Under the pieces are notes generated by a model. It had not been told where the DNA came from, ran no database searches, and was given only the letters and a program-made list of their open reading frames with translations. A program made the position numbers and the translations under genes. Shown here piece after piece: positions 1 to 64,000 of a stretch of 64,000 nt of DNA. Origin of the DNA: Octopus vulgaris (taxonomy: Eukaryota); NCBI GenBank assembly GCA_951406725.2, contig OX597825.1, positions 64,170,001 through 64,234,000 on the forward strand, written 5' to 3'. Position 1 is the first letter of the stretch. Every line of letters begins with the position of its first letter.

Positions 1-1862
1 GATGCGGTATATGAATGTGTGCGTGTGTTGTCCATATATGTACAATAGGTTTATTAATAAAGACATTTGAGAGTTTAAAACTTTAAGTAGATCTCATCAA
101 ATACATAAGTAGAACTGTCTATAGTATATAGAAGTATACAGCTGAGTAGAAAGAAGACGTAACGTTCTCTCTTATTGCCAAACTAGAAGTGTCAGTTTTT
201 AAAACTTATATTTCACAAGGGGAAAAGACATTAACCTTATGTCAGGAATTATCTGAAACGCTTCGATAAGATAACTACAATATAATCTTTATGAATTGGA
301 GATTGATGCTTCTAATATAAGTTAATATAACTTTATAATTGAAAAGCGGTCAGACACCGAGACTGCTGAATATTAAAGAACAACCTGAAATCAGGGATCC
401 CTGCGAGATTATTTTGTTAATCTAGCAGACATACATATGAAAACCTTCAAAAATATATCATTACGTTCTTTTGCGTGATCTAAATGTGAGGTTAAGCAGA
501 AATAATGTAGCATTAAGATAGAATTACTTCCTTTTGGTAAAGTAAACCATTAATGAACCGAGGAACTACTCTTTCTTATATAGAGAGGGTAAGGAGAAAA
601 TCCATCTTGTATCTGAAAATTTACTTTTTGATGTTACCAACTTAGAATCATTTACGCCGTTTCTTTCGTTTGCATGTTTTTTAAGTATTGTTGTAAGTTG
701 CATCAAAGTAGATAATGACTTGATTTCATAGCTAGTTTGACCTCTCTGATCTCCAGTCTGGCACCGATGATATGATCCTTTCAACGGAGTTGTAATAGCA
801 AAGTGCCAGTAAAGAGTAGCCTTCGGCGAATCGGTTTTAGCGAAAAGTAACGCTTGTCAGTAATCTACACCTAATGTACCACTCATAATGAAAATCTGAC
901 AGAAATTCTAGGTGACTGCCATATTCTATAATATCAAAGTTTTTACAAATTATTCCTTTCACAGAATTATATTGGATAAAGTTCGCTTCGTCTGTTGCTT
1001 CACTTACAATCAATTACGCTTACAATCGACGTCATACCACTGAAACAGAAATGGTTGTATATAGTGCGATCGTATATATATATATAGATAGCTCATTGCA
1101 TATATACACTCTTACCTTCTGACCCTGGAAAGTTGCGATTCAGAATGAAGTGGCTACTTCATGCATGTCAATTTTGCTTGCATTAAATATCATTAACATT
1201 TTCCATTATACATTTTTCATGTATTAGCTTTTATTTATACATTAGATACGAAAGTTGTAATATGTATACCGCTATTGATTGCTTTGAAGAGATGAAAGCA
1301 ACAGGGGAATGGGTACCAACTTCTTACAGACACGTGTATCCATATAGAAGCTTTAAAAATGTCATTTTCATTTACATCTTAGTTTTAGTAAGGTTATTTT
1401 CGAAAAATTAATCAAGCATCAGCAGTTTCTCATTTAGCTCCTTGCTTCTTGCATACGTATATTAATGTTGTTTACCTCAGACTACGCCTTTGTTGATTGG
1501 TTTTTAGTGAAAGGCGTTTCAAAATTCTCAATATCGAACACAGTTTATATCATCTTAAATTGGGAGGATTTATATAATATAAATCAGAATATATATTTAT
1601 ATATGCGTGTGTGGATGTTTGAGGACGTGTGTGAACATGAGGAAAACTATGTAAATGTATATGCATTTTTATTTAAATATATGAATACAGATACACACAC
1701 ATATATTTAACTGCTATTTCTAAATTTTGGTTATGTAGTTGAAAGGATATTTGGTTATTATGTCTAGTTGGCTAATTAAGTAATTTTATCGATCTCGATA
1801 TGATGAAATATCATATTATTCTACTATATGTGTGTGTCTTTGTTTATGTGTGTTTATGTATA

Positions 1863-1907
<45 letters not shown>

Positions 1908-2734
1908 GGAGGGGTGTTTGTGTGTGTGTATGTATGTACATAAATATATGCGTACATATATTTATCTATGCATTAGATACTGCTATCTCGCAATACAATC
2001 ACATCACAACGAAGATGAAATGGTTTATTTCTATCGCTTTCATTAAGTAATCACCTGCCTTATAATCCAAAGGATTCGTCTATGAAACTCCTTTCCATTA
2101 TATCATGATTTTATAAAACGCATAAAAATGGGAAGTGATAATAACTTTAGCTGCAATTTTAATAATTAGTCTAAGCGGGTGGGTTAAGGTTTAGGGTGTC
2201 TGGTGCAAGAACATAATGTATATTCTCTGTACCCTTGATCAATGGGGTTCATTTAATGTTCATCCAATCTAATTAATGTGAGGTTTCTGGCACATCTTTC
2301 ATAATGACGCTGCCTTAGTAGTGCCAGGACCTATGAATAAAGGTATTAAGATCTATTAATTAAAAAGAAATGCTAAAGAAATTGAATCAATTTATACATA
2401 TCCAGTACGATCAATTACTGTTAGGAATTTGAACATAAGGAACATGAAGTATATGATTGGGTTAATTTAAACCCATGTCGCTCTTCGCTGAGTTTACTTA
2501 TTTTACTGTATTTTAACTCAGGACATGCAGTCAGAAGAATGTCGCTATGCGTTTTGTTTTCCGCAGTAAATATGCTGCCAAGTAGACGCCTTAGTATCTA
2601 AAAAATAATTATCAATTTTACCAATACGTTTGGTGCGTTTTGAGAAACATTTGTTTTACTTTTTATCTCTTCCATCCTAAATGCTCTCCTTCATTCATTC
2701 TCTTAATGAATAATGTTAAACAAACACACACTCG

Positions 2735-2795
<61 letters not shown>

Positions 2796-3231
2796 ATCAA
2801 TAATAATAAAGGGTAAAATTAATTAATCAATTAATAATTAATAATTTTAACAAGTAGTTCGGTATGTTAAAAGAACCATTATCGGTAACCTTATACCTGC
2901 GTGAGTTGAGAGTATTACTGTCTGGGAGATATCTTATTGGAGTGGAATAGTATTTAACTGCTATTTCTAAATTTCGGTATGTGGTGAAGAAATTTTTCCT
3001 GAACCCTAATTATAATTGTGCTTATAATTATAGACTTTATATATATATATATATGAAAGAATGAGCAGAGATGGTTTTAACTCAGTGTAAACATCATTAT
3101 TAAGATTAAAATAAAAATTATTGCATCAAAAGAGCCATCTCTACTCATTCTTCCAAATATATATATATAATAGTGTACCAAGAACTTTCTCTTTATTATT
3201 CTACTATATGTGTGTGTCTTTGTTTATGTGT

Positions 3232-3266
<35 letters not shown>

Positions 3267-3444
3267 CATACGTGTGTGTGTGTGTGTGTGTGTGTTTGTG
3301 TGTGCGTGTGTGTGTATGTACATAAATATATGCGTACATATATTTATCTATGCATTAGATATGTATATATGTATTTATATACATCAGTCACTTACTTTGG
3401 TTGAAGGCCAGAGATTTTAAGAGAAATGAAAACCTAGTTCTCAA

Positions 3445-3547
3445 CTGCTACTTATTTTATCGATCTCGATATGATGAAAAGCAAAGTCGACGTCGGTGCA
3501 ATTTGAACTCATTTTCGCCGGCGTGCTAATAGTTCTGGCAGTCTGCG
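3445..3547 (-). mobile_element. Diverged Nin/Deu-domain-like SINE fragment
   Basis: ttttatcgatctcga...gatgaaaagcaaagtcgacgtcggtgcaatttgaactc is the reverse complement of the core and B-box. Confidence 0.65.
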
Positions 3548-4302
3548 TTATATATGGAGATGTATTGAAATATTTGCGTGTATGTGTGTGTGTGTGTGTG
3601 TATTTGTGCCTATGTGCGAGTGTCTGTGAGTGTGTGTATGTGGGTATGGTCACTGTCATCTCAGACAGGAAACACGTGAGAGTTTAAAATTTTAGACTAG
3701 GAAATATATTTTACACGAGGATAAATAGAATTCTATATCAGATACTTGCCATGACTAATCTTTCACTGTATACTTCAATTCCTACCACCAATATTTGCCC
3801 ATTTGCTAATGAATTGTACGGTATTTCCAGTAGCATTAATTAAGAGAGACAAAGGTCATTTTAGCTTTTCTCAAAGGAGATAACCAAAGTTTCGACATTC
3901 TGTTATATGTGACAAGAACTGATGCATTACATATATTATTCATGCGTTGCGATGCATTTTGCACTTTGTTCTAAAATATCCTGCGGTACACAATAACTCT
4001 AAATCATATAATATAATAAATATATGATATAATATAATATATACAATATATTATAATACTACATATATATATATATATATATATATACATACATGAGTAC
4101 GTGTATGTGTATACGGACTTATTAACAAATATATATCGTTTAGAGATACCGATATATATATACGTATGTGTGTATGTGTATGTGTACACACCCGTTTTCG
4201 TCTTTTGTTTTTTTTTGTAAATTCTAACTATATATATATATATATATAATATATATGTATATTTATACTTACATATATATACATATATATCTATATATGT
4301 AC

Positions 4303-4410
<108 letters not shown>

Positions 4411-4442
4411 TTATATATACGTATGTTTATAAGATTGAAAAG

Positions 4443-4493
<51 letters not shown>

Positions 4494-5146
4494 TTAGATA
4501 GATAGATTATCAAATGATCCACCATCGTTTGCTGTCTACCACTCTGCACATTAAATTTCCGGGTATTCACATATGCGTATGAATATTCACACACATATAT
4601 ATTTGCGACTATATATGCAAATATGTACATGTATACGTATATATATATATGTAAGTAGGTATGAATATTTCTACTTATTTCTTTATGAAAAGATTAAGAA
4701 AGTTGTGTACGTGTTCATAGTACAGAATTATATTACATTGTTATATTCAATCCCGATAATGTACCCAAATGTGTTTGCAAATCTGGTACAAGTATTGATC
4801 TCTGCTGATAATAAATTTAATAGAAATTCAATTTTTATTAAATTGTTTGATAGCAAAAATGAAACAACCGAACCATACTTAACAATAGAGATAAATATGA
4901 GGTTATATCAAATCATATCCAAGAAACAAATCTTATCTGTGATATTTATATCTCTTTTAGAATCACTATTAATATCCTTATGAATAGCTTCAGTTATTTC
5001 ATGCCAGAGTAAGTTATTTAGAAGGCGGAACCAACAAGTTACACTTGGACTAACTTTGGCAAATAAATACAAGGAAAAATCTCATTGTTATATTAATTGT
5101 TACTGTCGTTAAAACTTATATCTCGTTGCCCTTTGCTGTTAGACAG

Positions 5147-5197
5147 GTCACTGGCTACAGGCGGTGTTGTGTGGAATTCTTAGCAGCAGTCATTCAA
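5147..5197 (+). other. Weak candidate short exon (51 nt)
   Basis: ctttgctgttagacAG|...CAA|GTAAGA, with locally higher GC. Confidence 0.2.
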
Positions 5198-6420
5198 GTA
5201 AGAACCGATACTGGATTATCTATACATTCAAATTTATCGCTTGCTTTACGATCACGTGCAAATATCGATCTGTTTAATAGCATTGTTAATTATAAATTAG
5301 GTAAAATATCTGGACAATTACTAGACAATTCCGTTGCACTCATCGTCGAATCCCACTACACTGGTTTTCCATTTCGTTATCATACATATTCTAGTGATTA
5401 ATATATTCAATCTCTAATTGTGTTTATTGATGAAAGGAATGACAGCTCAGGAAGTGTGAATGCCCGCGTGGAGTGTGAAATGTTTCAATAGAATCTTGTG
5501 TTAAGCGTTTTGTGTTCTTATTTTTATTAATGTTATTGTTTAACTCCAGGTCAGCCCTGATTGAGGAGAATCGTTATTACGGGCAAATTAGACCCGCCAC
5601 AATGAATGAATAAAGACACTCTCCAATGTTTTGTGTATTAGAAAACGGTCACGTGAGTTGCTAGATTTAGCAAGTCAACCAACAGTGAAGTTGCACACAT
5701 CTTAAATAACCAATTTAAATTTAGTAGGTTTCAACTATAAATAGAACATAAGAATTAGATATCAACCGGCATAGATATTATTTCGAACGAGGCTATATAA
5801 TGCTGATTACACTAGTTATTCTGGAATAATACAGCACTGGCTGTATATATGCATTATTTCTATTCCATCTTTCTATTACATATATTTTTTTCTGATACGT
5901 ACGACATAATACTTCATATGCCACTCTCATATCAAGGATTTGATTTTAAGAAATACGTTAAGATGAACATAAATTAGACTTTAGATTGAAACAATTCAGT
6001 TTTCTCTTGAAGTGGAATTGGAGAATGCATTCTGAAACCCTTAGATTCCTTTGAGAAGTGCAATGACGGTATGAGTGGAGCACCTTCTAATATGGAATAG
6101 CATAATTAAAATCAGTATAAGCAATAATCGCATTTACATATATAAACATTGAAAAGTATATGGAATTCAACGATTTCACGTTCCATCTATTTTACGTAGT
6201 AATAGAGGATTTGCAATCGTGTGTTTGACGATTTCAAACTTCAGTAATTCACGTTGTATAATTTATGAAATTGAAGCATTTCAGACGGAATATCAAAACC
6301 GATTTTAAGAGGTTTCTATAATTATCAAACCGTTTATATTTTCAAGTAATGAATTTACGTACGGATGTACTATCTCGTAGGCGCGTTAGTGGGCGGCCGT
6401 GTGCGTGCGAGGGCGTTTGC

Positions 6421-6965
<545 letters not shown>

Positions 6966-7154
6966 TGTATAGACACCGGGATTACGTATATAAATATTGT
7001 AATAACACTTTCAAGCATAGAACAAACCATGTTCCTGGTGGATATATAATAGATACATATGTGAGAAATAATTGCGATTTAGTTGCATTAGGTACTTAAA
7101 TTGAAGCACCAAGTCAGTCCGGCATTATCCGCACAGCTCGCAGTAACGTGCATC

Positions 7155-9081
7155 AAATCAAATTAAGCAACAGGATATCAAGTAGTGATGCTGTACGACC
7201 GTTTCAAGCGATTTCATTTAATTGAACAATGCAATTTGAATGCACAAATAGATAAATGGAATTTTCAGAAAGGAGACATTGATATTTTTCTCAAATATTT
7301 TAATAGAGAAAATGCAAGAATTTCATGTTGTCGCTAAGAATAGACTACACTCCTAACAATCGCATGGAGCATAGTGGGGGTCATAGGGTTGTAAGTGATT
7401 GTAATTCATTTATAATTCATTTATCTCTTTATTAACTACTGAAGACTAGAAGACTGTCTATTTTGAATAAAGGACAAGAATGAGTTAACAGCTCATTGCT
7501 AGGTATGGTCATAAATATTATCATATGTATCCCTTTTCCTCAGGGAGGAAATAAGACATTAGGTGTAGTCAGTTGTATAGTAACTGTCTACAAAAAGAGC
7601 CAGACTAGACGTTAAATAATGATCTTAATGACAAGTTAAAGGGGCAAGACGCCAAGAAACATAAAATGTTAAAACAGAGGAAATGTTATTTTGGGGCGCT
7701 ATGAGTGATTATTTATAAAGAATAGTGTTATGTTGTATAAAAATAAAATTTTGGAATTTTTTAAATGTTATCATAATGAAAATAGGTAAAAGGTGTGTAT
7801 TTATCAATTATAAATATTAAAAAGGAAGATTATATTGAATCACTTTTCTATTCATGTACTTAATTAAGTTAAGTTAAGTTAAGTTAATTACTTAGGTGAT
7901 TTCTCTAAAGACTGCTCAGGGCATTTAATTATGGAATAACTGGAAAGATATACATGCTATCTATTTATTTTAAGCCATGAATCAGAAAAATGTGAAGATG
8001 CATACAGATACACACACATTTATATATGTCCATAAATGCATATATACACATACACAAATATTTATACGTTTATATGGATATAGTATAAATACCTCGCATA
8101 AACTGAAAAAATGTCTATTTAAGAGCAAGAAAAATAACAATTTATAAGGGGTAAGAGGTTAATAAGTAAGGATATCAAAATAATAAAAAAATAATAAGGA
8201 TATATAGAAAATAATAAGAAATACATACAACCTACATATAAAGAAACACGGGATCAAAATTAGAGGTAAGGAAGAAATAAAGGTAATCCGAAAAGAGGGG
8301 ATTATAGGTATAGAAGTACTGAAGGTAGTTAAAGGTATTCAGATCAAAGAGAATTTATAAGGTGTAATGTAACAGGTGTTATGGCATTATGATTTTATAG
8401 TTTCTAAGGGGTTAATGATTCAGTCGAAAGTAGACTTGCTTACATAAAGTCATTACAAATATACATAATATGATCATTAGGGTAGAACATCATAGAAAGG
8501 AAAATGGCGTAATCATCACCAAATTAGGATGAAGTCAGGCTAACTGAGCAGGGGTTATCATGGGATAGTATTATATATAGCACTTCACATACCCTAACAT
8601 ACAGCTTATAAGATATGCAATGCAATCTATTTCACGATATAACATATACCATGATTTTATGATATTTAATAAGAGATGCTAAATTTACAATGGATACGAC
8701 AGCAAAATTAATTTCCACAATCAAAGTTCAGGTATGGCATCTATAATCGTTAATTTAAAAAATACTTAAATGTACGGATGACGCTATGCATGCCGATACC
8801 GATACCCTTAAGTCTAATCTATTATTAATCAGGTTGTTATTTACCTATACTTAAAAGTCTCATACGTTTGCATAAAACATATCTCATAACCATATTCACT
8901 ATCTCTATCAAAAATCATTCAAAACATCATTTATGTGTTCTACTTGTTAAAATTCCATTTATTTGTTTGTGCATAAAGATGGCACTGCATTTAAATTGAT
9001 GTAATGATTGCATTGTTCAATTAAATAGAGTTGATTCAAACGGTCGTACTGCATCACTACTTTATACCCTGTTGCTTATTT

Positions 9082-9085
<4 letters not shown>
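7155..9085. repeat. ~85 bp inverted repeats (7155-7240 / 9005-9085) bracketing ~1.75 kb of AT-rich sequence
   Basis: aaattaagcaacaggatatcaagtagtgatgctgtacgaccgtttca...tttaattgaacaatgcaat has its reverse complement at 9005-9085. Confidence 0.75.
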
Positions 9086-9122
<37 letters not shown>

Positions 9123-9123
<1 letters not shown>

Positions 9124-9640
9124 GTTTAAATATTTGTTGTGCAAGATTTTTTATGTGAAGTCTTGTGTTGAAACAGATATTGTTATATTTCGGAATGGTC
9201 ATTTTGCCAGTTTAGCTAATAAAAACACACGCACTATATATTTGGTGTTACTTTGCTTCAGTGTTATTTATTTTTTACATTAATCTTAATCTTATTTCGG
9301 CCAGAGTTCTTTCGTCACACTCCTGTGACCGCATCAGTGGTCCTTTGTTTTCTTCTTACTTATTTGTGTCTCTCCTTACTAACCGTCAGCCATTTTGTAT
9401 TTCTATTGATAGAAATACAATAGAAATACAAAATGGCTGACGGTTAGTAAGGAGTGACACAAATAAGTAAGAAGAAAACAAAGGACCACTGATGCGGTCA
9501 CAGGAGTGTGACGAAAGAACTCTGGCCGAAATAAGATTAAGATTAATGTAAAAAAAAATAACACTGAAGCAAAGTAACACCAAATATATAGTGCGTGTGT
9601 TTTTATTGGCTAAACTGGCAAAATGACCATTCCGAAATAT

Positions 9641-9648
<8 letters not shown>
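9123..9648. mobile_element. Penelope-like pLTR end duplicated as an inverted pair (near-perfect palindrome) inside (TA)n
   Basis: Arm 9177-9408 is the reverse complement of 9418-9648. Each arm has a hammerhead-like motif followed by ATG (MTIPKYNN...). The Penelope assignment is inference. Confidence 0.7.
9483..9527 (+). ncRNA. Hammerhead-ribozyme-like motif with variant core (mirror copy at 9299-9343 on - strand)
   Basis: cca-CTGATGC-G-GTCAC-aggagt-GTGAC-GAAA-gaac-TC-tgg gives type-I geometry, minimal helix III and an A9>C change. Confidence 0.5.
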
Positions 9649-9706
<58 letters not shown>

Positions 9707-10033
9707 GCTCCGTGGGGATAACTTTGAATGTCATCTGGCATCCGATTGCATAGAATTTATGCGATCTCATACCATCGATTGAACGATTATAACATTGTAA
9801 AATTTGAGGATTACTGTGCGTATGTCTGTGAATATATCTTTGCTTGCACGTAGTTGGCGGAAACTGAAACAAGCTTGTATTATATATATACGTATATATT
9901 CAGTTACGTGTCTTTATGTCTGTGCTTACTTCCTATCACCGCTTCACAAACGACAAGGATTTTTCACACACCCGTCTCTTAAAGAGTAATGAAAAATAGA
10001 CTAGTAGAATAAGCAGTAGACTAAAAAGCAAGT

Positions 10034-10097
<64 letters not shown>

Positions 10098-12635
10098 CTG
10101 AGTGAACTGGAGCAATATGAAAAATGGAATTCACTACCTCATGACTATGAGCCTGACTCTCTAACTACTGAACCTTCATCATATATGCCATATACATCGT
10201 ATACTAATACACACATATACATAATTATAGCATTATATACAAATGCAAGTAGCAAATGAAATCTAAGTCTACAGAGAATATTTCCACTATTTCTTGAAAG
10301 AGCCTTTGAGCAACTTTCAAGCGAATCTGATTTCTTATCGATGCAAACCTTATTACTTTCCACTACATTCCTGAGCTCTGAACAGTCATGATACCATGAT
10401 ATCACACTGGATTTCCTCATTGATATCGTTAATATTTTTGCGAGTTTGCCTCTATCATATTTACTGCTGATGTCACGACAGATTTTCGTAAGGATCAGTG
10501 AAATTATTCTTCTCAATACAACGATATTATGATCGACATCTAGAAAGTATTGCTATTAAGGAAACAATAAAACAAAGACTGTCTGAAAATAAAACTGAAG
10601 AAACAATTCAAAACGTGACTAAAATATGGAAACAGTTGTAATGCAATTTTGTGAACATTTTTATGTTCATAAATACGTACATATACATATACAAACATGC
10701 AAACACACACTAATAGTTTTAAAATATTTAAAACTCCTCACGATCGTTTCGTGAATATACTTAATCTTAAAATGAAACGTAAAGTTGATAAGCATCGTTG
10801 GGAAGAATCAACACTAATTAAGCAGTTCGAAAAATCTATTGATGTATATATTTTCATAAAACATATCAAACCGCATACAATTCATTTGCTTTGTCCAACC
10901 TATTTAAGTCAAAATACTCCGCTTTTCGATCAAAGACCACCTCAAGTCTTTGATTTAAGACTCTTCAGATTGTGCATTATCTACAGTAGGCCAAATAATT
11001 TGGCATTCGTGAGAATTTGTTTCATGGAAGAACTATATAAATTCAAGAAAGCCGAAGCATATTTTCTGTCCAGGTTGATGAACATTTGGTGATGCTTGTA
11101 ATAACTGTACTTGAATGTGATCTCCTTTTCCTCAACACATAGATTAGGTGTTGATCACTGCTATTTGATTCACTCTTTGCACTCTATATCATCAACTTTG
11201 ACTGGGAGTTACTCTCTATTTGGAGAGTTTTCACAAATTATACAATTACATGATCTTTCTTCGCTAGCCCTTTGCATCTATCTTCTTTTCAGCTTCATGG
11301 TATAATAAATGTTCCCTAAATCTATCTCACTTATGACCGTAACAATTTCTCGATAGGCCACCATCACGATATAAACCACGGTCTATTTCAGGAAATTTTA
11401 TTCTCAGTACATTTAGAATATATAACCCTATAATTTCATTTACCTGGCCTCCATCATATACACTCATTGAAATGTTGAAAAATTCGGCCCTGCATTAAGA
11501 ACTCATGTATGTATCGTTAAGAACATGCATCGTTATTGAACAAATCAGAAATCGTATTCGTAAGTACATTATCATGTCGGTGTCTGACACACTAATATCA
11601 GTGATTGCTTGTGCACAGTTTAAGGCCTTCATTAACAGGATTTGGAATGTAAAGAGACAAGAGTCACACTACTGCAGTTTACTTTCTCTTTTATTCCCTT
11701 AAACCATTCCAGCACATCTAAAGTGGCAAACCATCATCTTAAAGATGAAACTGCTTTTACACTGAAAATGAGTCTCCCTAATATCTTTTTACTAACTATG
11801 CCCAACATAGTTTCTGGGTTAAACAATCTACACTTAGAAATATTTCTTGATTAATAGACTTATAAACCTAATTTCGAAACTTCCTTAAATCATTTGTTAT
11901 ATTATTATGTGTTGTAGGACCCATATTATATGCATTTCTTGTCTTATTAGAGGAATCATACAACAATTCTGATTTGCATAGATATTCTAAATGTTCATTC
12001 AACTGACTTGCAAAGCTGTTTTCCACCCTATGTAACATGATTAGTAATAAGAGGTTTAAAAGATCCCCTTCAAATTTTCCAATGCTAATCCTGTGCGGTC
12101 GGTTCTGGAGTGTTCTCAAGCCAAATTGTTCTTCTTTACAAAGCCTAGGATCTCCGCTTTTGAAGAAACGAATAAGTTACCCCAATATTCTAATAACGTT
12201 TTCATATAACACTTACACGTGAAATTTATTGTTTTAGACCGAGAACTGATATTGTGGTTTATTCATTATCAGTTCTATGTATCCGTCTTCATACAGGGTT
12301 CTACTATTGGCTAAAAACCTATGCAAATCTCTGGTGATTCCACAGAAGCAACATATAACGGGACTCGATACAAATGTTGAGTATATTTTCATACATTATA
12401 ACAGGCTCTGATTTCCAGTACTCGGTGTTGCTCGATTCCGATCAACAGCCGGTAAACCGACGAACCCGGTTTTATTTTGAATATCCACCGTCTGAATATG
12501 TTATGGAAAGTGAAATTAAAATTGTATGAAGACGCTTATCCTTACGCCCTTTCGTCTAAAAATATTTGTGAACGCCACGTGAAAAATCAGCTGCTTCATG
12601 CTTACGCGTTCGGTTTCACTTATACGAGTGTTCCA

Positions 12636-12716
<81 letters not shown>

Positions 12717-12993
12717 GGGGTTTGTACGATTGTGTATAGAGGATATATATAGTATTCAAAGAAATTCCAACTTTGTTTTTTATATTTTATTTATATTCTT
12801 TATAATATTAATGTAGAATATAGAATATATAGCATAAATAATATATATATATATATAGTATATATATAGTAAAATGAAATGAAGTATTGATTGTCTTATT
12901 GAATAGGTGAAATATTGAATATAAAATATAAAATATAATGGGATTAGTATACTTTCTTGCATTATAGCAGTCTTTAAGGTCCCAGGTCCAGGC

Positions 12994-13065
<72 letters not shown>

Positions 13066-13455
13066 GCAGAAAAATAACTACAACAGGGATACATAAGAAT
13101 AGGCTATACCTTCTCCTTAGCTTCAAGCTGTTGCGGCAATAAGGAAGTCTGCACACATTGTCGAATGCCATGTCACACGTCATATTTCAGAGCGTGTAAG
13201 ATAATGTAGAAGATTGCATAACACTGGTTGTCTTGTAAATCATTTTTTACTCTATGTTATGCTGCATAGATATTTTGTGATGCATGGAGATTAGACGTCA
13301 GTTAATTAAAACTGTCTCATCACTGGATTTTAGTATTAATATAACTTATAAGTGCATTAATCTCTAACAACTGGTTATTATTCCAGCTGTAGAAAGCAGT
13401 ATTTTGCAAACACGCACGCACCCTCCCCACACACATAATATATATATATACATAT

Positions 13456-13740
13456 ATAGGGTGACTGAAAAGTAACTCCTTATTTTAAAATACTTATAAA
13501 TTATTTATTAATTGTAATTTTTTTCAAATATTTTGTTTGATTTTTGAAGAACGTGAATTTTCGTTTATAATCGTATTGCTTTTATTGTTGGGGAATATCT
13601 GAATGCCCACTGTTCCATGGTATGGACAGGAGTCCCTACTTAACACCTTGTGAATTCTTTCGTTGGGGTTGGTGAAAGGAACAAATCTACTGTACCGAAC
13701 CAGAGACTTTGAAAGGGAGTTACTTTTCAATTACATTGTA
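13456..13740. mobile_element. Tc1/mariner-type MITE
   Basis: Inverted ends agggtgactgaaaagtaactcc (~13458) and ggagttacttttcaattacattg (~13717), both abutting TA. Confidence 0.65.
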
Positions 13741-13944
13741 TATATGTATGCATGTATGTACATATATATGTGTGTGTTTGTGTGTATGCGTGCGTGCATA
13801 CGTGAACTATGTATATAAGTATGTATATCGTTATTCAGTTTATTTTAAGATTTGTTGCCAATAGAGAAAGAACTAATTTCTAACCTATATCCAAGGCTCT
13901 TCAATGGAATTACAACAGCGTATTTTTGCATTTATTTTTTATAT

Positions 13945-14095
13945 GTACGTATGTATGTATGTATGTATGTATGTATGTATGTATGTATTATGTATGTATA
14001 TATGTATGTATTTACCTATGTTTGTATGTATGTATGTATGTATGTATGTATGTATGTATGTATTTACCTATGTTTGTATGTATGTATGTATGTAT
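13945..14095. repeat. (TATG)n microsatellite
   Basis: Directly visible. Confidence 0.9.
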
Positions 14096-15264
14096 ACGTG
14101 CATATTTGTATTTCTTTTTTGTATGTCTTCCGCATATATTTACATATCTAGACATGCTCATATATATTTAATGAACTTCTGGAATGTTTTACAGACTTTT
14201 ACAGTTCCAGTGTTGGATTGGATCTGTAGTTTTCGAATCAGCTTTCTCCTTCGTTGTTTTGGGAAGCCTAATTTCTCAAGATTGGTATTTAGGCAGTGTG
14301 TTACATATAGCCCCAATAACTGCAGGTATAAACCTGAACTTATAATCTGGATATGTATGTATACAACCAGAAATATAATAAGTATCGGGAAAGTGGAAAT
14401 AGCCTTATTGCATCTGATCCACTGGATTTGTTATCCATTCCTGGCTTCTAGTTTCCCTGTGTTTCATTTTCAAATATCTTTAAAATCAACTTAGTCTTTC
14501 GTCATTTCTCGGTCGACAAAATTTGGACCAATCACATAACTATAAATTTTCCTTATTTTTTCTTCTTCTTGTATGTCTTGTATGTCAATATATTTCTTGT
14601 AGCATTTGGCTGTATTGCTCCATTATAAATCGAACGTATAAGGTATTGCTTCAAACAGCATGCGCCTCGAATCATATAACTAAAGACGGACATATAAAGA
14701 AGCTGCAATGTTTCTAAAACACAGCAATCGTAATGTAACAAGATAGAATCCACGCTACCTTTTTATGATTCAACTGCCATGAATATAAAATGTTTGCCTA
14801 CATAGAATATGTATATTTCATTTGTCAGTCAGGTGTTCCCTTCACGTTGTTCACCAATAGAATATTTGCATAACCTGGATCAGTCTCATAATTCGTATGA
14901 ATCCAAATAACAACCTCATGTTGATCATTAAACAAGTGATAAGCAAGTCAAGAAAATGGTGATAGTCGCTCCATCATGCTACATGTAGCAATAAAATCTT
15001 GATTAATTACACATTGTATATCGAAAATTAGGGTCTATTTTGCATTAGTTGTTCCCAATTATGAAATTACAGACAGAAAGGTTCGACGGTCTTTGACAGA
15101 ATATCTTTAGGACTTAGAGCTGTTTTTAATCAACAAAGACAACGTTTCCTGAGAGAGATAAGTAAGAAAGACAGAGAGAGAGAGAAATACCATTGTCTAC
15201 AATTATCTAAGATGTGTGTGTACATATGTATGTGCGTGTGTGTATGTTTATATGTGTATGCGCA

Positions 15265-15331
<67 letters not shown>

Positions 15332-15690
15332 ATGTAAAGAGTAGCTCTAATTTTCCAATATCAAATTTCAGACAAGTGAAGCAGACAATTTTTTCTGCTT
15401 AACACATTCATCATGATATCTACTCAGACTTGATGAACATTTATAAGAATTTGCTTCAGGCACCAACGACGCATTAGACATGCAGTTGTAAGTTTTGTGT
15501 TTTATTATATATGCATATATTTATTTATTTATTTAATGAATGTTACATGTCTGTCTTCTAATCCAAAATACCTTTCAAATACCCAAATTTCTTCTAAGAC
15601 TTTCGAATAAAATTTGATATCTGTTATTAATTGTTACCACATACTTTCAGCGAAAGTAAGTTTCTTGCGTTCTCTTCGTTTTGTGCACAG

Positions 15691-15747
15691 GTGAAAGTTT
15701 TGTTTGCTAGTGAGGTAATTAAGTTTACGGATAGACACTATTTCATC
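15691..15747 (+). other. Weak candidate short, probably non-coding exon
   Basis: tttcttgcgttctcttcgttttgtgcacAG| ... atc|GTAAGT. Confidence 0.2.
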
Positions 15748-16627
15748 GTAAGTCACTGAACTGTGTAGATTATTGATCAACGAATTTGCAGGCTTTATAT
15801 TGAATCCCGCTTAAGCATCACGAATAATGTGGTTAGAATGGACTGCTCACACATGACGAGAAATGCTCTGTTCCAGCTGTATACGTAATGACATTTAAAA
15901 TGGTTTAAAGAATGATATAATACATACATGTATATGTGTGCTTCTCTGTATATGTGCATGCGCGTTATACATGCAAATGCTGCATTGTATTTTAAATCGC
16001 ATTGAACAGTCATTCTTTTGTGAGCAATGAGATACAATTTCTGCTCAATAATGCGGTTGATATAAGGAGAGCTAGGATTAGAATGAAATAAATTTCCTGA
16101 TACCTCCATATTATCTAGGACGTGAATACATATATCCATTCCATTCCTTGTCAAATAAATACAGAAGAGAAACAAATCACTTTAAAGAGGTGAATGAAAT
16201 ACCTGCCTTTGCTTTAGCTTGAGAGTAATTATATTCGCGTTTTATTTGTATATTTCTTTTTATTTTACCTCATTGCGTTTCACTTCAATACTCTTACGCG
16301 TGTTTGAGATAGGAAGTGCCATCCACAGCTTTCTGAATATAATTGTTAGAAATTTAGTTTCTCCGTTACGTGCATGTCAATGCTATTGCGGAGAGCCTAA
16401 TTTGGAGACACCCTTTCAGTCCATCATCTTACCGTGACTCAATTAAAGCGAAGATAATTCTTTTTAATTATATCATTACAGAACACATATTAGATACCAG
16501 CGTACAAATATACTAAGTCATTTACAGTTTAAATGCAGCATTAAATGCAAAAATAGGAGAATACCTTTAGGCACTTACGTGACAAATGAAATACCTTTAT
16601 TATCAATTGAAATGTAATCTATGTAAC

Positions 16628-16987
16628 GTAACCTTTGCATCAGCATTTTATCATATAATCGTTTTGAATATAAGAAACAGTGTATTCCTTGTTTAAATAC
16701 TCTAATTTACCAAACTCCCTTTACATTGTGATCCCAAATGTATGTAGTATCGACGTCTCACATTTCATTCTTTAAGGGATCAGAAATTGTATACTTGACA
16801 GGTAAGGTAACCTTTGCATCAGCATCTTATCATATAATCGTTTTGAATATACGAAACAGTGTATTCCTTGTTTTAATACTCTGCTTAATTTAGCAAACTC
16901 CCTTTACATTGTGATCCAAATGTATGTAGTATTGATGTCTCACGTTTCATTCTTTAAGGGATCAGAAAATGCGTACTTGAGAGGTAG
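16628..16987. repeat. Tandem duplication, ~180 bp x2
   Basis: gtaacctttgcatcagcat...ttctttaagggatcagaaa...tacttga at 16628 and 16807. Confidence 0.9.
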
Positions 16988-19086
16988 CATCATTAATTGT
17001 AGTGCTTTTATCAAAATTTACCACACTAAGACAATGGAAATTTTACAAAAACATACTGGATATATTAGTTATCATTTCCTTGTCATTAAATCAATTGACG
17101 TTATAGCAAACTGATATAGCTCTTAAATACAAAGGTAAATTTAATCATGCTTACCCTTTCTCTCATAGTCTCTACTGATTCTTGGAAACGAATATTTGCA
17201 CTGGTGATTTATAAAGATACGTTGTATTCTTCCTCAAAACTCAAAAAAAAGGAAGGACGATTAACTGTTCTACTTGGTGTTGTTAACCTTAACATCGATT
17301 TGTTATAGAAACACAGCGTTACATATTGATTAGTGATTCAAACAGAATGATCTGATAATAATAATGTTTTTTAAGACTATTAATATTATAACTAAAGTGG
17401 AATGGCTTCAAACACGCTATTTATATTATGTCGTTCAGTGATTAACTTTTATTGTGGCGAGTTCAATATAAATTTGGTTAATATTGATTTCATTCTTAGA
17501 ACTAGAACCATATATCCATAGAGAAGCGCTAAATGAAAAGTTGCTTCAGTAAAGTGAATTAATTTAAAGCCATTGAGATGTTCACTAAATGGAAACATAT
17601 CTCTCGTTAAATGACACCATTGCTTTCTTGGAAGGTCTGAAGTGTGTTGAATTACGTGAAAATATCTAGTGAGATGCACCTCTAAAGAAATAGTTATTCT
17701 TGGTTTTTTTAAGGGTTGTCGGAAGATAGGAAGAGCAGGAAATCTAGCAGATATAAACACTGTTATGTATACAGGTAAACATATGCACATAAACATATAA
17801 TCATATACAGGCAGAAATGCACAGAGACATATGTGTACGCACATATTGGTGTGAGTGTATACGTATAAGTGCGCCTATTTTGTTTGTGTCTTTGTGTATT
17901 TGTATGACAGTTGGTAGGGAGGAATACACAATTCCTGTTGAAATTGTCAGCTTTGGAATAATAGCTATAGTAGATTTCACATAGGATCTTCAGACTTGCA
18001 TGTTTAGTACTGATTACAGCCATTGTATACATATGTGTATGTCGAAGGTTGATGGAACAGGTCACTTTTAGAGGATAATGTCGGTTTACAATCACAACCG
18101 ATATATTACTATCATTAAGATATTTGCTTTGCCGATTACAGGTAAAGACAGTATACAAGTATTCTCACAGAATTATCCACGAAAGTTGTGAACACAGGAG
18201 ATATCACACTATTGCAAAAGCATTAAAGTTGCAAACAATGTGAATTTTTTTTGATATACAAAATAAATGATATCTACTTGTAAATAACTAACAGAAAGAA
18301 AACAAATGAAATTATGTTTTGTTATATAATATAAATATCAAATAGCCAGATATCTCATTGTTTTAAGTTTAGCATTATTGTGACATAATGCCGTGGTTAG
18401 CCAGATAGAATCACTGCGTCAGATTACAGGTTGTTTGTAGAAGAGTGAATAAATCGTCTCTCATTTGTCAACTTAGTCGATCTAGCTCCAATTAGATTGT
18501 GTAAGTATATAGAGACTATCATTGCGAATCTAAATCTGCAGCAATATATTCTACTGATTTGAAACATTATATGTGTGAAAAATATAAAACAAAATGCGGC
18601 TATAATGACTCATATGTGACATTCATTACTCAATAACTTCAGCTTACAATGATTCAAACACGATATTATACAATGTGCAATATTAGATTGGTCATGGGCT
18701 CTTAAGAGATATAAGATTACCAAAAATTACAGTCATTTTATGTATTATGTAGCAGTATTTGTATATGTAGAATCGATATTACAGAATGGCTAAGTTATCT
18801 TCGCCAATACATGATCGAGAGTGCGGTCTTAATGCGAGTTAACTGGGGTAAATATCATTTCTCAGTTTTATCCTGACCGATATATGTCAGTAAATCTGGG
18901 GTGATGGAAACTGGAGAGAAACACGTCGTTAGATGGCGCCAATAATTTAAAAAGCATAGGCTTTGTTGCCTAGCCTGAGTCGTTGATTCTAAATGAGAAT
19001 TACAATAAGGTCACATGTATCTGTAGAATACTCATCTACTTACACGTAATTAATTCAGAAAAAATGCGGAAAAGTTTCGGTAATTA

Positions 19087-20262
19087 TATTAGGCCAACCC
19101 ATAAATAATGCGGGTTTTTTTATATTTCTTTTATTTTTCAAAATTATGATAAACAATGATTTGTTTTTTTAATCTAAAATATACTCTCCTTCATTTTCTA
19201 TTATGTTGTTCCATCTAAATGCAGCGAGCTGGCAGAAACGTTAGCACGCCGTGTGAAATGCTCAGCGGTATTTCTTCTGCCGCTACGTTCTGAGTTCAAA
19301 TTCCGCCAAGGTCGACTTTGCCTTTCATCCTTTCGGGGTCGATAAATTAAGTGCCAGTTACGCACTGGGGTCGATGTAATCGACTTAATACCTATGTCTG
19401 TCCTTGTTTGTCCCCTCTGTGTTTAGCTCCTTGTGGGTAATAAAGAAATAGGTATTTCGTTCTGTCGTTACGTTCTGAGTTCAAATTCCGCCAAGGTCGA
19501 CTTTGCCTTTCATCCTTTCGGGGTCGATAAATTAAGTACCAGTTACGCACTGGGGTCGATGTAATCGACTTAATACCTATGTCTGTCCTTGTTTGTCCCC
19601 TCTATGTTTAGCTCCTTGTGGGTAATAAAGAAATAGGTATTTCGTCTGTCGTTACGTTCTGAGTTCAAATTCCGCTGATGTTGACTTTGCCTTTCATCCT
19701 TTCTGGGTCGATTAAATAAGTGCCATTTACGCACTGGGGTCGATATAATCGACTTCATCCTTTGGTCTGTTCTTGTTTGTCACCTTTGTGGGTAGTAAAG
19801 AAATAGATATTACCTCTGTCTTTACGTTCTGAGTTCCAATTTCGCCGAGGGTGACTTTGCCTTTCATCCTTTCCGGATCGATAAATTAAGTACCAGTTGC
19901 GGACTGAGGTCGACCTAATCGACTGGATGCCTCCCTAAAAGTTTCGGGTATTGTGCTTAAAGTAGAAAAGAATATTCTTCCATCTATCTGGTAGACTTGC
20001 CAAGTCCCTCTTCCAAAATTCACTTGTCCGTGACAAAAAATATTCCTATGGTAATGTTCTGAACTCGTCTACAGAATTCATATTTTTTTCTGTCCGAATG
20101 AATATGAAACCTGTAGAATAAATATTTATCAGGTGGAGCAATGTCCGGCGGATATGGTGGGTGAGGCATTGTTTCTCATTCAAACTGCTCCGGCCTTTAG
20201 AATATCACAGTAACTGGCAGAGCATTGACCTGATGGAAGAAACGCGTTTCGTCTTGATACCA
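19087..20262 (-). mobile_element. mariner transposon 3' half (D..D catalytic region) interrupted by a SINE array
   Basis: Minus translation FHQVNALP...MPHPPYPPDIAPPDKYLF...LPDRW|NNIIENEGEYILD* (cf. HDNARPH, HPPYSPDLAPSD). TIR-like tattaggccaacccataaataatgcgg at 19087. Confidence 0.85.
19221..19975 (+). mobile_element. Nin/Deu-domain-like tRNA SINE, four-unit tandem array
   Basis: Head gcgagctggcagaaacgttagcacg plus a B-box-like gagttcaaattcc and the core gtcgactttgcctttcatcctttcggggtcgataaa, repeated four times at ~180 bp period. TSD ttccatcta at 19209 and 19978. Confidence 0.88.
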
Positions 20263-21907
20263 ATAATGGTCGTTATATGTGTGTGTATATGAGTGAAATT
20301 CAATATGCATGTATGTGTGTGAATTAAATATATATATAGGAATATGACAAATTTCTATACAGCTTCATGTATTTTGAGAGAGTGAAGAAGTTATTCGATT
20401 GGTTTTCGTGTCATATGATTTTATTAACTCGAAGTGAAAGAAAGACATTCGAGTGGTAAGGAATAAATTTACCATCTAGAGGAATGTCGCTAATTCATAC
20501 CGCCACCTAAATTGAAATGATGATGTAAGCTTTGTTGTACACTATTACACTATTACAATATTAATAGATTTGTTTGTCAATCAACACCACACTATTTTTA
20601 CCGTATTACATATCGAAATTCTTTCACTCTGTCTCTCTGTCTCTAGGCTATCTTATATACTTTCTGTCTATTACTTTTCCCATGTATTTATCGGCACTCC
20701 AATTCCTCCGTGTCATTTTGTTTCAATCTGAAAATAGCCATTTTTATAGTTGTCATAATGATTTAAATGCGATACGAAAATCAAATCCGGGCAAATGCAC
20801 TTTTACCGAAATACTCCTTAGATCTGAAACATTGATAATAACTCTTTATGAAGTTGAAGAACTCATTTGACTAGCTAATCTAATTAACAGAGCTTTGTTT
20901 CTAATAGCCTATTGCCATAGCATAGATTAATATTTAACTATTCGTAATATTCCTACAGTATTATATTGTGGTCTTGTTACTTATCCGTATTAATCATTAC
21001 CCATTCTAAGCAAATTAAAATCAGAAATGTATCCTTCTGAAGGCTAGATGCCAATAGAAAAGACGTTTAATGCAAGTATTTATTTACGATTGATGCAAAG
21101 ATTTCATTATTGTATCAAGTTTAGTAACACATGGATAAATTAATTTTTAAAGTGCTTTGCGATATTTGATCAAATACTACAGTTGACCAGATATAATATG
21201 TGGAAGATCTTAGAACTGATCAACTTTCACAGTTGATCAGATAATATATCGAAGAGCTTTGAATGCACTTTAATATCACTAAAGAAAATTTTGATTATAA
21301 GCATATGCATGGATAATTTTAGTGTCAGAGATTTGATTCAAATGTCCGCCTGATTTAATTATTTGCTGTGCCTTTGCTGCATGTATCTGTGTAATATTTG
21401 TAATTATTCTGCTTTGTATATATTCATTTGTACTTATTTAAATTTATTAATTTCATACATATTCATCCATCGACCTTCATATCAGTACGTATTTCCATTT
21501 CTCTATGTCTCTGTTACTCTTTCATATGAGTGTGAATGTGCGTATGTTTGTGTGTAAATATATATATACATATTTAATATGTAAATATATAATGTCTGGG
21601 TATGTCTGTCTGTATCATCAGTAACATCATCATCCGCATTATCATCAGCATCATCATCATCATAATCATCATCATTATCATCATCACTATTATCACCATT
21701 GTGATCACAGCTCCCTATATCTGCCTACTTTTTGTCTTCGTCCATTATAGTGTAGCAAATGATCTCGGTATTATAAGTATGGTGTCTCAGTAACATTTTT
21801 GCATGTTATAGAGACTTCTGTCTGTATGTATTTCGGTTATGTGTACGTCTGCATAATTATCGATTAGACCCAGAGGACCTATTTAATGAGGAGTGTTTCT
21901 AACTATA

Positions 21908-22870
21908 TACGAGGTGGTATCAAAAATGTTTGGAGACTAGTTATGTTTAGTAAAAAAAATTATATATCTTTTATCTTTTACATGTTTCAGTCATTAGACT
22001 GCCGCCATGCTGGGGCACCGCCGTGGATTTTTTTGTCGAATGAATCGACCCCAGTACTTACTAATTTTTAAAGTTTGGTATTTATTTTATCGCTAAGCAA
22101 AGCGGACGTAAACACACCAACACCGGTTGAAAGATGAAATGAAGCCGTTCGGCCTCACCTACGAGCAACTTTATTGAATCTATTAATAAAACTTTTTTTG
22201 AACCCTATTTTATAAGACAAATGTTAGCGACAGCTAATTATCATTCCTCCGAAGGATATTTACATTGTGCTTCTTTAAAATGCCATAAACAATTACTTGC
22301 CTAGGCGTGTTGTTCTTCGTGCTTGCTGGTCCGCAGGTGGAGGATACGTGGCAGAGACACGCCGCGTGTTCAATTCAGACGTTGGGATTGCCTGCACTGA
22401 TCCATACATCAGACCAACAACATCAGCAATGTCGTTGAATGTTCTCCGACGATCCTCAAACACAACCTGATGAATTCTCACATTTCTGGGGGCTACGCAC
22501 GTAGCAGGTCTTCCAATTTACTCATCGTCTTCCAGGGACGTTCTTCCCCTTATTAAATGTCCGTGCCACTCAAAACTAAATGCCACGTCGCCATAACCTT
22601 TCTGAAGTATGCTCAATGGCTCTGTAGCAGACGTCCCATGTTAAACGCAAAGTTTCATGTTGGTTCTTTGTTCCAACACGCTATCGGACAAAATCACAGA
22701 CTACAGTATACATGTTATTCAAAAAACACAAATTTCTCAACTTTCAAAGTTAACCCAGCTATCTCACTCGGCACACTGCCCCATGAAGGTCAGTGATAGC
22801 TCTTACTGCGCACTCAAACTCGTGCTGCCATCTGTAGAACTAGTCCGCAAACGTTTTGTTTCCACGTACG
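21908..22870 (-). mobile_element. Internally deleted mariner element with both TIRs
   Basis: TIRs tacgaggtggtatcaaaaatgtttggagactagtt (21908) and aactagtccgcaaacgttttgtttccacgtacg (22838). Minus translation LEQRTNMKLCV...GYGD...FEWH...GRTSLEDDE.IGRP...DRRRTFNDIADVVG..YGSVQAI is a mariner HTH N-terminus. Confidence 0.85.
21965..22130 (-). mobile_element. 3' part of SINE group 2 inserted in the mariner remnant
   Basis: tttcagtcattagactgc.gccatgctggggcacc...gtaaacacaccaacaccggttg matches 56960-57130. Confidence 0.7.
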
Positions 22871-22980
22871 CTTTACTCCAGTTATCTCTATTTGATAATC
22901 ATGTCCTTATTATAATTTCATTAGGAAATGCATCATCATGTGCCGGGATTGATGTGTTCGTTAGATGGTAATTCGTTTAA

Positions 22981-23212
22981 AGGCGGCGAGCTGGCCGAAT
23001 CGTTAGCAGGCCGGGCGAAATGCGTGGCCGTATTTCGTCTGCCGTTACGTTCTGAGTTCAAATTCCGCCGAGGTCGACTTTGCCTTTCATCCTTTCGGGG
23101 TCGATAAATTAAGCACCAGTTACGCACTGGGGTCGATGTAATCGACTTAATCCGTTTGTCTGTCCTTGTTTGTCCTCTCTGTGTTTAGCCCCTTGTGGGT
23201 AGTAAAGAAATA
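22981..23212 (+). mobile_element. Nin/Deu-domain-like SINE, full length
   Basis: Same head and core as 19221. 12-bp TSD ggtaattcgttt at 22967 and 23213. Confidence 0.92.
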
Positions 23213-23650
23213 GGTAATTCGTTTGCTGTAGTTTCTTGAAAGCAAGAATTGGCCTCTCAAAACATAACTCCCAAATGCACCGAATACCAGGAATTATCTG
23301 AAAATTGTGCTAACACTTTTATCAGAGTTTAAAATCTTTCTTACCTGAGTAACAAAAATTGCAGATTCTCATGAATGATACAGAGAAACTTTTACTAACG
23401 TAGAATTGGATGGTAGAACTTCTTTAATTTCATTTCTAACACTAATAATTTTTTCATCGAAATCTGAATGATCAGATGGAAGTTGTATTCTGTGAAACAT
23501 AAAGTGAAAACCAACACCTACGATACAAAATAATACGAAATCCATTTTCCTATATATTACTCTCGGTTCGAATATGTAGCCAAACTTTCATATGTTTGCG
23601 TGTGTGAGTGTGTGTCTGTGTCTGTCTGTCTGTCTGTTTTTCTGTGTGAA

Positions 23651-23658
23651 TAATAATA

Positions 23659-23720
<62 letters not shown>

Positions 23721-23741
23721 GATGACGATGACGATGACGAT

Positions 23742-23788
<47 letters not shown>

Positions 23789-23854
23789 TGACGATGATGA
23801 TGATGATGATGATGGTAGCGGTGGTGGTGGTGGTGGTGGTGATGGTGATGATGG

Positions 23855-23885
<31 letters not shown>
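23651..23885. repeat. Compound (GAT)/(GAC)/(GGT)n microsatellite
   Basis: Directly visible. Confidence 0.95.
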
Positions 23886-23914
23886 ATCTCCTAATATATT
23901 CTGAGATAATAAAG

Positions 23915-24110
23915 CAGAGAGCTGGCCGTATCGTTAGCACGCTGAAAACAAGGCTTATCAGCATTCCTTTCTGAGTTCAAATCTGCCGAGGTCGGCTTTG
24001 CCCTTTATCATTTCAGGCTCGGTAATATAAGTACCAGTTGATCACTGGGGTCAGTTTAATCGACTTTCTCCCTCCCACGAATTTTGCTGTTCTCTTGCCA
24101 AAATTCAAAA
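23915..24110 (+). mobile_element. Diverged Nin/Deu-domain-like SINE
   Basis: gagctggccgtatcgttagcacg...gagttcaaatctgccgaggtcggctttgccctttatc...aagtaccag. Confidence 0.75.
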
Positions 24111-24314
24111 ACCAACATATTTTAATATATTATATTTTGGTTCTTTCTAATACACCCTCGACATTATGTCGGCACCTAAACGCATCTATTTTTTTCATTA
24201 AAGAACTGAAAGCTTAAAAATCTAAATACTTATAGAATTAGACTCTGCGTTATGCAAATATGTACATTAAGGTATACAATATATGGTAAAAGTTGATGTA
24301 GCCTATTAAAAGTT

Positions 24315-24616
24315 GTTTGTTCCTTCTCGGACCATGCCTGGCTTATAAGGGCCGGTTTCCCGGTTTCCTTGGCGTATAGGTTCCCCACCTGGACAGGACG
24401 CCGGCTTTTCGCAGGTGAGCTGCAAGATGCAGGAGGAAAGAGTGAGAGAAAGTCGAGGCGAAAGAGTCAGCAGAAATTCACCATTACTTTCTGCCGGAGC
24501 CTCGTGAAACTTAGGTGTTTCGCTCATAAGCACACACATTGCCCTGACCGAGATTCGAACCCGTGGTCCCTCGATCGCGAATCCGCTGCTCTAACCACTA
24601 AGCCATGTGCCCCCAC
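24315..24616 (-). mobile_element. tRNA-derived SINE with a group-3-like head and a different tail
   Basis: Head gtgggggcacatggcttagtggttagagcagcggattcgcg...ggttcgaatctc. 13-bp TSD cctattaaaagtt at 24302 and 24617. Confidence 0.88.
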
Positions 24617-27249
24617 CCTATTAAAAGTTAATAAAGAAATATTCAAAAGAGGGGTTCACAGTTTGAGACGTAAAATATCAAGCTAAGCTTGTAAGTTCTT
24701 ACTTCCCACAGATTACACGTACGTTTAAATCACTTTAAATGCATTTGTTTATCTTAATTTTTTTTAACGTCAAAATACTCTGTGTATTGTTCTGGAGCAC
24801 CTTCGTATAAGTTTTAGCTGTCAGTTTCAACCCCAAAATATCGAAAGTTTAATTGCTGATTTTATAGACTAACATTCTCTCACACACGCAAATTGAGTAT
24901 TAGTTTATGAAATTAGTGAAATATTTTTGCCGCTGACCGTGAATGGAATTAATTCAGACAGATGGAAAATAATATTCTGTTCTTCATCTTAGCCTCATTC
25001 TGCGGACAGAATATGCTGATTTATGTCAAAGCTAATTATACTCAATATTTGTGACAGTTCCAATTTATCTAAATGATGAATTACTTTAAAATCACTTGTA
25101 TGGCAAGTTCCGTTTAAACTGGTGATTGAAAGCCAAAATAACAGAGTTAAAAATATAATCGGAAAAAATTGTTGGTCAAAAACTCATTTGTTTTCTACAC
25201 TAAGAAATTTATTTTTGGAATTCTAAATTGTAAAATAATATCAAATTTATTTAGTTTTTGAAATGTTAAAACAATAAAAGCACAAGGTTTCTGGAAGAAA
25301 ATCAAATATCTGTATTTATGGACGCATATGGAAATATAAATTAGAAAATAAATTTGTTTTAAAATATTTCACATTGAACAAATTATTTTGACTTACATTA
25401 ATTATTTCTGACGAGGATGTAGCTTACGTTTGTTGAGTAGAGTGTATGAGCAAAGAATCGATTCCACTAAAGAAATTGCAGATATTTATGTTGAAGAAAG
25501 GAGATATTAAGCTCACATAATAATATACAAAACAGTGGAACACACGTCTAAAGGTATTCCAATCGTAGTCCCTCTTCTCACTCTGACATAAGTTGGGATG
25601 ACATTAATGAAGGTATAAGAAAACTTGCAGTTTTAAGTTCAAATCTTGCTTTAGATCAAATTTTTATGTATCATTTCTCGAGCGATGTGTCGATTCAGGA
25701 AATCAATAATTTACTAATGATAGTAGTGGTGATTACTGAAATAAAGAAATTCCCGTCAAGACCTAATTGTTCAATTTACTTTTGTTCTTCGCATTTCAGA
25801 TTTAAGGATTTATTTGGCTCTAATTTGTATTTCCTCGTTTCTGGTTCAGTAAAATACAATACAATTATGGTTGAATTAACTACACATCTTACTTAACTTT
25901 ATCTCAACCTGATAAGAATTGGATTTTTGCCTAGTCAAATACAATCAATATATCAAATATATTCCCTCGGGAGTGGAAAGATGACGGCTTAAATAATTGT
26001 ATTATATTTAAGCACCTTTTAGTCTCGCATTAGCTTTCTTTTTCCTCTGGTTCGATAAAAACAATCCATTATTCTACTACTGGAATAGAATCAAGTTTTG
26101 TTGCAAAATTGGTTTCATTTAAGAGGGAGTTGAATGCAATAAAGTTTGTATCTTCGCCAGTTTATGACCATTACACCAATGACTGCAAATATATATCGTA
26201 AACTCTAAAACTTCTCACATTGAATCAAGGATCTCTTGCCCTGTGGAGTTTGCCATAAAGTGTTAAATATATGTTAACTAAACATTCTGAACATTTTAAC
26301 GAATAAATTCTGAATACTAATATTAAATATATAATCGAGATTAACACAAACACAGAGACAGAAATTTAGGAGTGGAACTCCCTAGGTTGTATCGAGTCCA
26401 CTAGAAAGAAATAATCTATTTTATTGAACTCTGATAGACGAAAGTTAAACATGACCTAGGCTAGATTTTAACGGATTATCCTCTAGTTCGTATACGGGTC
26501 AGGTCGATTGTTTGCGAATATTTTCCTCGTCCACACAATATTTAAGCGCCTTACAAAGGTTTAAGGGCGATGTGTTTGATCTTGACTTAGTTAACAATTT
26601 CAATGTAAAATCCTGGCAAATATACCGAAAGATATTTTGCCTGATGTTCTAAGAGTTCTGGTAATCTATCGTCCTTCTGTTACAGATATAAAAATTTCTG
26701 ATTCAGTAACCGATCGATCGATTCTGAATATATTCTGGTATGTTCGTAGTGAATATCTTATCGTTGTTTTTTGTCATCGGAGAAAACCTCTCTATATACG
26801 ATCTGTTTTCAAAACGCGTGTGACAAACTGTTGTAAGGGATCTGCACGTTGCTGCAATGTTTACTGATTATAGATATTAGTGAACATGATGCATGTTTAT
26901 ATCTACCACATAGATAATAATTCATGAAAAAAGCGCAGAACAGCGAATATCCAAATAATAACGTAATCTCTAATTCTAAACATATGAATCTTTTTTATTC
27001 TAGATATTTATGAAAACTATCTTGGAGAGTATTGTTTCGTACCAGTTTATGTTTCTTTAAAAGCGATATAAACTCATTTAATCATAAAGAGAAAACCAGA
27101 AGAAGCTATAGTTTGCGTAGTACGATGTTGTGACATTTTATTCGCTCTGCATCAGTTATACCTCCTATAAACATTTACTTTCAAGTGATGCTGTTATCAG
27201 TGTAGTTTTCACATATCCGATAAATATTTGAGAAGTGATTATTCCAACG

Positions 27250-27490
27250 CCACCAACATTGTGATGGGGAATTCTCCACCCGTATACTGGCAATGGGTAC
27301 AGATGCAGTCAACTTCAGAATAAAGGAGGCACATTTCATTAAAAATAGGACACGCAGCTTTCACCACTGGAAGGAACTTGATGGCTAATTCAAATATAGC
27401 TTGCGGAGCCTTCGATCAACACAAGTAATGGTTACCTTATAAAGCAAAATGAACCACTGATGAAGGATCTTTGATTCCAAAGCGCTAAAG
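27250..27490 (+). mobile_element. Possible Penelope GIY-YIG C-terminal remnant followed by an HHR-like motif
   Basis: HCDGEFSTRILAMGTDAVNFRIKEAHFIKN (cf. R.IKEA..I). CTGATGA-A-GGATC..GATTCC-AAA-GCGC-TA at 27457. Confidence 0.4.
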
Positions 27491-27575
27491 AACGTGAACG
27501 TAACCGAACTAGCCACAAGGCTCTACGCAGATCAAACACCATTCGTAATTCCTATCTAACTACTTAGCTCTTTGG

Positions 27576-27609
<34 letters not shown>

Positions 27610-27616
27610 GTCTATA

Positions 27617-27684
<68 letters not shown>

Positions 27685-28014
27685 CATCTGTAAGTCTGTC
27701 TGTCTTTCCTTCTATCTGTGAGTCTGTCTTTAAATCGTTGAATTTTAAAACTTTGAAACATTATATCTTTGAAAACTTCAAAAATGTTCGAGATCTTTCG
27801 AGAAAGGTCTGAGAATTTTTGGCATTTTTGCATTGTTCCAAAAACAGTCTCCGATTTTTTTTTCCTTTTGAAGTTTATGTAATCTGTTAACATCCCACCT
27901 TTAACTCTTTTTTATTTTCTCAAATTTTACTGTTTCCTGTCTTGTTCATTAGTGTTTTCGACTTTTCTTAATTTCTCTTAACTTACCTTCTCCTGATTTA
28001 TTTAGATACAATAT

Positions 28015-28280
28015 TTCACGACCATCTTTCACCTTCCGAACTAGGTGACTGCGTTGTCTGAGATGCGCCAGACACCCTATGACTTACTAGCTGTTTCAAA
28101 CTTATTGACCTCCATACCGAGCTTTTCCACAGCAAATATGTCGAATAGCCTCCCTTGGTCATGGCTTTATAATCAGTCACTTTATTGCTGCTTCCTAGTT
28201 TAAGTGACTGGCTATAGTACATAGTTTGTATTCTGCATAGTCATTACCCGGAGCCCCTACCGATGAGACCACCACATTTC
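28015..28280 (-). mobile_element. Possible RTE-type LINE 3' remnant
   Basis: Broken frames RIQTMYYSQSLKLG / EKLGMEVNKFETA...WRI resemble the RTE C-terminal region. Heavily decayed. Confidence 0.35.
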
Positions 28281-28294
28281 TCTTCACACATCCA

Positions 28295-28368
<74 letters not shown>

Positions 28369-28874
28369 GTTATTCCCGTTATCTTTCCCTTGCATTGACC
28401 AATTCATATCGTTTTATACGTTTTCCAATAGGAAAATTGTATACGGCATGAAATAGGCTAGTCGAAAATATGGTTATCGCGTCGGTTAAAAAATGTGTTG
28501 CGGATATTCTGACGACTGTTTGTAATATAAGTTCAAATTACGCCGGGGATGAGCTTGAATTTCATCGTTTAAACTGATACAGTAAAAAGCTAGTCAAGAA
28601 TTGAGGGCAGAGTAACATATGTTAATTACTACCAAGAAATCTCGGTATGACCTGTAATATTAAATCCGATATTATACATGAAGTTTATCGTTGTAAATCG
28701 AATCTTATTGCTAATCAAGAACGACGACCCGACATTATTAAACTATTCTGACAAGGAGGAAAAAATACAAGCTCTTACATATATTGCTTGTCAGAAAACA
28801 GCACGATTTATATATTAAACATTATAAAGCATATATTAATTGAAGTATATAAAAACAGACGAAATACAAATGCG

Positions 28875-28911
<37 letters not shown>

Positions 28912-29101
28912 ATGCATCTACTCATGAATTTTCATGTTCGTTAGTGTGTTTGCAAACGCACGCACGCACACACACTCAAACATACACACACAAACACACA
29001 CATGTTTGTGTAATGTGTTTAGTGTGAGTGTGTAGCTATGTATACAACCATCTATCTACCTATCAGTCTATCTATCTATTCTCTTTCTTTATCTCTCTTT
29101 A

Positions 29102-29161
<60 letters not shown>

Positions 29162-30329
29162 AAGGAGAGAGAGAGCGAGAGGTAGAGAATGGAAGAGAGA
29201 TAAAAAGAGAAAATTGGAGGGATGTGTACATATACGTATGTGACATGACGCTTTTGTTTGTACTAGGGTAAATATTAATATTTATGGATTAAAATGGATA
29301 TCATTATTGCCTCGATACGTATTGGATTTTCAGAAAAAAATAGAAAATTAGTATCACGTCAAAAAAGCCTACGCTTATGAATTCTTTTATACGTATATGT
29401 ATATACAGTTATTCATAATCATACACCAGACGTATACAGTTTTTTTCGCGTACACTCTTGAGTATGATTGCTTGTATATACGAGTGTTAGCATGTAAATA
29501 CCAATATATGCATACCCGCTGCACAAAAAACATTGAAATATGTGTACTCACAAATATTTAAATCCGATGCATTCTTATGCGTGTACGAATATGTTTACGG
29601 CATAATCACTAAATACTTAAGCTTTCTTACAATGCAAAGATACTAAACAATAAAACTAGCAAAAGACACAAAAATTACCATCTTCCAATATTTTATCTCA
29701 GCTGCGTGATAAGAATAAACATTTTTTTAATAAATATTTTTAAAATCTGCATCTTCCGTGACATTCTTTATTTTTTTATATTTCCAATATGCCTCAGTAA
29801 TTTTCTCATGCTGGAATTCTTTAATTTCTGTTGGATTTTTCAAACGAGTGCAAGGTTTTCACAATTCCTTGCAATTTTATGGAAGATGCTTCCAGTTGAT
29901 AACTAAATTCTTAGAGACGATATCCAGGGAAGATATTTAAATCTAGAAATCACGCAAGCACGAACATTATATATAGATCTATATATACATATTTGTACAT
30001 ATATACACCCATCCCACACATGTTTATATATATATATATTTATATTTACGTGTGTCCACGTGCCAATGTTCGCATACGTATATCTTTATGCATATATATG
30101 TATCTATATGTATGTATATATATACATATATATAACTATATATATATATATATATAACTATAATATATATATACATATATATAATATATATATTATATTA
30201 TGTAGATATACATATATTTATACATACATATAAATACATATATTTGCATAAATATATACTTATACAAACATTTTTTTCCAGTCTTTCTTGGGAAGTGGTT
30301 TGACATCTTATATGTGTGTATAACCCTTT

Positions 30330-30960
30330 CGTTCTCGAATTCTGTAACACTTCTAGCAATCAGATTTCGACACATCTTTCTTGCTGATGCGACATTTCTA
30401 GGGTACTGCTATAGATATTCATATTGATATGAGTTTCATGAAAATTGTATTACATTAGCATGGCTTGCACTTGGTACGTTTTCCCTGCCTCAATCTCATT
30501 AAACAACAGCAGTTTTCGTATCCGTTTATGGAATAAAATGGAAAAATGACCAGGCCATCTATGATGATGGTCCATAATATTGGACACGATGCACATCATT
30601 TTACCTAGCTCTAATACTCTCTTACCATTTTACATGCATTTATCTGTACTTTTCAGATCAGTGTATATAACCCTTTAGCATTTCTAGCAATTAGATTCTT
30701 CCACATCTCACTGTCTAATGCAAGACTTTCCCAGGTGATAGTAAGCATATTCATATTTTTATGACTTTCATCAGTATTTTATTACACTAGGGTGGCTCGC
30801 ACTGGTGATGTTTTCCTTGCCCCCAGCTCACCATACATCACCAATTTTCGTATCCGTTTTCGAAGAAATTGGAATGATGTCCAGGCCATCTAAGTTGATG
30901 TGCTATAATCACCGACCCGATGCGTTTCATTTTCGCCAGCTACAGTACTCTCTTAACAGG
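30330..30960 (-). mobile_element. Two tandem diverged ~330 bp remnants of an RTE-type LINE C-terminal region
   Basis: Units ~30350-30630 and ~30680-30960 align with each other. Minus translation gives AHQLRWPGH...RIRKLVMYGEL...TWESLALDSEMWKNLI, typical of RTE (LRW.GH / LYGEL / WE.LA.DR..W). Confidence 0.7.
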
Positions 30961-31773
30961 TACACAATAAGGAGTAAAACGATGAAATAGTGGACAGGAC
31001 CCAGATAATAGTATTTACGAATGAGATAAACATGAAATGATGAGTAGAGGGGAGACAAGAAAGCGAAAATGACAGAAGTATAGGAAAGTAATTAGAAAAA
31101 TAAGAATCCGGAATAGAAGATGAAACATAGATATTTTCTTCCACCACCACCACTAATACTACTGGTGTTACTGCTGCTACTACTACTCCTGCTGCCACTA
31201 CCACTTTCATCTCATTTTTTATGACTGTCTCTGATTTGGTATTTTTATCTCCATTTGATCTTGTAATATTATCGTCTAAGTTCTGTCCACCACTTCACGA
31301 TTTTATTCTTACTTTTATTGTTTACTTCATTCGTCCTCTTCATCTTTGGAACATACAACACATGACAGTACGCCTTTTAAAATCAGTGATAAAGTGATAC
31401 TCCAGTCTATAAAACAGAAATTATTACGTAACATTTCCCATCCAATTGTGCGTGCAGCTGCGTTAAAAACAGAATGGTACTGAAAAAGTTGTCACTGGTA
31501 ATTAAAAATATGCTAAATTTCAAGTTTTTGGAATTTTTTATTTGGTTTTTTTATTTTACAATTTATTAGAACCGCGTATTTGATTTGCCGCTTCTGTAAC
31601 AGGAATTTATACACAAGCCGAATTTCGAAATTCCACATGAAGATCAAGAGCGTAGATAACCAATGGCTCCGTCTGTGTTGTACACTTGAAATTTTATGAC
31701 ATTCTATGTTTTCAGGACCATAATACACACACATATGTACTCACTCAGAGTGACACAGATATATCTATCTATC

Positions 31774-31818
<45 letters not shown>

Positions 31819-31867
31819 CAAACACACTTTCTCTCTCTCTAACTGAATATATATGTATATATATACA

Positions 31868-33180
31868 GTTTCTTCCAGAACCTTCCAAATGTATATTACT
31901 GCATACCCCTCCTGCCTTCTCTCCAGGGAGTAGAGTCTTAGCTGTTTCAGCCTCTCCCAGTAGCTGAGCTTTTGCAACGTGACGATCTTCGTTGTGAAGC
32001 TTCGCTGGAATACCCCAAGGTCCGCTGTTAATTTTACACTGTTGGGAGACCCCAGCTCGGGGCAGTAGTCTTCTCTCTGATCTTATACGTTCTAAGGATC
32101 CATCTACCCAGTCGTCTGCACTTTGTGGCCATGGGATTCAAGCCTCTTCTCCTTATCTCCTCAAAGACATACAGCATCTCGAAAGAGTCCAGAGGCTGGC
32201 TACCCGCATGGTTCATGGTCTCAAAAATTTGTCCTACGAAGAAAGACTGAGGACGCTCGACCTTTATTCTCTTGAAAAACGCCGCCGCCGTGGTGATCTC
32301 ATTCTCGCCCACAACATCATAAGCTGTTCTTCACTCCTGCTCCAGAGCGTCGGCTGCGGGGTCATTCCGAAAAGCTCTACCTGCGACGATTTCATCTTAA
32401 TCGAAGGAGAGGAGCTTTCTCCGTCCGGGTTGCGGATCCGTGAAACAAGCTGCCAGACGAGATGTTGAAGATGCCGACGACCGCTTTGTTCAAAGCCTCC
32501 CTGGACCTCAAGTGGCCTGAACTCTTTACATGAACACCACCCTGTACTTAACTCCATGTACCCCTACATGGCCTTGCTATTTGCTTTTGAGCCAAATTAA
32601 CTAACTAACTAACTAACTATCCTTGTAATGTGCACCTGGAAAGCGGTATCATCATTCATGTCGATAACGAGGTCACTCACTGATTTAGGCTCTGGGATTG
32701 TAATCCCCTGTGGACCAGTGTACCCTGTAAGTTTTATATTCAGTTTTGGACGCTGGTAGCGCAAGGCTTTGAATTTTTCAGCCTTAAACTGCATATTATT
32801 GTTCTCAGCCCGTCTGCGAATAAAGTCCAACTCCTGCTGCAAGTGTGCAACATCACTGGGGTTCTGTATTTTCTGCGCGACTTTCGTATCGTCTGTGTAA
32901 CTAGCAAGAGTGTTTATCCGGGTAGCTGCGGACGTATCTGAGGGGGACCCTATGAAAAGCAGTGGTATTAACACAGTGCCATATGGAACACTGCTCACTG
33001 TTTTTGTTTTCTTTGAGGTGGCTCCATTGGACACTAATACCTGACTTCTATTTTTCAGAAAGTTATGTAACCACTCTCCAAGTTTTCCAACTATGCCAAG
33101 ATAACACATTTTGTAGCATATCATACCATGCTTCACTTTATCAAAAGCTTTTGCAGAGTCAAGGTATACTACGTCCATAT
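31868..33180 (-). mobile_element. CR1-clade LINE RT remnant, interrupted by an opposite-strand CR1
   Basis: [32 protein letters not shown]; continues ATKCRRLGRWILRT...QRSFT...LSYWERLKQLRLYSLERR. Confidence 0.9.
32131..32618 (+). mobile_element. 3' fragment of a second CR1-type LINE with (TAAC)n tail
   Basis: SPYLLKDIQHLERVQRLATRMVHGLKNLSYEERLRTLDLYSLEKRRRRGDLI. Tandem TAAC tail at 32598-32618. Removing the insert restores ITRMATK in the host LINE. Confidence 0.9.
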
Positions 33181-33188
33181 TTCGGATT

Positions 33189-33256
33189 CAGTGGGACTGA
33201 ACCTGATACCATGTGTTTGGGGAGCAAGCTTCTTACCACACATCCACTACTGCGTG
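33189..33256 (-). mobile_element. SINE group 2 head fragment
   Basis: cagtgggactgaacctgataccatgtgtttggggagcaagcttcttaccacacatccactactgcg. Confidence 0.7.
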
Positions 33257-33281
33257 TACATATAATATGTGTCTGTATGTA

Positions 33282-33350
<69 letters not shown>

Positions 33351-33359
33351 ATATACGTA

Positions 33360-33668
<309 letters not shown>

Positions 33669-33722
33669 TCAATGTGCTGGGAACCGGAACTATTTCTTTG
33701 TAATATTTATTTATACCGGAAA

Positions 33723-34102
33723 TCTTTATATATAAAAGTGAAGTTGTGTGTCTGTCTCCTACGATTTAGATTCCTAACTATTCCTACATTTTGCGGTGCA
33801 GTATATTATAGTCGTGATTCATATCGAGCCCTTCTGGGTATTAGCGCGCGTCTACGATGAGTCTACAATTTTTAAAAAAAAATTACCATTTTTCCATTTT
33901 AATGAATTTTTTTTGCTATTATAACAGGGAAGTAACTCTCTAAAAATGTCTACGATGAGTCAACGATTTAAAAAAAAATTTACCATCATTTTTTTTCCAC
34001 TTTTAGTGCATTTTTTTGGCTATTTTTTGGCTATAACTCTCTAAAAATGCTTATATAGTTATTTCCCTTACAAACCCGAGCAACGCCGGGCGATACTGCT
34101 AG
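33723..34102 (+). mobile_element. Non-autonomous Helitron
   Basis: 5' TC (tctttatatataaaag), subterminal hairpin cccgagcaacgccggg, 3' CTAG. Inserted between A and T with no TSD. Confidence 0.85.
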
Positions 34103-34204
34103 TAATATATATAATGAATAGAATAAAAGTTGACAATTTTTTATCTAATATTTATTTGGTAAAAAATAATACAATATTACATAAGCATTTTTAATGTTTC
34201 TTTC

Positions 34205-34288
34205 TTTCCTGGAATCTCCCCGAGTACCGGCAGCTGATGGCTCGCGGACCGGCACGGGATCGCGGACCACCACTTTCAGTAGCACTAG
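34205..34288 (-). mobile_element. hAT (Charlie-like) terminus
   Basis: Minus strand tagtgctactgaaagtggtggtccgcg...ggtccgcgagcc resembles CAGTGCTACTCAAAGTGTGGTCCGCG hAT ends. Confidence 0.55.
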
Positions 34289-36068
34289 TTTACAGTATCT
34301 AAACATGTATGGTACGGTTATGCATTTTCCACAACCATTCATTTAACGTTGCATCGTACTTTGCCTTCCTTAAATTTTTAGAACATATGAATGAATGACG
34401 AGCTGTGTCCCTTGTTAATGATGCAATGTGTTTACGATATTGATTTTTGAAGTAATCTGCGGTCGCATTAATATATACACATGCATCTGCTTGCGCTCTA
34501 CTCTATCCTTATATACATCATGCTTTTGCGATAGCAGTCATTTCCCAGAAGAGATGCGTACCACACTGTTCTCTGCATAGTAGCAACTATTGTTTCTAGT
34601 ATGTCTATTTTCACATTTATGTTACTATGGTTATTATTACTACCCCTAATGCTACCTTCATTGCTATCAGTATTGCTGCTCATAAACCTACTACTTTTGA
34701 GCTTTTCAGCATGTCTATTATTACTAATATTAGTTTTTCTCTAGCCTATATTTTCTATAGCCTATATTATTATTTTCATCAGAATTATTTCAACAGGTTC
34801 GATTAGATTCTTTCTTATTATTGCAATCATTATTTGAATGACTACTTCCTGCTTTATACCCACTTATACAATTAGTAATCTGTTGGTTTAGCTTCTTATT
34901 ATTGCGCTTATGAATATTATGTTCGAAGTTATTAGCTGTTGCATATCATATTTTCACTGGATATTCATTAAAGATATCTATTAAAGCTGAATAATCCAAT
35001 GCAAAAAAGAAGTCCTAGTTACCATGAATGATACATATATTCCGAAAACTGGATTATACCGCAAACATCGCCTTATTTATACTTGTTAATTGATCTATTA
35101 GGACCAGTATAGTCGTTATCTAAGAAATCCCTTAAGAATTATAATTGATATTTGGGTTATCCCGATTATCCACCTTCGTTTCCAGTGGATATCATGATTT
35201 TGTGGGGTTTATGGTGTAGTTCTAGCAAATAGGAATTCCTGTCGCTACTTGAGGCCTATATCCATGTGTGTGTGCGTGAGTATGTGTATACACACACACA
35301 TATATACACACACGTGCGCACACACACCTATATATATATGAATTTATTTTTCTATGAATATATTTATGACATTACTTCCACTTTCCTATGCTTCTGTATC
35401 AATATCTTTCGTGGTTTAGTACGATATCCTTCATCTAAATTATGTTAATTATTTCTCCGAAAACAGTATGGTCTACTGCTATTATTATTGTTACAAACGT
35501 ATAGGTCTCGAATTATGATATGATACAGCGGTCTCAAATCCAAGAAACCCTGCAGTTCATGTCGATATAACTGTCGTCTTAAAATCTTCGGGAAACATAA
35601 GCATGAGCTTTCTGTTTTGATTCTTTACTTAAGCTGAACTTTTCAAATCAAGATCTTCTTTGAGCTATGTTAGTCCAAGATCTTCTTGAGCTATGTTAAG
35701 GTTCTATGTGAAGCCACAAGAAGCGAATACTTCCTGACGTGCTCCTAGTCAACAGTTATAATGTTGTTTTCTTTGATTTTCAGCATTATATTTATGTATT
35801 CATTTTTGCTGGTGTTGTTTAGAAGGTGCTATCTTGCAGAGGCTATACGTTATTCGAGCCCTTTATGCACTGATCACAAGTTTATACTTCCTTCAAGTAT
35901 TCTTAAGTAGAACATATCGAAATCTCTACTTCTGTGGTAATTTCCACTAGATGTCATGCTTTTGCAGGGCTTACGTTGCAGTTCAAGCAAATATGAATTC
36001 GTGTTGGCTACTTGAGGCCCATATGTGTTTGTGCGTGTGCATGTGTATACACACACATACAAACACAC

Positions 36069-36135
<67 letters not shown>

Positions 36136-37565
36136 CGAATTTATTTATTATGAAGATATTTATGATAGTTCTTCCACTTACCTGCTGTATTTCCTATGCA
36201 TTTGTGTCAATATCGATATAAATTATCCAATATATATTTATGTAGATATACATGCAAATATAAAGGTTGAAGAATAAAGAAGGCAACAAACATTTGTACT
36301 GGTAAATAAGCAAATGAAGAAATATAAACAAACATATTTGGATATACTTCCGTATAATTTACATGTACATGTCGGAAACCTATGCGCTCACAAAGCCCTG
36401 TTAGTGTAAGTATAATTCATCAACAAGGATTCGGAAACAATTGAGCCCATAGTGATACTCTATAAACAACAGAACATATAATGCATATTGTGTATCTTAT
36501 TTATTTTCGCATGTTTCATGTATTTTGAAGTCGGTACAGTTTTGTATAGAAAAAATGCACAATGGCATACCTAAGATAACTTCTGATACATTCTGATGAG
36601 TTATGAAATAACTGAAGCCATCAATGTGTATGGGTTTAAATTTGTGTCAGTTAGATAATATGCTGATAAATATGCATAATCAATTAGCCATACATATAAA
36701 GAGTTGCATGTTATGCACCTTATGCAAACAAGACCAACATCTGATTGGTGCCGGGGAAATGAAATATCATACTACGGAAAAAATGGAAATGAATGATTGG
36801 AGGAAGAAAATCAAGCACCATATGGAAAACTCTAACATGGCCTCCATGTATGCGAATGGAAATTATTTTGGAATTTCCGTCTAGCGAATATTTGCAATTC
36901 AGTCCACCATCTTTCTTTTAACATAAGCAAAGAAAGCATGAAACTTCTGACAATCTGCTGGTACACGTTAAAATTACTCTTATACTCTTTTATTCTTTTA
37001 CTTGTTTCAGAGCCGTAATTCCATGTATCTGAGCATGTGCAACAAACTCAGTAATGTCATATAGTGCAATCGGTTTTCCAGGGCAGGAACGCATCTAGTA
37101 TTCAACCGCCCGACTATATACCGTCTTGAATGGCTTATAGCAGCTCACATTCAACGTTTAGAGTTTGCGGCCGGGTGTAGGCAGATTATACAGTTATTTT
37201 TTGAAAAACATTTCTAGAAGTGCTTCACATAGGTGGCAATAATTACTTTCTATAATTTATACATTTAGGGAAAATAGTTGTGGTTCATCTCTCTCTGTGT
37301 CTCAACTCTCCTAAGCTTCTCCTATATGTGTGACTCTAGGTACCTTGAGTACTTTGGTTGTTACATTGTTTTTTATTTTACTGCACTTTCCTGATGATTC
37401 CGTTATATTTGAATAAAATTGATGTCAGATTATATGGCTAACTAAAGATACTGAAAACACACTAAAATTACTGGACTATTGTGTTATGACATAGCTACAG
37501 GTAGAAAACCACCACTCATGACTTTCAGGATGGATCTGTATGAGAGGTACTGATATATTTAGAAA

Positions 37566-37786
37566 GAGCTGGCAGAAATGTTAGCACGCCGGGCGAAATG
37601 CGTAGCCGTATTTCGTCTGTCGTTACGTTGTGAGTTCAAATTCCGCCGAGGTCGACTTTGCCTTTCATCCTTTCGAGGTCGATAAATAAAGTACCAGTTA
37701 CGCACTGGGGTCGATGTAATCGACTTAATCCCTTTGTCTGTCCTTGTTTGCCCTCTATGTTTAACCCTTTGTGGGCAATAAAGAAG
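37566..37786 (+). mobile_element. Nin/Deu-domain-like SINE
   Basis: Highly similar to 22981-23212. Confidence 0.9.
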
Positions 37787-39132
37787 TATATAATAATGAA
37801 TATTTTGACATAATTTGTAACAATAATTTAGTAGTCAGCGAGCATAGGTGGCTCGAGATTATAACGGGAGATGCTTAACGAATTTCTCTTGCAATAAGAT
37901 CCATACTAAAACATAATTGAGCTATAGATGTCTTTAACATCCGAACAGTTTATATAAATACTAGAGTAACACACTGGGATTATTCTTACATTCAACAGCA
38001 ACTGTATTATAATACTGACGTCAGACTCCAATACAGAGTGCCACATTAAATCGTTTTTATATATGAGGTAACTTATATGAAAGACACTCCATCTATGAAG
38101 ATATTTTATGCGGGACACACATACTTTGCATTTTCGATTTTACACTTTCCAGGAAATATATTTCCAATAATTTATGTAGATTTTAATCGGAGTTTCTCTA
38201 CCCCCAGTCGTTGTAATATGTTCGAAGTATATTTGAAAATCTTCCAATATATACATCTTTCAGAGACCAAATCTGAAAGCAATAATCGAGTTGGCTCATG
38301 ACCAACGCTTCCACTTAGTCAACATCAATTATGCTCTGTAAGCAAGAAACTTTTCCAGTTTTGAAATATGTTTCCAATTGAAGAAATATGATTGCAGAAT
38401 TTATTCCATAACTGTCCTAACGATATCAGCTGCCTGTCTTTTTAGACTTTGACATTGTTTGTTATTCAACTGAATCCATATTTATGTAACGAAAAGAGAT
38501 TTAAGGTAGCGTAACGTTGTCAAGATTAAACGGTAAATTTATTGTTATATAAGTCCATAAAATATTTGCCGATGGACACCAGTCTCAAATCAGTCTCATA
38601 TGAAAATATCTTATAGAAAAACTGAAAAATCATCAAAAGCATCGTCATCTGAAACCTATTCGAGAATTCAATGTATAAAAGCATATATAAATCCATGGAA
38701 TTGATATTTCTCCGAAAACATTGCTTTCGCGTGGCCCCTTATGTTAAAGCGCTATTGTGGAGAGGAACGCTTAACACACAGCACTTACGCATATCGATGA
38801 ATATTCGATATTGTATGACAAATCCACCATTTGAAAAGAATTTTACTTCTAAGAGATATACGACTTGAAATAGGTTCACATCGCATCTGCAGATAATATT
38901 CGAAACATAAAAATGATTCCTAAGCAATACCTAACTAAACACCGACGCAAAAACTTAGAAAAGTTCACGAAGAACTATAATGCAGAAGTGAAAACGAAAA
39001 CGGACCATAAGATTCAATATATCCTCCAGACTGCAAAATTTTAATTAATGACGAAAATTATTTATATATTAAAAACACAAAACGAAATATCAGCAATTTC
39101 TCACCTTTTCGTTAATACATATATCGAGATCG

Positions 39133-39514
39133 AAGCACTCCGTCGGTTACGACGACGAGGGTTCCGGTTGATCCGAATCAACGGAACAGCCTGTTCATGA
39201 AATTAACGTGTAAGCGGCTGAGCACTCCACAGACACGTGTACTCTTAACGTAATTCTTGGGGATATTCAGCGTGACACAGAGAGTGACAAGGCCGGCCCT
39301 TTGAAATACAGGTACTACAGAAACAGGAAGAAAGAGTGAGAGAAAGTTGTGGTGAAAGAGTACAGCAGGGATTATCACCATCCCTGCCGGAGCCTCGTGG
39401 AGCTTTTAGGTGTTTTCGCTCAATAAACACTCACAACGCCCGATCTGGGAATCGAAACCGCGATCCTACGACCGCGAGTCCGCTGCCCTAACCACTGGGC
39501 CATTGCGCCTTCAC
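39133..39514 (-). mobile_element. tRNA-derived SINE group 3, full length
   Basis: Minus head g(t)gaaggcgcaatggcccagtggttagggcagcggactcgcgg...ggtttcgattccc (A and B boxes). TSD aatacatat at 39114 and 39515. Confidence 0.92.
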
Positions 39515-40200
39515 AATACATATGTAGTACGGCATGGTAGACGCTACATAATGTTTCTCCTTTCGTTCGGATATTTTTAACCAGATACTATATTACAGCA
39601 TGGATAAGGAAAATCGAATCACTGAAACTGGCAACCGAGTACTTGCAATACAATGTGTCTAACGTGCACTCAAATCGGCAAATAACAAGTAAAACTCGCT
39701 GCACTCATATACTAAGATATATACAATCAAATGACGTGAGCAAAGATTTCCCAAAACATTCGGAGCCATTTAATTGTGTTCTGTAATTTTGATTCATTTT
39801 CGTGCAAAGATTGTTTTACATACATATTACTTAATCTCAGCCAATTTATCCGACAGTATATTCTCAAATATCTAATTCACTCGTGTTCCGTTACTCGTTG
39901 AAAACTTTTTCTTTTTTTTTTTTTCCAATTAAGCAATTTCATTTGGTCAGTAAGTTTCTTGGTTGATAAATCAATGATTACAAGAAAATCGATTTTATTT
40001 TATATTTTGATGTTATTACCGCTTTATCAATAGGATTTCTCACGTATGTACATGTACTTCCGTTGTGTTCGGTATATGTTTGCGTGTGCTTCAGAAGTGT
40101 CATTCTACATTATTCGGTATAGATAGCTATAGCTCATCCAAATCTATTTATGCATATATATCTGTGTATTTAATCTATGTATCTAATCTAGCTGCCCATT

Positions 40201-40272
<72 letters not shown>

Positions 40273-40682
40273 ACACACGCATAAACACATTGTGCGAACA
40301 TACATATACATATATACTTGTATGTATCTATGTATATCTATAATATGTATAAATGTGCGTGTGTGTATGATGGGCGATTTAACTATAGAAGGAATAATTT
40401 TCTATATTTTTAGGTTACTGTTATAGCTATTATTTTCATTAGGAAGTTTCTTTAATGAGGTTAAATCTTGTTTGAGGGAAAGTCAAACAACGCTGCTATC
40501 TATTGATTTTCTATTTCTGCTCAATTGGGAAAATGATCTCAGTAAGCACGTACTTCAAAACTGACATTAGACAACAAGTGTACAAACAACAAGAGTTTAA
40601 AAATATAGAATAATAAGATGATGAGGATGAGGATGATGATAATAATAATAATAATAATTAAGTAATGAAAATAATTATGATA

Positions 40683-40684
<2 letters not shown>

Positions 40685-40752
<68 letters not shown>

Positions 40753-40785
40753 CATCATTATTATTATTATTATCATCATCATTAC

Positions 40786-40816
<31 letters not shown>
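40685..40816. repeat. (TTA)n microsatellite
   Basis: Directly visible; a second tract lies at 41041-41180. Confidence 0.95.
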
Positions 40817-41040
40817 TTTTTTTTTTTTTCTTCTTTAAAATTTGCTTCCATTTCTTGCCGAGTGTCTTCCCGACTCCTAGGGCAAAGAAACTCATAGTAT
40901 ACACTGGTAGGCCATTAAACCAAACTCAATATTTCCTTAATTTTTTTATTTTTTTTAAGTTGAATTAAAATACATGAGCAGCAACAGTTCTCACATCGAC
41001 AATGCTCTTCTCAATACGTGTGATGTACCAGTTCAGACAA
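40817..41040 (-). mobile_element. 3' end of a second Dong-like family
   Basis: Minus strand 41032-40991 reads TGTSHVLRRALSM*, homologous to GTAHILRRTLSI*. It is followed by a distinct 3'UTR, an A-run and (TAA)n. Confidence 0.75.
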
Positions 41041-41061
41041 TTTATTATTATAAATTTATTA

Positions 41062-41114
<53 letters not shown>

Positions 41115-41141
41115 CATTATTATTATTATCATCATTATTAT

Positions 41142-41176
<35 letters not shown>

Positions 41177-41180
41177 TTAT

Positions 41181-41455
41181 TCCTTCGTAACACAGTATAG
41201 GTTAAAATGCACCAGAAACTTTAGACATCTGTCAAGTCGCAACAAGGACCTCAGACAGATAATACTTTCCATAAGATATGCGCTCTGCTCGATAAGTCTG
41301 CTTTTTGTAAGGCATCAATCTTTGCATGGAATTCCCAGTTGCCTTAAGAAATCTTGATATTTCAATAGGATTGAGCCCGACGTTCCGATCACCAGTGGTA
41401 TCACTTTTACATTACCTTCTCGCATTCCATACAGTCTTCCCATTTCCACTTTAGG
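41181..41455 (-). mobile_element. 3' end of a third Dong-like family
   Basis: Minus strand reads KVEMGRLYGM..NVKVIPLVIGTSG...LGIPC/IDALQKADLSSRAHILWKVLSV* (stop 41253-41251), matching the REL C-terminus. The 3'UTR ends in gaaggAATAATACTACT. Confidence 0.8.
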
Positions 41456-41634
41456 AGTACTCGGTCAGGCTCGAGGTGATCCAGAAGACAGCATTGTTGG
41501 GTACAGCTCGCATTCTAAGGAGAGTATTGTCTCTTTGAGTCACAGAAGTCACTACTTCAGAGCTTTGGTGATTTGTTATTGACTGCTGTCAAGTAAAGAA
41601 TAGCCGGTAATTAAGAACTATCCGAGTCTTTCAG
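41456..41634 (+). mobile_element. 3' end of a fourth Dong-like family
   Basis: 41464-41538 reads VRLEVIQKTALLGTARILRRVLSL*. A ~95 bp distinct 3'UTR follows, then AATAACAAC/(AAT)n. Confidence 0.85.
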
Positions 41635-41716
41635 AATAACAACAACAACGACAACGTTAATGATAATAATAATGATACTAATAATAATAATAATAATAAT
41701 AATGATGATGATGATG

Positions 41717-41798
<82 letters not shown>

Positions 41799-41809
41799 CT
41801 ACACTTTAC

Positions 41810-42332
41810 TACCAATGCCCTGGTGCAGTACCAGACAGTGACTGACATGGCTTCTGATCATAACTGATTGGAAATTTTATCATGTATATGTTTTATTTGT
41901 TATTAAAGATATGTCACAGCAAATATTCTTGCTCAGTACCAAAGATTTGCTTCTCAGTTCTTTTGTCTTAACCAGTTGAGCATGTTCTTTAGTCGCCGAC
42001 TATATGTGCATCACTGATCATGATCAGAAGTAGCAGGGTGCATCATAGCCATTTGTTAAGAGGAATTCGTTGAGGTTTGAATAATTTCCCTCTGGAATCA
42101 CGGGTTTTTCATCCAGTGTCCTTAAACAACCATTATTCAGTGACCATTTGAGAGGGATGGGCTACTAGATCGAAGAAAATTATAAATGAGCCATAACTAC
42201 AAGGTCATGCGTTGTCTATCTTGATATGAGATCACCATGACGCGCAAATGTGGATGTAAAGCATAATGGTTATACAGTGCTTCTTATATTATACCCAGTG
42301 TCACTTTGATGGCATTCACTGATCTCTCATTC
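41810..42332 (+). mobile_element. Non-coding repeat between (AAC/AAT)n tracts, probably a long 3'UTR of another TAA-targeting element
   Basis: Complex sequence bounded by microsatellites and ending ...ctctcattcAATAATAA. No ORF is seen; identity is inferred from context. Confidence 0.5.
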
Positions 42333-42341
42333 AATAATAAT

Positions 42342-42410
<69 letters not shown>

Positions 42411-42412
<2 letters not shown>

Positions 42413-43630
42413 CATAATAGGTATCAACACTCTAGTCGTCCCGGTTATAGGTTACAGCTACAATATTCTTAACTGGTCTCTAAATGAGCTAATCAAAATA
42501 GACAGGGAAACAAGAAAACTAATGACAGGATTTATGATGCACCACCCAAAATCTGACAGAATGGTTACATATACAATGCATCGAAGGTGGTAGGGACTTT
42601 ATACAGCTAGAAAATTATTACAAAATAACCACCATAAGACTACAGAAATACCTTCTTCAGACACAAAGAAAACTAATACAAATAGCCACAAATCACGAAC
42701 AAACAAAAATTATTTTCAATCTTTAAGAAAGCTGACACATACAAATAAGAAATCGTAGTACCTAACAACGAATAAGATAAAGAAGAAACAACTGAAGTAC
42801 AAATTAGAACTAGAACAGTAGCGGATCATGATAAAATGATGGCAAGAAAAGTCCCTTCATGGAAAATAATGGGTTTAACTAAACAGAATGAAGCAGACAA
42901 AACAATATCCGAACGATGGCTGAGAATCTCAGGATTCAAAGCAGAGACTGAAGGATTTTTTTAATTGCATCACAACGTCAGAGCCTTCCCAACAGAAAAT
43001 ACCAAAGACATGTAATGAAAAGACATACAACTAGTACCTGCAGATATGAGGAGATGGAGAAGAAACAATAAATCATATTGTCTCTGGCTGTCTAGTACTG
43101 GTTAAGAAAGACTTTATTCATAGACACGATGGAGCTGGGACCTACATACACTGGAAACTATCGCAACACTATGGTATAAGAACAGAAAAAGATGGTTACA
43201 GAAAATGAGAAAGCAACAATTTTATGTGATATGCCAATATACAGAGATAGAGAAATTAAGGCCAATAGGCCAGATATAGTTGTCAGAGATCATGAAGAAA
43301 AATACTAAAAGAAATGGAGAAAATTCCAAAATTAAAAGATCTGGAAATATAAGTACTCGAATATAGAGTCTAAAAACAGAAACAAATCCTATCATAGTAG
43401 GCGCATTAGGTATTATAAAAAGAAAGACTCAGATAACAAGATTCAGAAACACAAAGACTAAGAAGTATATATATAAATACTGAAAATAGCACTACTATAC
43501 ACCGTACAGTTTCTACGTAAAATACTTTCAATACAGTAAAATAAGAGCTTCACACAAACAACAGCACACATCCAAGGCACACAGAATAGTAGTGCAGTGA
43601 AAGCACGTCATAAAAATAAGACTACTGGAT
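42411..43630 (+). mobile_element. Older degenerate 5'-truncated copy of the same Dong-like family
   Basis: Colinear with 45213-46543 (IIGINTL.VPVI.YSYNILNW, MHHPKSD, RPDIVVRDHEE, same 3'UTR ccaaggcacacag...gtgaaagcacg...actactg). Many indels and stops. Starts right after (AAT)n. Confidence 0.92.
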
Positions 43631-43645
43631 GATAATAATAATTAA

Positions 43646-43825
43646 TTTTAGAACACCTTTTCTAATTTAGGTTTTGACAGACATTCTCTAGAACAATACT
43701 CTGTGCAAAATCAAATGTATGGCACCCTAGTCCCAACACCAAGTTGAACTTCTAACTTGTTCTTTTGAGGTCTCGGGCTGGAACTTGGAGCCAACTTGTA
43801 TAAATACAACGCAAACGCCAAACAC

Positions 43826-43826
<1 letters not shown>
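43646..43826 (+). mobile_element. Probable 3'UTR fragment of another Dong-like family
   Basis: Lies between the 3' end of the 42411 copy and the long (AAT)n. Contains tgaggtct..ggg...gaacttgga, resembling the start of the UTR of the 41181 element (tgaggtccttgttgcgacttgac). Ends aaacacATAATAAT. Confidence 0.5.
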
Positions 43827-43895
<69 letters not shown>

Positions 43896-43913
43896 GTAAT
43901 AATAATAATGATG

Positions 43914-43956
<43 letters not shown>

Positions 43957-43973
43957 TAGTAATAATAATAATG

Positions 43974-44040
<67 letters not shown>

Positions 44041-44064
44041 TAATAATAATACTAATAATAATAC

Positions 44065-44143
<79 letters not shown>
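43826..44143. repeat. (AAT)n microsatellite, ~320 bp
   Basis: Directly visible; abuts the Dong-like 5' truncation point. Confidence 0.97.
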
Positions 44144-44146
<3 letters not shown>

Positions 44147-46440
44147 GTCACCCAGGCACTGCAAAGACTAAGCAACTGGAAGGCACCTGGGCATGACAAG
44201 ATCCCCAACTTCTGGTTGAAATATCTAACAGGAATGCACAAAAAGCTGGCTGAAAACTTTAACAACGTACTAGCAGAGCCAGAGACAATGCCTGAATGGC
44301 TCACGAAGGGGAAAACCATCTTAATTCCCAAATCAAATGAAACAGAAAAACCAGAAAACTACAGACCAATAACCTGCCTCCCTACTATGTTCAAGGCATT
44401 TACTGCAGTGATATCACAAAGGCTGAACAAGCACCTGGACGAAAACAAACTGTTCCCAGAAGAGCAGAAAGGATGCCGCAAAGGCTCATATGGCTGTAAA
44501 GATCAACTAATGATTAATAAAGCCATAACTGAAGACAGCCACAGAAAGAAGAAAGGCCTCAGTATGGCCTGGATTGACTACAAAAAGGCGTTTGATAGCA
44601 TCCCCCACACATGGATCCTCGAAACACTAGCCATTAACAAAGTAGCACCAACAATCATAAAATTCATAGAGCACTCTATGAATAAATGGCAAACAGTCCT
44701 ACACCTCCAAACAAAAGAGGGACTCATGAAAACCAAAGACATCCCCATTAGAAGAGGAATATTCCAGGGAGACACGCTCTCTCCACTCCTTTTCTGCTTG
44801 GCACTGTCACCTCTATCTGATATGCTAAATAGAACTGGATGCGGATATAAATGTTACGGCAAAACGATCAGCCACCTTTTATATATGGATGACCTAAAAC
44901 TATACGCTGCAAATGACAAACAGCTGGAAACACTATTAAAGACAGTTCATGGATTTACCAAAGAAATAGATATGAAATTTGGATTAGAAAAATGCGCCAA
45001 AGTAACCATGAAAAGAGGAAAACTAGTTAAGAGTAACAACATCACACTAGATAAAACCAATGAAATAAAAGAATTAGACCAAAGCCAAACTTACAAATAC
45101 TTAGGAATCCATGAACTAGATAAGACACAACACACACAAATGAAAGAGAAAATAAAAAAAGAATATTATAGACGAGTTAGATCAATACTAAACACAGAGC
45201 TCAATGCTAAAAACAAGATAATAGGTATCAACACTTTAGCTGTCCCAGTTATAAGTTACAGCTACAATATCCTTAACTGGACACGAAATGAACTGACCAA
45301 AATAGATAGGAAAACAAGAAAAATAATGACAGGATCTAGGATGCATCACCCAAAATCTGACATAGAAAGACTATATATACAACGTATGGAAGGTGGTAGA
45401 GGCCTTATACAACTGGAAAACTACTATAAAATAACCACCATAGGACTGCAAAAATATCTACTTCAGAAGGAAGGAAAACTGATCCAGATAGCGGCAAAAC
45501 ACGAGCAAAACAAAAAACTGTTCTCAGTATTTAAGGAAGCTGACAAATACAAACAAGAAATCATACCACCTAATAAACATGAAGAAGAAGAAGAAGATGA
45601 AGAAACAACAAAAGCCATAAAACAAATGAAATCCAAACTAAAAACAGAACAGCAACGAACCATGATAAAACGATGGCAAGAAAAGCCCCTTCATGGTAAA
45701 TACTGCACTAAACTAAACGCAAAAGAAATAGACAAAGAAAAATCCCAGCAATGGTTGAGAAGCTCAGGACTCAAAGCAGAAACAGAGGGATTTTTAATTG
45801 CAGCACAAGACCAAAGCCTCCCCACCAGAAATTACCAAAAACATGTAATGAAAAGAAATATTACAAGTAACTGCAGAATATGTGGAGATGGACAAGAAAC
45901 AATAAATCATATTATCTCTAGCTGCCCAGTCCTGGCTAAGAAGGAATATATTCACAGACATGACAGAGTTGGAACCTACATACATTGGAAGCTATGCCAA
46001 CATTATGGAATAACAACAGAAAAAAGATGGTATAGGCACACACCAGAAAAGGTCACAGAAAACGAGAAAGCAACCATACTCTGGGATATGCCGATACACA
46101 CAGATAGAGAAATTAAGGCCAACAGACCAGATATAGTTGTCAGAGATCATGAAGAAAAAAATGCTTTTTAATTGATGTATCAATACCGGCAGATGACAAC
46201 GTGTCTCTAAAAGAAATGGAGAAACTCTCAAAATACAAAGACCTGGAAATAGAGGTAACTAGAATGTGGAATCTGAAAACAGAAACAATTCCTATCATAG
46301 TAGGTGCATTAGGCATGATAAAAAAATATTCAGACAAATACATAACAAAAACACCAGGACTTACAAACACATATAACATACAGAAAATTGCACTACTAGG
46401 CACTGCCCACATCCTACGCAGAACACTTTCCATACAATAA
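44144..46440 (+). pseudogene. RT-REL polyprotein ORF, N-terminally truncated, with one 1-bp frameshift in the A-run at 46155-46161
   Basis: ORFs 43796..46171 and 46201..46440 join into HEEKKCFLIDVSIPADDNVSLKEMEK if one A is added to the A7 run. No other stop is seen. Confidence 0.9.
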
Positions 46441-46543
46441 CCATCAGAGCATCACAACAAATCACAGCACATACCCAAGGCACACAGAGCTGCGCTCGGT
46501 AGTGAAGTGAAAGCACGCTATAAAAATAAAAATAAAACTACTG
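44144..46543 (+). mobile_element. 5'-truncated R4/Dong-clade non-LTR retrotransposon (RT + CCHC + restriction-like endonuclease), near intact
   Basis: RT motifs KAPGHD, NYRPITCL, EEQKGCR, WIDYKKAFDS, GIFQGDTLSPLLF and YMDD (44882-44893). Zn knuckle CRIC..ETINHIISSC. REL motifs RHD, RPDIV, IDV and KLSKY. C-terminus QKIALLGTAHILRRTLSIQ* at 46440, then ~100 bp 3'UTR. Flanked by (AAT)n on both sides. Confidence 0.95.
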
Positions 46544-46568
46544 AATAATAATGATAATAATAATAATT

Positions 46569-46648
46569 AGAAGAAGAAGGAGAATAAGAAGAAGAAGAAC
46601 AACAACAACAACAACAAAAAGAGGAAGGGGAAGAAGAAGAAGAAGAAG

Positions 46649-46679
<31 letters not shown>

Positions 46680-46725
46680 TGAAGAAGAAGAAGAAGAAGG
46701 AGAAGAAGAAGTTGAAGAAGAAGAT
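46569..46725. repeat. (GAA)n-rich microsatellite
   Basis: Directly visible. Confidence 0.93.
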
Positions 46726-47715
46726 AAGGATCTTTATATTTGGAAAATAAACATACACGTACATGAATACAAAGGTGTGTGTATTTATTGCGTACGTTTG
46801 CAAAGGTGCAGTACAAGGGATTGAAGACATACAAAAAAAAAATAGCACAAGAAAATAATCGATTCATGTTAGGATTTCCGACAAATTGACCTTGAGGACG
46901 GCCCACTACTTTTCAATTTTCTGTTTTCTGTTTGCTCTCAACATTTTTAATTCCTGCTTGCTTCGAACTGCAAACTTCTTTCATAGTCACAACATTAGAC
47001 TGTCGCATTCACGTGAATCTCCGCACCTTCAGCAAATTTTCATCAAATATTCTAGTGGAAGGTATATGAGGAATTTGAATGTCAAAAAATATCTTTTCAT
47101 CACTAGATAAAATAATTGATTATAGACTCGCTATTTTTGACAGCGAATTATATATGAATTATCGCATAAAAACTTTTATGTGAGATATGATATCATTTAT
47201 GTACCAAGAAACCAGATAGCACGTACTAATAAAAATATGTCCTACGCAAACCTCTACTTGTGATGCCATATAAATAATACCCATCAATCATATATTTTAG
47301 CGTTCCCCACTTACGGGCCAACTTGCTCTAAAATAATATCCGAGATTTTCATTACACGTTACCAAACACACATTTTTTATGTTAGTTTTCTTCAGGGACA
47401 TATTGCCAAAAGTTAGAATCGGTTTCCACTCATGAAGTGTTATGGGTAAATAAGCCCACTTATTTGGTAATGATATAATCAAGCACAAAATAAAAAGAAT
47501 TATAGCGGAGACTGAAAGTCAATTCCCTAGAAAAATATTCAGTACTCTGCTGATTATCAGAAATGAAGTTCAAAACTGATTTCGAATTCCCCACATCTAG
47601 AAAAGAAAAAAAAATGCCAGGCAACCAATAAATAATATAGGTATTCTTATAATACATACATACCTACATACATACATACATACATACATACATACATACG
47701 TATATATATATACAT

Positions 47716-47767
<52 letters not shown>

Positions 47768-48000
47768 GTATAAACACAGATATATAGCGATTAAAAGTTG
47801 CCAAATGTACCCCTTATTGTTGACACCAATTATATATACATATATATATATATATATATACGTATGTAACAATAATTTTCTTCGATCAATAGACCAATTG
47901 AGTAAACCTATCAGTAATGTACCTGTAATGACTACCGGAAACAGCTAAATTTGCTCTATTAAATGAATTATATGTAATGACCACTATATTTAACTTGATT

Positions 48001-48056
<56 letters not shown>

Positions 48057-48076
48057 CCTGTGTGTGTGTGTATATG

Positions 48077-48143
<67 letters not shown>

Positions 48144-48992
48144 GTATGTATCTACGTATATACGTATCTACGTTAGTATGAATGTACATATATACGTACC
48201 TACGTATGTATCTATGTATATATGTTCATATGTATGAGCGCCCACATTAAGTTTAAAATGTGAAATGTGTTATACATCAAGTTTTTAACCTTTGTTTAGA
48301 TGGAAAAAATAGATAATATTACCTTTATGATCTTCGGTCCATGCATATTATTTCGCAGTACATATTATAAACATGATAACATAATTGTGTAAACATCCTC
48401 ATATTTGAATTTCGTTGGATGGCAATGATACGCAATTCCTAATATAAACAGTAAAGCGGAGGGAATACAAGATATTTACACTAGCATCTGTTATTCCATA
48501 AAACACCACGCATCGCATATAATTTTCACAAGATTTCCTTCTTTAAAATATCCTTATTCAAGTATCATGGGTTTTCTTTATTCCCAGCATTATCATTTTC
48601 AGATCTTCTATTTTTTTCTATTGTCTTCTTTGTTTCACTTTTATTTGTTGATTCACCTTTATATTATGTTACATATTCTACACTTCTGAAAATTGATTTT
48701 CTTCTTCAAAATATACCGTATATTTACATGATGTTGATACTCTTCCTCGAGCCCGCTTTTCTTTTTCATTCTATTATGTATATCATCATATACTGTAGAA
48801 GATACCAGATAATATAATTTACACAGAATATTCAAAAGAAGCGGCCTCTGTTAAACTAAATAACAAGAGAGACATTTGTCTTTCACAGTAGGAAACCTGG
48901 AAACTTACAGGTGATTTGCTAAATACTGTAATATATGATAAATACAAAAATGTATATTATGTGTGTATATACATACATATATACAAACACAC

Positions 48993-49058
<66 letters not shown>

Positions 49059-49150
49059 GTGTATACATGTATGTATGTATAGATATAGATATATAGATAG
49101 ATATATAGGCATATATATATTTAGGTATGTATGTGTGTGTATAAAGTAGG

Positions 49151-49430
49151 AACACTCCGTCGATTACGACGACGAGGGTACCAGCCGATACGATCAACTG
49201 AACAGCTTACTGAGGAAATCAAAGTGCAAGTGGCTAAACAATCTACGAGCACGCGTACGTTTAACGTAGTTGTCAGGGAGTTCAGTGTGACATGGCTGGC
49301 CCTTTCAAATACAGGTACTTGTTTTTGTCAGCTGAGTGAACTGGAACAATATAAAATAAAGTGTCTGGCTGAAGGACACTACGCGCCGCCGGATATTGAA
49401 CTTGCGATCGTGAACCGTATCTTCTAAACA
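49151..49430 (-). mobile_element. Diverged SINE with a group-3 tail and a different head/core
   Basis: cactccgtcgattacgacgacgaggg...ccctttcaaatacaggtac matches 39133-39315, then switches to agctgagtgaactgga...aaagtgtctggctgaaggacac. Confidence 0.7.
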
Positions 49431-49444
49431 CCAAGAAACGCGTC

Positions 49445-49511
<67 letters not shown>

Positions 49512-50062
49512 ATGTATGTATGTCTGTATGTCTGTATGTATGTGTGTATATGTAACTGTGCGTGGGTGTATGTGTGTGTGTTTCCATGTATATTTACGTA
49601 TAGATACACACACATTACCTTGACAGGATACGAATTCTCAATGTTAAGGGATATAAAAGATATTTGGTAGATTTTTTTTCTCCAGAAACGGAAAATAAAA
49701 AGCAATATTGATGTACATTCGGATGTGTGTAAAAAGCAGGTAAAAGCCGAACAAATGTGGAGTAGTAAACATTTAGGAGAGTGTTACAGTGCAATGATTA
49801 TATATATATATATCGAAAGAGGGAGAGAGAGTCATCTTCACTTTGCAAAACGAGATATCGGGTTTCTCTGATGAGTTGTCATATTTTATTTGTGCATTAT
49901 TTGTTAGATTTTGTTACTCTTTTAGATATTTTCAATCATTTCCTTTCCACTTTCGTAAATTAAATGCACTGTGCCGAATTACATACTGTACATCATGTAA
50001 TTTTGAATTTACAGTATGCTGCATCGCAGCACGTAGCAGCCTATAGCACTTCATCAAAAAGC

Positions 50063-50211
50063 AGTGTGTGGTAAGAAGTTTGATGCCCAACCGTATGCTT
50101 CCTGGCTCAACCCCACTGGGTAGTATATTTCATTAGTGTGTTCTACTGTAGCCTCGGGCCACCCAAACTCTTGTGTATGGATTTGGCAGAGGTAAGTGAA
50201 AGAAACCCGTC
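50063..50211 (+). mobile_element. SINE group 2, 5' half, diverged
   Basis: gtgtgtggtaagaag...tagcctcgggccacccaaa...ggatttggcagagg...aagaaacccgtc. Confidence 0.7.
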
Positions 50212-50278
<67 letters not shown>

Positions 50279-50444
50279 ATTCACAAAAAGAACAAAAGAC
50301 GAAGTCAGGAGGTGTAGACAACAAACATATATATTAGTATAACGCTCCGGAAGTGAAAAAGTCTGTAACGTTTCGAGCCTACGCTCTTCCACAGACAGGA
50401 TCACAGAAAGAAACAAGGAGAGAAAATAAAAGAATGTGTTCTGG

Positions 50445-50540
<96 letters not shown>

Positions 50541-50542
50541 AT

Positions 50543-50710
50543 ATATTGTTGTTTTTCGATATGGTCATTTTTTTTTGCCAAATAAACACACGCTCTTTAT
50601 ATATTTTTTCTTCACTCCTTTATTATTATTTTTATTTTACTATTTTAACTCATGACCATTTTCCGGAAATCTTTCATTACACATTTGTGACCTCTTCAGT
50701 GACACTTTAT
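50543..50710 (-). mobile_element. Third member of the same pLTR-like family
   Basis: Canonical CTGAAGA-G-GTCAC..GTAAT-GAAA motif (50705-50663), then ATG MTISKNNN, ending in TA/TG repeat. Confidence 0.6.
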
Positions 50711-51631
50711 GAATGCGTATGTGTTCTTACTCCACTTACTCCATACATGTATATATACACACAAACACACAAACACACTCACATATTTATATATTCATAT
50801 ATATACATACATATATATATACATATATATATATACATCTATATATACATATGTGTGTGAGGGTGTGTATCAGTGTGTGTCTTTACATGTGTGCGTAAGT
50901 AGTAGGCTTTAGCAATTTAAGTCCTCTTCGAGGCAACGCTCCAACATGGCCACACTCAAAAGACTGAAACAAGTGAAAAATACTAATTACACACACAGAG
51001 TTATATACCAATACATATGCATATTTATATATTTGCTTTTTACATATATGTGTGTGTGCGTGTATACTTATATGCGTGTTTGATTGTGTGTGCGCGCGCG
51101 TGCTTTAATTAAGTTAAAATGGTTTTGTCACATATTAGAACGTACATATGCAAATAAACTGTGAAAAGTAAAATTTATCGCTGTTAGCGCTGATACCACA
51201 GTATTTATTCTGGCTAGGCGGTCCCATAGCACAACTTAGTTACTGATATTCAGAGTTCTAAGGTGAAGATATGGTTTTAGATTCTGCTTGAGTTATCGTC
51301 TTAGTGAGGGTGGCTAAAGTGCCAGAAATACGTCTGAGAGTCCGTTAGCGAAACATACGGAACATATATGGTGCTTTGATACCTTTTACCATAAGCGAGC
51401 AATTTGTTTATCTGTAGTAGCTGGAGTGAATTTGCATTTAGAAGATGAAATATGTTACAAGCGTATTTTAACTAACCTGAAGTTCGTTTATTCCTCATGA
51501 ATGCTTGGGTCTGATAAAATTATTTGTGTTTGTGTGTTTGTATGTAAGTGTATATATATTCTTTTACTATTTTATTATTTTACTTGTTTTAGTCATCTGA
51601 CTGTGGCAACGCTGGAGTACGAGCTACTGCG

Positions 51632-51697
<66 letters not shown>

Positions 51698-51932
51698 TAT
51701 ATATATGAATTTTTTGCGTAATAAGATAAAAAAACCAAGGCTGTGTAGAAATTAGAGCATTGGCTTTTTTATCTTATTACGCAAAAAATTCTTATATACA
51801 CACGCTGACATAGAACCAACGTTGAACCCCTTATTCGCAAAATTACAGAACCTCGAACTTTTCTATGGTCTGTCTATAGCACTTATTCATCATTACCTGA
51901 AACCTTTGGGTCTTAATGACACCATTATCTCT

Positions 51933-51974
<42 letters not shown>

Positions 51975-51999
51975 ACTATATATATATATATATATATAT

Positions 52000-52800
52000 T
52001 CGCTGAATGACCCGACGTTGCCCGGGTTATTGCTGTTCTTATTTAGATTAGTAAACAATAAATATAAAGATTATATTCTCAAAAGTATTACAAAATATCT
52101 GTATTTTATAAAATCATATGCAAATTATAATGAAAATTGAATTTCGAACTGAAAATCTCTTAACGTTGAAGTACCTCAAGGTAAATATTGTGTAAATATT
52201 GTGTCGGAATGAATAAATTGTTGCTACGCTACTTCCAACTCGCTAGTTTTCCATATATCCTAACATCTGCCCTTGCATTGTATTCGTTGGTGCATATATC
52301 GAGGTCTATATGTGAATGATGATGAAGGATAATAAGTTTCCCCATGTTTTCAATATCACCATCTGTCCTCTTACAGATGAACACAATGTGTAGCCGTTAA
52401 CACTTTTGAATTGTTACAGATGTAGGGGAGACGCTGACGTTCAACGTTAGCATACATATCAAGCAGGTTTTGCTGAAATAGATTACGATACTGTGTAATT
52501 GATACGATTGTTCTGGTCTTAACATCAGTTCGTAAGAATAGATGTCATTTGACGAGACATTGTTGTTTATAATTGGCTCTCTTGTTGCAGGTTCAATCTG
52601 TGGAATATTGAAATGATACTCATCTTGTCCATTCAAAAGTATATGAGGATACCGAAGAGCATCATAAGTGGGCTGTGTCTTTTAGGTACGTTGAAGGTTG
52701 TTATCTCAAGCACGAATGAGAATATCACGATTTTCATGGGGATCACCTACCATAAGGATGGCTGCTTCCTTAGATATGGGCTCATTAAAACGACGTAAGA
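52000..52800 (-). mobile_element. Decayed autonomous-type Helitron (Rep/helicase fragments + 3' hairpin)
   Basis: Minus translation RRFNEPISKEAAILMVGD..RDILIR.DNNLQR...YDALRYP....GQDEYHFNIPQI...VSSNDIYSYELMLR resembles the Helitron Rep region. QGQML...RVGS resembles the Pif1 C-terminus. 3' hairpin cccgggcaacgtcggg at ~52011-52026. Confidence 0.8.
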
Positions 52801-53621
52801 TGTCCTTTACTACAGTTTACTATAGATGTAATGAACACGGAAATACACACACACACACTCACAGACACATACATACTCTTAGAATTGATAATATTGAAAA
52901 TAGCAAAGCATACAAACACTGAGTTCAACGAAACGAAATGTAGTCAATATAGGTACAAAACATACTTTCTGTACCATACGTATGCTATAGATTTTTTCGT
53001 TAGGCAATATTTCCAAAAGACTAATTCCAGCGTCGGAAAGTCTCCAACTTAGCAAAACTAACTTTGCACCACCAATGTAACAAAGTACAGATAGTCAACA
53101 TTTACTTGGAAAATGTACTAACTGTTATAAAATTCAGGATTGAATGTCACGGAAAAGAAAGTATGTTTGGGTGTGTTTATGTGTGTCTCTGTCTGTTAGT
53201 TGTCACAAAAATGTATGTGGACTGACACGATACATACTCCCACACATACACTCACATACATATACTTATCAGTCATCGGTCTAACGTAAGTAACGAAGGC
53301 GCAAACACACGCAAGGACAAACACATACACACTCCTATACAGAAAATGCGACATCGTGGTGCTGGTGTCATAAACCGTCGTTTACAGTATATGACTTAGA
53401 AAGATTATAATGTAAAATTTTTTTAATGCAAATATGTAAATGAAAACAAAGTGTATTTCGTAGACGAAATATTACTGAATATTTTTATTCCACATACGCT
53501 AAAATCGGCAAGTAAGTTTTCGAATGCCTATGGAACATACACATGCACGCACAAACATACACTCACACACAAACTCTGCTTTATATATTGCGTGTGTGTC
53601 ATTGTATGTGCATGTATGTAC

Positions 53622-53766
<145 letters not shown>

Positions 53767-54045
53767 TTATACGCAACAAGATTTACAGTATTTATCTAAA
53801 GGTAAATAAATACTACTTAAAGCGTGCCAAAAATCATCCAGGTTTTCGAATATCACACGAACGTAAACATTAAATCAGTAACGTAATAAAAACAGCCATA
53901 TGACATGAAATATAAATATGTATTTTATTTTATTTCATTATGAGATAAATTACTGGTATGTGCGCATGTGTAGTGTATGACGTATAACTTACATATAATT
54001 ATTTGACTTAATTAAAATCTCGTACATTATTTTCTTTTTATTTAC

Positions 54046-54106
<61 letters not shown>

Positions 54107-54489
54107 TACAACAAACGCACTGACATCTTAAACTTCGGCATATACTCCAATATTTTATATAAGTAAACGAACCTACTTCATTCTCTTTTCATTGTTTTGA
54201 CAATGTTAAGCTAAGAACAACATATATATATACGTGTAGGCTTGAACTAACTAATCAAAATAGTATTAAAATTATTAGTGCCTCCAATACAATATATAAA
54301 GTTATCATATATCTAAAAAAGCAAATCTGATATTAATGATAATGGCCTCATATAATCAATCGTGAACTTCGATGGCGTTTGTAATCGCAGGAACATAGAG
54401 CCAGAAAAAATAAAGCAACGTCTCTAAATACTTTTCTATTCGATGCACTAAATATTCAGTCAGTGTACCACCGCAATCCCAAATAATAA

Positions 54490-55030
54490 TATTGGTTTCA
54501 AAACTTAGTACAAAGCCAGCAATTTTAATGGAAGTTATAAATTAATTACACCGTCCCCTGTGCTCATCTCTGAAAAGCAAACTCGACCACGGTGCTATTT
54601 GAATCTCGGATATAAATAATCGGAAAGAATGATCCGAAGCATTTTGTTCCTGTCAGTAACGATTTTACAAACCCTCTGCCATTATGGTAATCTTTTATAT
54701 TCTAAAATATCAGCGGTGGACTTGCTATAAGAATACATCGACTTCAATGCTCAATTTCTATATATTTATCGAACAAAAACGTGAGAAGTATTGTCGATCC
54801 CGAAGAATTTGGACTCTGAATTTGTAGGGGAAGACGAAATGTCACTAAGCATTCTGAATGGAGTTCAAAGGATTCTACCGCTCGAAATCTTAATAAGAAC
54901 TTCAACACAAGGCCAACAATTGATCAATTGGTATTTATTTATTCGACTGCGGCAAAGTGAAAGGCGATGTCAGTCTTGGTAGAATCTGATAGCAGAACGC
55001 ATTGACGTACGAAATGCCGCGTGCCTCTTC
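54490..55030. mobile_element. Cluster of very decayed Nin-type SINE fragments
   Basis: Partial matches aaagcaaactcgaccacggtgctatttgaatc, gaatttggactctgaa, ggcaaagtgaaaggcgatgtc. Confidence 0.4.
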
Positions 55031-55214
55031 CAATAATTAATAATTTCTCTAATTGTCCAATTGATCGTAAAAGTCCCGAAATCATGATCGCAGTAGCCAT
55101 TGTTGGTCCTGTTATGCCTCTTATCTTGAGAATATTCAATTATTGGTGTCGTTGCAGATGATTTATCTCTTGCTGTAGTATTTTCTTTCTCTTTTTCGTT
55201 TGTTTTACTTTTAG

Positions 55215-55381
55215 GTGTAGTCGCTGAGGTTGTTGGCCTGCTACTGTGAAAACGAGATTAGGCGTACTGCTTTCAAGTTTACTGAGTTTGGTGCCAACCA
55301 GTGAAACAAGAGCCAAGAACACATGGATGACAAGCCGGCTTCTCTCAACCATTCAACCACACTTGCGCCTAAAAAGTTTAA
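55215..55381 (+). CDS. Candidate spliced exon containing a start codon (ATG 55323; MDDKPASLNHSTTLAPKKF..., phase-2 donor); product unknown
   Basis: Long polypyrimidine tract ttttctttctctttttcgtttgttttacttttAG, donor AA|GTAAGC, an upstream in-frame TGA, and an open frame from ATG to the donor. Confidence 0.4.
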
Positions 55382-56434
55382 GTAAGCAATCTACGAGTGG
55401 GATTGAACAAACAACGTTTTGGTCAAAATCTAAATTCTGGTATTTTATTTGTTTTAAAATATTACTTACTTCATTTAATATTTTTAAGTATTTTTATTAT
55501 TTCTTTCGTCTATTTTAATCTTGTTTACTGTCCCATTATTTCCAAAATTTTCTCTACTTACTTAACATTCGTAACTTATTCTGTCTTTATGCGAAACTTT
55601 GGACATTACCGCTTGTTATGACAACCGCACATTTCTTATAATCTAATATGATTTAAAATACCTGTAGTCTCCTTGAAATCCGTCGGCTACTTAAGGGTCA
55701 ATATCTACTTAACAATGGTTTACGCACTGTATTAAAAGCTCGTTTGGCTAGGCGAGGATAACATTAAACGAAAATAAAATTGTAATTACAGGAAGAAATT
55801 CTGTGATGGACGAATTCTTTAGAATAATACTTAAACTTGTTTGCACAGTTGGGATATTTTCCAAATAATCGTATAATCCATGAATTATATAATGGATTGC
55901 CGTATGCTCAGTTGTGATTTAGCGATTGCCATTAGAAGCGATGTGTGAGCGATGTGTAAATATTTCTCAAGTTCATTCTGTTTCATTGTATTTTATATTG
56001 TTATTGTTTAAACATTTCGTTTAATAGATTCTATTGAGTTCATATAGCTATGCCGTATCAGGGGATCAAGATTAAGAGGAAAATAATGATAGACATATTA
56101 TGGAAGGAGTGCTTGTATTGTCTTCATGTGCATAATTCTATCCAAAATACTAGGCATTAAGTCGGTTATTTAATGATTAGGAGTGGCACTAAATGATGGT
56201 CAATTGAATGGCATTGACTGAGGACCTGAAATAGCTTGTGGCAACGAATTTTAAAGAGAAGTCGTTGATTAATATTTTGAAATCTAGAGTGAATGGTATT
56301 ATGAGACAAACAGAAGTATTCAGGATGTTAATGTAATTGATTGATCATCACTGTTCCTTATTTTCATACCCACTATGTTTCTCTGTATGTATACATATGT
56401 AATAGTATGCATATACATACGCACACACACTCAA

Positions 56435-56488
<54 letters not shown>

Positions 56489-56535
56489 GCATGCATATAT
56501 AGATATTAATATGTGTATTTATAGCTATACATATT

Positions 56536-56585
<50 letters not shown>

Positions 56586-56713
56586 TATACGTACATGCAT
56601 AATTACAGATAGATAGATAGATGGATTGATAAATACGTAGATAGATAGATAGATAGATAGATATATTGATTGATTGATATATTGATTGATTGATAGCTAG
56701 TTACATAGACAAT

Positions 56714-56744
<31 letters not shown>

Positions 56745-56946
56745 ATATGTGCTTAAAGTATACTCTTTGTGAGCCTAGTGTTATAGATATAAATATACAG
56801 CGACACATTTTGGCGGTACCTTTTTTATCAGGTGCTCTTGTTCAAGAAAATCAAGCGAAGAATAACAGGTCATGGAGCACATTGTCGTAGCAACTCGGAT
56901 AACGTTTTTAATTTGCAGTCCTGTTATCTCAAGTGTCCCATCTATT

Positions 56947-57374
56947 ACTCTTTTACTCTTTACTCTTTTACTTGTTTCAGTCATTTGACTGCGGCCATGC
57001 TGGAGCACCACCTTTAGTCGAGCAAATCGACCCCGAGACTTATTCTTTGTAAGCCCAATACTTATTCTATCGGTCTCTTTTGCCGAACCGCTAAGTGACG
57101 GAGACGGAAACACACCAGCATCGGTTGTCAAGCAATGCTAGGGGGACAAACAGAGACACACAAACATATACACACACTTATATATATATATATATATATA
57201 TACATACATACGACAGGCTTCTTTCAGTTTCCGTCTACCAAATCCAGTCACAAGGCATTGGTCGGCCCGGGGCTATAGCAGAAGACACTTGCCCAAGATG
57301 CCACGCAGTGGGACTGAACCCGGAACCATGTGGCTGGTTAGCAAGCTACTTACCACACAGCCACTCCTGCGCCT
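56947..57374 (-). mobile_element. SINE group 2, full length
   Basis: Reverse complement of 58200-58600 with few differences. Confidence 0.92.
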
Positions 57375-57489
57375 ATGTACTTGAAATTTGAAACAAAATT
57401 AAAATATTTCCCTGGAATATTCTTGCACTTGCTACGCTAATTCAATGTGTTCATCGTACAGTTATTACAATATTTATAGCACACGGATC

Positions 57490-57634
57490 ATTCTCCAAAG
57501 AGCAGACGAACACCATATCATAATTCTATCTCGAGACATGTAAATGCACATACCAAATCTCTCGTATACAAAAGCACGCACAAATACACACACACACACT
57601 CACACACTTATAGATACACACTCACACACGTGCG

Positions 57635-57684
<50 letters not shown>

Positions 57685-57749
57685 TGTTCGTTGTTTACAC
57701 ACCCGTTTTCACTTTTTTGTTTTGTTGATGACAAGCCGGCTTCTCTCTC

Positions 57750-57813
<64 letters not shown>

Positions 57814-57815
57814 CC

Positions 57816-57863
<48 letters not shown>

Positions 57864-58364
57864 AGGAGTGGCTGTGTGGTAAGTAGCTTGCTAACCAACC
57901 ACATGGTTCCGTGTTCTGTCGTAACGAACCTAAAATACATTTTGAATATCTGTTTTTATTTAATAATTTCAGTGTTATCTAATTAAACTAAATCGGATTA
58001 AGATATCAAAATCTGTGTTTTGTTGTTAATTCAGCGACACTGGTTTACTAGGACTATCTTTATCTCGAAAGTTTGTACAGAAAAATAATCTTTAGATATT
58101 CCGAAGCATATTGATAACGATGTGTGTTTCATATTTAGTAACCCAAATAGCATTAACATAGATAGTGGTATTAGGTAAAAGTATAACTTCTCTGTCACAT
58201 AGGCGCAGGAGTGGCTGTGTGGTAAGTACCTTGCTTACCAACCACATGGTTCCGAGTTCAGTGCCACTGCGTGGCATCTTGGGCAAGTGTCTTCTGCTAT
58301 ATCCCCGGGCCGACCAATGCCTTGTGAGTGGATTTGGTAGACGGAAACTGAAAGAAGCCTGTCG

Positions 58365-58399
<35 letters not shown>

Positions 58400-58814
58400 T
58401 TGTGTGTCTGTGTTTGTTCCCCTAGCATTGCTTGACAACCGATGCTGGTGTGTTTACGTTCCCGTCACTTAGCGGTTCGGCAAAAAGAGACCGATAGAAT
58501 AAGTACTGGGCTTACAAAAAAGAATGAGTCCCGGGGTCGAGTTGCTCGACTAAAAGGCGGTGCTCCAGCATGGCCGCAGTCAAAATGACTGAAACAAGTA
58601 AAAGAGAAAAGAGAAAGAGTATATATATATATATATGCGCGCGCACGTGTGTGAGTGTGTATCTATATGTGTGTGAGTGTGTGTGTGTATTTGTGAGTGC
58701 TTTTGTATACGAGAGATTTGGTATGTGCATTTACATGTCTCGAGATAGAATTATGATATGGTGTTCGTCTGCTCTTTGGAGAATATATATATATATATAT
58801 ATATATATAGTTGG

Positions 58815-58878
<64 letters not shown>

Positions 58879-58945
58879 GGAATTTACGAAAAGACAAACA
58901 AAACAAAAAATGAAAACGGGTGTGTAAACAACGAACAGATGTATT
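57490..58945. repeat. Local inverted segmental duplication
   Basis: 57490-57660 is the reverse complement of ~58600-58783, and 57680-57725 of ~58900-58942. Confidence 0.85.
58200..58600 (+). mobile_element. tRNA-derived SINE group 2 (CORE-like segment, internal TA/TG microsatellite), full length
   Basis: aggcgcaggagtggctgtgtggtaag...ggttccgagttcagt...tcttgggcaagtgtc...; tail gaaacaagtaaaagag repeats. Confidence 0.92.
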
Positions 58946-59040
58946 AGTTTAACTCTGTGGAAGTGAGAAAGTCTTTTACGTTTCGAGCCTATGTTCTTGA
59001 ACAGAAAGAAACACAGAAATAAACAGAAAGAAAAAAAAAT
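58875..59040 (-). repeat. Second TA-embedded repeat family with HHR-like motif (also 50277-50445; fragments at 4187-4230 and 57680-57725)
   Basis: Shared gaattta/cacaaaa..gaaaacgggtgtg..aacag.tg/atattagt. Minus strand CTGT(T/G)(G/C)A-A-GAGC-gtag-GCTC-GAAA-CG-T. Confidence 0.6.
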
Positions 59041-59163
59041 GTTTTGTGATACATACATAGGTACATATACGTGCAGACCAATATTTATGTCAAAAGATCT
59101 CCCAAAACAAGATGACAATATTTAGCCGTTGTCTAAGTGTAATTAACTAACATACGAAGAAGG

Positions 59164-59544
59164 AAGCACTCCGTCGGTTACGACGAAGAGGGTTCCGGTT
59201 GATCCGATCAACGGAACAGCCTGCTCGTGAAATTAACGTGTAAGTGGCTGAGCACTCCACAGACACGTGTACCCTTAACGTAGTTCTCGGGGATATTCAG
59301 CGTGACACAGAGAGTGACAAGGCCGGCCCTTTGAAATACAGGTACAACAGAAACAGGAAGTAAGAGTGAGAGAAAGTTGTGGTGAAAGAGTATAGCAGGG
59401 ATCACCACCATCCCCTGCCGGAGCCTCGTGGAGCTTTTGGTGCTTTCGCTCAATAAACACTCACAACGGCCGGTCTGGGAATCGAAACCGCGATCCTACG
59501 ACCGCGAGTCCGCTGCCCTAACCACTGGGCCATTGCGCCTCCAC
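59164..59544 (-). mobile_element. tRNA-derived SINE group 3, full length
   Basis: Nearly identical to 39133-39514. TSD acatacgaa at 59150 and 59546. Confidence 0.92.
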
Positions 59545-60430
59545 TACATACGAATAATATGAACAATATCAAAGTAAGCGATCCACACACACTGTAAATC
59601 CGCAAACACTTTCTATTTTAAAAGAAAGAATGATAATCCAGAATTACGACAATAAGATACAACATATTCACATCGAGCATAACATATATGCATTCCCATC
59701 ATCAGCTGCCAAAATGGATATCATTATAGTCTCAACCCTCGGGCAGAACCATTCAATACAGCGGTGTCAACTGCTTTAAAATTACAAACGCTGTCAATCC
59801 TCTAGCGTATTACGTAATAACAGCATAATTTTAAAGATATAGTAATAACTTATAGCTACATTTATACCCGGAAACTGATTCCAAAAAGTGCAAAACAGAC
59901 AAAATAGCAAGCATAGACATCTGGATATATTGTTCCTCAATCAACACAGCATCACAAATAAGATATTACAGCTCCAAATACTTAATAACGATTAGTGGAA
60001 GACAAATCTCGTAAACAACGCCACCGAACTACGGACAAGCTTAAATCAATATCTATGAATAAAAGTCCAATAATGCACAATATATTATACAAATAAGCAG
60101 TTTACCAAAAGTAAAATGATAAAAATAATAAAATGAAATTTAAAATTAAACAAAAAGTATATACATATACTGCATCTATAATTAAAACAAATATTACATA
60201 AAACATTTTAACTGCAAAGAGACTTAATAATCCATTATAAATAATCGGCCAACGAACTTGTTATTTGGGAACAAACCAAATTACACTTAATTATAGAATA
60301 AGTAGATATATATGTAATTTGAATATACACCTATTATACATTTACAATCTATAAATATTGAACATTTCCTGAACAAATTGGTACGGAGATAATGCTACCT
60401 AAACTGAAACCCAACGATATTCACGTATTA

Positions 60431-60492
<62 letters not shown>

Positions 60493-60644
60493 GGAGGGGG
60501 TTCAGGGGTGTACATGTATGTAGAATATGTTCATACATGGTTACATACACACACACACGCACACATACACATATATATATATATATATATATAACTGTAA
60601 ATATAATATGCGACAATTATTCGATAGCCATGATAAAATTCCGT

Positions 60645-60761
60645 GTTTCGGATGTCGGGGCGAAAACCCACGCCGCCATGTCTTTAGTTATATTCATTGA
60701 AAAAAAATGGCCGGATAAATGAAGAGATGGCGGCGTGGGTTTCCGCCCCGACATCCGAAAC
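60645..60761. repeat. GC-rich hairpin / short inverted repeat
   Basis: gtttcggatgtcggggcgaaaacccacgccgccat ... atggcggcgtgggtttccgccccgacatccgaaac: ~35 bp arms with one mismatch. Confidence 0.9.
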
Positions 60762-62249
60762 TCTGCCCGTACTAATGCTGGGCAGAAGAAATATCGGAGG
60801 AAATACTCAGAACATTCGTTATGCTTACATGTAGTTGGACGTTTATGTATGGTGTGTGGCAGTATTTTATGTCTTTCTTTTTAATATCATGTGTGTGCAG
60901 GAGGTTTGAATATTAGTAAAATGTTTCAATACAAACTACTGGCGAATTATTGAGTCTTTATGACAGCTTTCACAAATCTTTTGCGCTTAAGCATGACTCA
61001 CGCATTGCACGTTAAGATGTTCCTACTTGAGGCAAACATACGCACAAAGAATAAGAATCTATATCTACTTACGCATATACCCGTTTAGACTGTATATCAC
61101 CTGTCTTGCATACACACGAATGCAATCGGCCTTTATATAAAATACTGTACAATTTAAAGCTATCAGCATGCATAAAGATGTGTAGATTGTGTTATTATAG
61201 CACTCTCTCGCTGAAAAACTTGTTGAGATTTTGCCTGTAAGATGCTATAAAGAGAATATATCAATGCTAACGTTATGTGCTTATATAAGCGCAAATTTTA
61301 ATCTCTACATTAATGCAATGTAGGGATCCGATTGTTGATAAAACAATCTATTACGTGCTTAATATGTAATTTTTAGGTGTGAAAGATTCCTAAAACCCCT
61401 CACAAATACCCAGAATCATGCGTTATCAATTTGTGTATATTTTTATCTACTGACAATAAAATAAAATTTATCCATGTATGTACATAGGTGTGTTGTGGGA
61501 ATGCATGGTTATTCATGTTTTTGTGTGGCTAAATATGTTGTAGTGTATGTTCGTGTATGCATGTGTCCATAAGTGTGCTCAGTTCTTACACATTTTTAGA
61601 GTTAAATCTTCTCTCATTTTGAAAAATATGTGTTTGTGAGAGAACGATATCACACGTGGTTGCGTGACTTGTCACGAGTAAGTATGAGTTTATAGATCTA
61701 CGCCTATCTTAACTTCCATATCAAGCTCATAATCTTTAATTTAATGAACCCTAAATAATAACCCATTCCCTCAAAATTGTTACACGATTAGATTAAACTA
61801 TAATATTACCGTGGTAAATAAACACAATTGAAACGCAGAAAAAACTTTCACGTTATGGCAGAATGGAAGTTAATAAGGATCCAACACTATCTCTCAAATA
61901 CTCGTTCGTATGAAACAGATTTTAAGAGGAACCCCATCTGCTACACAAAATGAAATAAAATAAAATTTAGATTCAGTTAGGGAATAATGCAAATTTAGCT
62001 ATTTTTGTAGCACTTATACTGCTAATATTAAACACCCAAAAACTAATCAACATTTCATTTCCTGTAAAACAATCTCTCTTTTTCTCACACACACTCTCTC
62101 TTTCTTAAACTCTCTTACTCTCACTCTCTCTCTCCTTTTTACTTTCTCTTTCTGTTACTCTCTCTCTCTCTCGTTCTCACTCTCTCATTCTCTCTCTGTT
62201 TCTCTCTCTCTCTCTTCCACCTCTTGCCATGCTTGACCACAAGCTCCCC

Positions 62250-62474
62250 TTTACTCTTTTACTCTTTTATTTTGTTTCAGTCATTTGATTGCGACCATGC
62301 TGGAGCACCGCCTTTAGTCGAGCAAATCGACCCAGGACTTAGACTTATACTTTGTAAGCCTAGTACTTATTTCATGGATATCCTTTGCCGAACCGCTAGC
62401 TTACGGGGACGTAAACACACCAGTATCGGTTGTCAAGTGATGTTGGGGGGAAAACACAGACACACAAACACACA

Positions 62475-62526
<52 letters not shown>

Positions 62527-62678
62527 CGACAGGCTTCTTTCAGTTTCCCTCTACCAAATCCACTCACAAGGATTTGGTTGTCCCAAGGCTATAATAGAAG
62601 ACACTTGCCCAAGGTACCACGCCGTAGGACTAAAACCCGGCATCATGTGGTTGTTAAGCAAAATACTTACCACGCAGC
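62250..62678 (-). mobile_element. SINE group 2, diverged
   Basis: Colinear with 56947-57374. Confidence 0.88.
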
Positions 62679-63326
62679 AAAAATTTCGTTACTATAAACC
62701 GATTCCACTCTTTAGCCAACACCATTCAATTCACTGTTATTACATGGCCAATCCCAATTACAAGTTAAACAGCTAAATACACAGTTTTTGTTGTTTTTGA
62801 AAATATAGACATTTGTATAATAATAACATATCAGTTTGTGCCATTCCATTCATAAACTTTTCTTAAATATTTTACTCTGCATTTTAAAGCAACACGTGAT
62901 AATCATACATAAACAAACATCACATGAAATGTAGTATGAATAAGCCTACGATGTAATTATTCACTACTAACAAAGGATTTATATTCATCCTCCCACCCAT
63001 TCACAAATAACACTAAAGAAAGTTATTATCAACTTGGATCCGCTTCTAAACTAAGACCACCATAATAAAATAATAGGCCAATCACTTGCTAATTTAATTT
63101 CACTGGAATTTTATATCTTAATCTATTACCTTACTCCTTGTTTCTGCCTGGACTCTGGCCATCCTAAACTATCATCGTGAAGTCTAACAAATTCACAACG
63201 GTACATATATTGTGGTACTTCGTTTACCGGTCACTTTTGCCAAAAGAACACGGACGTCAACAAACCAATACTGCTAATACGGATTCTAAAGTGGTGGGAG
63301 CACGATGAGAAGTACACACACACACA

Positions 63327-63417
<91 letters not shown>

Positions 63418-63567
63418 CAAAAGGGAATAACAAAACATCCAGATAGACGATACAAAAAAACACGGACGGGTCATTCGAAGACTTTTATCTTCAGTCAAGA
63501 ACCGGATCATCCTCGCAATTTCGGCTGTACATACATACATATGTGTGTGTTTGAGTGTGTATGTGTC

Positions 63568-63625
<58 letters not shown>

Positions 63626-63723
63626 TGTGTGTGTATGCATATTTCTAATATTGTACTCCGTATGAGGCTGGGTAAAAAGGAAAACTGATATTACCTCTTA
63701 GGCTGGAGGCAAGTACATGGGAT

Positions 63724-63791
<68 letters not shown>

Positions 63792-63904
63792 GCTTAGTAA
63801 AATAATGTAATGTAATATTTTGAATTCGCCTAAAATGGTCCCTTTACATACTGAATACTTGGTGAAATTGATTAATAATTAATTAATTTTACCCTCAATT
63901 GTTG

Positions 63905-63936
<32 letters not shown>

Positions 63937-64000
63937 AATGTATATATATACTCATTTCTTGTCTATCACAATCACTCATAAATTAGTGGTCGGCCGGCAT

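What the first reader, a model, noticed from the sequence alone, without database searches (positions are those of the whole stretch)
40620..46570. Multi-family stack of TAA-targeting R4/Dong retrotransposons in one microsatellite locus
Seen: about seven insertions within 6 kb, most separated by (AAT)n tracts. Four carry clearly different versions of the same REL C-terminus, each with its own unrelated 3'UTR: GTAHILRRTLSIQ*, GTARILRRVLSL*, RAHILWKVLSV* and GTSHVLRRALSM*. There is also an older copy of the first family and two UTR-only pieces. Every 3' end runs directly into AATAAT-type repeat on its sense strand. Known: the Dong lineage of the R4 clade targets (TAA)n. Inference: several divergent Dong families share one target, and each insertion leaves TAA on both sides, regenerating the landing pad. 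The result would be a self-perpetuating retrotransposon sink. Three of these ends are invisible in the ORF track.
Basis: partly seen in the sequence, partly recalled or inferred. Interest (0 to 1): 0.8.

Follow-up and report, generated by a model that had tools for sequence, protein, structure and literature searches.

The report
Jumping genes stacked in TAA repeats
Several families of a known kind of jumping gene that lands in TAA repeats have piled up behind one another here, an expected result of that targeting, and their tail ends share a small folded RNA signal that may be what their protein grips.

Summary
The stack is real. Five REL-type C-termini (G, C, A, B and E, an older copy of G) are the top 5 of 127,888 positions in the window. 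F is a sixth Dong-like 3' end; D is unassigned. All six orientable pieces read TAA on their sense strand. G's family is very abundant and ends in (AAT)n in three public runs. In relatives from other hosts, 34 of 74 truncated 5' edges follow TAA (null 34 of 3,730), and 9 of 32 sit directly behind another Dong-like 3' end, several of another family. Stacking is thus a general result of known Dong TAA targeting; this scan noted similar nesting on other DNA (e1-7884193). Corrections: B and C join head-to-head without TAA, tract polarity flips twice, A has a poly(A) tail, and the UTRs are not unrelated. They share a two-helix hairpin 23-49 nt before the tract, with covariation across 20 relatives, which my limited searches did not find described. 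Host-wide clustering and a named phylogeny could not be tested.

The parts
40617..40660 (+). GAT then (AAT)6 tract, plus-strand polarity; left edge of the nest
40681..40829 (-). (TAA)n tract on the minus strand (about 45 units) and the 15-nt poly(A) tail of A; first polarity flip lies at 40660-40681
40830..41045 (-). A: about 215-nt 3' end of a Dong-like family; last 16 codons (one in-frame stop), stop at 40993-40991, UTR with hairpin at 40886-40853
   Evidence: matrix score 25.8, 12 of 16 residues as in P0004; top RNA-model hit of the window, 27.7 bits, E 9e-5
41042..41182 (-). (TAA)n plus (ACT)11 tract, minus polarity, between B's 3' end and A's 5' edge
41183..41452 (-). B: decayed 3' end of another family; two collinear REL pieces in different frames, stop at 41253-41251, hairpin at 41259-41227
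   Evidence: 15.4 and 13.4 bits; matrix 24.8; hairpin 0 of 200 shuffles
41453..41634 (+). C: 3' end of a third family, joined head-to-head to B without TAA; stop at 41536-41538; weak hairpin at 41558-41591
   Evidence: 24.8 bits; matrix 57.2; hairpin 8 of 200 shuffles; junction
41635..41803 (+). mixed AAC/AAT/GAT tract ending in (CAA)17
41803..42332 (+). D: 530-nt non-coding piece ending in (AAT)n; family not shown; orientation inferred from the tract only
   Evidence: no REL hit, no hairpin, no Rfam family or tRNA
42333..42409 (+). (AAT)n tract, about 25 units
42410..43627 (+). E: older 5'-truncated copy of G's family with frameshifts, stops and internal deletions; hairpin broken by a deletion
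43628..43642 (+). short GAT/AAT tract between E and F
43645..43825 (+). F: UTR-only 3' end of a further Dong-like family; hairpin at 43760-43793
   Evidence: 0 of 200 shuffles; rank 2, E 1.9, with model R1 but not listed with R2; best UTR match is L017, 33 of 42 columns
43826..44143 (+). (AAT)n tract, about 105 units
44144..46543 (+). G: young 5'-truncated copy; RT, CCHC knuckle and REL endonuclease, one frameshift near 46154-46165, stop at 46438-46440, hairpin at 46470-46504
   Evidence: RVT_1 E 5e-33; motifs; 53-56% to the best near-length homologues
46544..46567 (+). (AAT)n tail of G, followed by (GAA)n at 46569-46724

Best explanation
The locus is a nest built by repeated, separate insertions of at least five R4/Dong-like families (A, B, C, F and G with its older copy E) into (TAA)n. 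Shown: REL-type ends, TAA-type tracts on the sense strand, 5' truncation, different degrees of decay, the same arrangement in other hosts. Inferred from established knowledge of REL elements: the endonuclease nicks the TTA strand, the nick primes reverse transcription at the RNA's TAA-ended 3' end, copying stops early, the tract is split so that TAA remains on both sides, and slippage lengthens it again. Each insertion therefore renews the target for any TAA-targeting family. One later or concurrent event (local inversion of the A-B block about 0.45, priming from both ends of one break about 0.3, deletion between opposed clusters about 0.25; my estimates) made the B/C head-to-head join. The shared UTR hairpin is most likely the RNA element that the element's protein binds (inferred by analogy with the R2 3'UTR core).
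For: Five termini far above all other positions. Six of six pieces oriented by codons or hairpin have TAA on the sense strand (chance 1/64). TAA-type tracts lie before G, E, A, F and, as (CAA)n, before D. G's family: 82,984, 42,164 and 14,798 contigs laid in X1, X2, X17, depth rising towards the 3' end, 3' loose ends reading (AAT)n in all three; a truncated copy preceded by AAT repeats in X5 (45683) and 4 contigs in X17 (46318). Relatives: 41 of 67 termini have a TAA-type or A tract within 420 nt; 34 of 74 truncated 5' edges follow 3 or more TAA units against 34 of 3,730 null windows; 9 of 32 of those lie behind another Dong-like UTR against 3 of 572 random windows; two families in one locus in L026, L032, L039, L040, L071. 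Dong targets (TAA)n in most insects, molluscs and cnidarians (PMC7998251, passage; PMC3812793, passage).
Against: B and C have no TAA at their 5' edges. D is unassigned. 40 of 74 relative 5' edges scored no TAA (some are visible artefacts such as L040 and L078, some distant relatives, some probably true misses), and 26 of 67 termini had no tract within 420 nt. Read laying showed only 22 of about 4,077 loose ends, most of them diverged element sequence, so 5' TAA bias in the host itself is not measured, and X1 may be the source of the window. No named Dong, R4 or Rex6 sequence was available for the tree. A possible lone, old REL end at 21882-21793 is not part of any stack.
Confidence: 0.8

Rival explanations
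1. The TAA tracts are only templated 3' tails, and the stack arose in one or a few events by template jumping between RNAs or by re-mobilisation of a read-through RNA, not by serial targeting.
For: The B/C join has no target sequence; R2 shows low-level template jumping in vitro (PMC10499050, passage); an X1 contig joins two G-family parts across four TAA units.
Against: The pieces differ widely in decay (G nearly intact, E 74.6% to G, B broken). In relatives, 23 of 32 truncated copies have TAA upstream with no recognised Dong-like UTR before it, as targeting predicts.
Confidence: 0.11
2. Chance pile-up of very abundant repeats in a gene-poor region; TAA plays no part in site choice.
For: G's family is extremely abundant; the window was chosen for its cluster, so the uniform-placement P of 2.4e-4 is weak; TE hotspots are reported in O. 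vulgaris (PMC13282606).
Against: No unique DNA lies between the pieces, orientation follows tract polarity in 6 of 6, all long TAA runs of the window lie here, and adjacency in relatives is 9 of 32 against 3 of 572.
Confidence: 0.06
3. Misassembly across long microsatellites has joined unrelated element ends.
For: Long tracts (up to 318 nt) are assembly weak points; no read or contig was laid across the tracts or the B/C join.
Against: The B/C join has no repeat that could mislead an assembler; equal stacks stand in independent contigs of other hosts.
Confidence: 0.03

Closest known systems
Dong (Bombyx mori), DongAg, DongBg and ostracod Dong1/2, R4 clade (PMC3812793, PMC7998251; passages read)
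   Same: RT followed by REL endonuclease; (TAA)n target; named close homologues come from Exaiptasia and Pediculus, species whose elements PMC7998251 lists as R4/Dong-like (same accessions not shown)
   Different: Here at least five families share one tract, with two polarity flips; the N-terminal Myb-like domain and 5' ribozyme cannot be seen because all copies are 5'-truncated
Dong-R4 LINEs of Octopus (PMC13282606, parts 1-2 of 3 read; PMC9115989 and PMC8967140, passages)
   Same: Five recently active Dong-R4 families with 1,129 insertions are reported in O. vulgaris; the window looks like an octopus genome (recalled from its repeats, shown by no call)
   Different: The passages read do not describe TAA-mediated multi-family stacks or a UTR structure; identity of G with those families was not tested
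R2 and its 3'UTR core (PMC10499050, passages)
   Same: Same protein layout (best solved-structure matches, E 1e-55); a small structured part of the 3'UTR is bound by the protein and needed for priming
   Different: R2 targets 28S rDNA and its core is a two-stem junction drawn from distant parts of a 248-nt UTR; the motif here is one compact 34-nt bulged hairpin
Multi-family head-to-tail arrays in self-renewing targets: TRAS/SART in telomere repeats, HeT-A/TART/TAHRE, Alu in Alu A-tails (all recalled, no call)
   Same: Insertion leaves or supplies the target for the next insertion
   Different: Other clades and other targets; this nest is interstitial and REL-driven

Membership tests
R4/Dong non-LTR retrotransposons | RT followed by CCHC knuckle and restriction-like endonuclease | tested here: met
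   G: RVT_1; CX2CX8HX4C, RHD, RPDI, IDV, KLSKY motifs; R2 proteins are the best solved matches
R4/Dong non-LTR retrotransposons | Conserved C-terminus of the clade in the short pieces | tested here: met
   A, B, C, E, G are the top 5 of 127,888 positions; D and F carry no such codons
R4/Dong non-LTR retrotransposons | RT phylogeny with named Dong, R4 and Rex6 | tested here: inconclusive
   Quick tree of 48 rows places G among mostly unnamed relatives with Pediculus and Diaphorina RTs; no named reference or outgroup was available
R4/Dong non-LTR retrotransposons | Single ORF with N-terminal Myb/SANT-like domain; 5' HDV-like ribozyme | not testable with these tools
   G begins at about residue 362 of 1,124 of its best homologue; no 5' end in the window
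Dong lineage (TAA-specific) | (TAA)n at the 3' junction | tested here: met
   All pieces, with the departures listed; family-wide for G
Dong lineage (TAA-specific) | (TAA)n at the 5' junction: G, E, A, F | tested here: met
   junction table; relatives 34 of 74 against 34 of 3,730
Dong lineage (TAA-specific) | (TAA)n at the 5' junction: B and C | tested here: not met
   Direct head-to-head join at about 41452/41453
Dong lineage (TAA-specific) | D is a Dong-derived piece (REL codons or UTR hairpin) | tested here: not met
   only its TAA tail fits
Dong lineage (TAA-specific) | Genome-wide TAA bias and co-occurrence in this host | not testable with these tools
   No genome held; loose-end table cut
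R2 clade | Insertion in 28S rDNA | tested here: not met
   No rRNA match in 40000-47000

The most novel reading that the evidence does not exclude
Dong-like elements across animals share one compact, covarying 3'UTR hairpin (outer helix, A-containing 5' bulge, 6-bp inner stem, 5-nt loop with GG, 1-nt 3' bulge) that is the RNA tag read by their RT-REL protein. A shared tag and a shared target would let families copy one another's RNAs into the same TAA tracts, and the B/C head-to-head join would record two families' RNAs primed from the two ends of one break.
Probability: 0.3. Interest if true: 0.62.

Novelty: new member of a known kind. Interest (0 to 1): 0.36.

Why it matters
The stack itself is the expected footprint of a known targeting rule, useful as a dated series of insertions and as a caution that TAA microsatellites in such genomes are retrotransposon landing sites and poor markers. 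The by-product matters more: a 34-nt hairpin conserved by structure across divergent Dong-like families gives a direct, testable candidate for RNA recognition in the R4 clade, allows UTR-only fragments and dependent SINEs to be assigned, and bears on whether REL elements cross-mobilise.

Tried and rejected
Whole-genome survey: no genome held. D: no match in the rest of the window or in 101 loci beyond weak hits, Rfam, ARAGORN, viral contigs, earlier notes, supplements 1-4 of PMC9115989 (files 5-8 and two oversized files not searched, and the supplement of PMC13282606 not read; they may hold the Dong families). First UTR regular expression was drawn from the window itself, hence circular, and hit only 4 of 41 relatives; replaced by a profile from relatives only. 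Single-sequence folding supports only B (z -2.5) and weakly G (z -1.7), not A, C, D, E, F. RNA models miss C, D, E and rank an unrelated site at 7011-7044 second or third; their hits in 43 loci are nearly all families used in training. Summed contig depth was not used as a copy number. The careful tree did not finish. The stretch left of the nest (40480-40615) shows no REL codons or hairpin. Earlier-note look-ups by place and sequence were empty.
Full report
Observation. The region 40830-46543 holds seven pieces between simple-repeat tracts. To test them I took relatives of the long frame of G (2,542 hits among 8,000 candidates, 120 listed). A profile HMM from 89 of the 120 (those with full C-termini) found G, E, C and B, but scored A at 9.1 bits, under the best null score of 9.9. 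A position matrix from 81 of the 89, tolerant of stops, settled it: G 62.5, C 57.2, A 25.8, B 24.8, E 23.4, next best 0.1 among 127,888 positions. A matches P0004 at 12 of 16 residues. The termini of A, B, C and G share 23-30 of 48 nt, so they are different families; E is an older G (74.6%). G encodes RT, a CCHC knuckle and REL motifs, is 5'-truncated and has one frameshift near 46154-46165; other copies differ there by an indel and P0121 and P0122 cross the stretch in one frame.

A and B lie on the minus strand beside tracts that read ATT on plus; C to G lie on plus beside AAT tracts. B and C join head-to-head at about 41452/41453 with no TAA, and a second flip lies at 40660-40681. A has a poly(A) tail before its tract; B, C and E run into mixed AAT/ACT/AAC/GAT tracts. 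D (530 nt) shows no REL codons, no hairpin, no Rfam family and no tRNA and stays unassigned.

Host-wide evidence. No genome is held. Twenty of 24 listed runs, under 11 organism codes and 12 studies, hold 0.81-0.98 of G's sampled words, including 6-Mb assemblies. Laid on G, runs X1, X2 and X17 gave 82,984, 42,164 and 14,798 contigs and X5 gave 13; depth climbs towards the 3' end as 5' truncation predicts; 3' loose ends read (AAT)n in X1, X2 and X17; an X5 contig starts at 45683 behind AAT repeats, and four X17 contigs do so at 46318. Only 22 of about 4,077 loose ends were shown, so 5' bias in the host is hinted at, not measured; X1 may be the window's source. That the host is an octopus is my recollection of its repeats (about 0.9), shown by no call.

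Evidence from relatives. 79 metagenome loci and 22 loci from prokaryote assemblies (presumably eukaryotic DNA within them; inference) were fetched. Of 67 C-termini in these 101 loci (some loci overlap), the first repeat of 12 nt or more was AAT-type in 23, ATG/AAC/ACT/AGG-type in 11, other in 8 and absent in 25; by a looser rule 41 of 67 had a tract within 420 nt. With three duplicate loci dropped and edges near contig starts skipped, 34 of 74 truncated 5' edges had three or more TAA units just upstream, against 34 of 3,730 null windows; the 40 misses include artefacts and distant relatives. Of 32 such edges with enough flank, 9 lie directly behind another Dong-like 3'UTR, against 3 of 572 random windows tested with the two commonest families. 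L026, L032, L039, L040 and L071 each hold two different families head-to-tail. Many of these loci share the same two families, so they are not independent hosts. AAT-to-ATT flips also occur in L029 and L059. The 'sink' is therefore real as a process and is general.

The UTR hairpin. Pairwise the UTRs do not align, but by eye they share a motif. I picked it by an inner-stem descriptor in 20 of 33 relative representatives (13 left out for a poor hit or duplicate family) and aligned these by sequence. The selected inner stem pairs in 83% of cells (shuffled 52%), which is partly circular. RNAalifold added an outer helix; its four outermost pairs, which were not selected for, pair in 74% of cells against 42% shuffled and 30-50% in slid controls, with 34 two-sided changes against 14. 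In leave-one-out tests 19 of the 20 were recovered with 0 of 60 shuffles; overall 18 of 21 representatives with a tract passed and 5 of 12 without. The window's UTRs were not in the training set: A, B, F and G beat all 200 shuffles, C 8 of 200, E (deleted there), D and the left flank fail (scoring scheme my own). The covariance model makes A the best hit of the window (E 9e-5) but gives only weak hits for B and G, none for C, D, E, F, and a stray hit at 7011; the inner-stem model ranks F second. Single-strand folding is unconvincing except for B. Relatedness among sequences was not modelled. The hairpin assigns F to the Dong-like group and confirms A independently.

Mechanism. Serial target-primed insertion into (TAA)n with renewal of the target is the best reading (0.8). 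The nick, priming and slippage steps are inferred from what is known of REL elements. The B/C join needs one extra event: inversion, priming from both ends of a break, or deletion. The leftover (AAT)6 at 40639 fits the first two. The hairpin's role as protein-binding tag is inferred from R2, whose 3'UTR has a small core needed for priming (PMC10499050, passages).

What is known. TAA targeting by Dong: PMC3812793 (passages), PMC7998251 (passages and figure legends), PMC3774820 (passages). Microsatellite targeting by REL elements: PMC4640811 (passages). Dong in octopus: PMC9115989 (passages), PMC8967140 (passages), PMC13282606 (parts 1-2 of 3: five recently active Dong-R4 families, 1,129 insertions). 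Kojima and Fujiwara 2004 and Xiong and Eickbush 1993 were not read; PMC2887409 and PMC10294476 were seen only in search listings. Searches showed no listing that describes multi-family Dong stacks or a Dong UTR hairpin; I read few of the listed papers, and the library lacks most subscription journals and Repbase reports, so this absence is weak.

Verdict. A real nest of at least five Dong-like families, explained by a known targeting rule and repeated in other hosts: new member of a known kind, interest 0.36, carried mainly by the hairpin and the head-to-head join.

Noticed in passing
window 21882-21793 (-), tract 21614-21700: Possible old, lone REL 3' end (12.0 bits, null maximum 9.9; tblastn E 0.001) followed by a GAT/AAT-type tract; no hairpin found.
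   Followed up: partly
window 32612-33187 (-): Separate RT remnant (RVT_1 E 3e-11) whose motifs look CR1/L2-like (recalled), ending at a (TAAC)n run at 32598-32619.
   Followed up: partly
window 19267-19924 and about 22985-23215: A 185-nt unit in 3.7 tandem copies with a further copy downstream; recalled as an abundant octopus SINE, not verified.
   Followed up: partly
window 46316-46320, runs X1 and X17: Contigs show TAA repeats joined at this place inside G's own coding region, suggesting that copies insert into older copies at a short TAA-like site.
   Followed up: no
L015 10383, L029 9912, L039 6309: One relative family ends consistently in (GAT)n followed by (AAT)n, so part of the tail may be templated by the element.
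   Followed up: no
L092, L094, L099, L101: Distant REL relatives (29-40% identity) in tandem arrays without TAA tracts or the hairpin; another target is likely.
   Followed up: no
L080-L101: Twenty-two loci in bacterial genome records carry these animal-type elements, most likely host DNA in the assemblies.
   Followed up: no
L072 5640-5666 and L075 7945-7973; L020 and L055: Recurring upstream flanks that are not recognised Dong UTRs: another TAA-ended repeat, or paralogous sites, serving as target.
   Followed up: no
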